Of a stretch of DNA of 64,000 bases, positions 1 through 64,000 are shown one piece after another. Each line of letters starts with the position of its first letter. Positions within the stretch are counted from its first letter, which is position 1. A model generated the notes under the pieces. The model was not told the DNA's origin. It searched no databases and was given only the letters and a program-made list of their open reading frames with translations. The translations under genes and the position numbers were made by a program. The DNA comes from Alphaproteobacteria bacterium (lineage in GTDB: Bacteria > Pseudomonadota > Alphaproteobacteria > CAAHEQ01 > UBA3637), in the NCBI GenBank assembly GCA_045660045.1, contig JAZRDB010000006.1, positions 465 to 64,464 on the forward strand, read 5' to 3'.

Positions 1-1
1 T

Positions 2-1141
2 GCCGAAAAAGCTAAAATTGAATTGTCCAGCGCCAATCAGACAGACATCAACTTGCCATTTATTACCGCCGATGCCACAGGTCCAAAACACTTAAATGTG
101 TCTATGACTCGTGCCAAATTGGAAAGCTTGGTGGAAGATTTGTTGGAACGCACCAAAGGACCAATGGAAAAGGCTTTGAAAGATGCAGGATTATCCAAAG
201 ACAAGATTGATGAAGTCATCTTGGTGGGCGGTATGACCCGTATGCCTGCGGTTCAAAAATTGGTCCAAGACTTCTTTGGTAAAGAACCCCATAAGGGTGT
301 AAACCCTGACGAAGTGGTGGCCATGGGTGCCGCTATTCAAGGTGGTGTGTTAAAAGGTGATGTGAAAGACGTCTTATTGTTGGATGTGACTCCACTTTCT
401 TTGGGTATTGAAACATTGGGCGGTGTGTTCACACGTTTGATTGATCGTAACACCACGATTCCAACAAAGAAATCTCAGGTGTTCTCTACCGCTGAGGATG
501 GTCAAACAGCTGTGACAATTCGTGTGTTCCAAGGTGAACGCGAAATTGCCCGTGACAATAAATTGTTGGGTCAATTTGATTTGGTGGGAATTCCGCCTGC
601 ACCGCGTGGTATGCCACAAATTGAAGTCAGTTTTGATATTGACGCCAACGGCATTGTGAATGTGTCGGCAAAAGATAAAGCAACCGGCAAAGAACAATCT
701 ATCCGCATTCAATCTTCTGGCGGATTGTCCGATGCAGATATTGAAAAGATGGTAAAAGACGCTGAAGCGCATGCCGAAGAGGATAAGAAGTTCAAAGAGG
801 CGGCTGATGCGAAGAACCATGCGGATGCTTTGATTGCTAGCACGGAAAAAATGCTGAAAGAAAATGGCGACAAGATTCAGCAAGCTGATAAAGATGCCAT
901 TGAAGCTTGTGTGAAAGAATTAAAGGAAGCCAGTGAAGCCAATGATACGGCACGTATCAAGGAAAAGACGGAAGCTTTACAAAATGCCAGCATGAAGATG
1001 GGCGAGGCGATGTATAAAGCGGCTCAGGCGGCACAAGGTGGCGCTGATGCGGCAGCTGGAGCAGGCGCCGAAGCTGGTGCGGAACAACCAAAGGCCGATG
1101 AAGAAGTGGTTGATGCCGACTATGAAGAAGTGAAAAAATAA
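2..1141 (+). CDS. dnaK: Chaperone DnaK (Hsp70), C-terminal ~380 aa; the 5' end lies outside the window
   Basis: The frame is open from base 2 ([10 protein letters not shown]...), and track ORF 23..1141 is the same frame. Hsp70 hallmarks are [15 protein letters not shown] and the [13 protein letters not shown] tail. dnaJ follows. Confidence 0.97.
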
Positions 1142-1148
1142 GTAAATC

Positions 1149-1174
1149 GGGGTGGTTGAAAGCCACCCCTTTTT
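1149..1174 (+). terminator. Rho-independent hairpin between dnaK and dnaJ (terminator or attenuator)
   Basis: ggggtgg-ttgaaag-ccacccc is followed by ttttt, 8 nt after the dnaK stop. Confidence 0.6.
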
Positions 1175-1204
1175 ATGCTTTAATACGCATAAAGGATGAT
1201 GTAG

Positions 1205-2302
1205 ATGGCGGATTATTACGAAACATTAGGTGTTGATAAAACGGCCTCGTTTGATGAAATCAAGCGGGCTTTTCGCGTTAAAGCAATGGATTGCCATCCA
1301 GATCATCATGCGGGTGATCCCGAAGCAGAAAGGAAATTTAAAGAATTGGCTGAGGCCTATGAAGTTTTAAAGGATGAGGATAAGCGTGCCACCTATGATC
1401 GTGTGGGGCATGAAGCGTTTAAAGCTGGTATGGGTGGGCAAAGCGGATTCAACGGCTTTGACTTTTCTGGTATGGGTTTTGAAGATTTATTTGCTGAAAT
1501 GTTTGGGATGCGCCGTGGTCGCCCTCGTGGCAGCAAAGCACAAGGAGCCGATGTTCGTTATGATTTAGATATATCATTGGAAGAAGCTTATCACGGGCTC
1601 AAAAAAACAATCAATGTGAATACTTTTGTTGCCTGTGAATCTTGTAAAGGCGTTGGTGGAGAAGGATTGGATACTTGTGGTACCTGTGGTGGCATGGGTG
1701 TTGTGCGCCAACGTCAAGGCTTTTTTGTGATGGAAACAACCTGTCCTGTTTGTCATGGCACGGGTAAAGTGATTAAAAAGCCATGCAAAGATTGTTCTGG
1801 CACAGGGCGTGTGCGCAAAAAACGTGATTTGGAAATCACGATTCCGACTGGCGTGGATACGGGTGTGCGAATGCGCTTGGCGGGCGAAGGTGATGTGGCA
1901 TCAAATGGTGGTATTGCTGGCGATATGTATGTCTTTATCAATGTGAAACCTCACAAATTGTTTGAACGCCAAGGTGATGATTTGTATGTGACTGTCCCAG
2001 TGCCAATGGTGACAGCTGCTTTGGGGGGCGAAGTGTTTGTGCCAACTTTGGATGGCAAGGGCGAAAATTACACTTTAAAAGCCGGTTTGCAATCTGGCAC
2101 GCAAGTCAAAATTAAAGGCAAGGGTATGCCCGTATTGAAATCCGATAGGTTTGGTGACTTGTATGTGACCTTCCGCGTGGAAACTCCAACGAATTTAACC
2201 AGCGAACAAAAAGAGTTGTTGCGACAGTTTGAAAAGGGAAGCAAGAAAAACTCGTCTATTTGCGACGAATTTAAAAATTTAGTCAGCAAGATTTTTGGAT
2301 AA
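1205..2302 (+). CDS. dnaJ: Co-chaperone DnaJ
   Basis: J-domain with HPD (CHPDHH), a G/F-rich linker, and four CxxCxGxG zinc-finger motifs (CESCKGVG, CGTCGGMG, CPVCHGTG, CKDCSGTG). Confidence 0.95.
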   Translation: MADYYETLGVDKTASFDEIKRAFRVKAMDCHPDHHAGDPEAERKFKELAEAYEVLKDEDKRATYDRVGHEAFKAGMGGQSGFNGFDFSGMGFEDLFAEMFGMRRGRPRGSKAQGADVRYDLDISLEEAYHGLKKTINVNTFVACESCKGVGGEGLDTCGTCGGMGVVRQRQGFFVMETTCPVCHGTGKVIKKPCKDCSGTGRVRKKRDLEITIPTGVDTGVRMRLAGEGDVASNGGIAGDMYVFINVKPHKLFERQGDDLYVTVPVPMVTAALGGEVFVPTLDGKGENYTLKAGLQSGTQVKIKGKGMPVLKSDRFGDLYVTFRVETPTNLTSEQKELLRQFEKGSKKNSSICDEFKNLVSKIFG

Positions 2303-2362
2303 ACTTGACAAAAATACAATTTTGTGCTAGAATAATGGGTACTTTTTATAGAGGAGAACCCT

Positions 2363-3199
2363 GTGATTCAATTAAAACGCTTGCTCAGAAAAATAGATGA
2401 GCAAAAAAAGGTCTATAGGATCTTACTAAATAGGAGTCGTTTTCGTAAGGATCTAGAAGATTTCATTTGGACAACGGCCGCTGATTTAACCAGCCGGTTT
2501 GATATGAATGATTCTATTTCTCCTCAACAAACTCTGAAAGAGAATAAGAAAGGTTTGTTGTTAGCCTTTAATATGGTGCGCGACGCACCGAAAACGACCC
2601 TAAGTGCTCCCTTTATGGTGGCGACACACGCCCAAGCCTTGGCATTTTCTAATCCAAATGCAACTTGGTATTTAAGAAGTATGCACGCCAGATGGTTGAA
2701 TTCGACCATGGTGTTGGCAAATCCAGCCAAAGTTCCATATTTAGTGGATCAGTTGCTTAAAGGGATTAATATGCAAAAAGTGCCGGCTTTTTATTGGGAT
2801 GAACTTCCGGATCGTCAGTTTCAAATGCAAGCACAGCATCCGATTATGCAGGCGATAGAAACAAATTACAACATTGTGGCAATTCATCCTTTTACAGATG
2901 GAAATAAAAGAGCTGCAAGGTTGATTTCTGCATGGGTGTTAGATAAATATGGCCATATTCCGTTATCGATTTATGACAGGGATGGTTATATTTCAAGCAT
3001 TGAAGATTATTTTAACACAAGGCGCCCCCATATGTTTTATCAAATAATGCTTGATCAAATGCGTCAAAGTTATGATCAGGCGATCCGTGAAGCGCGCATT
3101 TTGGACAGCATCCGAATTTATCCGTCCGCCAATCAACAAATAAGCAAAAAGCGGATTAACGCAAAACGGGTTTGCCTAAATCTGGATCATAGACAATAG
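2363..3199 (+). CDS. Fic/Doc-fold protein with a Doc-type active-site motif
   Basis: GTG start 7 nt after gaggag. Motif HPFTDGNKRAAR is at nt 2885-2920 (HxFxDGNKRxxR, with K where AMPylating Fic proteins have G). Confidence 0.7.
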   Translation: MIQLKRLLRKIDEQKKVYRILLNRSRFRKDLEDFIWTTAADLTSRFDMNDSISPQQTLKENKKGLLLAFNMVRDAPKTTLSAPFMVATHAQALAFSNPNATWYLRSMHARWLNSTMVLANPAKVPYLVDQLLKGINMQKVPAFYWDELPDRQFQMQAQHPIMQAIETNYNIVAIHPFTDGNKRAARLISAWVLDKYGHIPLSIYDRDGYISSIEDYFNTRRPHMFYQIMLDQMRQSYDQAIREARILDSIRIYPSANQQISKKRINAKRVCLNLDHRQ

Positions 3200-4295
3200 A
3201 TAGCTTGCCAGCCTGTAAAGCTTGGGCAGATTCGCCAAAAACTTTTTTGCGCCAACCATTTAAAAAAGGCGCTTGCCCTGTTTGCACAAAAGTGTTGATA
3301 TCGGACTGAATAGCAACTAATTTGGGTGCAACATCGTAATTTTCCGCACAAATATCCAATACAAGTTTCAAAATTTCGGCCAAATTATGTTGCTTGGCGG
3401 TCAATGGTTTTTGCTGCACAGGTTGTTCAAATGTGGCGGGATTATCTTTGATTGCTTTGGCAATCACACTTAATAATTCTTTGGCTAAATCACTTTTGCC
3501 ATAGCCATCTGAAAATGATCTAAGGGAATCAATTTGCTCACCAGACGTTGGCAGGGCAATGGCCAATTCAATTAAGGCCTCATCTTTCATAATATATTTT
3601 TTTGGTCGATCTTTTTGCTGAGCAACGCTTTCGCGCCAGGCATAAAGTCGTGCAAAAACATGCAGATTTAATGGCTTTTTAAAGGGCACCTTCACCTTTT
3701 TCCACAATTCGTTTGGATCGGGTTCATAAGTTTTAGGATTCACCAATTCGGCCATTTCTTCGGTTAGCCAATCCAATCGATTTTGCCCACAAATTTTTTC
3801 CATCATTTTGGTGTAGACAGTTCTTAATTCAACAACATCATGTAAAGCATATTGAATTTGTTCTTCGGTTAAGGGACGTTTGGACCAATCGGTCACACGC
3901 ATAGTTTTGTCCAACGATATGCCGACAAAGTCATTGACTAATTGTTGATAACTGACATTGTCCCCATAACCACAAACCATGGCGCCAACCTGAGTGTCAA
4001 AAACAGGAACAGGAATTTGGTGCGACAAATGATAAAAAATTTCAATATCTTGTCGACAAGCGTGAAAGACCTTAATTACCTTTTTGTTTTGAAATAGTTC
4101 GAATAAGGGTTCTAAATTCAAATCCTTTGATAAAGGGTCGATACAGACGGCTTCATCGGGGCTGGCTAATTGAATTAAACAAACTTGTGGATAATAGGTT
4201 TTTTCACGAATAAACTCTGTGTCCACTGTGACAAAAGGGTGTTTTGAAAAGCGGGTACAAAGGGCGGTCAATTCTTTTGTTGTTGTAATTATCAT
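3156..4295 (-). CDS. rnd: Ribonuclease D
   Basis: DEDD 3'-5' exonuclease N-terminus (VTVDTEF, YALHDV) followed by HRDC-like C-terminal regions. Length is typical at 379 aa. Confidence 0.9.
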   Translation of the reverse strand: MIITTTKELTALCTRFSKHPFVTVDTEFIREKTYYPQVCLIQLASPDEAVCIDPLSKDLNLEPLFELFQNKKVIKVFHACRQDIEIFYHLSHQIPVPVFDTQVGAMVCGYGDNVSYQQLVNDFVGISLDKTMRVTDWSKRPLTEEQIQYALHDVVELRTVYTKMMEKICGQNRLDWLTEEMAELVNPKTYEPDPNELWKKVKVPFKKPLNLHVFARLYAWRESVAQQKDRPKKYIMKDEALIELAIALPTSGEQIDSLRSFSDGYGKSDLAKELLSVIAKAIKDNPATFEQPVQQKPLTAKQHNLAEILKLVLDICAENYDVAPKLVAIQSDINTFVQTGQAPFLNGWRKKVFGESAQALQAGKLSIVYDPDLGKPVLR

Positions 4296-4355
4296 AGACC
4301 TTATTATAGCGTTTTTTCACTTGATTTGCAAGAAATCTTTGTTTATCATAGGACT

Positions 4356-5132
4356 ATGCAAAAATTATGGGATGAAAAAGCACTTTTTTTACATAAAATT
4401 TTGGATGGCAAAGTTCGCTTGGTTGGTGGTTGTGTCCGTGATTTTTTGCTGCATAAACGTTTTGAGGATCGAGATATGGCGACAACTTTGACTCCCGATG
4501 AAGTTGTAGCATATTTGGAGAAAAACAAAATTCCTTATTTGGATATCGGACGTGCTTTTGGAACAATTGTGGCCAAGGTGGATGGGACGCCGTTCGAAAT
4601 TACAACGCTCAGAAAAGATATTCAAACGGATGGGCGACATGCGGTTGTTGGTTTCACAAAATCATGGGCAACAGATGCCCGTCGTCGAGATTTTACCATT
4701 AACGCTTTGTATGCGGATAAGAATGGCAAAATTTATGATTATGTTGGCGGCCTAAAAGATTTAAAAGCAAATCGTTTATGCTTTATTGGTCCCGCGCTTC
4801 AAAGGATGAAAGAGGATCATTTGCGTTTGCTCCGATATTTTCGGTTTTGGGCCAAAACAAAAAGCAAAGATATAAACAAGGATGTTATAAAAGCGTTGCC
4901 CCAAATCATCCCATTGTTGGCAACATTGTCTGTGGATCGGCGTCGCGACGAAATGTTTAAAATTATTGTGGGCCCTCGTGCCAATACGACATTAAAGATG
5001 ATGAAAAAATATCATGTTTTAACAGATGACTTATTAAAAATATCTTTTTCCAAAAAACAGCAAAAAGCCTTTAAGGAATGGCAGCTGGAAAAAATGCTTG
5101 AAACTTTTGGATTTTCGGGGTATAAGAAATAA
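4356..5132 (+). CDS. Short tRNA nucleotidyltransferase / poly(A) polymerase family protein (head and neck only)
   Basis: GGCVRDFLL and DRD metal motif, RRDFTINALY, EDHLRLLRYFRF. The ATG at 4356 is preferred over the TTG at 4326. It is about 258 aa, whereas family members I recall are about 400 aa. Confidence 0.7.
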   Translation: MQKLWDEKALFLHKILDGKVRLVGGCVRDFLLHKRFEDRDMATTLTPDEVVAYLEKNKIPYLDIGRAFGTIVAKVDGTPFEITTLRKDIQTDGRHAVVGFTKSWATDARRRDFTINALYADKNGKIYDYVGGLKDLKANRLCFIGPALQRMKEDHLRLLRYFRFWAKTKSKDINKDVIKALPQIIPLLATLSVDRRRDEMFKIIVGPRANTTLKMMKKYHVLTDDLLKISFSKKQQKAFKEWQLEKMLETFGFSGYKK

Positions 5133-5146
5133 AAAAGGAGATGAAA

Positions 5147-5656
5147 ATGACAAAACACAACAATGAATCTGGTCGTACCATGTTGGAAATGTTGGGCGTT
5201 TTGGCCATCATGGGTGTGATTATGTATGGTGCCATTGCGGGCATTGGTTTTGGTGTGAATATGTATAAAATCAACGCAACCTTTAATGAGGCAGAAGAAT
5301 TATCTCAAGGCATTATTGATCTTTATTCTTGGCGGCAAGGATATCCAACGGCGGACAAAATCGTGGACGCGGTTGTTGCTAATGATGTTCTATCAGGTGC
5401 GGAAGAAACCGGTGAGACATCTATAAATGCTCCATTTGGAGACTTTGTGATTACCGCTGCAGATGATGCAGGAGACAATCATTATAAAAAATTTGCAATT
5501 CAAATTAATGGGTTGCCATTGATTGCATGTTCAAGATTGCAGGTTATGTCATTTGCTAACATGAACGTTGTACAATTTGGAGAAGACAGTGGAATCCGAG
5601 GATGTACAACCGACTGTTCAAATGAGCCGGGTAATGTTTGTTTGGTGTTACGTTAA
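5147..5656 (+). CDS. Type IV pilin / pseudopilin-like protein (class III signal peptide)
   Basis: aaggag RBS. N-terminus is MTKHNNESG|RTMLEMLGVLAIMGVIMYG: a short basic leader, Gly, Glu at +5, then a hydrophobic helix. Two Cys lie near the C-terminus. The alternative start is 5141. Confidence 0.6.
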   Translation: MTKHNNESGRTMLEMLGVLAIMGVIMYGAIAGIGFGVNMYKINATFNEAEELSQGIIDLYSWRQGYPTADKIVDAVVANDVLSGAEETGETSINAPFGDFVITAADDAGDNHYKKFAIQINGLPLIACSRLQVMSFANMNVVQFGEDSGIRGCTTDCSNEPGNVCLVLR

Positions 5657-6549
5657 TCCAACAACTTTTTAACAAATTCTCGATTTTGTTTTTGATAATG
5701 TGAATGTTTTAACAACATTTCCAATTGGCATTGCTCATATAATGCTAAATTGCCGGTATCCAGCATTTGGTCGTCATCAGATTTTAAGAACATTTCCACC
5801 TTAAAGCCATTGGCTTCTCCGCCTTGATCCAAAAAGTCATTTAATGAATTCATGTATAACCATTCTTTATGCTGTTCTTTTGCTTCTTTAATTTGGGCTG
5901 GGCCTTGCTTGATCAAAAATTGAATGACCTGCGATGGTAAAATCACGGGTGAATAACCAGCCACGTGATTAATTGGTTTTTTGGGTTTTTCTACAATTCG
6001 GTTGCTAACCAAAATAGCGTTATTGCTGACATCTTCTTTAATAAGTCCAGTTAAAAGTGCTGTTTTGGGATTTTGAAGAAAGGCACTTAATAATTTTTTA
6101 ATATGAGGAGATTTGGAATCTTTGGAAACAACCAAATCGTCTGGAAAAATTAAAACAACATGGCGATCTTGAATGGCGTCGCGCGCAACATACAAAACAT
6201 GTCCTGTCCCTAAAGGTTCGTCTTGAATGACAAATTTTAAGTCGACATCATCTGGCAAGAAAGTATTTTTTAAAATACCAGCAATATCGTTTTTCCCTTT
6301 TTTGCGTAATTTTTCTTCTGTTTTTGTGTCTGTGGCCAAAGCATGCTTGAAATCATCAATCACCTTTTGGTTGGAGCAAACAAAAGTAATATGGCGTCCA
6401 CCCGCGCGGATAATATCTTGTAATGTATAATCAATAATGCGCATATCGCCCATTGGCAATAATGATTTGTGGGCAATGGCTTTGGAATGGGGAAAATTGC
6501 GGGTGCATTCACCAGCGGCAGCAATAACGAATTCAATATTGTCGTACAT
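5653..6549 (-). CDS. GalU-like sugar-1-phosphate nucleotidyltransferase (divergent)
   Basis: It aligns by eye to UTP-glucose-1-P uridylyltransferase (AAGECTRNFPHSKAI.., DEPLGTGHV, VEKPK). The GxGTR signature reads GECTR. Confidence 0.55.
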   Translation of the reverse strand: MYDNIEFVIAAAGECTRNFPHSKAIAHKSLLPMGDMRIIDYTLQDIIRAGGRHITFVCSNQKVIDDFKHALATDTKTEEKLRKKGKNDIAGILKNTFLPDDVDLKFVIQDEPLGTGHVLYVARDAIQDRHVVLIFPDDLVVSKDSKSPHIKKLLSAFLQNPKTALLTGLIKEDVSNNAILVSNRIVEKPKKPINHVAGYSPVILPSQVIQFLIKQGPAQIKEAKEQHKEWLYMNSLNDFLDQGGEANGFKVEMFLKSDDDQMLDTGNLALYEQCQLEMLLKHSHYQKQNREFVKKLLD

Positions 6550-6550
6550 G

Positions 6551-7180
6551 TTAAACTCCTTCAGTTAATTGAATAAAGCTAAATTGTCGCGCGGGATCTT
6601 CTTTATTCCGGCGATAACTATTGTAAGCAGAATCAGAAAAGGTATCAATGGCATGTGTGTCAACATGTTGTACCCCAGCCCGTTTTAAGCGGTGTAGGAT
6701 ATAACCTGTGAAATCAAAATAAAGCCCCGTTTCACGCAATTCAAAAAAATGATGTTCTGTTTTGGGAAATAAAGATTGCATGTCAGAAGACACCTGAAAA
6801 TTCTTTTTGGTTAAATGTGGGCCAATGGCGACATGAATATTGGGAATTGTTGCGCCCATTTGCAATAAGGTCAATAGGGTGTTTTCCAAAATTCCTTGAA
6901 AGGCGCCTTTCCATCCTGCGTGTGTGGCGGCTATAACTTTCGCGACAGGATCGAAAAACAAGACGGGAGCACAATCTGCCGTCTTTACAGTCAATTTTAA
7001 ATTTGGCGTGTGTGTTGCCAAGGCATCACATGAAGGAGGGGTGATTGGTTTTTGATCTAGAATAATTACATCCACTCCATGAACTTGATTCATTAAAATG
7101 GGATCTTGAAGGCTGGGACTTTCTGCGGCATTGCAAAAACCGGCTTGCACACAGGAAAAATCTTGAAATACAGAAATCAT
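6551..7180 (-). CDS. pgeF: YfiH/PgeF family laccase-domain protein
   Basis: Family motifs are present: NQVHG..V, CDAL.T, TADCAPV, ATHAGWKG. Confidence 0.8.
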   Translation of the reverse strand: MISVFQDFSCVQAGFCNAAESPSLQDPILMNQVHGVDVIILDQKPITPPSCDALATHTPNLKLTVKTADCAPVLFFDPVAKVIAATHAGWKGAFQGILENTLLTLLQMGATIPNIHVAIGPHLTKKNFQVSSDMQSLFPKTEHHFFELRETGLYFDFTGYILHRLKRAGVQHVDTHAIDTFSDSAYNSYRRNKEDPARQFSFIQLTEGV

Positions 7181-7764
7181 TTATGTAATTCCTCCAAATG
7201 CTTTTGAAGTTGTGAAAGCCGTCTTTTTTCGCGCAAAATATGATAGTCCTTTAAAAGTTGTAAGGTCAGATGAGAGCCAAGCCAATAACCCACAATCATC
7301 CATGGGGTGCATCCAATAATCATAGCAAGGCCCCAATCTTGTAAAAGTAATTTAAAAAACAGCGCCCATTCATCAACAAATGATAAATCAGACATAAATG
7401 TTTGATGGATGATGCTTTTGAGGTGGCTATATCCGCTGATGGAATCCCAATGGCCCATCATCATTTGTCCAGTTACATAAAACACATAATAAATTGGAAC
7501 CAATGTAAAGACGTTGGAAATCCATGTAAAAGCTAATCCCAAAGGCAGAGAGAATGACGTTTTTAAAACTTTTTTATAAAAAATCCACGTCATGGAAACA
7601 AGCCACATTTGAATGCCCACCAATGGTGTCATTGCCCACATTGTACCAATAGCAACCCCGCGAGCCGTGTATTCTGGCGGATGTGGTGAACGAATAATGG
7701 GAATCAATAACCGTTTTTTGCACAGACGACCAATGTTTTGAAACCAAGTGTGTCTTTTTGCCAT
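7177..7764 (-). CDS. DUF2062 family membrane protein
   Basis: N-terminal SPHPPEYTARGVAIGTMWAMTPLVGIQ followed by multiple TM helices. It has a 4-nt overlap with pgeF. Confidence 0.65.
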   Translation of the reverse strand: MAKRHTWFQNIGRLCKKRLLIPIIRSPHPPEYTARGVAIGTMWAMTPLVGIQMWLVSMTWIFYKKVLKTSFSLPLGLAFTWISNVFTLVPIYYVFYVTGQMMMGHWDSISGYSHLKSIIHQTFMSDLSFVDEWALFFKLLLQDWGLAMIIGCTPWMIVGYWLGSHLTLQLLKDYHILREKRRLSQLQKHLEELHK

Positions 7765-8583
7765 TTACGTCTCCTGATGGAAAACAATATTTTTCTTGGA
7801 AAACAGAATAAAGAAAAGGCCCAATAAAATCATGGGAATGCATAGGATTTGCCCCATGCTGAATCCCTGCCATATAAGCCCTAGATGGACATCGGGTTCG
7901 CGTGTGTATTCCAAGAAAAAGCGACCAATGCCGTAAAGGATAAAGAACAGTCCGGTTGTTGTGCCTCGACGATTGCGAATGGCAGGAACGAACCACCATA
8001 GTGCATTTAGTATTAAAAAGAGCAAAACACCTTCGACAGCTGCTTCATATAATTGGCTGGGGTGGCGGGGTTCAGGCCCCCCATCTGGAAAAATCATAGC
8101 CCAAGGAACAGCACGTGTCACACGTCCGAATAATTCGCCATTAATAAAGTTTGCCAATCGACCCAAGAATAATCCGACGGGAGCAACACACACTAAGATA
8201 TCCCCCATCGTAAACAAAGAAATTTGACGTTTCCAAGAAAATAAAATAGTAGCCACCATAACCCCCAGCAAACCACCATGAAAAGACATGCCACCTTGCC
8301 AAACGGCCAATATTTGGGCAGGGAATTCGGAATAATATCTGAGGTTGTAAAATAGGCAATATCCCAATCGTCCCCCCAAGATAATGCCGATTGTCGCCCA
8401 AATCAAAAAGTCATCAATTTTTAATACGGTAAAGGTGCTGTTGGATTTTTTGGACATCTGTCTGGCTAACCACCATGCTCCCAAAATACCAAAGATGTAG
8501 GCCAATGAGTACCAACGCACGGCAAACCATCCCCATTGAAACAAAACGGGATTAATTTCTGGGAAAGGAATACCTGGGTACAT
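7765..8583 (-). CDS. lgt: Prolipoprotein diacylglyceryl transferase
   Basis: Lgt signatures are present: RWYSLAYI, GGRLGY, GGMSFHGGLLG, GRLANFINGELFGR. Confidence 0.93.
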   Translation of the reverse strand: MYPGIPFPEINPVLFQWGWFAVRWYSLAYIFGILGAWWLARQMSKKSNSTFTVLKIDDFLIWATIGIILGGRLGYCLFYNLRYYSEFPAQILAVWQGGMSFHGGLLGVMVATILFSWKRQISLFTMGDILVCVAPVGLFLGRLANFINGELFGRVTRAVPWAMIFPDGGPEPRHPSQLYEAAVEGVLLFLILNALWWFVPAIRNRRGTTTGLFFILYGIGRFFLEYTREPDVHLGLIWQGFSMGQILCIPMILLGLFFILFSKKNIVFHQET

Positions 8584-8607
8584 AAAGCCTCCTATTTCTT
8601 AAAATAA

Positions 8608-8636
8608 AATGTATCTAAAACACGGCAAAATGTCAA
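8608..8636 (-). promoter_or_regulatory. Putative sigma70 promoter of the lgt operon
   Basis: On the minus strand: TTGACA (8636-8631), a 17-nt spacer, then TACATT (8613-8608). Confidence 0.4.
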
Positions 8637-8902
8637 GTAAAACAAATATAAAGCTTGAAAAATTACTTGACAAATATTAGAACAAGGTAAAACCATTTCC
8701 ACATTTTTTCAAGACGTTTTTATGATAAAGATTGAAAGAGAATTGGATGAAAATAGCCGATTTCGGGGTATGGTAATTAAAACATCAGGGAGACAAAAAT
8801 CAAAAATTGGGAGTCATCCCTGTTATAAGCGGAATTCCAAACAGCGATGGAATTTGAAAAAGTATGAAAGCATACTATCATAGCTGTCGTTAAATATTAT
8901 TA

Positions 8903-8930
8903 TTGACAAATAAAAAGTTTGTGTTATAAT
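8903..8930 (+). promoter_or_regulatory. Putative sigma70 promoter of rho
   Basis: TTGACA (8903-8908), a 16-nt spacer, then TATAAT (8925-8930), about 50 nt upstream of the rho ATG. Confidence 0.5.
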
Positions 8931-8982
8931 ATAAAGCGTGGTCAACAGATCACATTCTTATTTAATTTTCCAAAGGACGAAT

Positions 8983-10251
8983 ATGCAATTACAAGATTTG
9001 AAACAAAAATCTCCAGCAGAATTGTTGCGTTATGCTGAAGAATTAAACGTTGAAAATGCGGCCAGTTTGCGCACGCAAGATTTAATGTATGCCATTTTAA
9101 AGAAATTGACAGAGACGGAAAACAATACTCTTTATGGTGAAGGTGTGTTGGAAGTGATGCAAGATGGATTTGGATTCCTGCGTTCTCCGGAAGCCAATTA
9201 TTTGGCTGGGCCAGACGATATCTATGTGGCGCCAACACATATAAAACGTTGGGGATTGCGCACAGGTGATACGATTTCTGGTGAAATTGTGCCACCTAAA
9301 AATAATGAGCGCTATTTTGCTTTGGAAAAAATCAATACTGTCAATTTTGTGAAACCAGAAGAATTAAAATATCGTATCAACTTTGACGATTTGACACCGC
9401 TATATCCCGAACAAGCAATCAAAATGGAACACGAACCAACAGGCAAAGAAGATGATAAAGATTTGACGGCCCGTATTATAGATCTTATTTGCCCGCAAGG
9501 TTTTGGACAACGTTCCTTGGTGGTGGCTCCGCCCAGAACAGGTAAAACTGTCATGTTGCAAAATATTGCGCATGCGATTTCTGCTAATTATCCAAACGCT
9601 CACTTGATTGTGCTTTTGATTGACGAACGTCCAGAGGAAGTGACGGACATGATTCGTTCGGTAAAGGGTGAAGTGATTTCCTCCACCTTTGATGAACCTG
9701 CAACACGCCACGTTCAAGTGGCCGAAATGGTAATTGAAAAGGCAAAACGTTTGGTGGAACACAAAAAAGATGTGATTATTTTGTTGGATTCCATTACGCG
9801 CTTGGCCCGTGCTTATAACACGGTTGTGCCATCTAGTGGTAAAGTGTTAACCGGTGGTGTGGATGCAAATGCCTTGCAACGTCCAAAACGTTTCTTTGGG
9901 GCCGCTCGCAACATTGAAGAAGGTGGCTCTTTGACAATCTTTGGTACCGCTTTGATTGATACAGGATCTCGTATGGACGAAGTGATTTTCGAAGAGTTTA
10001 AGGGAACCGGCAACAGCGAAATTATTTTGGATCGCAAAGTGTCTGATAAGCGTATTTTCCCAGCTATTGACATCACGAAATCTGGTACGCGTAAGGAAGA
10101 GTTGTTGGTGGCTAAAGATCGTTTGCCTAAAATGTGGATGTTGCGTCGTGTGTTGATGCCAATGGGTGTGACAGACGCGATGGAATTTTTAATTGAAAAA
10201 TTAAAAGCTACCAAGACAAATGATGACTTTTTTGACAAAATGAATCAGTAG
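8983..10251 (+). CDS. rho: Transcription termination factor Rho
   Basis: [16 protein letters not shown]-terminus, Walker A PPRTGKT, and a RecA-type core. The ATG at 8983 sits behind aaagga. The track start at 8938 (GTG) abuts the -10 element. Confidence 0.97.
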
Positions 10252-10261
10252 GAGGTGTCCG

Positions 10262-11758
10262 ATGCAAAATAAAACACAATCTGCAACTATATTGGTGGAC
10301 GGCAGTGTTTTGAAAAAAGAAATGGCTCAAAAGGGGCAAAAGCAAACACCTCAACAAATTATTCAATATCTGTCTCGTATGGTTCGGGTAGTTCGCCAAG
10401 AAAATCCTGGGGCCTTAGTTTATATTCAATACTATGGGGCCAGATTAAATGAACCAGTCAAATTGCCGATTTCGGGTGTTCCTTATGTTGAGCCGGAATT
10501 GAAAAAAGGATTGACACATCATAGTGTGCCTGGAGCATGGTTGAATAATACATGGGGCAAAGTGACTTATCCGCCCAATTTACCATGGATTTTGCGTGCT
10601 TCAAGTTTGAACAAAAAAGAATTAACAGATGAAGATTTTATTTTCAATGAAAAACCAAAAGGTGTGCTGTCACAATTGGTTGGACAAATGGCCGAATATG
10701 CTGTGTGTCACCCAGAAAGCCCCTTGTACGTCTATGGCGATGTGAACGATATGGCATACGCCATACATACTGCTCAATGGTTAGGGATGCAAGTCAAAGA
10801 AATAGAATTTGTTGATAAAAAAACATTTATTTCGGATATTCCAATACTTAAAGAGCCTCGTTTTTTTGACAAGGAAAGGATGTTGTACATAGGACAGAAT
10901 ATGAAGGCACATCCAGATTCAGATGAGTTTTTAAAGGAGCTGCGTGCACAATGTCCAGAACAAGACCGAAAATCTGTCTTGATGGTGGATGCGGGTGTTG
11001 TGCGTAAATATCTGGAACAAAAAGGATATGAAATGACTCCCAATAACACGCAAGAAATATTGAATCGGATTATGGAAATGTTGCCAGAACGCCCTTCAAA
11101 AACGGTTTTATATTGTGGGTTTGCAACGCCGAAAAAATTGGTTAGTCCCTTTCCTGGGGATGTGCGTGCCATGCAAGATGCCTCTATTGATAAAAGAATT
11201 TTATCTTTGCAAAATGTCGAATTTAGTGTGGGAAAAACAATTCAGGATGAGCGTTATCCGTTTATTTTGAAAAAAGACGGATGGCGGAAGTCACCTGAAA
11301 GTCGTGACTACAAAGATTTTGAGTACTATTTTCACCAATGTGATGTGGACGATCGGATCGCATATGATATTTCTTTATACAGCATGGATCCATCTGTCTC
11401 GCAATTGTATTTTGTGGCAACAGATGGGGACTTTGTGACGGCTGTTGAAAAAGCATGGCGTCGTGGATTGCCAACCCAATTGGTGCTACTGAATTCAAAA
11501 AAACATGATTTATCTTTCCGTTTGGAACAAGGCGTGCAATCAATGATTGAGATGGCACATGATTCACATGGCTTGAGAACACGCTTTGCAGAAGAAGAAA
11601 AGAAACGCAAAATTCAGCAGGTGCAAAGCAATATAAAGCGGAAAAAAATAGGTAAAATGAAACGCGCATATGCTAGAGCGGCAGCGGAAGATGACGACTA
11701 TAGCGAAAATATTGCTTTTGAGGTGATGCGTCAAAGACATGCACATCGTCGCAAATAA
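10262..11758 (+). CDS. Tandem NYN (LabA/PIN-like) domain protein with a basic C-terminal tail
   Basis: ggagg RBS 10 nt after the rho stop. The two halves are clearly homologous (ILVDGSVLKKEMAQKGQKQTP versus LMVDAGVVRKYLEQKGYEMTP). The second half keeps NYN-type acidic motifs (VDAG, CDVDDRIAYD, ATDGDF). Confidence 0.55.
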   Translation: MQNKTQSATILVDGSVLKKEMAQKGQKQTPQQIIQYLSRMVRVVRQENPGALVYIQYYGARLNEPVKLPISGVPYVEPELKKGLTHHSVPGAWLNNTWGKVTYPPNLPWILRASSLNKKELTDEDFIFNEKPKGVLSQLVGQMAEYAVCHPESPLYVYGDVNDMAYAIHTAQWLGMQVKEIEFVDKKTFISDIPILKEPRFFDKERMLYIGQNMKAHPDSDEFLKELRAQCPEQDRKSVLMVDAGVVRKYLEQKGYEMTPNNTQEILNRIMEMLPERPSKTVLYCGFATPKKLVSPFPGDVRAMQDASIDKRILSLQNVEFSVGKTIQDERYPFILKKDGWRKSPESRDYKDFEYYFHQCDVDDRIAYDISLYSMDPSVSQLYFVATDGDFVTAVEKAWRRGLPTQLVLLNSKKHDLSFRLEQGVQSMIEMAHDSHGLRTRFAEEEKKRKIQQVQSNIKRKKIGKMKRAYARAAAEDDDYSENIAFEVMRQRHAHRRK

Positions 11759-11762
11759 ATGA

Positions 11763-11794
11763 AAATCTCTGCCAAATAAAGCAGAGATTTTTTT
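11763..11794. terminator. Hairpin terminator between the convergent NYN gene and pckG
   Basis: aaatctctgc-caaataaa-gcagagattt followed by tttt. A-rich sequence on the other side makes it potentially bidirectional. Confidence 0.6.
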
Positions 11795-11802
11795 ATCCCA
11801 AT

Positions 11803-13611
11803 TTATCTGTCCAGCCGATTAGCACACAAAACTAATTCGGCATCTATATCGGATGGCAAACGATTGCCCTTCAAGAATTGCTCAAAGTACTCACCTTGGG
11901 CATTGACATCTTGTAACGCCAATTTTTTATCGACAGACATCAGCTCATCAAATTGTTTCTCTGTCATTGTCAGACCACGCCAAGTCATGTCCTTATAGTT
12001 TGGCATCCAACCAAGGACAGTTTCTTTTGCGCCGACTTTATTATAAACACGGCGGATAATCCACTCAATGACGCGCATATTGTCGCCAAAGCCAGGCCAC
12101 ATGAATTTACCTTTTTTGTCCTTTCGGAACCAATTGACGCGGAAGAATAACGGATGTTGTTTAATCTTGCCAAACATGTCTAGCCAATGTTTCCAATAAT
12201 CGCCCATATTGTATCCACAGAATGGGAGCATAGCAAACGGATCACGGCGAATTTCACCCATTTTTCCTTCGGCGGCGGCTGTTTTTTCTGACCCCATTGT
12301 GCTGGCTAAATACACGCCGTGTTGCCAGTTAAAGGATTGGTACACAAGAGGAGTATTGGTGGCTAAACGGCCGCCAAATACAAAGGCGCTAATCGGTACA
12401 CCAGCAGGGTTTTCCCAATCTTTATCGATGCATGGACACTGTTTTGCCGGCGCCGTAAAGCGAGAATTTGGGTGAGCGGCAGGCGTTTTGGATTTGGGCG
12501 TCCAATCGTTACCTTGCCAGTCAATCAAATGTTTTGGCGGTACTTTTGTCAGACCTTCCCACCACACATCGCCATCGTCCGTTAAAGCGACGTTTGTAAA
12601 AATTGTATTTGCGCGGCACGATTCAATCGCATTTTTGTTGGTTTCTGGATTTGTACCAGGAGCAACACCAAAGAATCCTGCTTCTGGATTAATAGCACGT
12701 AAGATGCCATTTTTATCTGGTTTAATCCATGCAATATCGTCGCCAACAGTTGTTACTTTCCAATCTGGCATAGACTTTGGCGGAATCAACATTGCCATAT
12801 TTGTTTTACCACAAGCGGATGGGAATGCGGCGGCCACATAAGCTTTCATCTTTTCTTTTTTGTTTTCAAAGCCAGCGATTAGCATGTGCTCCGAGAACCA
12901 ACCTTCATCCCGTGCCATGGTGCTAGCAATACGTAATGCTAGACATTTCTTACCCAACAAAGCATTGCCACCATAGCCGGAACCAAATGAAATAATTTCT
13001 CTGGTTTCTGGGAAATGAGTGATATACGTGTTGTCTGGATTACATGGCCAAGCGACATCTTTTTGTCCTTTTTTAAGAGGGGCGCCAACCGAGTGGAAGC
13101 AGCGCACAAAATCTTGGTTGCCTAAAACTGGCCACACCTTCGCACCCATGCGTGTCATGATGCGCATATTGGCAACAACATAAGCGCTGTCAGTAATTTC
13201 AATGCCAATTTTAGCAATAGGACTGCCAAGAGGGCCCATGGAGAAAGGAACAATATACATCGTGCGTCCTTTCATACAGCCCTTCATTAACTTCTTCAAA
13301 GTGGTTTTCATCTTTTTGGGATCGGCCCAATGATTGGTAGGTCCCGCATCAATTTCTTTTTTGCAGCAAATAAAAGTTCTGGCTTCTACACGTGCAACAT
13401 CTTTCGGATTGGAACGCGCTAAAAATGAATTGGGGCGCTTTTTCGGGTTTAATTTGATGAAAGTACCCTTTTTCACCAATTCGTTGCACAAACGGGAGTA
13501 TTCCTGTGCCGTCCCGTCGCACCAATAAATAGCATCTGGCTGGCACAAAGCGGCCACTTCCTTTACCCAGTCTAAAACTTTCTTATTTCTTGTTGGTAAT
13601 TTCTGTGTCAT
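11803..13611 (-). CDS. pckG: GTP-dependent phosphoenolpyruvate carboxykinase
   Basis: About 600 aa of the GTP-PEPCK type. It has the kinase-1a motif [26 protein letters not shown], and GDDIAW. Confidence 0.95.
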
Positions 13612-13673
13612 TTTATATCCCCCCTTAATAAGGGAATATAAACCAACCAGAAAAGAAAAGCAAGTGATTTTTA

Positions 13674-15047
13674 CTAATTGCGTTGGCTGCTGTTGGTGCG
13701 AGTTGCCACTAAATGGGCCGCGCGTTCACGAACTGCTGTGCGCATTTGGCTATTTTTCCAACGTTTGCGATCTGATGGTTCGTTTCGAACGTGGCATTCT
13801 TCTTGTGCAGTTTCGAAATCACGCGCCACATAAGCATCGGAAAACAATGGCCATTGGGTATTCAAATCATTACCTGTATTAAAAGCAATGTCTGTTGCAA
13901 CAGTTGCTGCGGCTAAAGGTACAGTATTTGTGTAAGAACCAAACATCACCGAGTTATCCGCAAAGTTAGTTGGCGCATGTGCTTGTAATGATTGTTCTGC
14001 TTTGGAAATAGTGGAAGCAGTTTTATTGGTAAAATAATTATCCAAAATACTTTGATCGTTTGGATTGATTGTTAAACCGTAAGTGGATTCATAATTGGCA
14101 GCCCTTTCCCCGTGATGATTTGCTCGTACATGTCTTGTCAGAGCTTGTAATTCAGCAACAGTTAATTGAATGTATTCTGCCCTGCTACGTTGAGCGGGAT
14201 TTGGATGGATGATTGTCTGAATGAAAGCAGAATTTTTAAAGTGTAACTGACGCAATAAATCAGGATGTGCTTCTAGGTTTAATCCAACACCAATGGTAGG
14301 ATGACCAAAAGCTTGGCCCAATGCATTGGTTGCATTATCCCAATAAATAAAATTCGTATTGCCTTCATAGGTGGACAAGGAATTTGTCATGCTGTCAAAC
14401 AACTGATAACGTTGAGATTGTTCAAATGCTGTTTGTGCAAAGTTAAATGTATTGGTGGGATTTGAAAGAGCTGTTATCAATGGTGTAAAACTAAACCATG
14501 TGTTTGTTCCCTCTATAACGCGAGTTAATTGATCTGTAGGAATATTTTCAGCCATGCGCACAAAATGAACAAAATTTGTTTGAGGCATATCAACTGCGTG
14601 ACAGACGTTATTTGTATCTGTGGATAATTTCTGTAATGCAGATGTGTATAACCACAATGTGTTTGTGGATGTATTTGTCGGCATAACCGATTGAATACTT
14701 CTGAACAAACGATTTGACACATTATTGGCTAATACAGCTTCGGCATCCGCCAAAACATTTGATGGGATCGGTTGCATTAAATCTGGAGGCAAAGCAACGC
14801 GTCCATCAACTAAATGTGTTATAGGTGCTGGTGCGGGATCGGGTAAATTATTTTTTGAGGACCGTGTCCCTTTAAACAACCCTAAACCACCCAAAGCAGC
14901 GATTGCAGAAATAATGGACAGTTTCGCCAAAACATGACGTCTTTTAGGAGGGATAAACCCTTTTGGCATGGGTCGAGGGATGAAAATATCTTCTGGATCT
15001 TCTTCCCACCAAATACCGTGGCGTTTTACGTAACGAAATCTAGTCAT
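13674..15047 (-). CDS. Membrane-anchored protein with a GH24 (phage/T4-type) lysozyme-like domain
   Basis: One TM helix ([19 protein letters not shown]) and an N/T/S-rich region. [10 protein letters not shown]...TIGVG matches the E-x8-D...T-I-G-x-G lysozyme core, and the later DIAFNTG resembles the lysozyme C-lobe. Confidence 0.45.
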
Positions 15048-15113
15048 TTGAACCTCCTAGAATGACGATAAGCATTATATCATAAAAGTGTCAATTTGTC
15101 AAGAAAATATAAG

Positions 15114-15142
15114 TTGACTTTTAATAAATCAAGGCTTAGAAT
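15114..15142 (+). promoter_or_regulatory. Putative sigma70 promoter of oadGAB
   Basis: TTGACT (15114-15119), a 17-nt spacer, then TAGAAT (15137-15142). Confidence 0.45.
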
Positions 15143-15162
15143 CTTAATACTAAGGGGGAATT

Positions 15163-15324
15163 ATGGATCAAGCATTATTTATCACAATTGCGGGAATGGG
15201 TGGTGTATTTGGTTTTTTGGTGCTGTTAATTGGTGCCATGAAGCTGTTGGCCTTTGTCGCGAAAGAGAATGCAAATATGGATAAAATTGCTGTGGCCATT
15301 GCATGTGCAAGGAGAAGAAAATGA
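15163..15324 (+). CDS. oadG: Oxaloacetate decarboxylase gamma subunit (53 aa; not in the ORF track)
   Basis: aaggggg RBS. The product MDQALFITIAGMGGVFGFLVLLIGAMKLL... is a single-TM small subunit. Its TGA overlaps the oadA ATG (ATGA at 15321-15324). Confidence 0.65.
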   Translation: MDQALFITIAGMGGVFGFLVLLIGAMKLLAFVAKENANMDKIAVAIACARRRK

Positions 15325-17102
15325 AATCAAAAAAAATCAATGTGATGTGTACGGCTTTTCGGGATGGATTTCAATCTGTGTTTGGTATGCGCGTGCAAAG
15401 CAAAGATTATTTGCCAGTTGTTTCTGAAGCCGTGAAAGCGGGCTTAAACTATTTGGAATCTGGTGGTGGAGCCGCGTTTCAATCGGCTTTTTTCTATTTA
15501 AATGAAAATGCATTTGATGTCATGGATGCGTTCCGTAAGGCGGCTGGCTCTAAGGCGAATTTGCAAACATTGGCGCGCGGTGTGAATGTGGTGGCATTGG
15601 ATTCTATGAGTTCTGACTTGATTAAATTGCATGCAGAATTGTTTAAAAAACACGGCGTGACAACGGTGCGTAATTTTGATGCATTAAACGATCCAAACAA
15701 TTTGAAATATAGTGCCGAGTGTATCAAAAAAGCGGGTATGAAGCATCAATTGGCAATTGCCATGATGAGTTTGCCTCCTAAGTTAACGGGGGCGCATACA
15801 GCTGAGTTTTATGCAAACAGATTAAAATCGTTTATAAAGGCAAAGATTCCCTTTGATTCGTTGGCCTTTAAGGATGCAAGTGGTACAGGTACACCGCAAA
15901 CAGTTTATGAAACCATTAAAGCAGCGCGCAAAATTGTGGGACCAAGATGTCCGATTACTTATCATTCTCACGAAACGGCCGGAACGGGTCTTGCTTGCTA
16001 TTTAGCGGCGATTGAAGCAGGTGCGGATACGGTGGATTTGTCTTTGGCGCCTGTGTCGGGTGGCACATGTCAGCCGGATGTTGTATCTATGTGGCATGCT
16101 TTACGTGGTAAACCGTATGAATTAATGTGTGATGTGGATAAAGTCTTGCGCGTTGAAGAAGATTTAAAGGCTGTGTTAAGCAAGTATTATTTACCGCCGG
16201 AAGCGTTGCATGTGGATCCGCGAATTCCGTTTTCGCCAATGCCTGGTGGAGCGTTGACGGCCAATACACAAATGTTGCGCGATAATAACATTATGGATAA
16301 ATACAATGAGATTATTGATGCGATGCAGGAAGTGGTGCAAAAAGGTGGTTTTGGGACTTCTGTGACACCAGTCAGTCAATTTTATTTCCAACAAGCTTTT
16401 AACAATGTGATGTATGGTAAGTGGAAAAAAATTGCCGAAGGTTATGGCAAGATGGTCTTGGGATATTTTGGAAAAACACCGGTGGCGCCGGATCCAAAAG
16501 TGGTGAAAGTTGCCGCGGATCAGTTGGGATTAAAACCAACAATGGAGACAGTGTTGGCATTGAATGATAAAAATCCAAACAAATCCAAAGCGCATTATAT
16601 GCAGCAATTAAAAGAAGCGGGTTTGCCAACCACCAACGAAAACATTTTTATTGCAGCGGCTTGCGGCCAAAAAGGAATTGATTTCTTGCTGGGGAAAGGC
16701 AAAGTGGCTGTGCGTTTGAATGAGCCTAAAGAAGCTCCGAAATCAAATGATTCTGTCATCACAATCAATGGTGAAAAATTTGAAGTGAAGTTTGATGGCA
16801 ACAAAGCCATTGTGAACGGCAAAGAATACACGATTGGTGAAACACAAACGGAATCCCAGAAGGTTGAACAGAAAGTTGTTTCTGGTGGGGCTGGTGGTGT
16901 GATTACCGCACCAATGCCGGGAACTGTGACACAAGTTTTGGTGGCCGAAGGGCAAGCCGTGAAAGATGGTGATACATTGGTTGTGGTGGAAGTGATGAAA
17001 ATGGAAACGCCAATCAAAGCCACAACAGCAGGTACGATTAAACGGTTGTTTGTGAAAAAAGGCGATAACATCAAAACGGGCGACAAAGTCGCGGAGGTGT
17101 AA
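15321..17102 (+). CDS. oadA: Oxaloacetate decarboxylase alpha subunit (carboxyltransferase plus biotinyl domain)
   Basis: HMGL-like/5S carboxyltransferase N-domain (FRDGFQS, HSHETAGTG) and C-terminal biotinyl-lysine motif VVEVMKMETPI. The ATG at 15321 is preferred because of aaggag. Confidence 0.9.
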   Translation: MKSKKINVMCTAFRDGFQSVFGMRVQSKDYLPVVSEAVKAGLNYLESGGGAAFQSAFFYLNENAFDVMDAFRKAAGSKANLQTLARGVNVVALDSMSSDLIKLHAELFKKHGVTTVRNFDALNDPNNLKYSAECIKKAGMKHQLAIAMMSLPPKLTGAHTAEFYANRLKSFIKAKIPFDSLAFKDASGTGTPQTVYETIKAARKIVGPRCPITYHSHETAGTGLACYLAAIEAGADTVDLSLAPVSGGTCQPDVVSMWHALRGKPYELMCDVDKVLRVEEDLKAVLSKYYLPPEALHVDPRIPFSPMPGGALTANTQMLRDNNIMDKYNEIIDAMQEVVQKGGFGTSVTPVSQFYFQQAFNNVMYGKWKKIAEGYGKMVLGYFGKTPVAPDPKVVKVAADQLGLKPTMETVLALNDKNPNKSKAHYMQQLKEAGLPTTNENIFIAAACGQKGIDFLLGKGKVAVRLNEPKEAPKSNDSVITINGEKFEVKFDGNKAIVNGKEYTIGETQTESQKVEQKVVSGGAGGVITAPMPGTVTQVLVAEGQAVKDGDTLVVVEVMKMETPIKATTAGTIKRLFVKKGDNIKTGDKVAEV

Positions 17103-18230
17103 ATGAATGCAGTGATTGATAGTTTGGGTTTGATGCATATTACGGCGGGACAAGGCATTATGATGCTGATTTGCTTTGTGCTGCTTTATTTGGGTATCAA
17201 AAAACAATTTGAACCGCTTTTGTTGATTCCGATTGCGATTGGTGGATTGCTTTCAAATTGTCCCGGTGCAGGAATGACACAAGAGGGTGGATTGCTTTAT
17301 TATATGTATCATGCAGGCATTGAAACGGGCATTTTCCCGCTTTTGATTTTTATGGGGGTTGGCGCAATGATCGATTTTGGGCCAATGCTTGCCAATCCAA
17401 AAACAGCACTTTTAGGCGGTGCGGCACAATTTGCGATTTTTGGAACATTTCTGGGGGCTTTATCTATTGGCCATTTATTTCCAGATTTAGCAATGACGTT
17501 GCAACAAGCGGCCAGCATTGCCATTATTGGGGGGGCCGATGGACCGACATCCATTTTTTTGGCGGGTAAATTAGCGCCTGAATTATTAGGAGCAATTGCA
17601 GTGGCGGCCTATTCCTATATGGCTTTGGTGCCTGTGATCCAACCACCGATTATGCGTTTATGTACACCGAAAAAACAGCGCTCAATTCAAATGGAACAAC
17701 TACGTGAAGTTAGCAAGACTGAGAAAATTATTTTTCCAATTATGGTAATTGTTTTGACAGCGTTGTTTATTCCTTTGGCTATTCCATTGATTGGGATGTT
17801 GATGTTTGGAAACTTGTTGAAAGAATCAGGTGTGGCCGATCGTTTGGCCAAGGGTGCCAGTAATGAGATGATGAATATTGTCACGATTTTGTTGGGTATT
17901 TCCGTTGGATCCAAATTGTCGGCAGATTTATTTTTGCGGGGGCAGACATTAATTGTGCTGGCTCTTGGTGTTGTGGCATTTTGTATTGGAACGGCCAGTG
18001 GTGTGTTGATGGCTCGGTTTTTGAACCTGTTTACAAAAAATAAAATCAACCCATTGATCGGATCAGCAGGTGTCAGCGCTATCCCAATGGCAGCAAGGGT
18101 TAGTGAGAAGTTGGGACAGAAGGAAAATCCGAACAATCACCTTTTGATGCATGCAATGGGCGCCAATGTGGCGGGAAGTATCGGTTCTGCTATTGCTGCG
18201 GGTATTTTGTTAGCCCTTTGTGCCGGATAA
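17103..18230 (+). CDS. oadB: Na+-transporting decarboxylase beta subunit
   Basis: Polytopic membrane protein of the OadB family ([25 protein letters not shown]). It starts immediately after the oadA stop. Confidence 0.9.
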
Positions 18231-18272
18231 AAAAACTGTTGCAATTTTTATTGGTTTTATTAAAATAAAAAC

Positions 18273-21191
18273 ATGCGCATAAAGAATTGTATTTTCTTTG
18301 TTTTTGGATTTTTGCTTATGTCACTTTCGGCAAAGGCAGATGTAATGGCTATTCGTTTGCGTTTCGGGGCTGATGGTACATTAACAGATTTAGGAACTTC
18401 TTTAAGTTCAGAAAGTATGGCTCTGAGCAGCCCTATTGTTGAATCAGATGGTACGGTAACAGATCCAGTTGTTGCTGCGGCTGCGACAGAGGGAGAAACG
18501 GATGCACTGTTTTTAATGCCAGATGAGTCGAAAGATAATGACATAGACACCGATACAACAGATGCGGATGATGAGGAGACAAGCGGCTTGACAACGGCCG
18601 ACGAATCCGATGATTTGCGCAACACCGAAGGTGATGAGGAACCAGAAGAGGATCCTCCTTGTGAAGAGGGTTATCAACCGCGTCCAGATGGCGAATGTAT
18701 GTCCTGTCCAGCAAACGGCGAAATAATGACAATTGATGATGATCTGTATTATTGTTGCGGTAAGCGTGACGAAGATCCAACAAAGGACAAAGCGGGATAT
18801 GCATGGGAAAATGGTGCGTGGGTACAGAATATTAACTGTGGCTGTCCTTTGGGTGGCGAGACAAGTGAAGAGGATGATTCTGTTTGTTGTAAGGATGGTT
18901 ATACGTGGAGCAGAGCAACAGCAAGCTATACGGGGGTTGATCCGGCCGCTTGTGGATGCCCGAATGGTGGCGAACTGAACGAGGGTGAGTGTTGTAAAGA
19001 TGGGCGTGCATGGAATAGAACAGACTACACTGTCCTTAATGTGCCGGCGTGTGGATGTCCGTCTGGATCCACGCTTGAAGAGGATGTTTGTTGTGATGAT
19101 ACAAATCCAGGTACATTCCTTGATATGACGACTAGTACGTCAGATAAAGACAAAGCAATACGGTTGTGTGGTTGTCAAGAGGGAGAAACCATTATTACAT
19201 CCACGGGAGTTGCTGACGGATATGTGTGTTGTGGTAGCGATAAAAAGATTAAACGCAGCACTTCTAACATGGGAGATTTAACAGGTCAGGATGCAAAATA
19301 TTGTGGATGTACGTCGGGAGAATATTCAGAAAGCAAAGGGTGTGTACCTTGTTTGACTGACGCTTTTTGTTTGAATAATGGTTTGGGACGTGCCTGTTTA
19401 AAAAATGCAGATGTCACAAAACAAAAATGTGTTGAGTGTACACTGTCTGAACATTGTTATGAACAACCGTCGGGATGTTCAAATCCGAATACATGTTGTC
19501 CAGCATCCATCACAGACAAGGTATGTGATACCCAAACAAATACATGCAAGACATGTAGCGAGTTGACAAATAATATACGCCCAGTTCGTTGGCATGGGCT
19601 TGAGGATGTGAACTCTTGTAATTCATGTTATGAATGTACCGAGGATGCTCATTGTGCCTCGCGCATAGATGGCAAAAATATATGCGATCCGAATACGTTA
19701 ACATGTGAAGTGTGTATTTTGTATACAGAAACAAGCAACCAGAATCATGGATGTGAAAATGCGCAAACGGCTCCATTGGGTGTCGAGGATGAAAGATTTG
19801 CAGCGCCATATTGTGTTCTAAAAGACAAAAACGGAACGCGCCATTGTTCGGAATGCAGGAGTAATACGGATTGTCCGGCGGCGGACAGATCAAATTGTTT
19901 AGAAGAAAAGGGAATCTGCAGTATGGATTGCGGTAATATTGGTTTTAATCCAGAAACGGGCGAATGCCGATGCTCTGGGTCAACACCAGTCTTCAATATC
20001 TATACAAAAAAATGTGTTAAATGTTACGATTCCATTTCTGGGGCTTGGACTGATTTAGGATGTAATACCGAGCCGGATAAAACAAATTATCCTGCAGGAT
20101 CTCCATGGAATTATTCTCCATGGCAGGCGCCGAAGAGCAACAATAAACCAGTGTGTTGGGAAGATGGGGGAACAAACAAAACTGGTCAATGTGTGGAATG
20201 TATGGAAGATGGTCATTGTCCTGGGGACAAGCAATGTAATCAAAACACGCATACATGTGCGTGTCCGACGGATACAGTATGGGTTGAAAGTTCGGAAAAA
20301 TGTGCGCTATGTACAGCGAATTATGGGGCAACTTCCACAGGAAGAAAGTGTACTAGTGCAACAAAGCCATATTGTGGCTCAACGGGATGTACGTGTAAAG
20401 AGCCTTATAAATCTGATAAAAAAGATGGCGATGGCAAATGTCCAATAACACACCCCGGATGTAAGGACGGAGAATGCCAATGCCTTGGCGATTATGATAA
20501 AAATAAAAAAGATGGTGATGGTAAATGTCCAGAAAACAGACCAAAATGTGAGAACAAGGTTTGCAAATGTACAGGAAACTGGAAAGATAATCAATCTAGT
20601 ACTGGCGATTGTGTGGAAGGTATGCCTGTGTGTGATAATGGCGTTTGTAAGAAATGTGGCACAGGATTGGAATATAAGCTGTCCGAGCAAAAATGTGTGG
20701 CAAAAAGTTGTAAAAATGGAGAAGTGCTCAGTGGCGATACTTGTGTTTGTCCAAAAGGAAGATGGAAAAAAGGAAGTTCATGTCTTGCTTGTCCAACAGA
20801 TGGTTCTTGTACAACCATTGATGATACAACACCATGTCCAAGTACGGGTAAGCATGTGTTATTAGAACAAAGCGATAAGCCGGCCGCATGTGTTGCTTGT
20901 AAGGAACATACAGATTGTGCTGCAGGAAAATACTGCAAAGATAACGCATGTGTAAAATGTACTGAGGGATATGACTGTGGTTGTGGCAGCTTTAAGTGTG
21001 CAAATGGAGAAGGTGGATGCTTTACTCAGATACAATGGTGTCAAAAGAAGTTGGGCTCAAGTTACAATAAGAATCCATCGGAAAACGCTGCTTGTGCAGG
21101 ATATGTTTGCTGTAGCTATGCGAATAGTAAGTGGACGGGAAAGACACCATCTAATTGCACGGCCTGTGCATCGGGCAAGGCATGTCGCTAA
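18273..21191 (+). CDS. Very large secreted cysteine-rich modular protein (972 aa, about 107 Cys); function unknown
   Basis: Signal peptide MRIKNCIFFVFGFLLMSLSAKA|DV, then a D/E/T-rich acidic linker (aa ~85-129), then uninterrupted Cys-rich modules to the last residue. There is no TM helix or beta-barrel anchor. Confidence 0.85.
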   Translation: MRIKNCIFFVFGFLLMSLSAKADVMAIRLRFGADGTLTDLGTSLSSESMALSSPIVESDGTVTDPVVAAAATEGETDALFLMPDESKDNDIDTDTTDADDEETSGLTTADESDDLRNTEGDEEPEEDPPCEEGYQPRPDGECMSCPANGEIMTIDDDLYYCCGKRDEDPTKDKAGYAWENGAWVQNINCGCPLGGETSEEDDSVCCKDGYTWSRATASYTGVDPAACGCPNGGELNEGECCKDGRAWNRTDYTVLNVPACGCPSGSTLEEDVCCDDTNPGTFLDMTTSTSDKDKAIRLCGCQEGETIITSTGVADGYVCCGSDKKIKRSTSNMGDLTGQDAKYCGCTSGEYSESKGCVPCLTDAFCLNNGLGRACLKNADVTKQKCVECTLSEHCYEQPSGCSNPNTCCPASITDKVCDTQTNTCKTCSELTNNIRPVRWHGLEDVNSCNSCYECTEDAHCASRIDGKNICDPNTLTCEVCILYTETSNQNHGCENAQTAPLGVEDERFAAPYCVLKDKNGTRHCSECRSNTDCPAADRSNCLEEKGICSMDCGNIGFNPETGECRCSGSTPVFNIYTKKCVKCYDSISGAWTDLGCNTEPDKTNYPAGSPWNYSPWQAPKSNNKPVCWEDGGTNKTGQCVECMEDGHCPGDKQCNQNTHTCACPTDTVWVESSEKCALCTANYGATSTGRKCTSATKPYCGSTGCTCKEPYKSDKKDGDGKCPITHPGCKDGECQCLGDYDKNKKDGDGKCPENRPKCENKVCKCTGNWKDNQSSTGDCVEGMPVCDNGVCKKCGTGLEYKLSEQKCVAKSCKNGEVLSGDTCVCPKGRWKKGSSCLACPTDGSCTTIDDTTPCPSTGKHVLLEQSDKPAACVACKEHTDCAAGKYCKDNACVKCTEGYDCGCGSFKCANGEGGCFTQIQWCQKKLGSSYNKNPSENAACAGYVCCSYANSKWTGKTPSNCTACASGKACR
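18696..19352 (+). repeat. Coding repeat: six C-x-C-P-x-G-G-E ... C-C-x-D-G modules (aa 142-360)
   Basis: CMSCPANGE..CCGK; CGCPLGGE..CCKDGYTW; CGCPNGGE..CCKDGRAW; CGCPSGST..CCDD; CGCQEGET..CCGSD; CGCTSGEY..CVPC. Confidence 0.7.
20388..20648 (+). repeat. Coding repeat: three tandem 29-aa units (aa 706-792)
   Basis: CTCKEPYKSDKKDGDGKCPITHPGCKDGE / CQCLGDYDKNKKDGDGKCPENRPKCENKV / CKCTGNWKDNQSSTGDCVEGMPVCDNGV. The repeat is also visible in the DNA (aaaaaagatggYgatggYaaatgtcca occurs twice). Confidence 0.75.
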
Positions 21192-21811
21192 TTTTCTAAT
21201 AATTCTTTAATGGGTTTATAGGTTTTTCTGTGATGTGGAGTGACACCATATTGCTTTAGTGCGGCAATATGATCTGCGGTGCCATAGCCAGCATTTTTCT
21301 CCCATTCATATTGGGGGTAATCTTTTGCCAATTCTTGCATAATATGATCTCGTGTTACTTTTGCTACAATACTGGCGGCCGCAATGGAAAGACTTAAACT
21401 GTCGCCTTTTACCAAGCATTGACACGGAATATTCCATTTTGGCAAACGGTTGCCATCAATCAGGGCAAAGTCGGCTTTATACCCTTTTTGTTCAGCATTT
21501 TCCAACGCTCTGTGCATGGCTAAAAAAGTTGCCTGCAAGATGTTCATTTGATCAATTTCTTGGGCACTGGCTTGTCCAATGCCCACATAGGCGCCCGAAT
21601 TCATGATAAGCGGAAATAATTTTTCACGTTTTGCCGCAGACAATTGTTTGGAATCATTTATTTGACGAGCCAGTTCCGGATCAATTTTAAAATCGGGAAA
21701 GCAAACACATGCCGCCACAACGGGACCACACCATGGGCCGCGTCCCGCTTCATCTATGCCAAAAATCAGGCCCTTTGTGCCACAGGCTTGTTCATGGGAA
21801 AAATCTGGCAT
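21188..21811 (-). CDS. rnhB: Ribonuclease HII
   Basis: GIDEAGRGPWCGPVVAA, DSKQLS, and ASIVAKVTRD motifs are present. Confidence 0.93.
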   Translation of the reverse strand: MPDFSHEQACGTKGLIFGIDEAGRGPWCGPVVAACVCFPDFKIDPELARQINDSKQLSAAKREKLFPLIMNSGAYVGIGQASAQEIDQMNILQATFLAMHRALENAEQKGYKADFALIDGNRLPKWNIPCQCLVKGDSLSLSIAAASIVAKVTRDHIMQELAKDYPQYEWEKNAGYGTADHIAALKQYGVTPHHRKTYKPIKELLEN

Positions 21812-21812
21812 A

Positions 21813-23078
21813 TTACCCTTTCAAGTTCTTTAAAATATCTTTGTAATCCATCATGTGCTTGATGGGACCTAAACACGAAACAGTTGGTGTTGTGGCAAAC
21901 AGTTTTGTGGCATAGTGCTGAATATCTTTGGCGGTCACAGCTTGAATGGCTTTCACCAATGACGCTTTGGAACGCACTTTGCCATAACGCAACATTTCAA
22001 CGGCGTTCGTATCTGCATGTTCGGAGATGTCCTCGTTACGCATTAAGAGAGCGGCCTCTAAACGTGTCTGGGCTTGCTTTACCTCTTCGGGTGTAATCTT
22101 GTGTGTTGCTTTTTTTAATTCGTCCAACAAGACCGGCATCAAAACCTTTAATTCTTTTTCCCCTGTACCAGCATAAACACCCCAAATACCCGTGTCAGTT
22201 TCAGCGGAAGCGTAGGCATGAATTGTATAGGCAAGTCCACGTTTTTCACGAATTTCTTGGAATAAACGACTTGTCATGCCGCCCCCCAAAATAGTAGCCA
22301 ACAATTTGGCTTTCCAAATATCGGGAGAAGTGTAAGATTCGCCTTCAAAACCCATAATTAAGTTCACTTGTTCGTGTGGTTTTTTGACATATTTGAAACC
22401 ACCTTGATAATGGGCTGCCTCAGGTGTTGGTGTTTTTCTTAAATTAAAATCGCGGAATAATTTTTCACATTTTTTTGCAAAAGCATCGTGTTGGATGGGG
22501 CCAACAGCGCTGATAACAATGCGATCTGTGGCATAATGAGAATGTACATAATCCAACATCTTTTGTGGAGTCATGGCTTGGATAATTGCTGCATCACCGG
22601 CAATATCACGGCCCAATGGTTGATTGGGGTAGGCGGTGGCTTCAAAATTTGATTCTGCCACATAATGTGGTTGATCCTTATACATGTTGATTTCCTGAAT
22701 AATCACGCCTTTTTCAGTATTAAGTTCCTTTTCATCCATGGTGGCGTGTTGTGTGATATCAGCAATTATATTCAAGCCAATGTCCATATCTTTCTTCAAC
22801 ATTCTTGCATGGTAAGCAGTGACATCTTGACCCGTATAAGCGTTGATAAAACCACCTACTCGTTCAATTTCTTCTGCGATTTGTAGGGCAGATCGCGTTG
22901 TAGTTCCTTTAAAGGCCATATGTTCCAAAAAATGGGAAATGCCACTTTCTGATTTTTTTTCAAATCTAGATCCGACGCCAACCCATGCACCTAAAGTAAC
23001 AGAGTCGGCAGATGGTTGTGTATCAGTAACAACACGAATGCCGTTTGACAAACGGGAAATAACAATATTTTTTGACAT
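21813..23078 (-). CDS. M16 family zinc peptidase (pitrilysin/MPP-like)
   Basis: Inverted zinc motif HFLEHMAFKGT with the downstream Glu region. Length of 421 aa is typical of alphaproteobacterial M16B. Confidence 0.9.
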   Translation of the reverse strand: MSKNIVISRLSNGIRVVTDTQPSADSVTLGAWVGVGSRFEKKSESGISHFLEHMAFKGTTTRSALQIAEEIERVGGFINAYTGQDVTAYHARMLKKDMDIGLNIIADITQHATMDEKELNTEKGVIIQEINMYKDQPHYVAESNFEATAYPNQPLGRDIAGDAAIIQAMTPQKMLDYVHSHYATDRIVISAVGPIQHDAFAKKCEKLFRDFNLRKTPTPEAAHYQGGFKYVKKPHEQVNLIMGFEGESYTSPDIWKAKLLATILGGGMTSRLFQEIREKRGLAYTIHAYASAETDTGIWGVYAGTGEKELKVLMPVLLDELKKATHKITPEEVKQAQTRLEAALLMRNEDISEHADTNAVEMLRYGKVRSKASLVKAIQAVTAKDIQHYATKLFATTPTVSCLGPIKHMMDYKDILKNLKG

Positions 23079-23087
23079 ATCTTATCC

Positions 23088-23960
23088 TTATTCCAGAGGT
23101 TCCAGGTAAATAACCTTCATAAATTTCTCAGAGAAATTATCCCACCAAGATGGCTCCTCGTTCGGAGGACGACGTTGAGAATTGTCTAGGTTGAAAGACT
23201 CCTTCAATTCTTGCCACCAATCTTTTACACCTGCCATAAATTTATCCATGGAGCTTTGCGGTTGTGGCGGTGGGTTCAGCGCTTTTGCCATGCGTTTGGC
23301 TTGACGTGCATCAGGTGCAGGAGGCATATCCCCATAATATGGCAGTGGTACCAACGGCAACAATGTGTTGCCATCTCTGAACTTCATTAAGGTGTATCCC
23401 GTAGAATTGCCGGAAATTTCGCCATGTGTTTGAATTGTATATGAACCACCAATGACAGAGTTGTCAAAATCAATATAGTCTATAAAAAAGGTGTTTTGCA
23501 ACTGGGTTCGGCCAATCCCAGTCAATTGGCATTCAAAGGAGTGAGAAACCAAACGAATTGTCCCATTTTCCGCGGGTTCAAACGTGCTATTACTAAAACT
23601 ACAAGACGGCAAAAATGCGTTTGCAGATACCAAATAATCCATCAATAATGTGTTTTTGTTGGGAATTGTTCTGGCTACAGGAATGGAAAAATATACCCTG
23701 GCAACTGGAGATTGTGCCTCCCAATTTAACCCTTCTTTTGCACATACGTGTTTCTGTGTATCTGCTTGGCAAAAATCAATGCGCGCATTTGGTGTTTTGA
23801 AAAAGGTATGCAATTGTTTGATCCATGGTTTGATGCTCATCCCATCCATGGCATAATCACAACGACCTTTTTGGCAAATATACAACGACGCATTTGCGGA
23901 AAACGAAAGTACCGCAACGCAACAAAGAAGGCCTTTAAAAAGTGTTTGTTTTATATTCAT
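23088..23960 (-). CDS. Secreted hypothetical protein with a Pro/Trp-rich C-terminal tail
   Basis: The ATG at 23960 (MNIKQTLFKGLLCCVAVLSFSANA|S) gives a signal peptide. The track start at 23993 adds 11 aa. I recognise no family. Confidence 0.55.
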   Translation of the reverse strand: MNIKQTLFKGLLCCVAVLSFSANASLYICQKGRCDYAMDGMSIKPWIKQLHTFFKTPNARIDFCQADTQKHVCAKEGLNWEAQSPVARVYFSIPVARTIPNKNTLLMDYLVSANAFLPSCSFSNSTFEPAENGTIRLVSHSFECQLTGIGRTQLQNTFFIDYIDFDNSVIGGSYTIQTHGEISGNSTGYTLMKFRDGNTLLPLVPLPYYGDMPPAPDARQAKRMAKALNPPPQPQSSMDKFMAGVKDWWQELKESFNLDNSQRRPPNEEPSWWDNFSEKFMKVIYLEPLE

Positions 23961-24008
23961 TTCTCTTCCTATAAGAAGATAGTAGCAAGCCAAGATGAAA
24001 AAAGCAAG

Positions 24009-24716
24009 CTATTTTTTTAAGTAAAGCATGCGACCAATTTGCCAACAGGAAAGAACGGCTATGCTGGCTGTTTCTGCACGTAAAATACCGACGTTAAAAT
24101 GTAAGGATTTAAAATTGTTGCTTTTAAAAAATTGTTTTTCCTTTTCGCTCCAACCACCTTCTGGGCCAACAAAAAAAGCAATCTTACCAGATTTGGGCAA
24201 GGAATCCGAATTTTCCTCGCGTTCTGATAAACAGTATGGCGTGCAATCTTTGGGTAAATCGGCCATAACGGCGGATATTTTCATTGGTGGATGAATAATG
24301 GGTATGGTTAAACGTTCACATTGTTCGGCCGCTTCACGCACAATCAATTCGGCATGTTCTTTATTGAAGTGCGCATGAACAGTGTGATCACTGATAACAG
24401 GGTAAATATCTGTGATGCCTAATTCGGTTGCTTTTTGTAAGACCAAATCCATGTTATCTTTTTTTATCAAGGCGGGGCATAAAGCGCAATAGTCAGGTGT
24501 TGTTTGAGCACGAGAAGAATCCAAAATGACCAATTGAGCGTTTTTTTTGGTGATAAGCTGTAATTTGGCAATCCACTCTCCATCTCGGCCATTAAAACAC
24601 AATAGTTGTTCATTGTTTGGACAACGCATAACGTGTACCAAATAGTGATGACTTTTTTCATTCAAAGGAATGATGGTGTTTGAAGTCAAAGGAGTGTTGA
24701 CGAATAAACGGATCAT
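24009..24716 (-). CDS. rsmE: 16S rRNA (uracil1498-N3)-methyltransferase
   Basis: RsmE pattern is present: HHYLVHVMR, VGPEGGWSEKE, ILRAETA. Confidence 0.85.
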   Translation of the reverse strand: MIRLFVNTPLTSNTIIPLNEKSHHYLVHVMRCPNNEQLLCFNGRDGEWIAKLQLITKKNAQLVILDSSRAQTTPDYCALCPALIKKDNMDLVLQKATELGITDIYPVISDHTVHAHFNKEHAELIVREAAEQCERLTIPIIHPPMKISAVMADLPKDCTPYCLSEREENSDSLPKSGKIAFFVGPEGGWSEKEKQFFKSNNFKSLHFNVGILRAETASIAVLSCWQIGRMLYLKK

Positions 24717-24717
24717 A

Positions 24718-26694
24718 TTACTCCCATTTTAGTAAAACAGCGGTGACATCATCGGGTGGTGGTGGTGGTACAATTTTAAAGAAGTCTTGCAATAAGTCAT
24801 TTAAACAATCGTGGGATTTTGTGTTTAGAATGCGTTTTATCGTCATGCGTTTAAAATTGGCAAAGCCCAAACGGACACCTTTGTTCGTTGTCGATTCGGT
24901 TAAGGCGTCGCTGTAAAGCAAAAGTGCATCGCCTTTGTTAATTTTTAAGGAACTATCATGATAGGTGGGTTTAGGTAAGATGCCAAGAGGCATTCCTTCC
25001 GCATGTAAAAGAGTTGGCTTTTTATGTCGGATGAGCATGGGGTTAGGTGATCCCGCTCCCGCATAGACGAGTTGTTGTGTGCGTTTGTCGTAGATTCCCA
25101 AAAACATAGTGGCAAATTGTCCTCGTGGCAACAAAAAATGCATTTGTCGATTGAGTTGTGTTAAAAATGCGGCTGGGGACGTTAAACGCTTATTATTTTG
25201 GCTGATTAAAGCATGTAAGCGAAAGGTATTCAAAGCGCTGGCTACCCCATGACCAGAAAAGTCACAGATATAAAATGCAATTTTATTGTTTGAAATAGGA
25301 ATAACCTGCCAGAAATCTCCCCCCAAGAGTGATGATGGTGCAAAATAATGGGAAATATTTAAATGATACGTTTCTTTGACCATGCTTAATATTTTGTCAT
25401 GTGGCAACATATCAATTTGCATGCGACGTGCAGCATGTAATTCGGTTTCAATTTGATTAAGTTGATCAGAAAGATGACGCACCAAAAGACGATTTTCCAA
25501 ATGTACGCGCACCCGTGAAAAGAACTCTAATGGATTGATTGGTTTTGTAATAAAATCTGTTGCACCTGCTCTAAATGTTTTTTCGCGCGTTTCACGGTTA
25601 TCAGAAGCTGTTTGAATTAAGACAGGAATATCACGAGTGTTCTGATCATCTTTTAAGTGTTGAATCACTTCATAACCATCCATACGCGGCATAGTGATAT
25701 CTAAAATAATTAAATCTGGGTGTGTTTCTTTTGCAAGTTCTAATCCTTCAACACCATCTGCCGCAAATGAGATATCCGAGATATTAATCAGATTTAGTAA
25801 GCGTCCAAGAACGGTTTGGGTGCTTGGATTATCTTCTACAACCAACACTTTTGACATAGATAAATCTTTTGATACTGCCAGAGCTGACTGAGAAGCGGCC
25901 TCTTCTTGATAACCATCTGTCCAACGTTGAATTGGATGATCTTGTAATAAAAAAGATAGGGTAATCTCTCGGCCAAAATCTTCAATAGTGCAAGAATCTG
26001 CGGCGCCGGCAATAATCCGAATGCCGCGCCCCGTTTTGTGTTGCATGGTGGTGGATTGTTTAATTGTGGGAACAGATGAGGCATAACCAGCCCCCTCATC
26101 TCTAATTTTTATTTCTAACTTTTTCGGCGTCCATGAAGCAATGACGCTGATGGATTTTTGAGCATAGCTTGGATCGTTTAAGCGATCATGCAAAAGGCGT
26201 GCATATTCAATGAAGTCACGGGCCGATTGGCGCATAGAGCTGTTGATTTGTAAATTGCCGTGAATTAAGCCATTCACAATGGATTCGTGTAAAGCAAAAT
26301 GGATACTTTCTTGTTGCTTGGATGGTAAAATGATAAATTGTTGCAAGGTGTTTGTAATATTTTGTGCCACATTACAAGAATAAATGACAGGACATGTTAG
26401 CAAAAAACCAATTTTATTTTTGCTCTTAATGGTGTCCAGTTTTTTTAAAAAATCTCGGATAGATGAATCTAAAGCATTTGCATCGATAATGGCGACGGGA
26501 GTAATAGCAGTCAGTTGTTGTAAGTCTTGCTCTGACGGAGCTTTCACTAAAACAACGGTATTACCCGGTAATTTTTGCATGTTTTGAGAGTTTAAAAGAG
26601 GTTTATCTTTATTTGGCCACAAAGCAACCCCAGCCAATTTGGCGAGTCTTTTAATATGGGTTGTTGTTAAATGAAAGCCTGTTAAATAAAACAT
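24718..26694 (-). CDS. Fusion protein: RsbW-like HATPase domain + receiver (REC) + PP2C/SpoIIE phosphatase
   Basis: HESIVNGLIHGN / IRDEGAGY / GRGIRII are the N, G1 and G2 boxes. REC is shown by VLVVEDNP...LIILDITMPRMDG...ITKP. The C-terminal SpoIIE-type domain shows GGDFW, CDFSGHG, LLLYSDAL. Confidence 0.75.
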   Translation of the reverse strand: MFYLTGFHLTTTHIKRLAKLAGVALWPNKDKPLLNSQNMQKLPGNTVVLVKAPSEQDLQQLTAITPVAIIDANALDSSIRDFLKKLDTIKSKNKIGFLLTCPVIYSCNVAQNITNTLQQFIILPSKQQESIHFALHESIVNGLIHGNLQINSSMRQSARDFIEYARLLHDRLNDPSYAQKSISVIASWTPKKLEIKIRDEGAGYASSVPTIKQSTTMQHKTGRGIRIIAGAADSCTIEDFGREITLSFLLQDHPIQRWTDGYQEEAASQSALAVSKDLSMSKVLVVEDNPSTQTVLGRLLNLINISDISFAADGVEGLELAKETHPDLIILDITMPRMDGYEVIQHLKDDQNTRDIPVLIQTASDNRETREKTFRAGATDFITKPINPLEFFSRVRVHLENRLLVRHLSDQLNQIETELHAARRMQIDMLPHDKILSMVKETYHLNISHYFAPSSLLGGDFWQVIPISNNKIAFYICDFSGHGVASALNTFRLHALISQNNKRLTSPAAFLTQLNRQMHFLLPRGQFATMFLGIYDKRTQQLVYAGAGSPNPMLIRHKKPTLLHAEGMPLGILPKPTYHDSSLKINKGDALLLYSDALTESTTNKGVRLGFANFKRMTIKRILNTKSHDCLNDLLQDFFKIVPPPPPDDVTAVLLKWE

Positions 26695-26712
26695 AATCCC
26701 CCTTTTTTGTTT

Positions 26713-27486
26713 TTAAAACACAAACTTTTGTGCTTCGGCTAATTCATCTGGTGTATTGATATCTGTTGGCGCTTCTTCAATCAACTTAATACTTGGCACA
26801 ATCAACGCATAGATTGTCATTCCGTTTTCCAAAGCACGCAGTTGTTCCAACTTTTCAGTGCCCTCTAAAATGCCTACTGGACATGCCACGAATCGTTTTA
26901 ATGCATCTGTTCGATAGACATAAATACCAATGTGCCAATAAGCAAAATCTTTTGCGGGATCTTTGTCGCGATTGTAAGGAACAGGCGAGCGTGAAAAATA
27001 AAGTGCTCGTCCAAAATCTTCGCCTTCCTTTAAGCCCATTGCAATTTTAACGTAGTTTGGATTTTGAATATCTTCAAGAGCTGTAATTTTTTTGCCAACC
27101 GTCACCCAATCTGCCCCCGTTTTTTCCAATAAATCAACCAAACGCACATTGAGTTTTGGATCCACGTTGATGCCATCACCTTGAAAGTTGACAACGATAT
27201 CATATTTTGTGCCGTCTGGATCAATGGTTTTTAATGCACAGACAATACGATCTGTGCCAGAGGGTAAACTGGCGGGTGTTAAAACACATTGTGCATTAAA
27301 CTTTTTTGCTTCTTCTACAATTTCTGGATCTCCAGCCGCGATATAAACATCTTCTTTTGGATGCACTTGGATGGCATGTTCGTAGACATGTTGAATGACA
27401 GTTTTACCATTGACAACAGCCAAAGGTTTGTTTGGCAGACGTGTGGAATTCAAACGAGTTGGAATGATAACTGCAACTTTTGACAT
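26713..27486 (-). CDS. kdsB: 3-deoxy-manno-octulosonate cytidylyltransferase (CMP-Kdo synthetase)
   Basis: VIIPTRLNSTRLPNKPL, NFQGDG, and EQLRALENG motifs are present. Confidence 0.93.
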   Translation of the reverse strand: MSKVAVIIPTRLNSTRLPNKPLAVVNGKTVIQHVYEHAIQVHPKEDVYIAAGDPEIVEEAKKFNAQCVLTPASLPSGTDRIVCALKTIDPDGTKYDIVVNFQGDGINVDPKLNVRLVDLLEKTGADWVTVGKKITALEDIQNPNYVKIAMGLKEGEDFGRALYFSRSPVPYNRDKDPAKDFAYWHIGIYVYRTDALKRFVACPVGILEGTEKLEQLRALENGMTIYALIVPSIKLIEEAPTDINTPDELAEAQKFVF

Positions 27487-27502
27487 TCAAATGACTCCTT
27501 TA

Positions 27503-28744
27503 TTATATCTGTTGTGGAGGTGGTACGTCCCCATTGCTTCCATTCGGCGTAGAAGAAGAGGAGTCTGTCGTTTGTGTCGGTTGTATGAGTGTTGCTGCTG
27601 TATTTTTTTGTGTTGGATTCGCTTCCTTAGAATCAGATCCAATGGCCTCAACGATGGATGTAAAATTCTTGGTTTGCAGAATTTCAGATAATTCTTTATG
27701 AATTTTATGAAAAACGCTCGGACCTTCATAAATTAGGCTGCTTTCATCCAAAGCCACAAATGTTGCGCCTGCTGTAATGTGAGCAAAGGCAGTCTTGCCA
27801 TCAAAAACACCACCAGATGCAATAATGGGAATCTTGTTTTGAAGTAGGGGATAAAGACGACGAATTACCTCATTTGCATATTCGTGGGTTGGCTTTCCAA
27901 TCAACATGCCAGACATTTGATATTCTTTGGATCCTTGTAAGCGAAGGCGGGTGTTCTTTGCTAAAGACATTGGACCTGCAACCACAACACCATCGGCACC
28001 ACTGGACAACAGAATTTGCGCCACCAACGGTATCTCCATCATGTTTAAATCCAATGGAATTTTTACAAAAACTTTTGGTGGGCGAATAGGAGCCGCTTGA
28101 TTGACTGTCTCCTTAACAGCTCGAATAATTGGTAAAATCGTGGACGCATCAACCATCAACACACACAACTCGGAATTAGGATGTGAAAAATCCAATGTAA
28201 TGAAATCGCAATAAGGGGCGACACGTTGAGCCATCACTACAAATTCATCGACATAAGCAAAATGGCGTCCTTGTTTGATATTGCTTTCTTCGTTTTCAGC
28301 AGGAATCGCCACATCAATGCCTACAAAATGTGGTAAATAACGACGTTTTACAAACCAAGGTAACATCTTTAATAAACCAGGATTACGATAGCCCGTGCAT
28401 TGAACGACAATAGCGCGATCATTTTTAAAGAAATATTTTTCTTGTGGAGGGAGTTCTTTTTCCAAAGTATAGGGGCCAAATGTCCCAAAACTATATCCCA
28501 TTTGCATTAATTGATCCAAGGTATTGCCTCGCTTATCAATGCCATCTGCTAAACCAATAGGGGATGAAAAATGTCTGCCAAACATATCAATGCCTAAGAC
28601 CGGATCAGAAACATGCCCACTTGGAAAAGAACCATCGCGTAATCCCCAGTATAGCAACTTATGCGCCCATTTAAGGTTCACATGTTGGACAATCCACCAA
28701 AAAATAATAAATAAGAAATTTCCGGCATTATGTGATTTTTCCAT
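27503..28744 (-). CDS. Dihydroorotate dehydrogenase (class 2)-like protein, divergent at catalytic positions, with an S/T/P/Q-rich tail
   Basis: Collinear with PyrD (SPIGLADGIDKRG, VFVKIPLDL, PIIASGGV). The ISSPNT catalytic-Ser motif reads FSHPNS, and ATNTT reads VAGPM. Confidence 0.55.
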   Translation of the reverse strand: MEKSHNAGNFLFIIFWWIVQHVNLKWAHKLLYWGLRDGSFPSGHVSDPVLGIDMFGRHFSSPIGLADGIDKRGNTLDQLMQMGYSFGTFGPYTLEKELPPQEKYFFKNDRAIVVQCTGYRNPGLLKMLPWFVKRRYLPHFVGIDVAIPAENEESNIKQGRHFAYVDEFVVMAQRVAPYCDFITLDFSHPNSELCVLMVDASTILPIIRAVKETVNQAAPIRPPKVFVKIPLDLNMMEIPLVAQILLSSGADGVVVAGPMSLAKNTRLRLQGSKEYQMSGMLIGKPTHEYANEVIRRLYPLLQNKIPIIASGGVFDGKTAFAHITAGATFVALDESSLIYEGPSVFHKIHKELSEILQTKNFTSIVEAIGSDSKEANPTQKNTAATLIQPTQTTDSSSSTPNGSNGDVPPPQQI

Positions 28745-28745
28745 C

Positions 28746-30443
28746 TTAAACCCCTTCGTGATGTTTTTGTTTCAATGCTTCTTTTTCTTCGTCGGTAATC
28801 TTTCTGAACAACGGTTCTGTTGGCAAGAAAGAATCACCGGATTTTAACGTTTGCAAAAGGTTTTCCGCTTTATCTGTTGGCCAAACAAATGGCGGTTTCT
28901 TGCCAAAAATAGCCAACATTTTTTCTGCCGTTTCGGGCATAATCGGAGCTGTCAGTTGAGCAAACAAATGTACTAAATTCAATGCGATGTTCAAAATTGT
29001 ACCCGCATAGTCTTTGTTTTCTTTTACCACTTTCCACGGTTCAGTTTGTGCAATGTAATTGTTGCCAGTTGTCCAAATTTCACGCAAAAGTGCCAAAGAT
29101 TTTCTGAATTCAATCGCATCCATCTGCTCGGTATATTTTTTAATTAAATCGTCTAATGTTGTAAAGAGTTCCGTTTCTTTGTCTGTAATAGGGCCTAAAG
29201 GCGGCACAACAGTTCCAAAATTATTTTGGGTCATTTTTAAAACACGGTTGATAAAATTGCCCAACACATCGTTCAAATCTTTATTGACAGTTGCTTGGAA
29301 TAAATCAAATCCAAAGACGGAATCGTCTGACTCGGGGCTGTTGGCTGGAATCCAATAACGCCAATAATCCGCGGGGAATTCTTCCAATGCTTCGTCCAAA
29401 AAGACACCACGATGTTCAGATTTGGAAATTTTTCCGCCAATGAAGTTTAACCAACTTGTTGCCTTCAAGAAATTGACCTGTGTCCAGTTTTCTTTAGATC
29501 CAAACAGCATACCAGGGAAAATGATGGAATGGAAGGGAATGTTGTCTTTGCCGATAAATTCAGTATGCCATACCTCTTCGGGATTTAACCACCAATCCTC
29601 CCAGTGGCGATGGGCTGGGTCTTTGTCGGCCCATTCTTTTGTAATGCCGATATAACCGATAGGTGCATCAAACCAACAATAAAACACTTTGTCTTCATAA
29701 CCGGATAATGGAACGGCGAAACCATTTTTTAAATCCCGCGTAATACCACGGGCTTGTAATCCCTCTTTTAACCATTTTTGTGCAGTTGTGTAGGCAATAT
29801 CTGTCCAAATACCCTTTTTGCTTTCAATCCAGGCGGTGATTTGATCTTGCATTTTATCCAAACGGATGAACAGATTCTTGGTATCTTGGAAGGTGATATT
29901 ATGGCTGCCAGAAATGGTGCTGTATGGGTTCTTGAGCTCTTCTGGTTCCAATAATTTTGTGCAGTTTTCACATTGGTCGCCCTTGGCCTTTTCATAACCG
30001 CAATAAGGACATGTGCCGCCGACCTGACTATCGGCTAAAAATTGATTATCATCAGCACAAAATGGACGTTTTGTTGTTTTTTCCAAAATAAAACCGTTCT
30101 TTTGCAATCCATCGAAAATGCGATAGGTTAATTCTTTGTTTGGTTCGGAATCTGTGTTGCCATAAGCATCAAAGGATAGATTGAAACCTTCATAAATTTT
30201 CGTGTGAAGATCGTGATATTTTTTAATGTAGTCCTTAATAGAAAGTCCTTCTTGTTCCGCGGCAACCTCAATTTTGGTGCCATGCACATCTGTGCCGCCG
30301 ACAAACAAAACATCTTCACCTTTTGCACGCAAATAACGGGCATAAATATCAGCATTCAACATGGCTCCAGCCAAATGTCCAATATGGGGCAATCCATTGA
30401 TGTATGTTAATGCTGAGGTTATTAAATACTTCTTTTTAGTCAT
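28746..30443 (-). CDS. metG: Methionyl-tRNA synthetase
   Basis: HIGH motif (PHIGHLAG), KMSKS variant (KISKSEHRG), and Zn knuckles CPYCG...CENC. Confidence 0.95.
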   Translation of the reverse strand: MTKKKYLITSALTYINGLPHIGHLAGAMLNADIYARYLRAKGEDVLFVGGTDVHGTKIEVAAEQEGLSIKDYIKKYHDLHTKIYEGFNLSFDAYGNTDSEPNKELTYRIFDGLQKNGFILEKTTKRPFCADDNQFLADSQVGGTCPYCGYEKAKGDQCENCTKLLEPEELKNPYSTISGSHNITFQDTKNLFIRLDKMQDQITAWIESKKGIWTDIAYTTAQKWLKEGLQARGITRDLKNGFAVPLSGYEDKVFYCWFDAPIGYIGITKEWADKDPAHRHWEDWWLNPEEVWHTEFIGKDNIPFHSIIFPGMLFGSKENWTQVNFLKATSWLNFIGGKISKSEHRGVFLDEALEEFPADYWRYWIPANSPESDDSVFGFDLFQATVNKDLNDVLGNFINRVLKMTQNNFGTVVPPLGPITDKETELFTTLDDLIKKYTEQMDAIEFRKSLALLREIWTTGNNYIAQTEPWKVVKENKDYAGTILNIALNLVHLFAQLTAPIMPETAEKMLAIFGKKPPFVWPTDKAENLLQTLKSGDSFLPTEPLFRKITDEEKEALKQKHHEGV

Positions 30444-30526
30444 AGCAAATCCTTTTAAAAATCACACTTTTTCCATATTATATCTAAAACAAAATGAAAG
30501 TGCAAGAATGTTTTTTTAATAAAAAC

Positions 30527-30555
30527 TTGATTTTGGATAAAAAATGAGTTATACT
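30527..30555 (+). promoter_or_regulatory. Putative sigma70 promoter of rpoZ-spoT
   Basis: TTGATT (30527-30532), a 17-nt spacer, then TATACT (30550-30555). Confidence 0.45.
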
Positions 30556-30594
30556 TATCCACAAGTTTAAATTGATACCTAGAAAGGATAAAAA

Positions 30595-30966
30595 ATGGCA
30601 CGTAGAACAGTGGAAGATTGTATTCAAAGAGTTCCAAATCATTTTGAGTTAGTTTTGTTGGCTTCTGGTCGCGCAAAATCGTTGGAAGCTGGGGCGGATC
30701 CTATGGTTCCGCGCGAAGGCGATAAAAATCCAGTGGTGGCTTTGCGTGAAATCGGTCAAGATGCTGTGGATTTAAAGTTGTTGCGCGAGGGTGTTGTGTC
30801 GAGTTTGCAACGTTATGCTGTGGCTTCTGAGGGCGATTCCGATGCTGAAGAATTAAAGGAAGTGGAGTCCGAATTGGCTGGTGGCACAACAGAAGATGCC
30901 TTATATGCTGACAACGAATTTGTTGAATCTGAATCTTTCCAGGTTGTTGAAGGAACAGAAGCATAG
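30595..30966 (+). CDS. rpoZ: RNA polymerase omega subunit
   Basis: MARRTVEDCIQRVPNHFELVLLASGRAK is a classic RpoZ N-terminus. It sits upstream of spoT, as in many proteobacteria. Confidence 0.9.
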   Translation: MARRTVEDCIQRVPNHFELVLLASGRAKSLEAGADPMVPREGDKNPVVALREIGQDAVDLKLLREGVVSSLQRYAVASEGDSDAEELKEVESELAGGTTEDALYADNEFVESESFQVVEGTEA

Positions 30967-30995
30967 ACGTGCCAAAATAAACGGGGGAGGGGGTA

Positions 30996-32915
30996 ATGCG
31001 GCCGGATGAAATTATTAAGGCTGTTAAGCAATACGATAAAAAGGCTGATGTGACCTCGTTACGGCGGGCCTGTATGTTTGCCGAAAAAATGCATCATGAT
31101 CAGCGTCGTGAAACTGGTGAGAAATATTTGATTCACCCCTTAGCTGTGGCCGAGATTTTGTTGGAATATAAATTGGATGGTGCTTCCATTGTTGCTGCTT
31201 TGCTGCATGACACCGTGGAAGACACACCTGCTTCGTACGATTCAGTTAAGGCTTTATTCGGTAAAGAAGTTGCAGACTTGGTTCAAGGCTTGACCAAGTT
31301 GGAAACATATCAGCTGCAATCCATTAATTCGGATCAAGCCGAAAATTTTCAAAAATTGATTTTGGCATCCAGTAAAGATATTCGCATTCTTTTGATCAAA
31401 TTGGCTGACCGGTTGCATAATATGCGTACGTTGGGAATTTGTTCTGCCGAAAAGAAAAAGCGCAAAGCACAAGAAACAATGGATATTTATGTGCCACTGG
31501 CTGAACGATTGGGGTTGCATAGAATTAAAAATGAGTTGGAAGATATTTCTTTCAAAATGTTGAATCCAACAGCGTATGCAAATATCACGCAAAAATTAAA
31601 GGTAAGTCAAACCAAACAACGTGCGACAATTCAAATTGTCATTAAGCAATTGGAAGCAATGTTGAAAAAAGAAAAAATTAAAGGTCGCGTGATTGGACGC
31701 ATTAAAATGCCCTATTCATTGTGGCGAAAACTGCAAACACACCAAAACATGATGTCCTCAATTTTTGATGTCTTGGGATTCAGGATTGTTGTAAAAAATG
31801 TACCCGATTGTTATCGTGTGTTGGGGTATGTCCATGGTATGTATAAAGCTATTCCAGGACGTTTTAAAGATTATATTTCTACACCCAAAGACAGCGGATA
31901 TCGCTCTCTTCAAACCAGTGTGATTGCGCAAAAGGGGTTGCCTTTGGAAATCCAGATAAGAACCGAAGAGATGGAAGAAGAGGCGATGTTTGGTATTGCG
32001 GCGCATTGGTCATATAAGCAAGGTACAAAGTATGATGGTCGAGATTTGCCATGGATGAAAGAATTCTTGGATTTGATTTCTAAATCTAAAACACCAACGG
32101 AATTTTTGAACCGTGCTAAATTGCATATGTATTCGGATAAATTGTTCTGTTTTGATGACAAAGGAATGCTGTATTCATTACCACAAGGTGCGACGGCCTT
32201 GGATTTTGCCTGTTATCAAGGATCTAAAGTCGCTTTAAAATGTGTGGGCGTTGAGATTAATGATGATCCCGCTTTATTAAAGCAACCTTTGCACGATGGT
32301 GATAAAGTTAAATTCAAATTGTCTTCCAAAATCGTGGCGGATAAGGCATGGTTGGGGATTGTAACAACCGCTCATGCGCGCGCTTTGTTGGAGGCGCATT
32401 TTGCGGAAGCACCAGCGGAAGAAAAACCATCGTTCTTTAAACGGCTTTGGATGAAAAAAGCAAAAGAAGCAAGTATTTTGGGCGTACCATCTGGGATGAG
32501 CTATCGTTTGGATCCAAATTGTAAACCAAAAGTGGGAGATGCAATTGTTGGCATTGAGGAAGAAGGAGAATTGATTGTTCATAAACGCAATTGTCCGATG
32601 TTGAAAAAATATCTTACCAATGCAGATCGTTGGTATAGCGTTGAATGGAATACAGCGGGAAAAATGCGTAATAATATGCCCGTTGAACTAATGATTACTT
32701 GGAAAACAAGTCCTGAAAGTATGGGACAAGTGGTGACAATTCTGACTAAAGAAAAGGTATCTATCGAATCGTTTGTTATCTTGAATCAAGAACACAAAAA
32801 GACGCGGGTTAAAGCAATGATTCGGGTGAAAGACCGTGATCATTTGTTGGATGTGTTGGATGCGTTGCGTTCATGTAAGTCGATTTTAACGGTCTACCAT
32901 GAAAATGCTGAATAG
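30996..32915 (+). CDS. spoT: Bifunctional (p)ppGpp synthetase/hydrolase (RelA/SpoT homologue)
   Basis: HD hydrolase domain (HPLAVA..LLHDTVEDT), synthetase domain (RFKDYISTPKDSGYRSLQT), then TGS and ACT-like C-terminal regions. Confidence 0.93.
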   Translation: MRPDEIIKAVKQYDKKADVTSLRRACMFAEKMHHDQRRETGEKYLIHPLAVAEILLEYKLDGASIVAALLHDTVEDTPASYDSVKALFGKEVADLVQGLTKLETYQLQSINSDQAENFQKLILASSKDIRILLIKLADRLHNMRTLGICSAEKKKRKAQETMDIYVPLAERLGLHRIKNELEDISFKMLNPTAYANITQKLKVSQTKQRATIQIVIKQLEAMLKKEKIKGRVIGRIKMPYSLWRKLQTHQNMMSSIFDVLGFRIVVKNVPDCYRVLGYVHGMYKAIPGRFKDYISTPKDSGYRSLQTSVIAQKGLPLEIQIRTEEMEEEAMFGIAAHWSYKQGTKYDGRDLPWMKEFLDLISKSKTPTEFLNRAKLHMYSDKLFCFDDKGMLYSLPQGATALDFACYQGSKVALKCVGVEINDDPALLKQPLHDGDKVKFKLSSKIVADKAWLGIVTTAHARALLEAHFAEAPAEEKPSFFKRLWMKKAKEASILGVPSGMSYRLDPNCKPKVGDAIVGIEEEGELIVHKRNCPMLKKYLTNADRWYSVEWNTAGKMRNNMPVELMITWKTSPESMGQVVTILTKEKVSIESFVILNQEHKKTRVKAMIRVKDRDHLLDVLDALRSCKSILTVYHENAE

Positions 32916-32952
32916 TGATTGCTAAGAGAAGATCAAACAATTTGCGGGGATG

Positions 32953-33384
32953 TTATTCCGCCTCAGAATTAGTATCTGCTTGTTCATTCATTTGTTGAAC
33001 GGGGACAGATAAATCGGTTGGTAAAGTGTCTTCTGTTTGAGGTGTTTCTTCAACAACTTCAGGGATGTTTTCATCCGTCGTTTCTGTGTTGCGTTGGGCC
33101 TCTTTTGATGCGCGTAAAGCATTTTCATTTTCAATGGCAATATTTTGAAGACGCATATAATGGTCGGCATATTGGCGATATTGTTCGGCCAAAATCATAT
33201 CATTGGCGGTGGCAGCATCTTTTGCCAAAGCTGCGTATTTTTCGTTTAGTTGCAATGGTGTGCCACGCAATTTCCCTGCGGGACCAGAAGAATCTAAACA
33301 GGTATTGCGATAAATAACCTGAGTGGGACGATTTCCCCGATTATTAAAACGTCTATTTTGACGATTATGATTATTTTGTTTCAT
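32953..33384 (-). CDS. DUF4167 family protein
   Basis: R/N-rich N-terminus followed by LRGTPLQLNEKYAALAKDA...AEQYRQYADHY, typical of the alphaproteobacterial DUF4167 family. Confidence 0.7.
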   Translation of the reverse strand: MKQNNHNRQNRRFNNRGNRPTQVIYRNTCLDSSGPAGKLRGTPLQLNEKYAALAKDAATANDMILAEQYRQYADHYMRLQNIAIENENALRASKEAQRNTETTDENIPEVVEETPQTEDTLPTDLSVPVQQMNEQADTNSEAE

Positions 33385-33427
33385 ATGCCCTCAATGTTTG
33401 TAAAAAATTAATCCATATAAAAATTTA

Positions 33428-33502
33428 TGGCTGGGGTGGCTGGATTCGAACCAACGAATGACGGTATCAAAAACCGTTGCCTTACCACTTGGCGACACCC
33501 CA
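33428..33502 (-). tRNA. tRNA-Gln (anticodon UUG), CCA encoded
   Basis: Reverse complement is TGGGGTGTCGCCAAGTGGTAAGGCAACGGTTTTTGATACCGTCATTCGTTGGTTCGAATCCAGCCACCCCAGCCA. It has a 7-bp acceptor stem, anticodon stem ACGGT/ACCGT, loop TTTTGAT, and a GTTCGAATC T-loop. Confidence 0.9.
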
Positions 33503-33523
33503 ATCATCTCATGGATGGGAATA

Positions 33524-33552
33524 ATTATAGCAGATTTTACAAAAAAATGCAA
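33524..33552 (-). promoter_or_regulatory. Putative promoter of tRNA-Gln
   Basis: On the minus strand: TTGCAT, a 17-nt spacer, then TATAAT, ending about 21 nt upstream of the mature 5' end. Confidence 0.5.
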
Positions 33553-33560
33553 GAAATATT

Positions 33561-33821
33561 TTAGCGAGAGCCGCGGCCAACAAAACGGCGTCCCTTTGGT
33601 TGACGGGTTGTTTGTTTGTGCTTTTGATCTTTGTTTGGATAAAAAAGTCTCAAATCATTTGTACCGTGTTTGAGCATTTCGTTTTCTATTGCATAGACAT
33701 TTTCAAGCCAATAATCAGCATCTTGGACAGACAGCCGATCAAATCTTATTTCAGCCATTTCTTGATCTTCTTTTATTGAAAATGTGCGTCCATGTTTTCT
33801 TGCTTCTTCGCGTGCAAACAA
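33561..33821 (-). CDS. Hypothetical small protein between two tRNA genes (start uncertain: TTG at 33821 or ATG at 33758)
   Basis: It is the only ORF in the 400-nt gap between the tRNAs. It has a basic tail (KGRRFVGRGSR). I see no recognisable family and no clear RBS. Confidence 0.3.
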   Translation of the reverse strand: MFAREEARKHGRTFSIKEDQEMAEIRFDRLSVQDADYWLENVYAIENEMLKHGTNDLRLFYPNKDQKHKQTTRQPKGRRFVGRGSR

Positions 33822-33911
33822 GAATTTTACTTCAAATGTTCTTGCTTCTTATTTATTGTGTGAGGGCGTGTTTTCTGATGGCATAAAGTCTCCATCGGTT
33901 AGTCATAAATA

Positions 33912-33988
33912 TGGCGCGCCTGGCGAGATTCGAACTCACGACCTTTGCCTTCGGAGGGCAACACTCTATCCAGCTGAGCTACAGGCGC
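33912..33988 (-). tRNA. tRNA-Arg (anticodon CCG), CCA encoded
   Basis: Reverse complement is GCGCCTGTAGCTCAGCTGGATAGAGTGTTGCCCTCCGAAGGCAAAGGTCGTGAGTTCGAATCTCGCCAGGCGCGCCA. Anticodon stem is TTGCC/GGCAA with loop CTCCGAA. Confidence 0.9.
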
Positions 33989-33999
33989 TTGGTGGCTTT

Positions 34000-34028
34000 A
34001 TTATACTTTAAAAACGCGAAAAAATCAA
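34000..34028 (-). promoter_or_regulatory. Putative promoter of tRNA-Arg
   Basis: On the minus strand: TTGATT, a 17-nt spacer, then TATAAT, ending 11 nt upstream of the tRNA 5' end. Confidence 0.5.
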
Positions 34029-34032
34029 GGAA

Positions 34033-34980
34033 TTATTTGTTTGAAAACCATTCCCTAATGCGGCCTGCAATATCGTTGGCAGGATTAATGGCTGTAATCT
34101 TTGAGGGGGCTTTTGTGCCAACGGGAGCGGCAACGCCAGCCGCATATAAACTTTGATGAAAGCGTTTATGCTTTTCGCTCATCATATTATCAGGCGCAAA
34201 GATAAATACAGGAACGCCTGTTGCGCAACACTCAGTGCACATGGACATAGAATCTCCCGTGACGATAATTTTGTCTGCCCAAGCAAGTAAGCCAAAGTAA
34301 GGATTTTCTGCTTTATCTCCAAAGCGATAGAAAAAGCAAGGTTTTGGTAATTTTTGTTGCAATCTTTCTACCACTTTTGTGGGTGTGCGGCGCGATGTCG
34401 TTACCAAAACGGATGTAGGTTTTAAGTCTTTGACGGCTTGTACCAAAGCGTCCGCCATCTCCAATGTAAAAGGTTTGTTTTTTGTGGCCCCTCCGACAAT
34501 CAAACTCAGGCGTTTGGGAGGATACTGCTTCATGACATTTTTCCAATGCGCTTTTTCATCAGCCAATTTTTTTGTGGTGACGCGGTGGGGTGTGCCCAAT
34601 ACTTGCATCACATTTTTGGCCTTCCCTTTGTAATTATCATGAAATGGCAAGACAATTAAATCGGCATCATAAGCCCCATTTAAAGGGTTCATCAATTGAA
34701 CAATCTTGGCCTTACCCTTGGTTAATCGCTTGATGGCTCTGGCAATTGGAAAACTACGTCGTCCTGCGCTTAAAATGACATCAGGCAAATCATGCACCAG
34801 GTCTTTTTTGTATTGGGAATCCAGACCGATAAAAGTGCGTCCGCGCAAAAAATTGGGCAAACGAATCCATTTGTTATAACGAATTTCTTTGCGCTCATAG
34901 GGAAAACTCAGTGCTTCAGCGATACCTAATAACTGATTCACATTGCCAGCACGATCGTCGGCCAAAACCCATACTTTCAT
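34033..34980 (-). CDS. ELM1/DUF1022 family protein (mitochondrial-fission ELM1 homologue, glycosyltransferase-like)
   Basis: MKVWVLADDRAGNVNQLLGIAEAL N-terminus and overall length are typical of the alphaproteobacterial ELM1 family. Confidence 0.7.
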   Translation of the reverse strand: MKVWVLADDRAGNVNQLLGIAEALSFPYERKEIRYNKWIRLPNFLRGRTFIGLDSQYKKDLVHDLPDVILSAGRRSFPIARAIKRLTKGKAKIVQLMNPLNGAYDADLIVLPFHDNYKGKAKNVMQVLGTPHRVTTKKLADEKAHWKNVMKQYPPKRLSLIVGGATKNKPFTLEMADALVQAVKDLKPTSVLVTTSRRTPTKVVERLQQKLPKPCFFYRFGDKAENPYFGLLAWADKIIVTGDSMSMCTECCATGVPVFIFAPDNMMSEKHKRFHQSLYAAGVAAPVGTKAPSKITAINPANDIAGRIREWFSNK

Positions 34981-35358
34981 TTAAAATCCTTTCACAACAA
35001 CTGTGTCTGTTGCGGCCTTTTTTTGTAATTGTGTAATACCCTTTTTTATGGCTTTTTCTTGTTTGGCTGGATCTTGTTTTTCGGCACAAATATCTGTCTG
35101 GAAATATTGACAAGGGCGCCCTAAATAGGCCACATTGGCGGATTTATCCTTGACAGCGGCGGTGCGTTGTTCGGTATCCATTTGTTCTTTTTCCACATAG
35201 ACAGTCAATGGTTCGCCGGGCTTGTCTACGCGATACCATCCCGACAAAACATAAGGGGGGGTATTCAACGTTTGAAACCGAAAATCAGCTTCATCTAACG
35301 GATTGTGATAAGTGCAACCACCCAAAATTAACAAGGAAAGAATACATATTTTTCTCAT
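34981..35358 (-). CDS. Small lipoprotein
   Basis: Lipobox LLILGG|C at residues 10-15. It abuts the ELM1-like gene with no gap. Confidence 0.6.
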   Translation of the reverse strand: MRKICILSLLILGGCTYHNPLDEADFRFQTLNTPPYVLSGWYRVDKPGEPLTVYVEKEQMDTEQRTAAVKDKSANVAYLGRPCQYFQTDICAEKQDPAKQEKAIKKGITQLQKKAATDTVVVKGF

Positions 35359-35387
35359 AGACTTTAAGATAGCAAAAAAAGTCTAGA

Positions 35388-35416
35388 TTGACAAGCGTTT
35401 TCTCCATTTTTATATG
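35388..35416 (+). promoter_or_regulatory. Putative promoter of the 24-codon gene
   Basis: TTGACA (35388-35393), a 17-nt spacer, then TATATG (35411-35416). Confidence 0.4.
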
Positions 35417-35452
35417 AGAAGAGACACAAAAGGTGTCTGAAAGGAGCAAAAA

Positions 35453-35527
35453 ATGCGTATGAATTTGGATGGATGTGGTTGTGGCTGTGGTACAAAAAAG
35501 CCCAGCAAACCAAAAGAAAACAAATAA
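35453..35527 (+). CDS. 24-aa micro-protein MRMNLDGCGCGCGTKKPSKPKENK (not in the ORF track)
   Basis: aaaggag RBS 7 nt upstream, a candidate promoter 37 nt upstream, a 5' hairpin (agacac-aaaag-gtgtct), and a GC-rich hairpin 9 nt after the stop. Confidence 0.4.
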   Translation: MRMNLDGCGCGCGTKKPSKPKENK

Positions 35528-35535
35528 AAAAGAAA

Positions 35536-35556
35536 CCCCGCCGAATAATGGCGGGG
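35536..35556. terminator. GC-rich hairpin terminator shared by cspA (minus) and the micro-gene (plus)
   Basis: ccccgcc-gaataat-ggcgggg. On the minus strand it is followed by tttctttttt (strong). On the plus strand it is followed by caactttt (weaker). Confidence 0.65.
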
Positions 35557-35575
35557 CAACTTTTAAAGTCTGGTC

Positions 35576-35779
35576 TTATTTTAAGGTCAGATTTGTGGCA
35601 CAGGTTTTGCCATTTTCTTCTTTTAATTCGTAAGAAATAGCTTGACCTTCATCCAAACCACGTAATCCGGCTTCATGAATGGCTGTGATGTGCACAAACA
35701 CGTCTTTTTCACCTTCATCTGGTGTAATGAATCCATAACCTTTTTTGTAATTAAACCATTTAACTTTTCCTGACAACAT
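35576..35779 (-). CDS. cspA: Cold-shock protein (CspA family)
   Basis: GKVKWFNYKKGYGFI (RNP1) and VFVHITAI (RNP2); 67 aa. Confidence 0.93.
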   Translation of the reverse strand: MLSGKVKWFNYKKGYGFITPDEGEKDVFVHITAIHEAGLRGLDEGQAISYELKEENGKTCATNLTLK

Positions 35780-35938
35780 GTTGTCTATACTCCTTTATTA
35801 ATTTGCCTTGTCATCGGCCGTTAAATTCGACAGTACCGCCTTTAAGGCCAATTAATAAAAGAGAACTTTTATCAAAAACCTATGGCCGTCTTTTGTCAAA
35901 GACAAGGTCATTATAGGTAGAAAAAAAATAAATAGCAA
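35780..35938 (-). promoter_or_regulatory. cspA promoter and long 5' UTR (about 125 nt)
   Basis: On the minus strand: TTGCTA (35938-35933), a 17-nt spacer, then TATAAT (35915-35910). A long leader is typical of cspA-type thermoregulated mRNAs. Confidence 0.45.
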
Positions 35939-35998
35939 GGCCTTTTTACAGGAAAATTTTTACTTGCCTTGAGGCCAGAAGAAATGTAAACTGAAACC

Positions 35999-43843: not shown

Positions 43844-45291
43844 AAAGGTTTCACTGGCGGTACAGGTGGCACCTTGCCGGCCAAGTGCAACTTGAAGTCT
43901 GGGTGGATACTTTCGGCCCAAGATTGGAATTTCTCTAATTCAAAGCCAGTCAACTGTGTGCTGGAAATTTTATTGTTTCCAAATGGATTGACCACTTTAC
44001 CATTTTTAATCACTTCAAAATGCAAGTGAGGGCCAGTTGAACGACCAGTGGTGCCAACATAGGCAATTACTTCGCCGCGTTTCACTTTGCTACCAACCTT
44101 TAAATCTTGTCGATAGCCATTTAAGTGGGCGTAAGCGGTTTGATATCCGCCCTTATGTCCAATACGAATATATTTGCCATAGGATCCTTTACGGCCGATA
44201 ATTTCAATGGTCCCATCTGCTGCCGCCATAACGGGCGTATTTTTGGGGGCTGCTAAATCAACACCTTTATGGAAAATTTCATACTGTAAAACAGGATGCC
44301 GCCGTTTGCCAAATGGGGAAGAAAGACGTGGACGAGCTTTAAGTGGACGTTTCATCAATGTCTTTTCGGTTGTGCGACCCTTGGCATCATAAAATGTACC
44401 ATTGTAAGCATACTTATGGATTGTCAGTTTTGAGGTTTTTAAGCCAATATACAAAGCTTGTTTGCTGCCGATTTCTAACCCGCCTTGGGTCACTTTGCCT
44501 TCCATGATAATATCAATTGTATCACCAGGTTTGATGTCGGTTGCAAAATCAAACTCCCCATCTAAAGCACCTGTAACTTGGTTGATGACATTGTTAGGCA
44601 CACCAGCTTTTTGTGCAGACCCAGAAAAGGTGCGTTCCACAATAACTTGGATATGTTCTTGTTTGCTTTCAACTTTTCCAGTTTGAGAAAACGTTACCCA
44701 CGAATTATCTTTCTCGCGCAAAACGGCCAAAGATTCATTTTCTTTTTGGCGCACGGACAGTCCCATTAATTGCCCTTCTAAATCATGAATAAACAAGAAA
44801 GTAAGACCAGGTCTTAGTGATTTTAAATCCAACACCAACTCCAATGCTTCCACAATTTCCATGCGTTCATTGGCAGGTACGTTTTGTTCGGACAACAAAC
44901 TGAGCAAACTATCACCTTTTACCATGGTTTTGGAAGTGGCTTTTAATTCACCCAAGACGGCGCGTTTTTCCAAATCATCAAAGGAGAGTTCTTGTTGTGC
45001 TTCAACTGGTTCATCTCCAAAATCCTCATGAATTTGTTCCGGCTCTGTTAAATCGGGCACTTCGATAGGTTCTGGTTCTTCTTCAAGTAGCTCTGGAATA
45101 ACTAATTCTGATTCTGGCTCTTTATTGACGGGGGTTAATACAAAAGGTAATGTTAGAAAACACAATAAGACAAGCAAAAAAACAATCAATATGAATTGTT
45201 TATTGATTGTGCCTAATCGCTCGCGCATTAAGCTCTGAGAGTCTTTTAAGCGCAAGGAAAGTGCCTGAATTTTATCTAGCAATCTGTTCAT
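43840..45291 (-). CDS. M23 family metallopeptidase (membrane-anchored)
   Basis: HKGVDLAAP ... GTTGRSTGPHLHFEV are the HxxxD and HxH motifs. There is an N-terminal TM helix. The ATG at 45291 is preferred over the TTG at 45321. Confidence 0.85.
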   Translation of the reverse strand: MNRLLDKIQALSLRLKDSQSLMRERLGTINKQFILIVFLLVLLCFLTLPFVLTPVNKEPESELVIPELLEEEPEPIEVPDLTEPEQIHEDFGDEPVEAQQELSFDDLEKRAVLGELKATSKTMVKGDSLLSLLSEQNVPANERMEIVEALELVLDLKSLRPGLTFLFIHDLEGQLMGLSVRQKENESLAVLREKDNSWVTFSQTGKVESKQEHIQVIVERTFSGSAQKAGVPNNVINQVTGALDGEFDFATDIKPGDTIDIIMEGKVTQGGLEIGSKQALYIGLKTSKLTIHKYAYNGTFYDAKGRTTEKTLMKRPLKARPRLSSPFGKRRHPVLQYEIFHKGVDLAAPKNTPVMAAADGTIEIIGRKGSYGKYIRIGHKGGYQTAYAHLNGYRQDLKVGSKVKRGEVIAYVGTTGRSTGPHLHFEVIKNGKVVNPFGNNKISSTQLTGFELEKFQSWAESIHPDFKLHLAGKVPPVPPVKPF

Positions 45292-45333
45292 GTCCTTTAT
45301 TGATGCCAAAAAATCGCACAAAAGTCAAGAGGG

Positions 45334-46284
45334 CTATTTTACAAGGAGAGATAGAATTTGAACAGCATTTTGAATAAAACCCGTTTGCAGGGGATCCTGC
45401 ATGAGCCAAAAAGACAGCGTATTTTTGTTAATTTCAATGTTTTGAATATATAATTTATCTTCGGCTAATAGGTCATGAGTACCAATGGGTTGAGAAGAAT
45501 CTAACAATTGACAAAAACTTTTTTGTTGGAATAAAGAGCGGACGCCATTCATGTAGGGTGTGTTTTGAAGCATGATTTGAATAAAAAAGACGCCACCTCT
45601 TAAGACTGGTGCAAAGCAGGTATGTATTTGAACGGGGCTTGGTAAAAAACATTTTAATTGATGATAAATAAGAGGCGTTATATCCTTAAAAAAATCAGGG
45701 ATTAAATTAAAAGCAAGCATAGGATAGATATTTGCCAGAGCAACGGGTGTTTGTGCAAAACAATGGCGCGTTTGTTGAATCAAAGGTTCAACCAACGTGG
45801 GTTGCGCATACCATGCTCCCATAACAGCTGTGGCTTGTGCTTGAATGAGATGATATCTTTCATGTATTGGTTTTAAACAGCGAGCCAAAGCAATAGTAGC
45901 AGAATTGGGGGCACACAGGCATTTGTGCCTAAGACAATGCAAATTGTTCCCATTTAATTCGGGAATAATACAGGCAGCTTTTTGAATCTTTCCGGTGCAG
46001 TCAATCAACCAATTGTTCCCATGTAAAAAATGATGGGGATAACGTTCGAATATACGAGGTTCACATAAAAACAAAATGTGGGGCTGTGTTAAATCAAACA
46101 AATCTAGCGCGCTGGAAACCAACGGTTGATTGTGATAAGAAATAGTGTTGCCCGCTTCTTGATGCAAATCCAAGGGCTGAATTAGTTCTGGGGGATAATC
46201 TTGCCTATCTAGCTCTGCTAAAATTTCTTTTCCAATGGGTGTTTTTGTCCCCAAAACAGCGATGGTATAATTTTTTTGTTTCAT
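45334..46284 (-). CDS. Aspartate-semialdehyde dehydrogenase (Asd/USG-1) homologue lacking catalytic residues
   Basis: Collinear with Asd (IIPELN, LAFNLIPDF, NAVQIL). PNCST reads PNSAT, the GHS His position reads GGV, and the GATGAVG NADP loop reads GTKTPIG. The ATG at 46284 is preferred. Confidence 0.6.
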   Translation of the reverse strand: MKQKNYTIAVLGTKTPIGKEILAELDRQDYPPELIQPLDLHQEAGNTISYHNQPLVSSALDLFDLTQPHILFLCEPRIFERYPHHFLHGNNWLIDCTGKIQKAACIIPELNGNNLHCLRHKCLCAPNSATIALARCLKPIHERYHLIQAQATAVMGAWYAQPTLVEPLIQQTRHCFAQTPVALANIYPMLAFNLIPDFFKDITPLIYHQLKCFLPSPVQIHTCFAPVLRGGVFFIQIMLQNTPYMNGVRSLFQQKSFCQLLDSSQPIGTHDLLAEDKLYIQNIEINKNTLSFWLMQDPLQTGFIQNAVQILSLLVK

Positions 46285-46382
46285 AATAAATAAATGGATT
46301 TTTAATGGTGAGTTTGGCAACTATTCTTTGGAATGTTGCATTTTTTTGTGGTTTGTGTTAGGATGCTCAAAAAGGAGAAAAA

Positions 46383-47261
46383 ATGACAGAACACATTTAT
46401 CAAAAAACAATTGCCCAAGTGATTGAGGCAGAAGGAGTCGGTTTACATTCCGGCAAACCCATCCATATGACATTGAAACCAGCGGCAGAAAATACAGGTA
46501 TTGTTTTTTATCGTACAGATGTAACGGATAAAGACAATAAAGTGCCAGCCAAATGGGATCATGTTGTGGATACACGTATGAATACATGTTTGGGTAACGC
46601 AGCGGGTGTTGTGATTTCTACTGTGGAACATTTTATGGGTGCGTTGTCGGGGCTAGGTATCACAAATTTAATCGTTGAGCTTTCTGGCCCGGAGGCTCCA
46701 TTGATGGATGGTTCTGCGCGTGATTTTGTGATGTTGATTGAACAAGCGGGAGTTGCGGTGCAAGCTGTTCCTGTAAAAGCAATTAAGGTCTTGAAGCCTG
46801 TGCATTTTGAGGATGGCAAGGGTACGAGTACAGATTTGGAGCCAGCGGAAAATGGTTTGACTTTTGATTTTGAAATTGATTTTCCACAAACAAAAGTCAT
46901 TGGGCATCAACAAATCAGTTTTAATTTAAACGAAACAGATTTTAAGCGCTTGATTGCCCCTGCGCGGACCTTTGGTTTTGCGGCTGAGGTGGAACAATTG
47001 CGCGCTATGGGGTTGGCTCAAGGAGCGACATTGGACAACGCGATTGCAATTCAAGGAGATTCCGTTTTGAATCCCAGCGGATTGCGTGATGCGAATGAAT
47101 TTGTGGAACACAAAGTGTTGGATGCCGTGGGTGATTTGTATGAGGCAGGCATGCCGATCATTGGACATTTCAAAGGTGTCAAATCTGGGCACTTCCACAA
47201 CAATCAATTGTTGCGTGCATTGTTTGCGGATCCAACAAATTATGAAATTATTGAATTATAA
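46383..47261 (+). CDS. lpxC: UDP-3-O-acyl-GlcNAc deacetylase
   Basis: QKTIA..GVGLHSGK, TVEHFMGAL, MDGSA, and HKVLDAVGDL motifs are present. Confidence 0.95.
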   Translation: MTEHIYQKTIAQVIEAEGVGLHSGKPIHMTLKPAAENTGIVFYRTDVTDKDNKVPAKWDHVVDTRMNTCLGNAAGVVISTVEHFMGALSGLGITNLIVELSGPEAPLMDGSARDFVMLIEQAGVAVQAVPVKAIKVLKPVHFEDGKGTSTDLEPAENGLTFDFEIDFPQTKVIGHQQISFNLNETDFKRLIAPARTFGFAAEVEQLRAMGLAQGATLDNAIAIQGDSVLNPSGLRDANEFVEHKVLDAVGDLYEAGMPIIGHFKGVKSGHFHNNQLLRALFADPTNYEIIEL

Positions 47262-47609
47262 CTGGTGAGAGCACAGTTTTTCGCCCGCCAAAATATGTGC
47301 ATGTAAATGGGGTACTTCTTGCCCAGAATCTTTGCCTGTGTTTAAAACAAGACGATAACCATTTTCAAGATTTAAAGTTTTGGTGGTGGCCAAAATACCT
47401 TTTAAAAAACCATCAATTTCGGCTTGTGGTGCGTGATCTAATAGATCTTGAAAATCTATATAAGCTCCTTTTGGAATCACAAGCACATGAATTTTAGCTT
47501 TGGGATTGATGTCTTTAAAGGCCAATACATAATCGTCCTCATAGACAGTTGTATTTGGAATTTCGTGACGTAAAATTTTAGCAAAGACATTGTTGGAATC
47601 GTAAGACAT
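47256..47609 (-). CDS. HIT family protein (histidine triad nucleotide-binding)
   Basis: The HLHAHIL triad is present; 117 aa. Confidence 0.9.
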   Translation of the reverse strand: MSYDSNNVFAKILRHEIPNTTVYEDDYVLAFKDINPKAKIHVLVIPKGAYIDFQDLLDHAPQAEIDGFLKGILATTKTLNLENGYRLVLNTGKDSGQEVPHLHAHILAGEKLCSHQL

Positions 47610-47683
47610 TTTTGAACTCCTTGTTTAAGGTTTTTTCTTGCAATTTTGTTTGATTTCATTAGAATATAAAAAAAAGGTAGGGA

Positions 47684-48748
47684 ATGCAAATGAAAAATTT
47701 TCTTAAAATGGTGAGTATTTGTTGTTTAACATTATGTGGAACAACGGCTAATGCTAATCTGTATCGGGTTGCGAACGTGCCTGTTGTGGCGGAACGTTCT
47801 TCAGCATTGGAAGCAAAAGAAGCTGCGTTGGCGGAAGGTCAAGTTGTGGCCTTCAAACGCTTGATCGCTCGTTTATCGCCACAAAGTGTGGGACAATTGC
47901 CACAAATGACTGAAGAAACAGTCTTGCCGTATGTGTTGGGTGTATCCATTGAAAATGAAAAAACAACGGTAACGAAATATATGGGAAGTATTGCAGTGGA
48001 ATTTAATCCATCGGCCGTAAAGGAGTTTTTAAACGCAGAACAGGTTACCTATTTAAAAACGCAAGCGCCAAGTTTGTTGGTCATTCCTGAATATGTAGTA
48101 AATGGTCAAACACAAACTTTGGAAAGCACAAATCCTTTGTATCAGGCATTAAAAGAGAAGAAAGATTTTGCGCCATTTTATCAAGCTGTTGTTCCGAATG
48201 GAACGGATGAAGAATTAAATTTAATACGGGGCAGTATTGGGGGTGCGACCGCACTATTGCCGAATTACAAAAAGGATCGTGTGATGGTTTTGCGTTTAAC
48301 CTATGAAGGGGATGACATGTGGCAAATCGGATCCAGTTTTTCCCCCGCTTCGGGCATGCAAAATCAAGTTGTTCAAAAACGTTTTCGTTTCGGAAACGGA
48401 GATCAAAAAATGGCGGCAGGCCAAATGGCTGATGCTGTATTTAAAGAAATGGAGGGACGTTGGCGTGCCGATCGAACTACAAGTTTTTCAGATAAACAGA
48501 CACTTTATCTCAGGATTCCTGTGAATTCATTGCCGGAGTGGTTGCGTTTGGAACAAGAAATGAAAACATGGAGTTTTTTTGAAGATGTCGCATTGAAGGG
48601 GCTGTATTTACCTCAAATTTTGGTTGAAGCTACGTATAAAGGAGATGAAGATGTTATCGCTGCACGCTTGCGTGAAATGGGATGGCAAATGGAAAAAGAT
48701 TTCTCGGGCAATGGGGCAACATTAAAACGGATGAACAGCTATGAATAA
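47684..48748 (+). CDS. Secreted hypothetical protein (possibly DUF2066-like)
   Basis: Signal peptide ...CGTTANA|NLY. The position upstream of perM-hdaA resembles synteny I recall for DUF2066, but the family assignment is untested. Confidence 0.4.
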   Translation: MQMKNFLKMVSICCLTLCGTTANANLYRVANVPVVAERSSALEAKEAALAEGQVVAFKRLIARLSPQSVGQLPQMTEETVLPYVLGVSIENEKTTVTKYMGSIAVEFNPSAVKEFLNAEQVTYLKTQAPSLLVIPEYVVNGQTQTLESTNPLYQALKEKKDFAPFYQAVVPNGTDEELNLIRGSIGGATALLPNYKKDRVMVLRLTYEGDDMWQIGSSFSPASGMQNQVVQKRFRFGNGDQKMAAGQMADAVFKEMEGRWRADRTTSFSDKQTLYLRIPVNSLPEWLRLEQEMKTWSFFEDVALKGLYLPQILVEATYKGDEDVIAARLREMGWQMEKDFSGNGATLKRMNSYE

Positions 48749-49787
48749 AAACATATGGATTTTGTTGGGGCTTATTGCCCTTGGTTGGTTGATTTATCAA
48801 ATCAGTGGTATTTTGTTACCATTTGTATTGGCCTTTATTTTGGCATACGCGTTGAATCCTGTGGCAAACAAGATGGAGGGAAAAATGTCACGCGGCATGG
48901 CCTCTGGGACATTGGTTATAGCTGTTTTAATTGCGGCCGTTTCATTGGTTTTGATTGTGGCGCCGATTTTGCAATCTCAGGTCATGGATTTCACATTGCG
49001 TATTCCCAAGTTGGTTAATCTGGTTTGGGATAAATTAAAAGATGTTTTGACCTATGGCCGTGAAAATATGACAGAGCAACAACTGTATCAATTGTCCGAT
49101 TCGGTGTCAGGGACGGCATTGAATGTTTTTCAAGGTTTAGGATCGGCTTTAATGCGAATAATTTCGGGCGGTATGGCTGTATTTAGTTTGGTGTCGCTTT
49201 TGCTTATTACACCAGTTGTGTTGTTTTATTTGATGCGTGATTGGCCCCATGTGTCACGAAATATAAAGGAGATGATTCCCATGAAAAAAAGAACTGCTGC
49301 AGAAAATTTAATGAAAGAAATCAATACAACCTTGGCCGGTTTTATTCGTGGTCAGGCGAGCGTATGTTTGATTTTGGCAATTTATTATGCCACAGCACTC
49401 TCTTTAATTGGTGTTGAAATGGGGGCTCTTGTGGGTATTTTGACGGGTGTGATGATTTTTATTCCGTACATTGGTTATGGTATTGGTTTAATTTTAAGTG
49501 TCTTATTGGGATTGTTGCAAGGATTGACCATGACACAATGGCTTTGTTTGGGTGGTGTGTTCTTGGTTGGCCAAATTGCAGAAGGTTATTTCTTGACCCC
49601 ATACTTGGTGGGCAAGCGTGTTGGTTTGCACCCCGTTTGGATTATCTTTGTTTTGTTGGCTGGTGGTATGGTTGCAGGCTTCTTGGGGGTTTTGTTGGCT
49701 GTTCCTTTTGCGGCTGTGTTGGGCGTTTTGATTCGCCATTTGATTAAATGGTATCAAGCAAGTGATTTTTACAAGGGGAATAAATGA
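48741..49787 (+). CDS. AI-2E family transporter (PerM-like)
   Basis: Polytopic membrane protein with the family-typical GQIAEGYFLTPYLVGKRVGLHP segment. Confidence 0.85.
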   Translation: MNKNIWILLGLIALGWLIYQISGILLPFVLAFILAYALNPVANKMEGKMSRGMASGTLVIAVLIAAVSLVLIVAPILQSQVMDFTLRIPKLVNLVWDKLKDVLTYGRENMTEQQLYQLSDSVSGTALNVFQGLGSALMRIISGGMAVFSLVSLLLITPVVLFYLMRDWPHVSRNIKEMIPMKKRTAAENLMKEINTTLAGFIRGQASVCLILAIYYATALSLIGVEMGALVGILTGVMIFIPYIGYGIGLILSVLLGLLQGLTMTQWLCLGGVFLVGQIAEGYFLTPYLVGKRVGLHPVWIIFVLLAGGMVAGFLGVLLAVPFAAVLGVLIRHLIKWYQASDFYKGNK

Positions 49788-50437
49788 CCGAACAATTGGC
49801 TCTTGATTTTCCAACTCGTCAAGCATATGGTCGCTCAAATTTTTGGGTGGCTCCTTGTAATCAAGAGGCAATTGCATGGATTGATAAATATCCGAACTGG
49901 CCAACACATGCTCTGGTTATTTATGGAGAAGCTGGATCAGGTAAAACACATCTATCAGCAATTTTTTCGGACGAACGCATTGAGGCCAAAGATTTGACGG
50001 AAGAATTTATGCCACAAACGCAGAAAGTTGTCGTTGAAAATTTGGAAGAGTTGCGCGATGAAAAGGCCTTGTTTCATTTGTTTAATCGGATGAATGAAAT
50101 GAATGGTGGTTTATTGATGACGGCTCGAAAAATACCAAACTTTCTTTTGCCAGATTTGCAATCAAGAATTGGTATGACTCCCAAAGCAGAAATTAAAATG
50201 CCAGATGACGATACGCTGATGTCGATATGTGCCAAAATGTTCGCGGATAAACAAGCCATTGTAGAGCCTGCGGTTTTGATGTATATTGTAACGCGGGTGC
50301 CGCGTTCATTTGATGCGGTACGCAAGGTTGTGAATACGGTGGATGAATTGTCTTTAGCTCAAGGGCGACGTATCACAATTTATTTGGTGAAAGATGCAAT
50401 TGAAAAACTCACACAAAACGGAGGGTTTGATGGTTAA
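49784..50437 (+). CDS. hdaA: DnaA regulatory inactivator HdaA
   Basis: QLALDF N-terminus (clamp-binding-like) and Walker A GEAGSGKTHL. Size is about 217 aa, with an ATGA overlap with the upstream gene. Confidence 0.8.
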   Translation: MTEQLALDFPTRQAYGRSNFWVAPCNQEAIAWIDKYPNWPTHALVIYGEAGSGKTHLSAIFSDERIEAKDLTEEFMPQTQKVVVENLEELRDEKALFHLFNRMNEMNGGLLMTARKIPNFLLPDLQSRIGMTPKAEIKMPDDDTLMSICAKMFADKQAIVEPAVLMYIVTRVPRSFDAVRKVVNTVDELSLAQGRRITIYLVKDAIEKLTQNGGFDG

Positions 50438-52637
50438 AAAAAAGAAAAAAGTTAAAATGCCGTTTTGGATAAAGGGCAGTGTTTGGATTGTTATCGGTTT
50501 ATTAATTGGTTTAAGTTTAATCAGTTATCATAAATGGGACGCATCATGGAATACGGCCTCCAGTTTGCCAACAGCCAATTGGCTTAGCGCACCTGGTGCG
50601 TGGATAGCCGATGCATTATTACAGGCGTTTGGAGGAGTGGCAATTCTTTTCCCAATTGTGTGTTTTATCTTTGGGATTTTTGTCTTTTTGAAAAAAGAGC
50701 ATATGCGTTGGCGTGTTTTTGGATTGTTGTTTGCCAGTATTGTGGCTTGTTGGTTGTTGGCAGGTGTTCATATGCAAGCCTCAGATTTGTTTAAGGCTGG
50801 TTGGGGTGGTTTTGTCGGTTGTTATATTGCCGCATGGTATGTTCCGTCTAAGGCAGTTATGGTTTTGGCATGGATGGTTGTGGCGGCTTTGGTTGTTTTT
50901 ACGTTGAAATTACCCGTTGTGAAGATGGGAGCTTTAACGGGAGCCGGTCTTTTGTGGAGTATGAAGAAGGTGCCTGTGAAAGTGCCTGAAAAAATTAAAA
51001 AGCCATTTAAAGCAATATATGTGAAAGCCCAGGTAAATAAGATTAAAAAATCGGCACCAAAAGAAAAATTAAAAGCAACAGCTGTCCATAAAAAGAAAGC
51101 CGATATCATGGCGGATTTGAACGAGGAAAGTACATACGAATTACCATCAAGCACGTTGTTGGCGCCAGTCAAAGAATCTTCTGGTCCTGTGCTAAGTAAG
51201 GAAATGATGGCTCATTATTCCGAAAAATTGGAAAATGTTTTGCGTGAATTCCAAGTACAAGGGAAAATTACCAAAGTGGCTCCCGGACCCGTAGTAACAT
51301 TATATTCATTTGAACCAGCTTCTGGTGTGAAAGTGTCGCGCGTGATTTCTTTGGCGGAAGATGTGGCTCGTGAAATGGAAGTGCAGTCCGTTCGGATGGC
51401 TGTGATTCCTGGAACTAATGCTATTGGTATCGAGATGCCTAATAAATCGCGTGAAACAGTTTATGTGCGCGAAATGATTGAGCAACCTTCTTTCCAAGAA
51501 CATACGGGTTCCTTGCCAATTATTTTGGGTAAAGATATTGGGGGGCATCCTGTGTACGCAGATTTGGCAAAAATGCCACATTTGTTGGTGGCGGGTACAA
51601 CTGGTTCTGGTAAGTCGGTAGGTATTAATACAATGATTTTGTCTTTGTTGTATCGCTTTACGCCAGAACAATGCCGTTTGATTTTGGTGGATCCAAAGAT
51701 GGTGGAATTGTCTGTTTATAATGGAATTCCTCATTTGTTGACGCCTGTGGTGACAGAGCCACAAAAGGCTTTGATGGCGCTTAAATGGGCAGTGCATGAA
51801 ATGGAAGATCGTTACCGGTCTATGAGTCAATTGGGCGTTAGAAATATCATCGGTTTCAATGAGAAACTAAAACAGGCCAAGGCTGAAGGAATTGAGTTAA
51901 AACGCCGTGTGCAGACGGGTTTTGACGCTGCAACAGGTGAGCCAATTATGGAAGATAAACCATTTGATTTAACGCCATTGCCATATATCGTCTTTATTAT
52001 TGATGAGATGGCCGATTTGATGGGGCAATGTGGTAAAGAAGCAGATCCATTGATTCAACGTTTAGCACAAATGGCGCGTGCGGTGGGTATCCACTTGATT
52101 TTGGCTACGCAACGTCCATCTGTGGATGTGATTACGGGTACAATTAAATCCAATTTCCCGTCGCGTATTTCTTTCCAAGTGCGCAACAAAATTGACTCAC
52201 GTACAATTTTGGATGAACAGGGGGCTGAACAATTGTTGGGACGTGGGGACATGCTATATATGCCCGCAGGCAACAAGCCGACTCGTGTGCATGGACCATT
52301 TGTGTCAGACGATGATGTGTTGGCGGTTGTAAAACATTGGTCGCATCAGGGAAGCCCGGAGTATGTGGATGCGGTTGTATCTGAGTCGGCGAATATGGCA
52401 GGTGGTGCTTTTGGGGGCGCAGGAAACAGCGGTGATGAGCTTTATGATAAAGCTGTCCAGATTGTGTTGCGTGACAAAAAACCAACAACCAGTTATATTC
52501 AACGGCGCTTGTCTATCGGCTATAATAAGGCCGCTGATTTGATCGATCGGATGGAGGCTGAGGGTATTATTTCGGCTCCAAATGTGGCAGGTAAACGAGA
52601 AATTTTGGCTCCTAACGCTGGTGGAGGCGAAGGATGA
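50430..52637 (+). CDS. ftsK: DNA translocase FtsK
   Basis: N-terminal TM helices, motor domain (GTTGSGKSVGIN, ATQRPSVDVITG), and gamma domain (IQRRLSIGYNKAADLIDRME). The ATG at 50430 sits behind ggaggg. Confidence 0.95.
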   Translation: MVKKKKKVKMPFWIKGSVWIVIGLLIGLSLISYHKWDASWNTASSLPTANWLSAPGAWIADALLQAFGGVAILFPIVCFIFGIFVFLKKEHMRWRVFGLLFASIVACWLLAGVHMQASDLFKAGWGGFVGCYIAAWYVPSKAVMVLAWMVVAALVVFTLKLPVVKMGALTGAGLLWSMKKVPVKVPEKIKKPFKAIYVKAQVNKIKKSAPKEKLKATAVHKKKADIMADLNEESTYELPSSTLLAPVKESSGPVLSKEMMAHYSEKLENVLREFQVQGKITKVAPGPVVTLYSFEPASGVKVSRVISLAEDVAREMEVQSVRMAVIPGTNAIGIEMPNKSRETVYVREMIEQPSFQEHTGSLPIILGKDIGGHPVYADLAKMPHLLVAGTTGSGKSVGINTMILSLLYRFTPEQCRLILVDPKMVELSVYNGIPHLLTPVVTEPQKALMALKWAVHEMEDRYRSMSQLGVRNIIGFNEKLKQAKAEGIELKRRVQTGFDAATGEPIMEDKPFDLTPLPYIVFIIDEMADLMGQCGKEADPLIQRLAQMARAVGIHLILATQRPSVDVITGTIKSNFPSRISFQVRNKIDSRTILDEQGAEQLLGRGDMLYMPAGNKPTRVHGPFVSDDDVLAVVKHWSHQGSPEYVDAVVSESANMAGGAFGGAGNSGDELYDKAVQIVLRDKKPTTSYIQRRLSIGYNKAADLIDRMEAEGIISAPNVAGKREILAPNAGGGEG

Positions 52638-53380
52638 AATGGGCACTTGTCTTGGGTGTATTGTGTATGTCTGTCGCCGCTAGAGCCGTCGATTGTCCGG
52701 AAGCTTTCCCCCTAAAAAGTGCTGATGGCAATTGTTATTCTTGTTATGACGATCGGTTTAATATACGTGTTTTAACTCCTGCCGATTGTACCGTATGTGA
52801 AAATAGAGAACTAGGAAAATATTACATTGACACTATTTCTGTTGGATTGGGGTGCCATAAAAAATGTCCCGATGAAGCCCCTATGGTGAATAGCAAAATG
52901 GATGGATGTTATGGGTGCGATACATCAGTTGTGGCTGTATCCCAAAATGAATGTACAAAATGTTTTAACAGAGAATTTGATAAAGGTCGTTGTTGGTTTA
53001 AAGACGAATCACAAGAGGCTACGGTGTGGAGATATTTAGCGCAAACAGGGAAGTGTCTTGATTGGTGTGAAGAAGAATTGGTTCTTGGAGAGTGTAATGA
53101 TTTATCCTCTCATGTATCAAGGCCAAAGGATTGTGGGAGCTGTTCTAATCGGATAATGGTTGGTAAATATTGTGCATTAAAGAAATGTCCAGACGATACC
53201 ATTCGCTCGAAGATTGGGGGGTGTTGGAGTTGTAATGATGAAATAATAAAACGTTTGGGCACTTCCGAGATTTTTCCTTCAAATCCAGAAAATACACCTG
53301 AATTTTCAAAAGAAGAGTGTCAAAAGTGTCCAGATTTGATTTATAAAAATGGTGTTTGTATAACAAGGAGTAAACGATGA
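52634..53380 (+). CDS. Secreted cysteine-rich CxxC-repeat protein (248 aa, about 25 Cys); function unknown
   Basis: Signal peptide MKWALVLGVLCMSVAARA. About four repeats of CxxC ... (D/E)CxxCxNR ... CxxxCP(D)(D/E). ATGA overlaps occur at both ends, with ftsK and with lolA. Confidence 0.75.
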   Translation: MKWALVLGVLCMSVAARAVDCPEAFPLKSADGNCYSCYDDRFNIRVLTPADCTVCENRELGKYYIDTISVGLGCHKKCPDEAPMVNSKMDGCYGCDTSVVAVSQNECTKCFNREFDKGRCWFKDESQEATVWRYLAQTGKCLDWCEEELVLGECNDLSSHVSRPKDCGSCSNRIMVGKYCALKKCPDDTIRSKIGGCWSCNDEIIKRLGTSEIFPSNPENTPEFSKEECQKCPDLIYKNGVCITRSKR

Positions 53381-53997
53381 AAAAACTGATTGTATTATTT
53401 TTAGTATTGTTTTTTGCCTCACCAAGTTTTGCATTGGTGGACAAGAAAATTGATACAAAAGCGAATCGTGCGATTTTAACAAAAGTGGAAAAGGCCTATA
53501 ACAAAATGAAAACATTGCAGGCCAAGTTTGCGCAATTTAATTCAAAGATGAAGGATGAATTGCACACGGGAACAATTTATATATCCAAACCTGGTCAAAT
53601 GCGGTTGCAATATGAAAAAGGATCGCCTTTGGAATTTGTGGCGACAAATGGTGCTTTTATTTATCACGATAAGGATTTAGAGGAGGTTAATTATTTCGAT
53701 TTAAACAGTACGCCGGTGGAATGGATTTTGCGTGATAAGTTAGTATTTGACGACCCTGGATTTGTGGTGACAGAGGTGCAAGATGTGCTGGATGAATATT
53801 TTATCACCGCCCACAAAAAAGGCGCAAAAGAGCTGGGAGAATTGACACTTGTCATCGATAAAGATGAAATGATGTTAAAACAATGGGACATTTTGGATGT
53901 GCAAGGAATCAAGTCCACAGTTTCACTTTTTGACATTCAACAAAATATTCCTGTTGACAAAAAGATTTTTATGTTCCAAAATCCATATAAGGACTAA
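53377..53997 (+). CDS. lolA: Outer-membrane lipoprotein carrier protein LolA
   Basis: Signal peptide, then LQAKFAQ...G.IYISKPGQMRLQY, typical of LolA. It lies downstream of ftsK as in many proteobacteria. Confidence 0.8.
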   Translation: MKKLIVLFLVLFFASPSFALVDKKIDTKANRAILTKVEKAYNKMKTLQAKFAQFNSKMKDELHTGTIYISKPGQMRLQYEKGSPLEFVATNGAFIYHDKDLEEVNYFDLNSTPVEWILRDKLVFDDPGFVVTEVQDVLDEYFITAHKKGAKELGELTLVIDKDEMMLKQWDILDVQGIKSTVSLFDIQQNIPVDKKIFMFQNPYKD

Positions 53998-54013
53998 ATA
54001 AAAGGGGGAGTTC

Positions 54014-54631
54014 ATGAAAAAGTTATTGTTACTATCCGCATGTTTGTTGGCAATGCCTGCTATGGCTCAGAAAATGGGAGAATGTGCTTTAACGCCACTC
54101 CAAAATTTAATTGTGAATGCACGTGGCGCAGAAGAAGTTCAAGCGCTGATTCAACGTGGTGTTGTCTTCGATGAACAAGTCCGTTGCGGTGGAACGTTGA
54201 CGCAGTTGGCGATTCGTCGTGGCAATCCAGATGTGTTGGAAGCTATTTTACGCCAAGATCAAAATCGAGCAAATGCAACGGTTGCATTGGATGCCTTTCC
54301 TATTGTGGGTGCTCCCAAACAAATTCCATTGATATTGTTCGCTGCGTATTATGCCCCAAATAAACAAATTATTGAATTGTTGGAGGCTGCTGGTGCCAAT
54401 ATCTCTGTCACTGATGATTTTGGTCGGAATTTGTTGTGGTATCTGAACAAAAATCCAGTACTCAGAAGAACAGCCCTTGAAGACGATTTGAATAATAAAT
54501 TGTTGTATGGTATGGTGGCTGCTCAAAGTTCTGATCAAGGACAAGGGGGAGCACAACAACAAGGACGTCCAGCACAACAAGCCGCTCCTGCTCCCACAAA
54601 GGAGCCAGCGGCTAATCTGGTTGCAGAATAA
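54014..54631 (+). CDS. Secreted ankyrin-repeat-like protein with a Q/G/A/P-rich tail
   Basis: Signal peptide MKKLLLLSACLLAMPAMA. ANK-like units include TPLQNLIVNARGAEEVQALIQRGV, GTLTQLAIRRGNPDVLEAIL, and IILFAAYYAPNKQIIELLEAAGANISVTDDFG. Confidence 0.5.
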   Translation: MKKLLLLSACLLAMPAMAQKMGECALTPLQNLIVNARGAEEVQALIQRGVVFDEQVRCGGTLTQLAIRRGNPDVLEAILRQDQNRANATVALDAFPIVGAPKQIPLILFAAYYAPNKQIIELLEAAGANISVTDDFGRNLLWYLNKNPVLRRTALEDDLNNKLLYGMVAAQSSDQGQGGAQQQGRPAQQAAPAPTKEPAANLVAE

Positions 54632-54632
54632 A

Positions 54633-55154
54633 TTACATTAAATAAAATATACCATCTTGGACGCGAATTAATTTGTCGGCGTTGGTTCCAATCTTTTGTT
54701 TCAATGCATACAGATGACTTTCAATGGTGTGCGTTTCGGCATCGGGACTATATTGCCATACATGTTTTAATATTTCTTCTTTTGTCGCTTGATGTTCTTT
54801 TGCTTGGACCAAAAAAGCAAGAAAGGCGGTTTCTTTTTCCGTCAAGGGGATGGTTGTATTGGTTGTTAAATCTGTCAACAGCCGTTGTGATGCATCAAAA
54901 ATGAAAGTGGCATTTTCATAACAACTATGTTCAATCAAATATTTTTGCACAAATAAACGCCATTGAGTGTAGGTCCAAGGCAATTCTGTTGGCGTTGGTG
55001 TTAAAAGAGGAATGTGGCTGGATATTGGCTGATCCGAAAGCCAAATGAGAGCACTATACGTGCCATTGGGTTGATAGGCTTCTACGGAAAGATCTTCAAG
55101 GACGGCGATCAATTGATTTAATGTATTTTTGTTTTGTGTATAAAGTCCAATCAT
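54633..55154 (-). CDS. OmpR/PhoB-type winged-helix DNA-binding protein with a degenerate receiver-like N-terminus
   Basis: The C-terminus LTEKETAFLAFLVQAKEHQATKEEILKHVWQYSPDAETHTIESHLYALKQKIG...GIFYL matches the trans_reg_C pattern. The ATG at 55154 (MIGLY) is preferred because the track start overlaps waaA. Confidence 0.6.
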   Translation of the reverse strand: MIGLYTQNKNTLNQLIAVLEDLSVEAYQPNGTYSALIWLSDQPISSHIPLLTPTPTELPWTYTQWRLFVQKYLIEHSCYENATFIFDASQRLLTDLTTNTTIPLTEKETAFLAFLVQAKEHQATKEEILKHVWQYSPDAETHTIESHLYALKQKIGTNADKLIRVQDGIFYLM

Positions 55155-55218
55155 TTGTTGCCTTTTTGTTTTTAATTTGGTACAATACGTAATATATTTT
55201 AGCAAAAAGAGAGAGGAA

Positions 55219-56484
55219 ATGATACCTTTATTTTTGTATCGCTTGGGTTTTGTGTTGATAACGCCTTTTTTGGTGGTATGGTTTTGGGTGCGTAGACTCA
55301 AAGGAAAAGAAAGTAAAACAAGATTTTGTGAGCGTTTGGGCTATCCTAAAACGAAGCGTCCAGAAGGTAAATTAATTTGGATGCACGGGGCAAGTGTCGG
55401 TGAATGTTTATCCATGATGCCTCTGATCAATAAGTTGCTGGAATTGGATAAAGAATTACATATTATGGTGACAAGTGGTACGGTGACTTCCGCCGATTTA
55501 ATGGCTAAACGTTTGCCAGAACGCGCTTTTCATCAATTTATTCCAATTGATTCTCCTTGGGGGGCTCGCCATTTTGTGCGTCATTTTCATGCGGATGCTG
55601 TTTTATGGTTTGAGTCTGATTTTTGGCCAAATTTATTGGCGTCAATTCATGCGGCAAAGACCCCGCTTGTTTTATTAAATGGTCGTATTTCGGACAAATC
55701 TTTTGAGCGTTGGCAAAAAGCAAAGTGGTTTATAAAACCATTGTTGCAAAAATTTACATTGACGTTGGGGCAATCGCCAGAAAATGCACGCCGTTTACAA
55801 GTATTGGGGAGCCCAATAATTGATTGTGTTGGCAATATCAAATATGCAGCACCGCCGTCGCCATATGATGAAAAGGAATTAGCGTTTCTTTTGTCACAGA
55901 TAGGAAATAGACCTTGTTGGTGTGGTGCTTCTACGCATGACAATGAAGAAGAAAAGATGGCCAATGTCCACATACAATTGAAACAAAGTTTTGCTGATTT
56001 ATTGACGATCTGTGTGCCGCGTCATCCGAATCGGGCGGACGCCATTGAAAAGATGTTTAAAAAGAAGGGACTTGTTGTGGCGCGCCGATCTCGAAAAGAA
56101 ACAATTGTTCCAGAAACAGATATTTATTTGGCCGATACCATTGGAGAGATGGGTTTGTTATATCGTTTGGCCCCTGTTGTTTTTGTGGGAGGATCGTTAA
56201 TTCCGTTTGGTGGACAAAATATGTTGGAACCAATGAGTTTATCACGAGCAGTCATTATTGGTCCCCACGCTTTTAATTTTAAGGAAATTGTGCAATCTGC
56301 AAAAGAAACATTGGCCTTGTTGGAGGTGCCAGATGAACAAGCGTTGGCGTCGGCGGTTCAAGAGTTATTGTCGAGTCCAGTCAAAAGACAGGAATTGGCT
56401 GATAATGCACACAAAACAGCAACCTCAGAAATGGCCGTTTTATCAAGATTATGTGATTGTTTGAAACAAAGAGGAATGATTTAA
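55219..56484 (+). CDS. waaA: 3-deoxy-D-manno-octulosonic acid (Kdo) transferase
   Basis: LIWMHGASVGE and the overall GT30 pattern. The ATG at 55219 follows agagagg. Confidence 0.9.
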   Translation: MIPLFLYRLGFVLITPFLVVWFWVRRLKGKESKTRFCERLGYPKTKRPEGKLIWMHGASVGECLSMMPLINKLLELDKELHIMVTSGTVTSADLMAKRLPERAFHQFIPIDSPWGARHFVRHFHADAVLWFESDFWPNLLASIHAAKTPLVLLNGRISDKSFERWQKAKWFIKPLLQKFTLTLGQSPENARRLQVLGSPIIDCVGNIKYAAPPSPYDEKELAFLLSQIGNRPCWCGASTHDNEEEKMANVHIQLKQSFADLLTICVPRHPNRADAIEKMFKKKGLVVARRSRKETIVPETDIYLADTIGEMGLLYRLAPVVFVGGSLIPFGGQNMLEPMSLSRAVIIGPHAFNFKEIVQSAKETLALLEVPDEQALASAVQELLSSPVKRQELADNAHKTATSEMAVLSRLCDCLKQRGMI

Positions 56485-56485
56485 A

Positions 56486-57490
56486 ATGCAAAGCCCAAAA
56501 TTTTGGAGTAAAGACAAGAGTATTTGGATTACACTTTTAAAGCCTGTCAGTGCTTTTTATGCGATGATGACACGTCGCCGTGTGGCTAAAAAAGGATACA
56601 AGGCCTCAGTTCCTGTGATTTGTGTTGGAAATATTTTTGTGGGAGGTGTTGGTAAGACACCTGTGTGTTTGGCTTTGGGTAATTTATTACATGCAAAAGG
56701 GAAAAGTTTTTATTACTTGAATCACGGATATAAAGCCGATAAGCAAGGTGTCTTGGTGGATAAACGTACGCATGTAGCATTGGATGTTGGAGATGAGGCG
56801 TTGTTGTTGAATGAAGTGGCCCCAACGATTGTGAATCATAATCGAGCAAAGGGAGCAAAATTGGCTGAAAAATGGGGTGCCAAAGCATTGATTATGGATG
56901 ATGGTTTTCAAAATCCATCTCTTAAAAAAGATTTTTCTTTTGTTGTCATTGATGGGAAAAAGGGCTTTGGAAACGAACATGTTTTGCCAGCGGGTCCTTT
57001 GCGTGAACCAGCGTTGGAAGGTTTGAAACGAGCAAATGCGATTATTTTGGTGGGCGAGGACACATGGGGGGTGCGGTTTTATTTGGAACGCCATGGCATT
57101 GATTTGCCAGTTGTGACTGGACATTTTGAATTAGATGAAACAGTTGTATCTTTGTTCAAAGGGAAAAACGTTTTTGCGTTCGCTGGTTTGGGTAATCCGC
57201 AAAAATTTTATCAATCCTTACAAGAAAAGGATATCACTGTTGTTGGAACGGAAGATTTCCCAGATCATTATTATTATACGCGTTTTGATATTGAAGAAAT
57301 CAAGAAAAAAGCAAAAGGATTGCCTCTGTTAACAACTGAAAAAGACGGGGTTAAATTGCCGAAAGACGTGCGTCAAAATGTGTTTGTAATGCCGGGGCAA
57401 TTTATTTTTGATCAACCAGAAGATGTGTGGAATTTATTACAAGGGGTATTAAATGTCTCAGATTCATCAAGCGAAACGTCCGCCGTTTAA
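56486..57490 (+). CDS. lpxK: Tetraacyldisaccharide 4'-kinase
   Basis: P-loop VGNIFVGGVGKTP plus MDDGFQN. Confidence 0.9.
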   Translation: MQSPKFWSKDKSIWITLLKPVSAFYAMMTRRRVAKKGYKASVPVICVGNIFVGGVGKTPVCLALGNLLHAKGKSFYYLNHGYKADKQGVLVDKRTHVALDVGDEALLLNEVAPTIVNHNRAKGAKLAEKWGAKALIMDDGFQNPSLKKDFSFVVIDGKKGFGNEHVLPAGPLREPALEGLKRANAIILVGEDTWGVRFYLERHGIDLPVVTGHFELDETVVSLFKGKNVFAFAGLGNPQKFYQSLQEKDITVVGTEDFPDHYYYTRFDIEEIKKKAKGLPLLTTEKDGVKLPKDVRQNVFVMPGQFIFDQPEDVWNLLQGVLNVSDSSSETSAV

Positions 57491-58355
57491 GCGTTATTTT
57501 GAAGACCCATTGGTTGGATTGATCGTGGGGGCTATTTGTGGCACCATGTGGTTGTTGCCACTACCTTTGGCACGTGCCATGGGATCTGGTATTGGGCGTG
57601 TGGTTTATTACTTTGCAAGAAGGCGTAATAAAATTGCATTAAAAAATATGTCTGTGGGGTTGCCGGATAAAACAGAAGCTGAGCATCGCGAAATTGTCAA
57701 AAAAATGTGGCGACATTTTGGGATGTTGTTTGCGGAATCTGCACACGGCACAGAAGTTTTGGAAAAGTCTCGTCGCAAAAATATGGAATGGGTCCGTGAG
57801 GCTCAAAAGCAGGGAAAAGGCGGTTTTATTTGCACGGCACACTTTGGGGGATGGGAATTTGATGTAGCCAAGTTGGTTGCCCCAGATTTTCACCTAAACC
57901 CCGTTTATCGTAAAGCCAACAATCCTTGGCTTAATAAAATTTTGTTTGAGCGTCGTCCTGGAGTCAAAATACCGAAAGGAGCGGCTGGCGCCCGATTGAT
58001 GTTGGAAACATTAAATAAAGGTGATTTTATCGCTATTTTGTGCGATCAAAAATTGCGTGAAGGTATGGAAATTCCATTCTTCGGAAAGCCCGCGATGACA
58101 GCGACAGCTATGGCTGCGCTATCTATTAAAAAAGGAGCCCCAATTTTTATGGTGAAGGGCGTGCGCGGGCCAGACAAAATTTATACTTTTTCTGTCGAAA
58201 GAAAAATAGATATTCCGAAGGGGTTGCCTTATCAAGACACGCTGCGAGCAGTAATGACAGAAGTCAATAATATATATTGGGATTGGATTAAAAAAAATCC
58301 TGATCAATATCTTTGGATCCATCGACGTTTCGATAAATCTTTTTATGAGGAATAA
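57453..58355 (+). CDS. lpxL: Lipid A biosynthesis (Kdo)2-lipid IVA acyltransferase family protein
   Basis: LpxL/HtrB family pattern with HFGGWE (HX4E/D). It follows waaA-lpxK. Confidence 0.75.
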   Translation: MSQIHQAKRPPFKRYFEDPLVGLIVGAICGTMWLLPLPLARAMGSGIGRVVYYFARRRNKIALKNMSVGLPDKTEAEHREIVKKMWRHFGMLFAESAHGTEVLEKSRRKNMEWVREAQKQGKGGFICTAHFGGWEFDVAKLVAPDFHLNPVYRKANNPWLNKILFERRPGVKIPKGAAGARLMLETLNKGDFIAILCDQKLREGMEIPFFGKPAMTATAMAALSIKKGAPIFMVKGVRGPDKIYTFSVERKIDIPKGLPYQDTLRAVMTEVNNIYWDWIKKNPDQYLWIHRRFDKSFYEE

Positions 58356-58360
58356 AAATA

Positions 58361-59026
58361 TTATTTTGTTTTATATCGGTAGCGCTTAGAAAAAGATAAA
58401 ATCTGGCGCACAGCTTGCCATGATGATGCATAACAAAAATGAATAGTGACAAATGGGATGTGTTTGTCAATACAAATACCAAGTCTGTGATGGCCATCAT
58501 CCAAAGAATCTTTTTTGCCACCTTTGCGGCACAACATAACTCTCATAGGATAGGAATCGTCATACCCGCGTGACATATTTTGTATCAATTGATTGTATTT
58601 GTCACGTTGTTTGATTGGATCTATTTTCCACCGATGGTTTGAAAGTTGATAAGCATTTTCTGCATTGCGCCTGGAACGTTCTAAGCCACTATTACGTAAA
58701 AATTTTGGATCAATGTGGTAAATACCTGTCCCATTTGTTTTCCAACGATACCGTATCTTTTTTATAAGAGCAAATAAGGCACCAATATGCGCAGGAACAG
58801 GAAAAGCAATACGTGTAAGAATAATTTTTTCACCGTTTTTAAGGGCTTTTTGAATTTTTGATCGGCCTGCCAACAAACAATCTTTTTGGACTAAACGATT
58901 GCCTCCCAGCAAAATAATTACCTCGTCTTGAGAATCAAAGGGGAGCGTTGAATCTGGTAAAACGGACACATCTTTCAGTGCCAATGGATATTGTTCGGAA
59001 GAAAAACTGAGAACATATGAACGCAT
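58361..59026 (-). CDS. Hypothetical protein with a ParB/sulfiredoxin-like (ParBc) C-terminal motif
   Basis: SLDDGHHRLGICI resembles the DGHHR core of ParB-like nuclease domains. The ATG at 59026 is preferred because the track start at 59068 (GTG) runs into tRNA-Thr. Confidence 0.45.
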   Translation of the reverse strand: MRSYVLSFSSEQYPLALKDVSVLPDSTLPFDSQDEVIILLGGNRLVQKDCLLAGRSKIQKALKNGEKIILTRIAFPVPAHIGALFALIKKIRYRWKTNGTGIYHIDPKFLRNSGLERSRRNAENAYQLSNHRWKIDPIKQRDKYNQLIQNMSRGYDDSYPMRVMLCRKGGKKDSLDDGHHRLGICIDKHIPFVTIHFCYASSWQAVRQILSFSKRYRYKTK

Positions 59027-59040
59027 ATTACCCCCAAAAC

Positions 59041-59116
<76 letters not shown>

Positions 59117-59126
59117 ATCGGCAAAC

Positions 59127-59155
59127 ACTATAGCATATTACCGATAAAAAAGCAA
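59127..59155 (-). promoter_or_regulatory. Putative promoter of tRNA-Thr
   Basis: On the minus strand: TTGCTT, a 17-nt spacer, then TATAGT, ending 10 nt upstream of the tRNA 5' end. Confidence 0.45.
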
Positions 59156-59157
59156 GA

Positions 59158-59343
59158 TTATTTCACGGAAACTTTGCGTGCCTTAACAAGCTTAAGAGTC
59201 TTACTGGTTACCTTGACAGCATTATGGCACACGGGTAATCCATTGAGGTTTTGTTCCTGTTCCTTTGTGTTCTCAACGCCGCTAGCAAACACAACGGTCT
59301 GAGTCTTGAAAAAGTCAGATAAAGCTAACTTTTCTTTAGTCAT
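59158..59343 (-). CDS. 61-aa hypothetical protein with strong expression signals
   Basis: It has a consensus SD (TAAGGAGG) 5 nt before the ATG and its own TTGACT-17-TAAATT promoter. I recognise no family. Confidence 0.55.
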   Translation of the reverse strand: MTKEKLALSDFFKTQTVVFASGVENTKEQEQNLNGLPVCHNAVKVTSKTLKLVKARKVSVK

Positions 59344-59374
59344 GGAACCTCCTTATGCTTGTTTCTTGGGCGAC

Positions 59375-59403
59375 AATTTATCACACTTTAAAATATAAGT
59401 CAA
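59375..59403 (-). promoter_or_regulatory. Putative promoter of the 61-aa gene
   Basis: On the minus strand: TTGACT (59403-59398), a 17-nt spacer, then TAAATT (59380-59375). Confidence 0.45.
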
Positions 59404-59411
59404 CCAAAAAA

Positions 59412-60479
59412 TTATTTTTTTGAATTTGTCTGGTTTTCATCAATTAAAATAACGCATCCCTGGACATAGGGGATCATGGTGCGACGAATAATTTTCCCGT
59501 CTGGAAGATACAAAAACAATTGATGTGGTTCACTTAAACAAGCAAATTTTTCTCGTTGCTGTTTTTTGTAATTGGCAAAGTCGGCCACACGTGACAAAAG
59601 ACCATTATCTTGAATCGCATCCCAATAATCTTCATAGGATGGTTCGGATTGAATCCATTTTTTATCCAGATGCCATAGTTCCGAAAATGAATCGGAACAC
59701 GCCAATAATTGCCCCGCAGCATTAAATAAACAAACAGCACAGGGCAATTGTTCGCATAAGCGTCTTTGGGCTGTAAGCATATTGGATAAAATTCGATTTA
59801 GTTCTTCTTCTGTTTTTGTTTCTTGCCCATAGGTTAGTGTGTAAAAATTATCATCCGATTGAAATGGAAGGCTGAGCCAGCTTAAATCGTTTAAAGTATC
59901 CACTTTTTCTTGTGTTACGGCTTTGTTTGCAAAAAAAGTAAGACCTTTTGAATCTCGAATAAAAAGCGGAAAACCAAAGGAATCTAAAGCGTTGGCTAAA
60001 ATATTTTTATGGTGTTCCATCAAGGTGGATAAATGTAATTGACGCGTTAGATCAGATATATCTTGAAAGGTAATTAAAAGCCCTTGCTGTTTGGGCGTAT
60101 TGATAACATTTCCAGATACAATGAAATGAGAGGATGAAAGTGTGTTTAATGATAATGAAAAGGCTGTTCCATATTTATGCAATTGTTGATATGCTTGATC
60201 TAATTTAGTGGCCGAGTCAGCGGATAAAGTCGCAAGAATTTGAGGCCATTTTATTGGGGTTTTCAGGTTCAAAGCAAGTGCTAAAGCGTGAGAGGTAAAA
60301 AACAAATCTGGCTTGTTTAAATCTTGATAAAACAGGCCGGCCGGTATTTGTGTGGTGATTGCTTGTAATAAACGATTTTGATGCTTTAAGCGACGGCGTG
60401 TGCCAATAGTAATTAGCCAGCCGATTAAGACGCCCACCAATATACCAATCAAAGCATAGACAATCCAAAACAGCATCAA
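59412..60479 (-). CDS. Membrane-anchored PAS-like sensor protein without an output domain
   Basis: N-terminal TM helix (MMLFWIVYALIGILVGVLIGWLI), then about 3 PAS-like segments. There is no H-box, HATPase, GGDEF or HTH. It overlaps the comM stop by 4 nt. Confidence 0.5.
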   Translation of the reverse strand: MMLFWIVYALIGILVGVLIGWLITIGTRRRLKHQNRLLQAITTQIPAGLFYQDLNKPDLFFTSHALALALNLKTPIKWPQILATLSADSATKLDQAYQQLHKYGTAFSLSLNTLSSSHFIVSGNVINTPKQQGLLITFQDISDLTRQLHLSTLMEHHKNILANALDSFGFPLFIRDSKGLTFFANKAVTQEKVDTLNDLSWLSLPFQSDDNFYTLTYGQETKTEEELNRILSNMLTAQRRLCEQLPCAVCLFNAAGQLLACSDSFSELWHLDKKWIQSEPSYEDYWDAIQDNGLLSRVADFANYKKQQREKFACLSEPHQLFLYLPDGKIIRRTMIPYVQGCVILIDENQTNSKK

Positions 60480-61996
60480 AACTCTCCCTTTGCACAGGAT
60501 TTTCTGAAGGACAGCGCCTCATCCATGTGAATTTTTAAGATTTCATCAGATTGATCCATATCAGCAATGGTGCGTGCAACACGGATCATGCGGTGAAAAC
60601 CGCGACCGGACAGCTGTAATTGCTCTGCTACGTGAATTAATTGTTGACGGGCTTCGTCGGTTAAATGAGCCACTTGTTCCAAGATGCGTCCGTCGGCCTC
60701 TGCATTTGTTGAAATAGGCATGTTTTTAAACCGATCACCTTGAAATTCACGGGCTTTTAACACGCGGACTAAAATTGTGGCGGAATCTTCGCCACCCTGT
60801 AATTGGCCTAATTGCCATGGGTTGATTAAAGGAACTTCGATTTGGATATCTATGCGGTCCAATAAGGGGCCTGAAATTTTGGATTGATATTCGGCAGCAC
60901 ATCTTGGTGCACGAGAACACTCATGACCCGGTACACCTAAATATCCACAACGACAAGGATTCATAGCAGCTACAAATTGAAAGCGAGCGGGATAAGTAAT
61001 ATGCGAATTGGCGCGAGCCACAGAAACCTCTCCTGTTTCTAAAGGTTGGCGCAATGCTTCCAAAGTTTGACGTGAAAACTCTGGTAATTCATCCAAGAAC
61101 AAAACGCCCCGGTGAGCCAAAGAAATTTCGCCTGGTTTTGCCTTTAAACCGCCACCCACCATGGCGGGTGTGCTGGCATTATAATGTGGAGCACGAAAAG
61201 GACGTGTCGTAACTAATTGACCATCTTTTAATAAACCCGCGACAGAATGAATTTTGCTAACTTCCAACATTTCTAATGTGGAAAGAGGGGGTAAAATCGT
61301 TGGTAACCGAGAGGCTAACATAGATTTTCCAGATCCAGGAGGTCCCATCATCAAGATATTATGACCTCCAACGGCTGCAATTTCCAAAGCACGTTTTGCG
61401 CTTTCTTGTCCTTTGATATCTTTCATATCCAATAAAGCGGATGCTTCTGCGTTTTCGGGTGGAATAGGAGTTGGTGAAGGTAAGGCTTGAGCGCCCTTTA
61501 AATGATTCATTAATTCTAATAAATTATGAGGTGCCACAATGGCATTATTTCCTGACCACAAAGCTTCTGGCCCTTGTTCTTGAGGACAAACAAACCCCAT
61601 GTCATAGCCTGTGGCGGCGACGCTGGCAGGTAGAATGCCTGAAACGGGACGAATGGTACCATCTAATCCCAATTCGCCCATCATAATGTAGTTAAAAATG
61701 GATTCTGGTTCCAAAATGCCCATCGCCCCCATTAAAGCGATGGCGATTGGGAGATCATAATGTGTGCCTTCTTTTAAAACATCTGCGGGAGCCAAATTGA
61801 CAGTAATATGATTGGCAGGTAAGGATAATCCTATTGCATGCAAAGCAGAACGAACACGTTCGCGGCTTTCAGCAATTGCTTTATCCCCTAAGCCAACGAT
61901 GGTAAAACTGGGCAGACCATTGGTAATTTGAACCTCAATGCTGATTTTCAAAACATCAATACCGGCAAAAGCGACTGAATGTGTGCAAGAAATCAT
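60476..61996 (-). CDS. comM: YifB/ComM family Mg-chelatase-like AAA+ ATPase
   Basis: Lon-like N-domain, Walker A GPPGSGKS, FLDELPEF, and the family Cys cluster (NPCRCGYLG...C). Confidence 0.92.
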   Translation of the reverse strand: MISCTHSVAFAGIDVLKISIEVQITNGLPSFTIVGLGDKAIAESRERVRSALHAIGLSLPANHITVNLAPADVLKEGTHYDLPIAIALMGAMGILEPESIFNYIMMGELGLDGTIRPVSGILPASVAATGYDMGFVCPQEQGPEALWSGNNAIVAPHNLLELMNHLKGAQALPSPTPIPPENAEASALLDMKDIKGQESAKRALEIAAVGGHNILMMGPPGSGKSMLASRLPTILPPLSTLEMLEVSKIHSVAGLLKDGQLVTTRPFRAPHYNASTPAMVGGGLKAKPGEISLAHRGVLFLDELPEFSRQTLEALRQPLETGEVSVARANSHITYPARFQFVAAMNPCRCGYLGVPGHECSRAPRCAAEYQSKISGPLLDRIDIQIEVPLINPWQLGQLQGGEDSATILVRVLKAREFQGDRFKNMPISTNAEADGRILEQVAHLTDEARQQLIHVAEQLQLSGRGFHRMIRVARTIADMDQSDEILKIHMDEALSFRKSCAKGEF

Positions 61997-62079
61997 CTAA
62001 AATCCTTTTGTTTTCAAAAATTATAGCTGAAAATGTGTTTTTTCACAAGACTTTTTTATGTAAAAAAGCGCTTTGTTGT

Positions 62080-62107
62080 TTGCTTTTTGTACTGAATATG
62101 GTATAAT
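62080..62107 (+). promoter_or_regulatory. Putative extended -10 promoter of the lplT/aas-like gene
   Basis: TTGCTT, a 16-nt spacer, then TGgTATAAT (62102-62107), followed by aaaggag and the ATG at 62140. Confidence 0.4.
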
Positions 62108-62139
62108 AATTCCATTGTTGAAAATAAAAAGGAGTTTTT

Positions 62140-64000
62140 ATGTCTGAACATACGCTAAATAAACGCTTTTTGCCTTTATTGGTATCGCATTTTTTGTCTG
62201 CTTTAAATGATTCATTTGTCCGCACGTTATTTATTTTTTCAATTACCTATCAAATGGCTGTTTCGACACCTGTGGTGGTGATTCCTGCAGTCATCTTTTT
62301 TGCTCTGGCTTTTTGTGTGGGTAGCACATTTGCGGGTAGTTGGGCCGATAAAATTTCCAAAAAGAATTTTTTGATTATAGCCCGTGCAGCAGAAATTGCT
62401 GTGGCGGGGGTTGCGTGGATGGCATCCAGTTGGTCTTCTGTCTCATTATTCTTGTTGATTGCTGGTACAATGGGATTTTTGGAAGCATGTATTCGTGTGG
62501 CCAATTATTCATTGATTCCCGATTTGGTTGCAGAGAAAAAATGGGTTCGCGCTAATGCTTGGATCAAAAGTATGACCTTAATCGGCTCTTCTGTGGCGGC
62601 CGTTGGATTGGGCTTTATCTTAAAGGAAAATGTGACGCCAAATTGGATTTGTTTGGGGGCATTGGTGTTGGCGATATTCAGCTTGGGGGTGACAACATTT
62701 TTGCCCGCACAAAAGGCGGTGGATGCTGAAGCACCCGTTGTACACAATCCGTTGGATGTGTTTGATCAGCTGAGCAAATCGTTGCGTTTTCAATATGACA
62801 AATGGGCTTATATTATCGGTATTGCATGGTTTTGGGTAATCGCCGTTTTTGTTTTGATGTTGTCGGGTGAATACGGGCACACGATTTTAAAAGCTCGTTG
62901 GTCCGTTGTGACGTTTTTGTCCGCGGGGGTGTTCCCCATTGGTTATTTAATCGGATCTTACTTAAGTGTGTGGTTTGCAAAACGCAAGCCGTTGGGGGCA
63001 CAAGTTGTGGTCGTGGGTGCTTTAATTTCATTGGCGTTGTTTGATTTTGCTTTTGCCACACGCGCTTTGGCCAACATTCAAGTGGATAAAGCAATTACGG
63101 TGTTTAAGTTGTTGACTAAGCATGGACGCTACTGGCGTGTGATTGCTGATGTATTTGCTTTTGGTGTTTTGTTTGCAATGTACAGTATTCCATTTTATAC
63201 GTTGCTTCAAAAACACACGTCTAAAAAGGTAATGGGGCGCACAATGTCCTTCAGCGGCCTTATAAATGCGGTGACAGTATCTGGGGCCTTGTTGGTGGCT
63301 TTAAGCTTGCGTTTGTTGGGATTGAGCTTGGTTGGCATTGTGGTGCTTTTTGCCTTGGCTAATTTAATTGTGACCATTTATATGGTGCGCTTGTTGCCTG
63401 TTGTCAGTCGTCGTAAATTGATTCGGTGGGCATTAAAAATGTGGTTCCATACCGATATCAAAGGGCTTGAAAATTTAGAAAAAGCCGGCAAACGTGCTTT
63501 AATCGTGACAAACCACACGTCATTTATGGATGTGTTGTTGATTTCGGCGTTTGTTGACAAACAAATTGTCTTTACCATCAGCGAACAAAAAATGAACAAG
63601 TTGGCGATGAAGTTTATGACATCATTGGTGGATGTTAAACCTTTGGATGCACGTTCGCCGTTGGCCGTAAAAGCAATGGTAGAAGAATTGCGCCAAGATA
63701 AACTTTGTATGATATTCCCGCAAGGTTTGGTGGAAGGTGGTAACAGTCGAATGAAGATTTATGAAGGGGCGGCAATGATGGCCATGATGAGTGATGCGCC
63801 GATTCTACCAATTAAAATCACTGGCGCTTGCTATACATTCTTTTCGCGGGTTATCGGCAAACGTTGTGAACGCAGATGGTTCCCCAAAATCAGTTTGGAT
63901 GTTTTGGAACCCGTTTCCTTTAAGTATCCAGAAGATATGCCGAATCGCGAAAAACGTGAAAAAGCATCATCAAAATTGTATGATATCATAACAAATATGG
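62140..64000 (+). CDS. MFS lysophospholipid transporter fused to a PlsC-type acyltransferase (LplT/Aas-like); 3' end outside the window; NOT in the ORF track
   Basis: 620 codons are open from ATG 62140 to the window end: MSEHTLNKRFLPLLVSHFLSALNDSF..., about 12 TM helices, then the acyltransferase motif VTNHTSFMDV (HX4D) and IFPQG..EGG. Confidence 0.8.
   Translation, partial: MSEHTLNKRFLPLLVSHFLSALNDSFVRTLFIFSITYQMAVSTPVVVIPAVIFFALAFCVGSTFAGSWADKISKKNFLIIARAAEIAVAGVAWMASSWSSVSLFLLIAGTMGFLEACIRVANYSLIPDLVAEKKWVRANAWIKSMTLIGSSVAAVGLGFILKENVTPNWICLGALVLAIFSLGVTTFLPAQKAVDAEAPVVHNPLDVFDQLSKSLRFQYDKWAYIIGIAWFWVIAVFVLMLSGEYGHTILKARWSVVTFLSAGVFPIGYLIGSYLSVWFAKRKPLGAQVVVVGALISLALFDFAFATRALANIQVDKAITVFKLLTKHGRYWRVIADVFAFGVLFAMYSIPFYTLLQKHTSKKVMGRTMSFSGLINAVTVSGALLVALSLRLLGLSLVGIVVLFALANLIVTIYMVRLLPVVSRRKLIRWALKMWFHTDIKGLENLEKAGKRALIVTNHTSFMDVLLISAFVDKQIVFTISEQKMNKLAMKFMTSLVDVKPLDARSPLAVKAMVEELRQDKLCMIFPQGLVEGGNSRMKIYEGAAMMAMMSDAPILPIKITGACYTFFSRVIGKRCERRWFPKISLDVLEPVSFKYPEDMPNREKREKASSKLYDIITNM

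Follow-up and report, generated by a model that had tools for sequence, protein, structure and literature searches.

Bacterial extracellular proteins with more than 10% cysteine in eukaryote-style modules are uncommon. In the 64,000-nt stretch of alphaproteobacterial DNA analyzed here (the window), an open reading frame (ORF) at 18273..21191 on the forward strand encodes, from an ATG start, a protein of 972 amino acids with 107 cysteines (11.0%), matching the hand count of about 107 in the original prediction. It represents an unannotated family with unannotated modules. The locus raises the question of whether such a gene is genuine, how its product is exported and stabilized, and what it could do outside the cell.

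The gene, its slot and its family

The gene is genuine, and selection maintains its product, a protein of an uncultured diderm alphaproteobacterium from the ruminant gut; we consider the organism diderm because it has LPS, Lol, and outer-membrane-protein genes. As originally described, and as the coordinates confirm, the ORF lies between oadGAB upstream (oadG at 15163-15324, together with oadA and oadB) and a convergent rnhB, with which it overlaps by 4 nt (21188-21191). Intact positional orthologues occupy the oadB/rnhB slot in all seven related loci inspected; interruption of the ORF in related strains had been named as grounds for abandoning the original prediction, and every orthologue examined is intact. 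The comparison of codon usage and GC with flanking genes that it had called for puts the GC3 of the gene at 0.318, within the 0.28-0.45 spanned by the other genes of the window. Native codon usage and the conserved slot led us to reject recent horizontal transfer. The type-3 protein repeats described below leave no tandem repeat at the DNA level, and phase variation through such repeats was rejected for this reason. A secreted ankyrin-repeat protein is also encoded in the window.

The sigma-70-like promoter (Table 1) ends 6 nt before the ATG. This spacing predicts a leaderless mRNA, which would explain the missing SD; the lack of an SD had been remarked on from the start and stands against the AGGAG or GGAG found before nearly all other genes of the window. 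Six of seven loci, including L007 at 30% amino acid identity, keep the hexamers, the 16- to 17-nt spacer, and the 6-nt gap before the ATG; the seventh, L010, carries an SD-like AAAGGA instead.

The original prediction recognized no bacterial family, and our searches agree: with a threshold as loose as E<=10, neither Pfam nor NCBIfam gave a match (HMMER filters can drop very weak matches), PHROGs and PADLOC gave none at E<=0.01, and tblastn gave none among phages and plasmids. A clear match to a characterized bacterial repeat family had been another of the stated grounds for abandoning the prediction, and these searches show none. A PDB sequence search with the family profile returned only spurious matches (E 0.58 and 1.8) in the low-complexity N-terminal part, and a search of the literature on cysteine-rich secreted proteins of gut Alphaproteobacteria found nothing. 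A search of 1.84 billion representative proteins gave 133 matches, about 17 of them in the same family; those with a named source come from two Alphaproteobacteria MAGs, one of which is from goat abomasum. The protein belongs to a small, undescribed family, a lineage-restricted type of extracellular cysteine-rich repeat protein, which seems to mark a poorly known group of ruminant-gut Alphaproteobacteria.

Within its block this gene is the most divergent. Protein identity spans 26-74% (74, 39, 30, 26, and 27%) where the housekeeping neighbors PEPCK, OadA/B, RnhB, and M16 are 71-98% identical, and dN/dS is 0.18, compared with 0.014-0.076 for the neighbors. Orthologues differ by gain and loss of modules and by exchange of the C-terminal domain, and even against a close strain identity varies in a mosaic fashion (77-99%). 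Because dN/dS is below 1 in every estimable region of the mature protein (it is 1.10 for the 22-codon signal peptide relative to L001), the fast divergence could reflect relaxed constraint rather than diversifying selection.

Predicted export and pairing of cysteines

Judging from the N-terminal sequence, export via Sec is most likely. The signal peptide combines a positive MRIK n-region, a 14-residue hydrophobic core, and alanine at -3 and -1, followed by DV, and forms the top hydropathy window of the protein; n-region, h-region, small -3/-1 residues, and the missing lipobox together fit processing by SPase I, and a lipoprotein was rejected on the last point. Beyond the first 30 residues the best 19-aa Kyte-Doolittle window reaches 0.80, in keeping with the earlier observation that no hydrophobic anchor follows through to the final residue, and no membrane anchor was found by this measure. 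The predicted A/DV cleavage site is invariant among orthologues, with alanine at -1 in 15 of 15. Across these 15 full-length orthologues the cysteine count is even in every case only after removal of the signal peptide, several full-length counts being odd. The even mature count therefore supports both complete disulfide pairing and the cleavage after SAKA that had been proposed, and so speaks against the last stated ground for abandonment, a non-functional signal peptide; the same test offers a cheap, reusable computational check of cleavage sites and disulfide pairing.

Cysteine positions are 83-100% conserved, compared with 23-38% identity at other residues. In an alignment of 8 sequences, 85 of the 107 cysteines are conserved in at least 6, and 62 are invariant. 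Paired and positionally conserved as in disulfide-bonded extracellular proteins, the cysteines make stabilization by disulfides most likely at the sequence level. The original prediction had offered disulfides or metal; the first half is upheld, while metal is less likely because mature counts (94-134) are even but not multiples of 4 (e.g., 106, 102, 94). It had also drawn a comparison with CxxC-dense surface proteins; here the 16 CxxC motifs observed are no enrichment over the 13.2 +/- 3.3 expected from the cysteine content alone. A motif scan of all DNA analyzed, which includes 64 kb of this genome, returned no thioredoxin- or Dsb-like ORF. The gut lumen is reducing, and the persistence of exposed disulfides there is uncertain.

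Modular architecture

Table 1. Features of the cysteine-rich-protein locus, in window positions
Feature	Positions	Strand	Remarks
Sigma-70-like promoter	18239..18266	+	promoter scan; TTGCAA 18239-18244, 16-nt spacer, TAAAAT 18261-18266
Sec signal peptide, aa 1-22 (MRIKNCIFFVFGFLLMSLSAKA)	18273..18338	+	cleavage predicted before D23-V24
Conserved N-terminal module, aa 23-84 (DVxAIxLRFxxDGTLTDxxTSL...)	18339..18524	+	kept in all positional orthologues
Acidic D/E/T-rich disordered linker, aa 85-129	18525..18659	+	net charge -19; pLDDT 25-40
Type-1 array, aa 130-345, five C-x-C-P-x-G-G...CC-x-D-G-x-x-W units, 4 Cys each	18660..19307	+
Cys-rich region, aa 346-540, type-2 modules from aa 357, 452, 525	19308..19892	+	invariant Cys columns
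Most conserved core, aa 541-705, TPVFNIYTKKCVKCYDSISGAWTDLGCN and type-2 unit at aa 640	19893..20387	+
Type-3 modules, three tandem 29/29/28-aa units, aa 706-791 (C-x-C-x14-C-x6-C-x4)	20388..20645	+
Variable Cys-rich C-terminal part, aa 792-972, and stop codon	20646..21191	+	type-2 unit at aa 873

Self-BLAST of the protein gave no off-diagonal matches, so modules were defined by pattern and HMM. The N-terminal module is kept also in orthologues with different downstream modules (dN/dS 0.07-0.12), and AlphaFold2 suggests two strands at low confidence (pLDDT ~35); our guess is that it serves as a retention or secretion handle. The linker that follows is as acidic as had been noted, with 12 D, 9 E, and 7 T. 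Its length and sequence differ among orthologues, and its dN/dS is 0.69 relative to L001. From there about 840 aa of cysteine-rich modules extend to the C terminus, in agreement with the original description.

Six type-1 units had been counted, of which five hold (starting at aa 142, 189, 227, 260, and 299; consensus CGCPDGGELGSEKDGGICCKDGYAWNEDTESYDEVDPSK); the sixth, at aa 344, has the CGC start and lacks the CC. With an HMM built from non-orthologous proteins only, the protein scores 70 bits, whereas none of 200 shuffles exceeds -2.8; the units at 189-224 and 227-256 are strong, two more are partial, and the remaining one is weak. The module is also present in many unannotated proteins whose N termini are of the Sec or prepilin type, one of them from the same MAG as the orthologue P0007. 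When aligned single type-1 units served as the query of a database search, no scored match came back, the profile being probably too short. The array is the best-predicted part of the structural model (pLDDT 75-88 at aa ~190-330) and the most divergent stretch at the DNA level relative to L012 (77-81%). Overall, AlphaFold2 predicts repeated two-hairpin units at pLDDT 75-88, with more than half of the full-length model below pLDDT 50.

The five type-2 units that had been proposed are recovered: the pattern C-x2-C-x3-5-C-x4-9-C-x4-10-C-x1-3-C matches at aa 357, 452, 525, 640, and 873, compared with 0.54 +/- 0.77 matches in shuffles of the cysteine-rich part. The core is 66% identical to distant orthologues in bin 551-600 and has a dN/dS of 0.07-0.12; its motif is kept in 17 orthologues with conservative substitutions only, and the model of aa 505-705 has a pLDDT of 68 and a pTM of 0.57. 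Three type-3 units are present as predicted (aa 706-734, 735-763, and 764-791), except that the third has 28 rather than 29 residues and lacks the KKDGDGKCP of the first two. Their copy number varies among orthologues. The C-terminal part, which ends ...CTACASGKACR, is 16-23% identical to distant orthologues (dN/dS 0.25-0.35), and in several orthologues this domain is unrelated and less cysteine-rich.

Proposed role and competing readings

From its fast divergence relative to its neighbors, the protein is probably an extracellular surface or adhesion protein. In the account that we favor, and hold to be somewhat better than an even bet, transcription from the gene's own promoter would yield a leaderless mRNA, and the protein would be exported through Sec and cleaved between SAKA and DV. 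The 106 remaining cysteines would be oxidized in the periplasm to about 53 disulfides, giving an elongated string of small disulfide-laddered beta-hairpin modules. The N-terminal module may keep the protein at the cell envelope or hand it over to an outer-membrane export route; this module could mark an undescribed sorting route. Behind this handle and the acidic disordered spacer, the cysteine-rich stalk would present the conserved core and the variable distal end, which may contact host surfaces, feed particles, other microbes, or phage; such outside contact would explain why the gene diverges faster than its neighbors. Should it prove to be a surface coat or adhesin, the protein would offer a handle on how these uncultured organisms attach to or evade their hosts, grazers, or phages.

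Bacterial fibrillar adhesins are long extracellular proteins of the same plan: one end is conserved, the stalk is repetitive, the distal end varies, and repeat number differs among orthologues. The type-1, -2, and -3 modules, all above chance, constitute such a stalk. However, fibrillar adhesins have Ig-like or beta-solenoid stalks rather than cystine-rich mini-modules, and the window protein has no LPXTG, autotransporter barrel, T1SS retention module, T9SS C-terminal domain, or adhesive domain; Pfam and NCBIfam reveal no known anchor, adhesive domain, or secretion signal. Chlamydial OmcA and OmcB likewise belong to a bacterial envelope and need many disulfides to function. They have no sequence relationship to the window protein by Pfam, and OmcB is far poorer in cysteine and lacks modular repeats. 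Another known kind is the Myxococcus cysteine-rich repeat (TIGR02232/DUF4215), together with similar CxxC-x4-DC repeats in secreted proteins of Myxococcota. Repeats like the type-2 pattern (CVEC-x4-HC...C...CxC) occur in the weak matches P0108, P0132, and P0100, yet the TIGR02232 (NCBIfam) and DUF4215 (PF13948, Pfam) models do not match the window protein at E<=10. By sequence, P0108, P0132, and P0100 look like high-GC bacterial proteins, and they belong to no Pfam family.

Giardia VSPs (PF03302) and ciliate immobilization antigens (Paramecium_SA, PF01508) share with our protein about 11% cysteine, a signal peptide, a gut-lumen setting, and rapid diversification on a fixed cysteine scaffold. 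Neither model matches it at E<=10. VSPs end in a C-terminal membrane helix and CRGKA tail, whereas the window protein has neither and ends ...CASGKACR, and both groups draw on a switching multigene repertoire, in contrast to a single syntenic gene without CxxC enrichment. Ephrin_rec_like, TNFR, and furin-like ectodomains are likewise secreted rods of small beta-hairpin modules with conserved cysteine pairs; they are eukaryotic, our protein is bacterial and chromosomal, and they lack counterparts of its CGCP...CC type-1 unit, N-terminal module, and YDSISxxWTDLGC core. We consider it unlikely that the protein is a eukaryote-like receptor or ligand mimic, acquired by transfer or convergence, that binds a host or protist ligand. 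The family-model check suggested at the outset (VSP, GCC2_GCC3, furin-like, TIGR02232) came out split: the Pfam model Ephrin_rec_like (formerly GCC2_GCC3) scores 33.3 bits in the positional orthologue P0028, above its cut-off of 23.1, which speaks for such a mimic, whereas the window protein does not match this model (PF07699, gathering threshold 23.1 bits) or any furin-like, EGF, TNFR_c6, Dickkopf_N, or Chlam_OMP6 family at E<=10. Top Foldseek neighbors in the PDB are all eukaryotic ectodomain modules (TNFR, EphA2, furin-like, EGF), none significant (best E 0.12 with the full-length model and 1.2 with that of the core, aa 505-705, both of moderate-to-low confidence), and the profile weakly matches proteins that look ciliate-like by sequence (E 1e-9 to 1e-4), matches that rest mainly on cysteine spacing. 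The secreted ankyrin-repeat protein of the window also speaks for the mimic; native codon usage speaks against it, and conservation of the slot across the lineage excludes recent transfer. The suggested derivation from eukaryotic repeats is not supported, given the native GC3, the same slot in seven related loci, the unmatched VSP, Paramecium, and Myxococcus repeat models, and fold resemblances at E >= 0.1.

The remaining alternatives differ in what they make of the cysteines and the variable end. A periplasmic metal-binding or redox-buffering protein, with cysteines as Zn/Fe/Cu thiolate ligands or as a thiol sink, would suit the 11% cysteine, the 16 CxxC motifs, and an anaerobic, reducing habitat, and metal binding has been reported for Giardia VSPs. 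We regard it as quite unlikely: CxxC is at chance level, mature counts are even without being multiples of 4, histidine is not enriched (10 in 972 aa), the predicted hairpins look like disulfide-laddered domains, and a metal buffer would not usually diverge this fast or swap domains. The swapped C-terminal domains behind a retained N-terminal part, and the mosaic identity between strains, would also be expected of a secreted polymorphic toxin, antimicrobial, or competition factor with an active variable end; this appears very unlikely for a single-copy gene in a housekeeping slot, with convergent rnhB rather than a candidate immunity gene next to it and no toxin domain found in Pfam, NCBIfam, PHROGs, or PADLOC. 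A chance ORF or decaying pseudogene, to which the missing SD and lack of annotated homologues might point, has a negligible probability and was rejected on the conservation data: a 2.9-kb ORF intact in every relative, dN/dS of 0.18, 62 invariant cysteines, and a conserved promoter.

Beyond the surface or adhesion role, a broader reading, which we think has a small chance of being right, is that an uncultured ruminant-gut alphaproteobacterial lineage, possibly with reduced genomes, has evolved its own cystine-module toolkit. The toolkit would comprise the CGCP...CC type-1 unit and other modules, displayed on Sec-exported proteins with a previously unknown N-terminal sorting or retention module (SP-A/DVxxIxFRF...) or, alternatively, fused to prepilin-type N termini. 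On this reading the protein of the oadB/rnhB slot, exported or anchored by a new route, would be a variable, disulfide-armored surface coat or host-ligand mimic, the bacterial equivalent of VSPs in Giardia and of surface antigens in ciliates. New family models built from the type-1 and core motifs could take the label "hypothetical" off dozens of large proteins.

The gene and its product

The Cys-rich gene begins with ATG and encodes the 972 aa originally predicted, and a script counts exactly 107 Cys (11.0%) where about 107 had been estimated by eye. Its GC content is 43.5%, compared with 40.8% for the window. The gene order was also read correctly: oadG (15163-15324), oadA and oadB lie upstream, and convergent rnhB overlaps the gene by 4 nt downstream. 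In four related loci an M16 peptidase gene separates oadA from oadB (see the table); in the window (junction 17102/17103) and locus L010 oadB directly follows oadA. Another M16 gene lies downstream of rnhB in all loci reaching that far.

As proposed, the gene lacks an SD; AGGAG or GGAG precedes nearly all other window genes. The promoter-like arrangement TTGCAA-16 nt-TAAAAT ends 6 nt before the ATG and, by abutting it, would account for the absent SD: transcription would begin at the A of the start codon and produce a leaderless mRNA. Both hexamers and the 6-nt distance are kept in six of seven loci, including one with 30% protein identity and an otherwise different intergenic region. The seventh, L010, is without this promoter and has SD-like AAAGGA in its place. 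In the distant locus L007, the presence of a GC-rich hairpin with a T-run behind it (CCCGTGGGTTCGCCCACGGGATTTTTTT) at ~1095-1150, between oadB and the conserved promoter, fits the Cys-rich gene as its own transcription unit.

The N-terminus, MRIKNCIFFVFGFLLMSLSAKA/DV (slash, cleavage site), is organized like a Sec signal peptide, in agreement with the original prediction, and is the sole strongly hydrophobic stretch. Because the best 19-aa hydropathy window beyond the first 30 residues reaches only 0.80, the protein indeed has no membrane anchor. The linker is acidic, as described (net charge -19). Five of the six proposed type-1 units (C-x-C-P-x-G-G...CC-x-D-G) hold up, starting at aa 142, 189, 227, 260 and 299; the sixth, at aa 344, has no CC pair. 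A type-1 HMM built only from non-orthologous proteins (unit consensus CGCPDGGELGSEKDGGICCKDGYAWNEDTESYDEVDPSK, 4 Cys) gives the window protein 70 bits, compared with -2.8 for the best of 200 shuffles. The five type-2 units (CxxC-x3-5-C-x4-9-C-x4-10-C-x1-3-C) were recovered, against 0.54 +/- 0.77 in shuffles, as were three tandem type-3 units of 29, 29 and 28 aa (aa 706-791). No tandem repeat underlies the type-3 units at the DNA level, and their duplications are therefore old. CxxC is not enriched in the protein (16 seen versus 13.2 +/- 3.3 expected).

Regions of the Cys-rich protein, window genes discussed in the text, and M16 genes inserted between oadA and oadB
Feature	Position	Strand	Properties
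N-terminal module	aa 23-84		dN/dS 0.07-0.12
Linker	aa 85-129		dN/dS 0.69
Type-1 array	aa 130-345		dN/dS 0.18-0.25
Core	aa 541-705		dN/dS 0.07-0.12
C-terminal part	aa 792-972		dN/dS 0.25-0.35
Cys-rich gene	18273-21191	+	972 aa
Prepilin-type protein gene	5141-5656	+	171 aa
Unannotated gene	13674-15047	-	457 aa
Three transglutaminase-like genes	35999-38577	+	286, 282, 269 aa
Second Cys-rich gene	52634-53380	+	248 aa
Ankyrin-repeat gene	54014-54631	+	
M16 gene, locus L001	5569-6828		complete, ~420 aa
M16 gene, locus L004	5571-6830		complete, ~420 aa
M16 gene, locus L011	5562-6830		complete, ~420 aa
M16 gene, locus L012	2-1063		cut at contig end; assigned without Pfam

Distribution and divergence

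A word-indexed search of 5.8 billion proteins returned 11 relatives, and an exhaustive profile search covering 1.84 billion representatives returned 133 matches at E<=1e-3 (18 at E<=1e-30), of which about 17 are of the same family and share the N-terminal motif SP-A/DVxxIxFRFxxxGxIxDIxT. When one conserved family motif was scanned in 185,579 species-representative genomes, it was confirmed in two of them: Alphaproteobacteria bacterium UBA3650 and the goat-abomasum genome RGIG1600. The slot between oadB and convergent rnhB, within the same housekeeping-gene block, is kept in every locus inspected, down to 26-27% identity. Judged from sequence, these data support a real gene restricted to one lineage. 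The other window genes (TrcR, Hda, ELM1-like, LpxK, KdtA, LolA and an outer-membrane beta-barrel) fit a diderm alphaproteobacterium. A survey of ruminant-gut MAGs describes abundant uncultured Alphaproteobacteria of order RF32 with reduced genomes of ~1.6 Mb (PMC8199421).

Within this slot the protein diverges steeply. Its identity in five loci is 74, 39, 30, 26 and 27%, and in the same loci that of the neighbors is 87-97% (PEPCK), 90-98% (OadB), 71-94% (RnhB) and 79-95% (M16 peptidase). Gene-wide dN/dS is 0.175-0.18, compared with 0.014-0.076 for the named neighbors and 0.11 for one other unknown gene. These comparisons support rapid divergence at a fixed chromosomal position. No region of the mature protein has dN/dS above 1, and diversifying selection is therefore plausible at most. 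Module number varies among orthologues, several of which end in an unrelated C-terminal domain poorer in Cys. Compared with L012 (2235-5144), the closest strain, nucleotide identity is a mosaic, at 77-81% in the type-1 region (18835-19293), 81-83% at 19894-20193, and 96-99% at both gene ends and into rnhB, which suggests recombination within the gene. Ranking second in evolutionary rate within the block (identity 30-78%, dN/dS 0.11) is the gene for the unannotated 457-aa protein, which has a single predicted membrane helix and a C-terminus weakly pesticin/lysozyme-like (E 0.004, under cut-off).

Cysteine pairing, family and possible role

Across an alignment of eight sequences, 62 of the 107 Cys never vary, and 85 occur in at least six; relative to distant orthologues, Cys identity is 83-95%, versus 23-38% at other positions. 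After cleavage at A/DV, the Cys count is even in all 15 full-length orthologues (106, 106, 102, 104, 96, 96, 102, 104, 102, 102, 112, 112, 128, 94 and 134). Uncleaved counts are odd in several because their signal peptides hold one Cys. The chance of 15 even counts is ~3e-5 if the orthologues are independent, and less extreme in truth since some are closely related. The even counts support both the cleavage site and complete Cys pairing. Together, the sequence data support a Sec signal, paired and conserved Cys and a modular build; the Cys would be oxidized in the periplasm.

The window protein has no match in Pfam or NCBIfam at E<=10, or in PHROGs or PADLOC at E<=0.01; a family profile against PDB sequences gave nothing real, tblastn against phages and plasmids gave no match, and the literature yielded nothing relevant. 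AlphaFold2 modeled the full protein at a mean pLDDT of 52 (75-88 across the type-1 array, aa ~190-330), and the conserved core separately (aa 505-705) at pLDDT 68 and pTM 0.57. With either model, Foldseek found nothing in the PDB below E 0.1; the non-significant top matches to these predicted folds were eukaryotic cystine-ladder ectodomains throughout (TNFR, the EphA2 Cys-rich domain, HER3 domain IV, R-spondin furin repeats, EGF modules and the Entamoeba Gal/GalNAc lectin). Positional orthologue P0028 passes Pfam Ephrin_rec_like (33.3 bits, cut-off 23.1), and thus the family touches that repeat class, although the window protein itself does not qualify as a member. It is well supported that the protein belongs to a so far undescribed bacterial family with a narrow distribution, one of a known general kind, the extracellular Cys-rich repeat proteins.

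We envisage an elongated, disulfide-laddered stalk that may stand at the cell surface, for example in adhesion or as a coat, in which the N-terminal module could act as a retention or secretion handle and the distal part could be the site of interaction. A more specific version, in which the protein is a variable coat, a bacterial parallel to VSPs, and carries a new sorting module, is doubtful. The suggested derivation from eukaryotic repeats is unsupported, because GC3 is native (0.318; range 0.28-0.45), the chromosomal position is conserved, and weak matches to proteins judged ciliate-like from their sequences rest mostly on Cys spacing. That the protein mimics a host ligand is unlikely. A metal or redox protein is quite unlikely: some mature counts (106, 102 and 94, for instance) are not divisible by 4, and this speaks against tetrathiolate metal sites as a general rule. 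A polymorphic toxin is very unlikely, and a non-functional ORF extremely improbable.

Other Cys-rich and secreted proteins

Extended arrays of the type-1 unit are found in dozens of further unannotated proteins, some with ordinary signal peptides and many with prepilin-type N-termini (GRSMVEMLGVLAIIGVLS). One of these, P0085 (2,356 aa, MBQ4471687.1, II942_00350), is encoded in the same MAG as orthologue P0007 (II942_02235). In the window, the 171-aa protein has a prepilin-type N-terminus (GRTMLEMLGVLAIMGVI; Pfam N_methyl E 0.0017, under cut-off). In relatives (P0010, P0011, P0085 and many profile matches) this type of N-terminus is fused to giant CGCP...CC arrays of up to 2,356 aa, which suggests pilin-like proteins displaying Cys-rich domains. 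The second secreted Cys-rich protein (10.1% Cys; signal peptide MKWALVLGVLCMSVAARA/VD) has 24 Cys in its mature part and repeated KCPDxxP...GC(Y/W)xC units; its gene lies between ftsK and lolA, overlapping both, and against Pfam it gave no significant family, only two sub-threshold matches (E~0.1). Cystine-rich exported proteins therefore look like a lineage theme.

The three transglutaminase-like proteins are secreted tandem paralogues, each with a signal peptide. The window also encodes a secreted ankyrin-repeat protein (Ank_4, 27.3 bits, cut-off 22.7); ankyrin repeats are often associated with bacteria that interact with eukaryotic cells.

Follow-up and report, generated by a model that had tools for sequence, protein, structure and literature searches.

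What a gene for a small cysteine-rich protein is doing between ftsK and lolA, two core genes, is the question raised by this locus. The gene lies at 52634..53380 on the plus strand of the window, the whole 64,000-nucleotide stretch of alphaproteobacterial DNA that was analysed, and it encodes 248 residues. We propose, with a probability of roughly 0.6, that the product is an exported, variable binding or surface protein, and that the ftsK-lolA junction in which its gene resides is a slot whose content is swapped by recombination.

The left flank of the slot, ftsK (50394..52637, plus strand), was recognised by the Pfam families FtsK_4TM, FtsK_alpha, FtsK_SpoIIIE and FtsK_gamma, and translation probably begins in fact at the ATG at 50430, giving 735 aa as in relatives. 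The right flank, lolA (53377..53997, plus strand), matched Pfam LolA (PF03548, 8.7e-21). Both are well conserved across the genus, with 84-97% identity for the C-terminal 308 aa of FtsK and 76-93% for LolA. The ATG of the inserted gene at 52634 overlaps the ftsK TGA (GGATGAAA), and its own TGA at 53378-53380 overlaps the lolA ATG at 53377 (CGATGAAA), so that the ATGA overlaps of the original prediction are present on both sides. The left boundary (52620..52640, plus strand) consists of the ftsK 3' end GGTGGAGGCGAAGGATGAAAT with an SD-like GGAGG and the ATGA overlap, while the right boundary (AACAAGGAGTAAACGATGAAAA, 53362..53383, plus strand) carries the AAGGAG SD for lolA and the second ATGA overlap. 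The SD-like sequences are each located inside the upstream gene, that is ftsK and the Cys ORF respectively, and both boundaries contain the repeat GATGAAA. Overlaps of 4 nt are also seen in G007, G014 and several metagenome alleles, and short gaps precede lolA in G004 and G019. Translational coupling of the slot gene to both neighbours is plausible from this arrangement. The SD-like sequences and the ATGA overlaps, and these only, suggest that the gene is probably co-expressed with hda, ftsK and lolA, in which case it would be carried on the hda-ftsK-lolA transcript and translated by re-initiation at the overlaps. An integron or other mobile cassette was considered and rejected, as a search of the locus for an attC-like inverted repeat, an integrase or transposase and flanking repeats gave only short repeats at chance level, and the neighbours are Hda, FtsK, LolA, an ankyrin (Ank) protein, an OmpR-like regulator and KdtA.

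The encoded protein begins with a Sec-type signal peptide, read from the sequence as residues 1-18 (MKWALVLGVLCMSVAARA; 52634..52687, plus strand), with an AxA cleavage motif directly before VDC. Neither a lipobox nor a prepilin motif is present at this N-terminus, and the signal peptides of all positional orthologues align with it. There are 25 cysteines, one in the signal peptide (residue 11) and 24 in the mature part, and the C-terminus (...KNGVCITRSKR) has no hydrophobic segment. A module HMM detected four modules, at residues 21-74, 78-123, 154-184 and 185-245, the third being partial; the expectation of a signal peptide, 24 mature Cys and about four Cys repeats was borne out. All four are on the plus strand. 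Module 1 (52694..52855; CPEAFPL..CYSC..CTVCENRE..C; i-E 3e-13) was modelled by AlphaFold2 with a pLDDT of about 90-96. Module 2 (52865..53002; CPDEAPM..CYGC..CTKCFNRE..C; i-E 4.4e-16) has Cys columns that are invariant or nearly so in alignment A2. The partial module 3 (53093..53185; CGSCSNR..C; i-E 0.002) is preceded by a linker with CLDWC that was modelled less confidently, and pLDDT is 49-64 at residues 121-150. Module 4 (53186..53368; CPDD..CWSC..(long loop)..CQKCPDLIYKNGVC; i-E 2.5e-15) has its counterpart in the conserved C-terminal motif C..CPNREY.DG.C.LK of the other slot alleles. The consensus is of about 50 aa with six Cys, C1-P-x-[DE]-x-P-[LM]...C2-x-x-C3...C4-x-x-C5-[PN]-N-R-[EY]...C6, or in short form CPx(D/E)xPL..CxxC..CxxCPNRE..C. 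For the whole protein the AlphaFold2 pLDDT was 78, and modules 1-2 gave 93.9 with a pTM of 0.75.

We conclude that the ORF is a real gene for a Sec-exported protein. It goes beyond chance since it has intact positional orthologues in eight other species of the genus and on several metagenome contigs, since its dN/dS against the 79%-identical orthologue on L009 is 0.11, and since all 24 mature Cys are kept between these two proteins. All genomes compared are MAGs and hence population consensus sequences, and with all data coming from metagenome assemblies one could suppose a non-functional chance ORF or an assembly chimera at the junction. However, four independent assemblies (ENA, JGI, Logan) contain this same allele, one further assembly has a 91% variant of it, and the slot lies inside long contigs of 20-160 kb. 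These findings, together with the purifying selection, the kept cysteines and the confident AlphaFold2 model, mean that a chance ORF or chimera is already effectively refuted.

The slot was occupied in 9 of the 21 species of the genus, each time by one intact family member of 177-507 aa, and it was empty in the other 12, where ftsK and lolA overlap or are separated by no more than 14 nt. The four other genera of the family all lack the insert and have a direct junction, and ftsK and lolA also adjoin in most other Alphaproteobacteria sampled, in line with the direct neighbourhood from which the original prediction started. Three further metagenome alleles occupy the same slot. In the alignment of the 12 empty junctions (A1), those of the G000 clade have the same ftsK 3' end with the ATGA overlap directly before lolA (GGATGAAAAA), and in the more distant empty species the two genes overlap or abut differently and ftsK has another tail. 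Each of the three clades of the ftsK+lolA tree contains both occupied and empty species, in interleaved positions. This amounts to at least 7 state changes by hand count, the exact number of gains and losses being uncertain since some internal nodes have only 45-59% support. The ftsK-lolA junction is a hypervariable slot with both presence/absence and allele replacement. The accessory exported protein that had been predicted to be spliced into a core junction is therefore indeed an insert, but since the slot is hypervariable it is not the result of a one-off splice.

The slot alleles share invariant C/P columns in modules 1-2, and their identity is only 28-45% whatever the identity of the flanks (71-94%). 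Their similarity is also discordant with the tree, G007 and G013 at 45% being one example. G003, G019 and G004 have flanks of 94-96% identity and slot proteins of 38-40% identity. Their DNA matches at about 96% as far as the last ftsK codons, cannot be aligned within the slot, and returns to about 96% at the lolA ATG. Since identity collapses at the end of ftsK and resumes at the lolA ATG, this pattern points to the replacement of a cassette and not to gradual drift, and these three genomes combine conserved core flanks, very divergent content in close relatives and abrupt boundaries, as in a replacement island. From the sharp boundaries, with breakpoints at start and stop codons, we infer recombination. 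Since the conserved core genes ftsK and lolA appear to act as homology arms, it would be whole alleles that are exchanged. The occupant is often lost precisely, plausibly via the GATGAAA microhomology at both ends, and such loss leaves the ftsK TGA overlapping the lolA ATG. Within one allele lineage, inheritance is vertical and under purifying selection.

It could be argued instead that an ancestral gene of the genus has diverged very fast in place, by positive selection and module gain or loss, and has been deleted many times independently without any recombination. As this would predict, the N-terminal two-module layout is common to all slot alleles, and a similar C-terminal CPNREY.DG.C.LK motif to most of them. 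The 21 genomes also yielded neither a close copy of the G019 allele nor a donor for any of the replacements, distant species had no near-identical allele in common, and a loss-only history requires 8 losses and 1 gain, or 9 changes against the hand-counted minimum of 7. Against this, the unalignable slot with codon-sharp boundaries between the 94-96% identical flanks of G003, G019 and G004 could only have arisen in place if the local rate of substitution far exceeded the synonymous one. In G000 and L009, which carry the same allele type, the dS of the slot gene is 1.08 and equals that of the flanks (0.78-1.16), which with an omega of 0.11 means that there is no hypermutation. Furthermore, allele identity does not scale with phylogenetic distance. 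Divergence in place is thus unlikely, and we favour the exchange of whole alleles.

Replacement or "flexible" islands are hypervariable surface loci between core genes, such as the O-antigen, flagellin and pilin glycosylation islands, and are found in environmental and host-associated bacteria. The ftsK-lolA slot is like them in its core flanks, its sharp drop in identity, its very divergent alleles in close relatives and its exported products. It is unlike them in that it consists of a single small ORF, often absent altogether, inside an apparent single operon, with 4-nt start/stop overlaps with both core genes in this genome and several relatives. It also differs in content, which is an undescribed Cys-rich repeat family and not glycosyltransferases or filament subunits. 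Being one gene long, with codon-sharp boundaries and two universal flanking genes, the slot is a compact marker locus that could be used for strain typing, for following frequency-dependent selection in metagenomes and for choosing alleles for binding or structural work. A second slot, recF-gyrB, holds a family member in one relative and is empty in this genome.

The modules are probably stapled by disulfides, judging from the sequences. In 954 modules, taken from the 156 top representatives and the slot alleles, C4 and C6 were absent together (odds ratio 40, p = 4e-48), the loss of C4 accompanying that of C6 and not that of C2, C3 or C5. This joint loss suggests that C4 and C6 are partners. 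The genome encodes a CPHC protein that resembles DsbA and has a signal peptide, as well as a membrane-anchored CGWC thioredoxin-fold protein. Searches of all 21 genomes of the genus turned up neither DsbB nor VKOR (0 of 21). The lack of these two proteins beside many Cys-rich exported proteins poses a concrete biochemical question, and it means that the cysteines may stay reduced or bind metal. The protein could accordingly be conceived of as a periplasmic, zinc-ribbon-like metal-binding or thiol-redox protein that works with its neighbours, in LolA lipoprotein trafficking or in the envelope steps of division, so that its placement and coupling between ftsK and lolA would reflect a shared function. 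The seven CxxC motifs are spaced as CxxC-x(12-17)-CxxC pairs, which also fits zinc-ribbon knuckles, a few family members have sub-threshold Pfam matches to Zn-ribbon families, and the packing with ftsK and lolA is tight. However, the gene is dispensable, missing as it is from 12 of the 21 species and from all other genera, and a housekeeping partner is not expected to be only 28-45% identical while LolA and FtsK are 76-97% identical. The loss of C4 with C6 argues against a metal site formed by C2-C3-C4-C5, and the same module occurs on pilin-like proteins and in the recF-gyrB slot. We consider a metal or redox partner of this kind improbable and return to disulfide-stapled modules, which would form a protease-resistant rod.

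For membership of the family we required at least one module of about 50 aa with C1-P-x-[DE]-x-P, C2xxC3, C4xxC5-x-N-R and C6 and a match to the module or family HMM; the 248-aa protein has four such modules (i-E 3e-13 to 2e-3). As a whole it matched profile A3 at E 3.4e-67, a score that is not independent because A3 includes this protein. A profile search from the 248-aa protein returned 534 cluster representatives at E <= 1e-3, of which 317 were at <= 1e-10 and 83 at <= 1e-30, and the only names among the family matches were "MAG: hypothetical protein [Alphaproteobacteria bacterium]". Matches were found in 19 of 25 genomes of family f1, and in none of 16 other families at E < 0.07. The protein belongs to an undescribed, fast-evolving protein family which, among the genomes sampled, occurs only within a single taxonomic family of uncultured rumen or gut Alphaproteobacteria with small genomes (about 1 Mb). 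Pfam and NCBIfam gave no match to it. A sequence search of the PDB likewise gave no match, and Foldseek of the models against PDB and BFVD returned nothing significant. Since the family has neither a Pfam model nor a structural relative, its structure, once solved, would establish a new small domain. The suggestion that the 972-aa protein encoded at 18273-21191 belongs to the same family was not supported. That protein is also exported, unannotated, lineage-specific and about 10-11% Cys, but BLASTP between the two gave E = 2.1, the family and module HMMs (--max) found no match in it at E <= 10, and hhalign gave a probability of 0.66%.

Several known Cys-rich repeats resemble the module. Ephrin_rec_like (PF07699), furin-like (PF15913), TNFR-like (PF23091) and NCD3G (PF07562) repeats, which belong to extracellular proteins of eukaryotes, are likewise beta-hairpin modules of about 40-55 aa with 6 Cys, with C-x-x-C-P-x-x-x-[YF] and a rod arrangement. 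Sub-threshold Pfam matches to them were seen in 2-4 of 33 members (best E 7.8e-4), and the top Foldseek matches, all non-significant, were the Meckelin CRD, CD40, 4-1BB and the CaSR CRD (best E 0.21 and 0.83, probability <= 0.09). We rejected the assignment to Ephrin_rec_like, furin-like or TNFR repeats because no Pfam gathering score was reached and the Foldseek matches were non-significant; the new family alone has the CPx(D/E)xPL and CPNRE signatures. The Giardia VSPs and other CxxC-rich surface antigens of protists are alike in being gut-dwelling, exported, modular and variable, with about 10% Cys and many CxxC, and by analogy a function as a protease-resistant coat is plausible. The 248-aa protein differs from them in being bacterial, in having no C-terminal transmembrane anchor or conserved tail, and in that alleles are replaced between genomes and not switched within a silent repertoire. 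Assignment to the Giardia VSP family itself (PF03302) was rejected, with no Pfam match at E <= 0.1 and no hydrophobic segment at the C-terminus.

Export signals, scored by regex, were Sec-like in 109 and prepilin-like in 19 of the 156 representatives, and in these 19 the same module lies behind a GRSMVEML prepilin-type N-terminus. In this they recall the Cys-rich pilin-like giants of this genome and the modular type IV pilins with C-terminal adhesive modules (Streptococcus sanguinis PilB/PilC, ETEC CofB, IncI PilV). The 248-aa protein is not itself a pilin since it lacks a pilin head and begins with an ordinary Sec signal peptide carrying an AxA site; a type IV pilin or pseudopilin was rejected on the absence of the class III signal peptide (G|[FRM][ST][LM][IVL]E). 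The relatives with type IV pilin-like N-termini do place the module outside the cytoplasm and imply that it is displayed on the cell exterior. We infer a function as a variable binding or surface-exposed protein. The rod may serve as an adhesin, receptor or decoy, and phages, partner or host cells, or gut immunity may be what imposes diversifying, frequency-dependent selection on it.

A secreted antagonist or signalling protein, such as a bacteriocin or an effector directed at competitors or at a eukaryotic host cell, would also be exported, Cys-rich, hypervariable and variably present, its alleles arising from an arms race with its targets. It would suit a lineage with small, probably dependent genomes, and there are weak, non-significant fold matches to Cys-rich domains of eukaryotic receptors and to small disulfide toxins. 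Nevertheless, the neighbours (Hda, FtsK, LolA, Ank) include no immunity, processing or dedicated export gene, Pfam and NCBIfam revealed no toxin or enzymatic domain, and the repeat-rod architecture and the module on pilin-like proteins fit binding better than killing. An antagonist is therefore very unlikely, and a variable binding protein remains the reading that we prefer.

A broader view, which we regard as doubtful, is that the family represents a new cystine-knot-like or metal-stapled fold, that slots embedded in core genes occur genome-wide (ftsK-lolA, recF-gyrB) and that folding follows a route without DsbB or VKOR. Small-genome rumen Alphaproteobacteria would then park interchangeable exported binding proteins inside essential operons, where they would always be expressed and could be swapped by recombination through the essential genes themselves. 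Oxidative folding without DsbB or VKOR would proceed via a new route of DsbA re-oxidation in an anaerobe.

Uncultured Alphaproteobacteria with genomes of about 1 Mb are common in ruminant guts. Stewart et al. 2019 (PMC6785717) described rumen Proteobacteria with small genomes and with proteins that share only 45-60% identity with known ones. That such a small genome keeps a large, fast-changing set of Cys-rich exported proteins signals what matters for its lifestyle, probably the ability to attach to a partner, a host or phages or to evade them. A further exported protein lies immediately beyond the slot, since the gene after lolA encodes a signal-peptide-bearing ankyrin protein (Ank_4, 27.3 bits, cut-off 22.7), just as the original prediction had placed it.

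The 248-residue protein predicted at 52634-53380 on the forward strand is the product of a real exported gene, with 25 Cys, one of them within the signal peptide (MKWALVLGVLCMSVAARA, followed by VDC) and the other 24 in the mature protein, and with seven CxxC motifs. Its ATG overlaps the stop codon of ftsK (GGATGAAA) and its TGA overlaps the start codon of lolA (CGATGAAA), so both of the ATGA overlaps described in the original prediction are present in the sequence. The Pfam matches agree with the neighbours named there: FtsK on the left has four Pfam domains, LolA on the right matches PF03548 (8.7e-21), and the signal-peptide ankyrin-like protein after lolA (54014-54631) matches Ank_4 (27.3 bits). 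Hda and an AI-2E transporter are encoded 5' of ftsK, and from these to the ankyrin-like gene all genes are co-directional and separated by tiny gaps or overlapping. A scan for promoters and terminators gave nothing exceeding shuffled expectation inside this array, that is, no signal of a transcription unit belonging to the Cys-rich gene itself. SD-like sequences are found within the upstream genes (GGAGG 5' of 52634 and AAGGAG 5' of 53377), and the arrangement suggests that the Cys-rich gene may be translationally coupled to its neighbours.

The window represents contig 6 in a genome of 0.91 Mb (15 contigs, 89% complete, 41% GC). The genus comprises 21 species representatives with genomes of 0.7-1.2 Mb, and the relatives are MAGs of uncultured Alphaproteobacteria sampled from goat abomasum and from rumen, together with UBA3768 and UBA3650. 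Small-genome rumen Proteobacteria of such a kind are common and poorly annotated (Stewart et al. 2019, PMC6785717). When the stretch between the ftsK end and the lolA start was compared across 41 genomes, the insert was found in nine of the 21 species of the genus and in none of the four other genera of their family. The nine species, namely G000 (the window's own genome), G007, G014, G003, G001, G019, G004, G013 and G011, have a gap of 543-1550 nt, and in the remaining 12 ftsK and lolA overlap or are at most 14 nt apart. In the other four genera and in most other families the two genes are adjacent, with 30-250 nt between them and no insert. Each occupied gap contains exactly one intact ORF of 177-507 residues, with a signal peptide, 12-41 Cys and the same modules, and in the alignment of these ORFs C21, P22, P26, C34, C37, C55, R58, K76, C78 and P79, among others, are invariant. 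The Cys-rich gene sits in a hypervariable slot that is sharply bounded and is filled in some species and empty in others. The original prediction of an accessory exported protein spliced into a core operon was right in outline, but it did not see the more interesting property, namely that the junction is a one-gene hypervariable slot between two core genes.

The empty junction in the clade of G000 reads ...GAAGGATGAAAAAA...; the 3' end of ftsK and its ATGA overlap are those that also precede the Cys-rich gene of G000. In the empty species that are more distant from G000, ftsK and lolA overlap or abut and the tail of ftsK is different. In G000 the heptamer GATGAAA stands at both ends of the Cys-rich gene, and this microhomology could drive its precise loss. 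In a maximum likelihood (ML) tree of the last 1.5 kb of ftsK plus lolA, occupied and empty states are interleaved across all three clades, and a parsimony count by hand requires at least seven changes of occupancy. Occupied and empty junctions are found side by side in G000 plus the metagenome contig L009 with G020, G001 with G015, G011 with G006 and G013 with G012.

The alleles in the slot are 28-45% identical for all pairs except G000 and L009 (79%), irrespective of the DNA identity of the flanks, which ranges from 71% to 94%. The sharpest case is that of G003, G019 and G004, where the flanks are 94% identical and the slot proteins, of 202, 268 and 307 residues, are only 38-40% identical; their DNA alignment is at about 96% up to the last codons of ftsK, is noise inside the slot and returns to about 96% from the lolA ATG. 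G000 and L009 carry the same allele type, and between them dS is 1.08 in the Cys-rich gene compared with 1.16 and 0.78 in the flanks, dN/dS is 0.11 compared with 0.02 in the flanks, and 24 of 24 mature Cys are kept. Within one allele lineage, then, the gene is under purifying selection and evolves normally. Since dS within an allele is like that of the flanks and dN/dS is low, and since the boundaries between alleles are sharp, whole alleles have probably been swapped between lineages, an exchange that recombination through the flanks could bring about. The idea of a silent cassette within the genome as donor, as in pilE/pilS or msp2 antigenic variation, gained no support: the G019 allele has no second copy in its own genome or in the genus, its best match among the 21 genomes being the slot allele of G001 at 39%. 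The lack of a donor in the 21 genomes means that the allele pool is largely unsampled and that a silent-cassette mechanism is unlikely. An integron or other mobile cassette was likewise rejected, as attC-like repeats, flanking repeats and an integrase were not found around the ORF. The junction can be classed with replacement islands and loci for variable surface proteins, here encoding a new domain family, and the protein may serve in binding or be surface-exposed, under frequency-dependent selection.

Three more metagenome proteins are encoded in the position between ftsK and lolA. Two of them, P0013 (318 residues) and P0012 (223 residues), have 4-nt overlaps at both ends; the third, P0015 (327 residues), abuts the gene before it and shares a single base with lolA. 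The metagenome sample ERZ27257207 yielded two contigs with different alleles, a 247-residue protein of the G000 type and a 223-residue protein of the G007 type (L009 and L084), which shows that populations with different alleles co-occur. A further family member, P0009 (275 residues), was found in a relative (L082:1988-3828) in the order recF, a gene for a 333-residue exported protein, P0009, gyrB, and the signal peptides of the 333-residue protein and P0009 are near-identical. The window's genome has only 17 nt between recF and gyrB (C10:7984-11537). Since a family member is present at recF-gyrB too, at least two core-gene junctions serve as variable slots.

Pfam and NCBIfam scans of the 248-residue protein gave no match, and among 5.8 billion proteins searched with the single sequence only two were close homologues (91% and 79% identical). 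With an alignment of the positional orthologues as the query, 20 homologues were obtained, and when 1.84 billion cluster representatives were searched with a profile, 534 matched at E <= 1e-3, of which 317 reached 1e-10 and 83 reached 1e-30; the matched proteins have 136-1616 residues and up to 8 matched stretches each. Among genomes the matches are confined to the bacterial family that includes this genus, where 19 of 25 genomes have them and one has as many as 31; the 16 genomes from other families gave no match except two at E ~0.07. The repeat unit is a module of about 50 residues with the consensus CPxDKPL...GxCxSCD...CxxCPNR....GxCxL, and the window's protein has four, at residues 21-74, 78-123, 154-184 (partial) and 185-245. 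It therefore belongs to an undescribed module family, which is a new domain family. The 156 best representatives have a median Cys content of 9.1% and 1-16 modules each (913 in total), with Sec-like N-termini in 109 and prepilin-type N-termini (GRSMVEML...) in 19, which implies that the module is used outside the cytoplasm and sometimes on pilin-like carriers.

The window's genome has no close paralogue of the protein, only three weak single-module matches (E 1e-4 to 5e-4). These are a lipoprotein-like protein of 237 residues with one CxxC..CxxCSNR..C module at its end (C11:10743-11456, reverse strand), a 303-residue protein with one CPKHHPL..CYAC module (C15:28482-29393, reverse strand) and a 438-residue protein with 50 Cys, which besides the module has EGF-like repeats and a leader with a Gly run (C12:21943-23259, forward strand). 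Kinship with the 972-residue Cys-rich secreted protein at 18273-21191, as had been proposed, was not supported: BLASTP gave E 2.1 and hhalign a probability of 0.66%, and the protein had no match at E <= 10 to the family and module HMMs with filters off. Other Cys-rich exported and pilin-like proteins are abundant in this genome, among them three giant proteins of 868-1648 residues with 78-126 Cys and prepilin-like N-termini (GRSMLEM...), all on the reverse strand (C2:82-3096, C7:95964-98570 and C1:4433-9379).

An AF2 model of the whole protein, made with the family alignment, had a pLDDT of 78 and a pTM of 0.48, with confident modules and linkers that were not; modules 1-2 alone reached 93.9 and 0.75 and consist mostly of beta-hairpins. 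Foldseek found nothing significant in the PDB (best E 0.21 for the whole model and 0.83 for modules 1-2, probability <= 0.09 for both) or, for the whole model, in BFVD (best E 3.8e-3, probability 0.11), and the family profile gave a single chance match to PDB sequences (E 0.51). The top chance-level Foldseek matches are eukaryotic cystine-rich domains (Meckelin, CD40, 4-1BB, CaSR CRD and megalin), and the sub-threshold Pfam matches, in 2-4 of 33 members, are TNFR_ELAPOR1_6th, NCD3G, Ephrin_rec_like and Furin-like_2. The protein resembles a small cystine-rich repeat rod, although membership of any known family is not demonstrable.

It is rather more probable that the modules hold disulfides than zinc, and the protein would then be a rod stapled by disulfides. 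Six Cys is the commonest pattern (492 of 954 aligned modules). Counting residues only, the fourth and sixth are both Cys in 731 modules, only the fourth in 5, only the sixth in 12 and neither in 16, and with an alignment gap at either position scored as no Cys the odds ratio for their joint absence is 40 (p = 4e-48). Such joint absence is expected of disulfide partners, and the loss of the fourth alongside the sixth argues against a zinc site made of the second to fifth Cys. A DsbA-like protein that has a signal peptide and the active site CPHC is encoded in the window's genome (C8:34313-34936), as is a CGWC thioredoxin-fold protein that is anchored in the membrane and carries a Cys-rich tail at its N-terminus (CKCGCGGECSCCKCG; C2:28279-29106). 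DsbB (PF02600) and VKOR (PF07884), however, were found in none of the 21 genus genomes, although control genomes gave matches and the genomes of the genus are loaded with Cys-rich exported proteins.

The listed ftsK start, ATG 50394 (region 50394-50437), gives a protein of 747 residues and a 44-nt overlap with hda. Since FtsK of the relatives has 735 residues and begins MPKKKKK..., the real start is probably the internal ATG at 50430 (MVKKKKKVKMPFW), with an 8-nt hda overlap. On the other side of the slot, the ankyrin-like protein 3' of lolA keeps its position in all relatives examined (205-217 residues; L009, L083, L084 and L085) and is, unlike the Cys-rich gene, a stable part of the locus.
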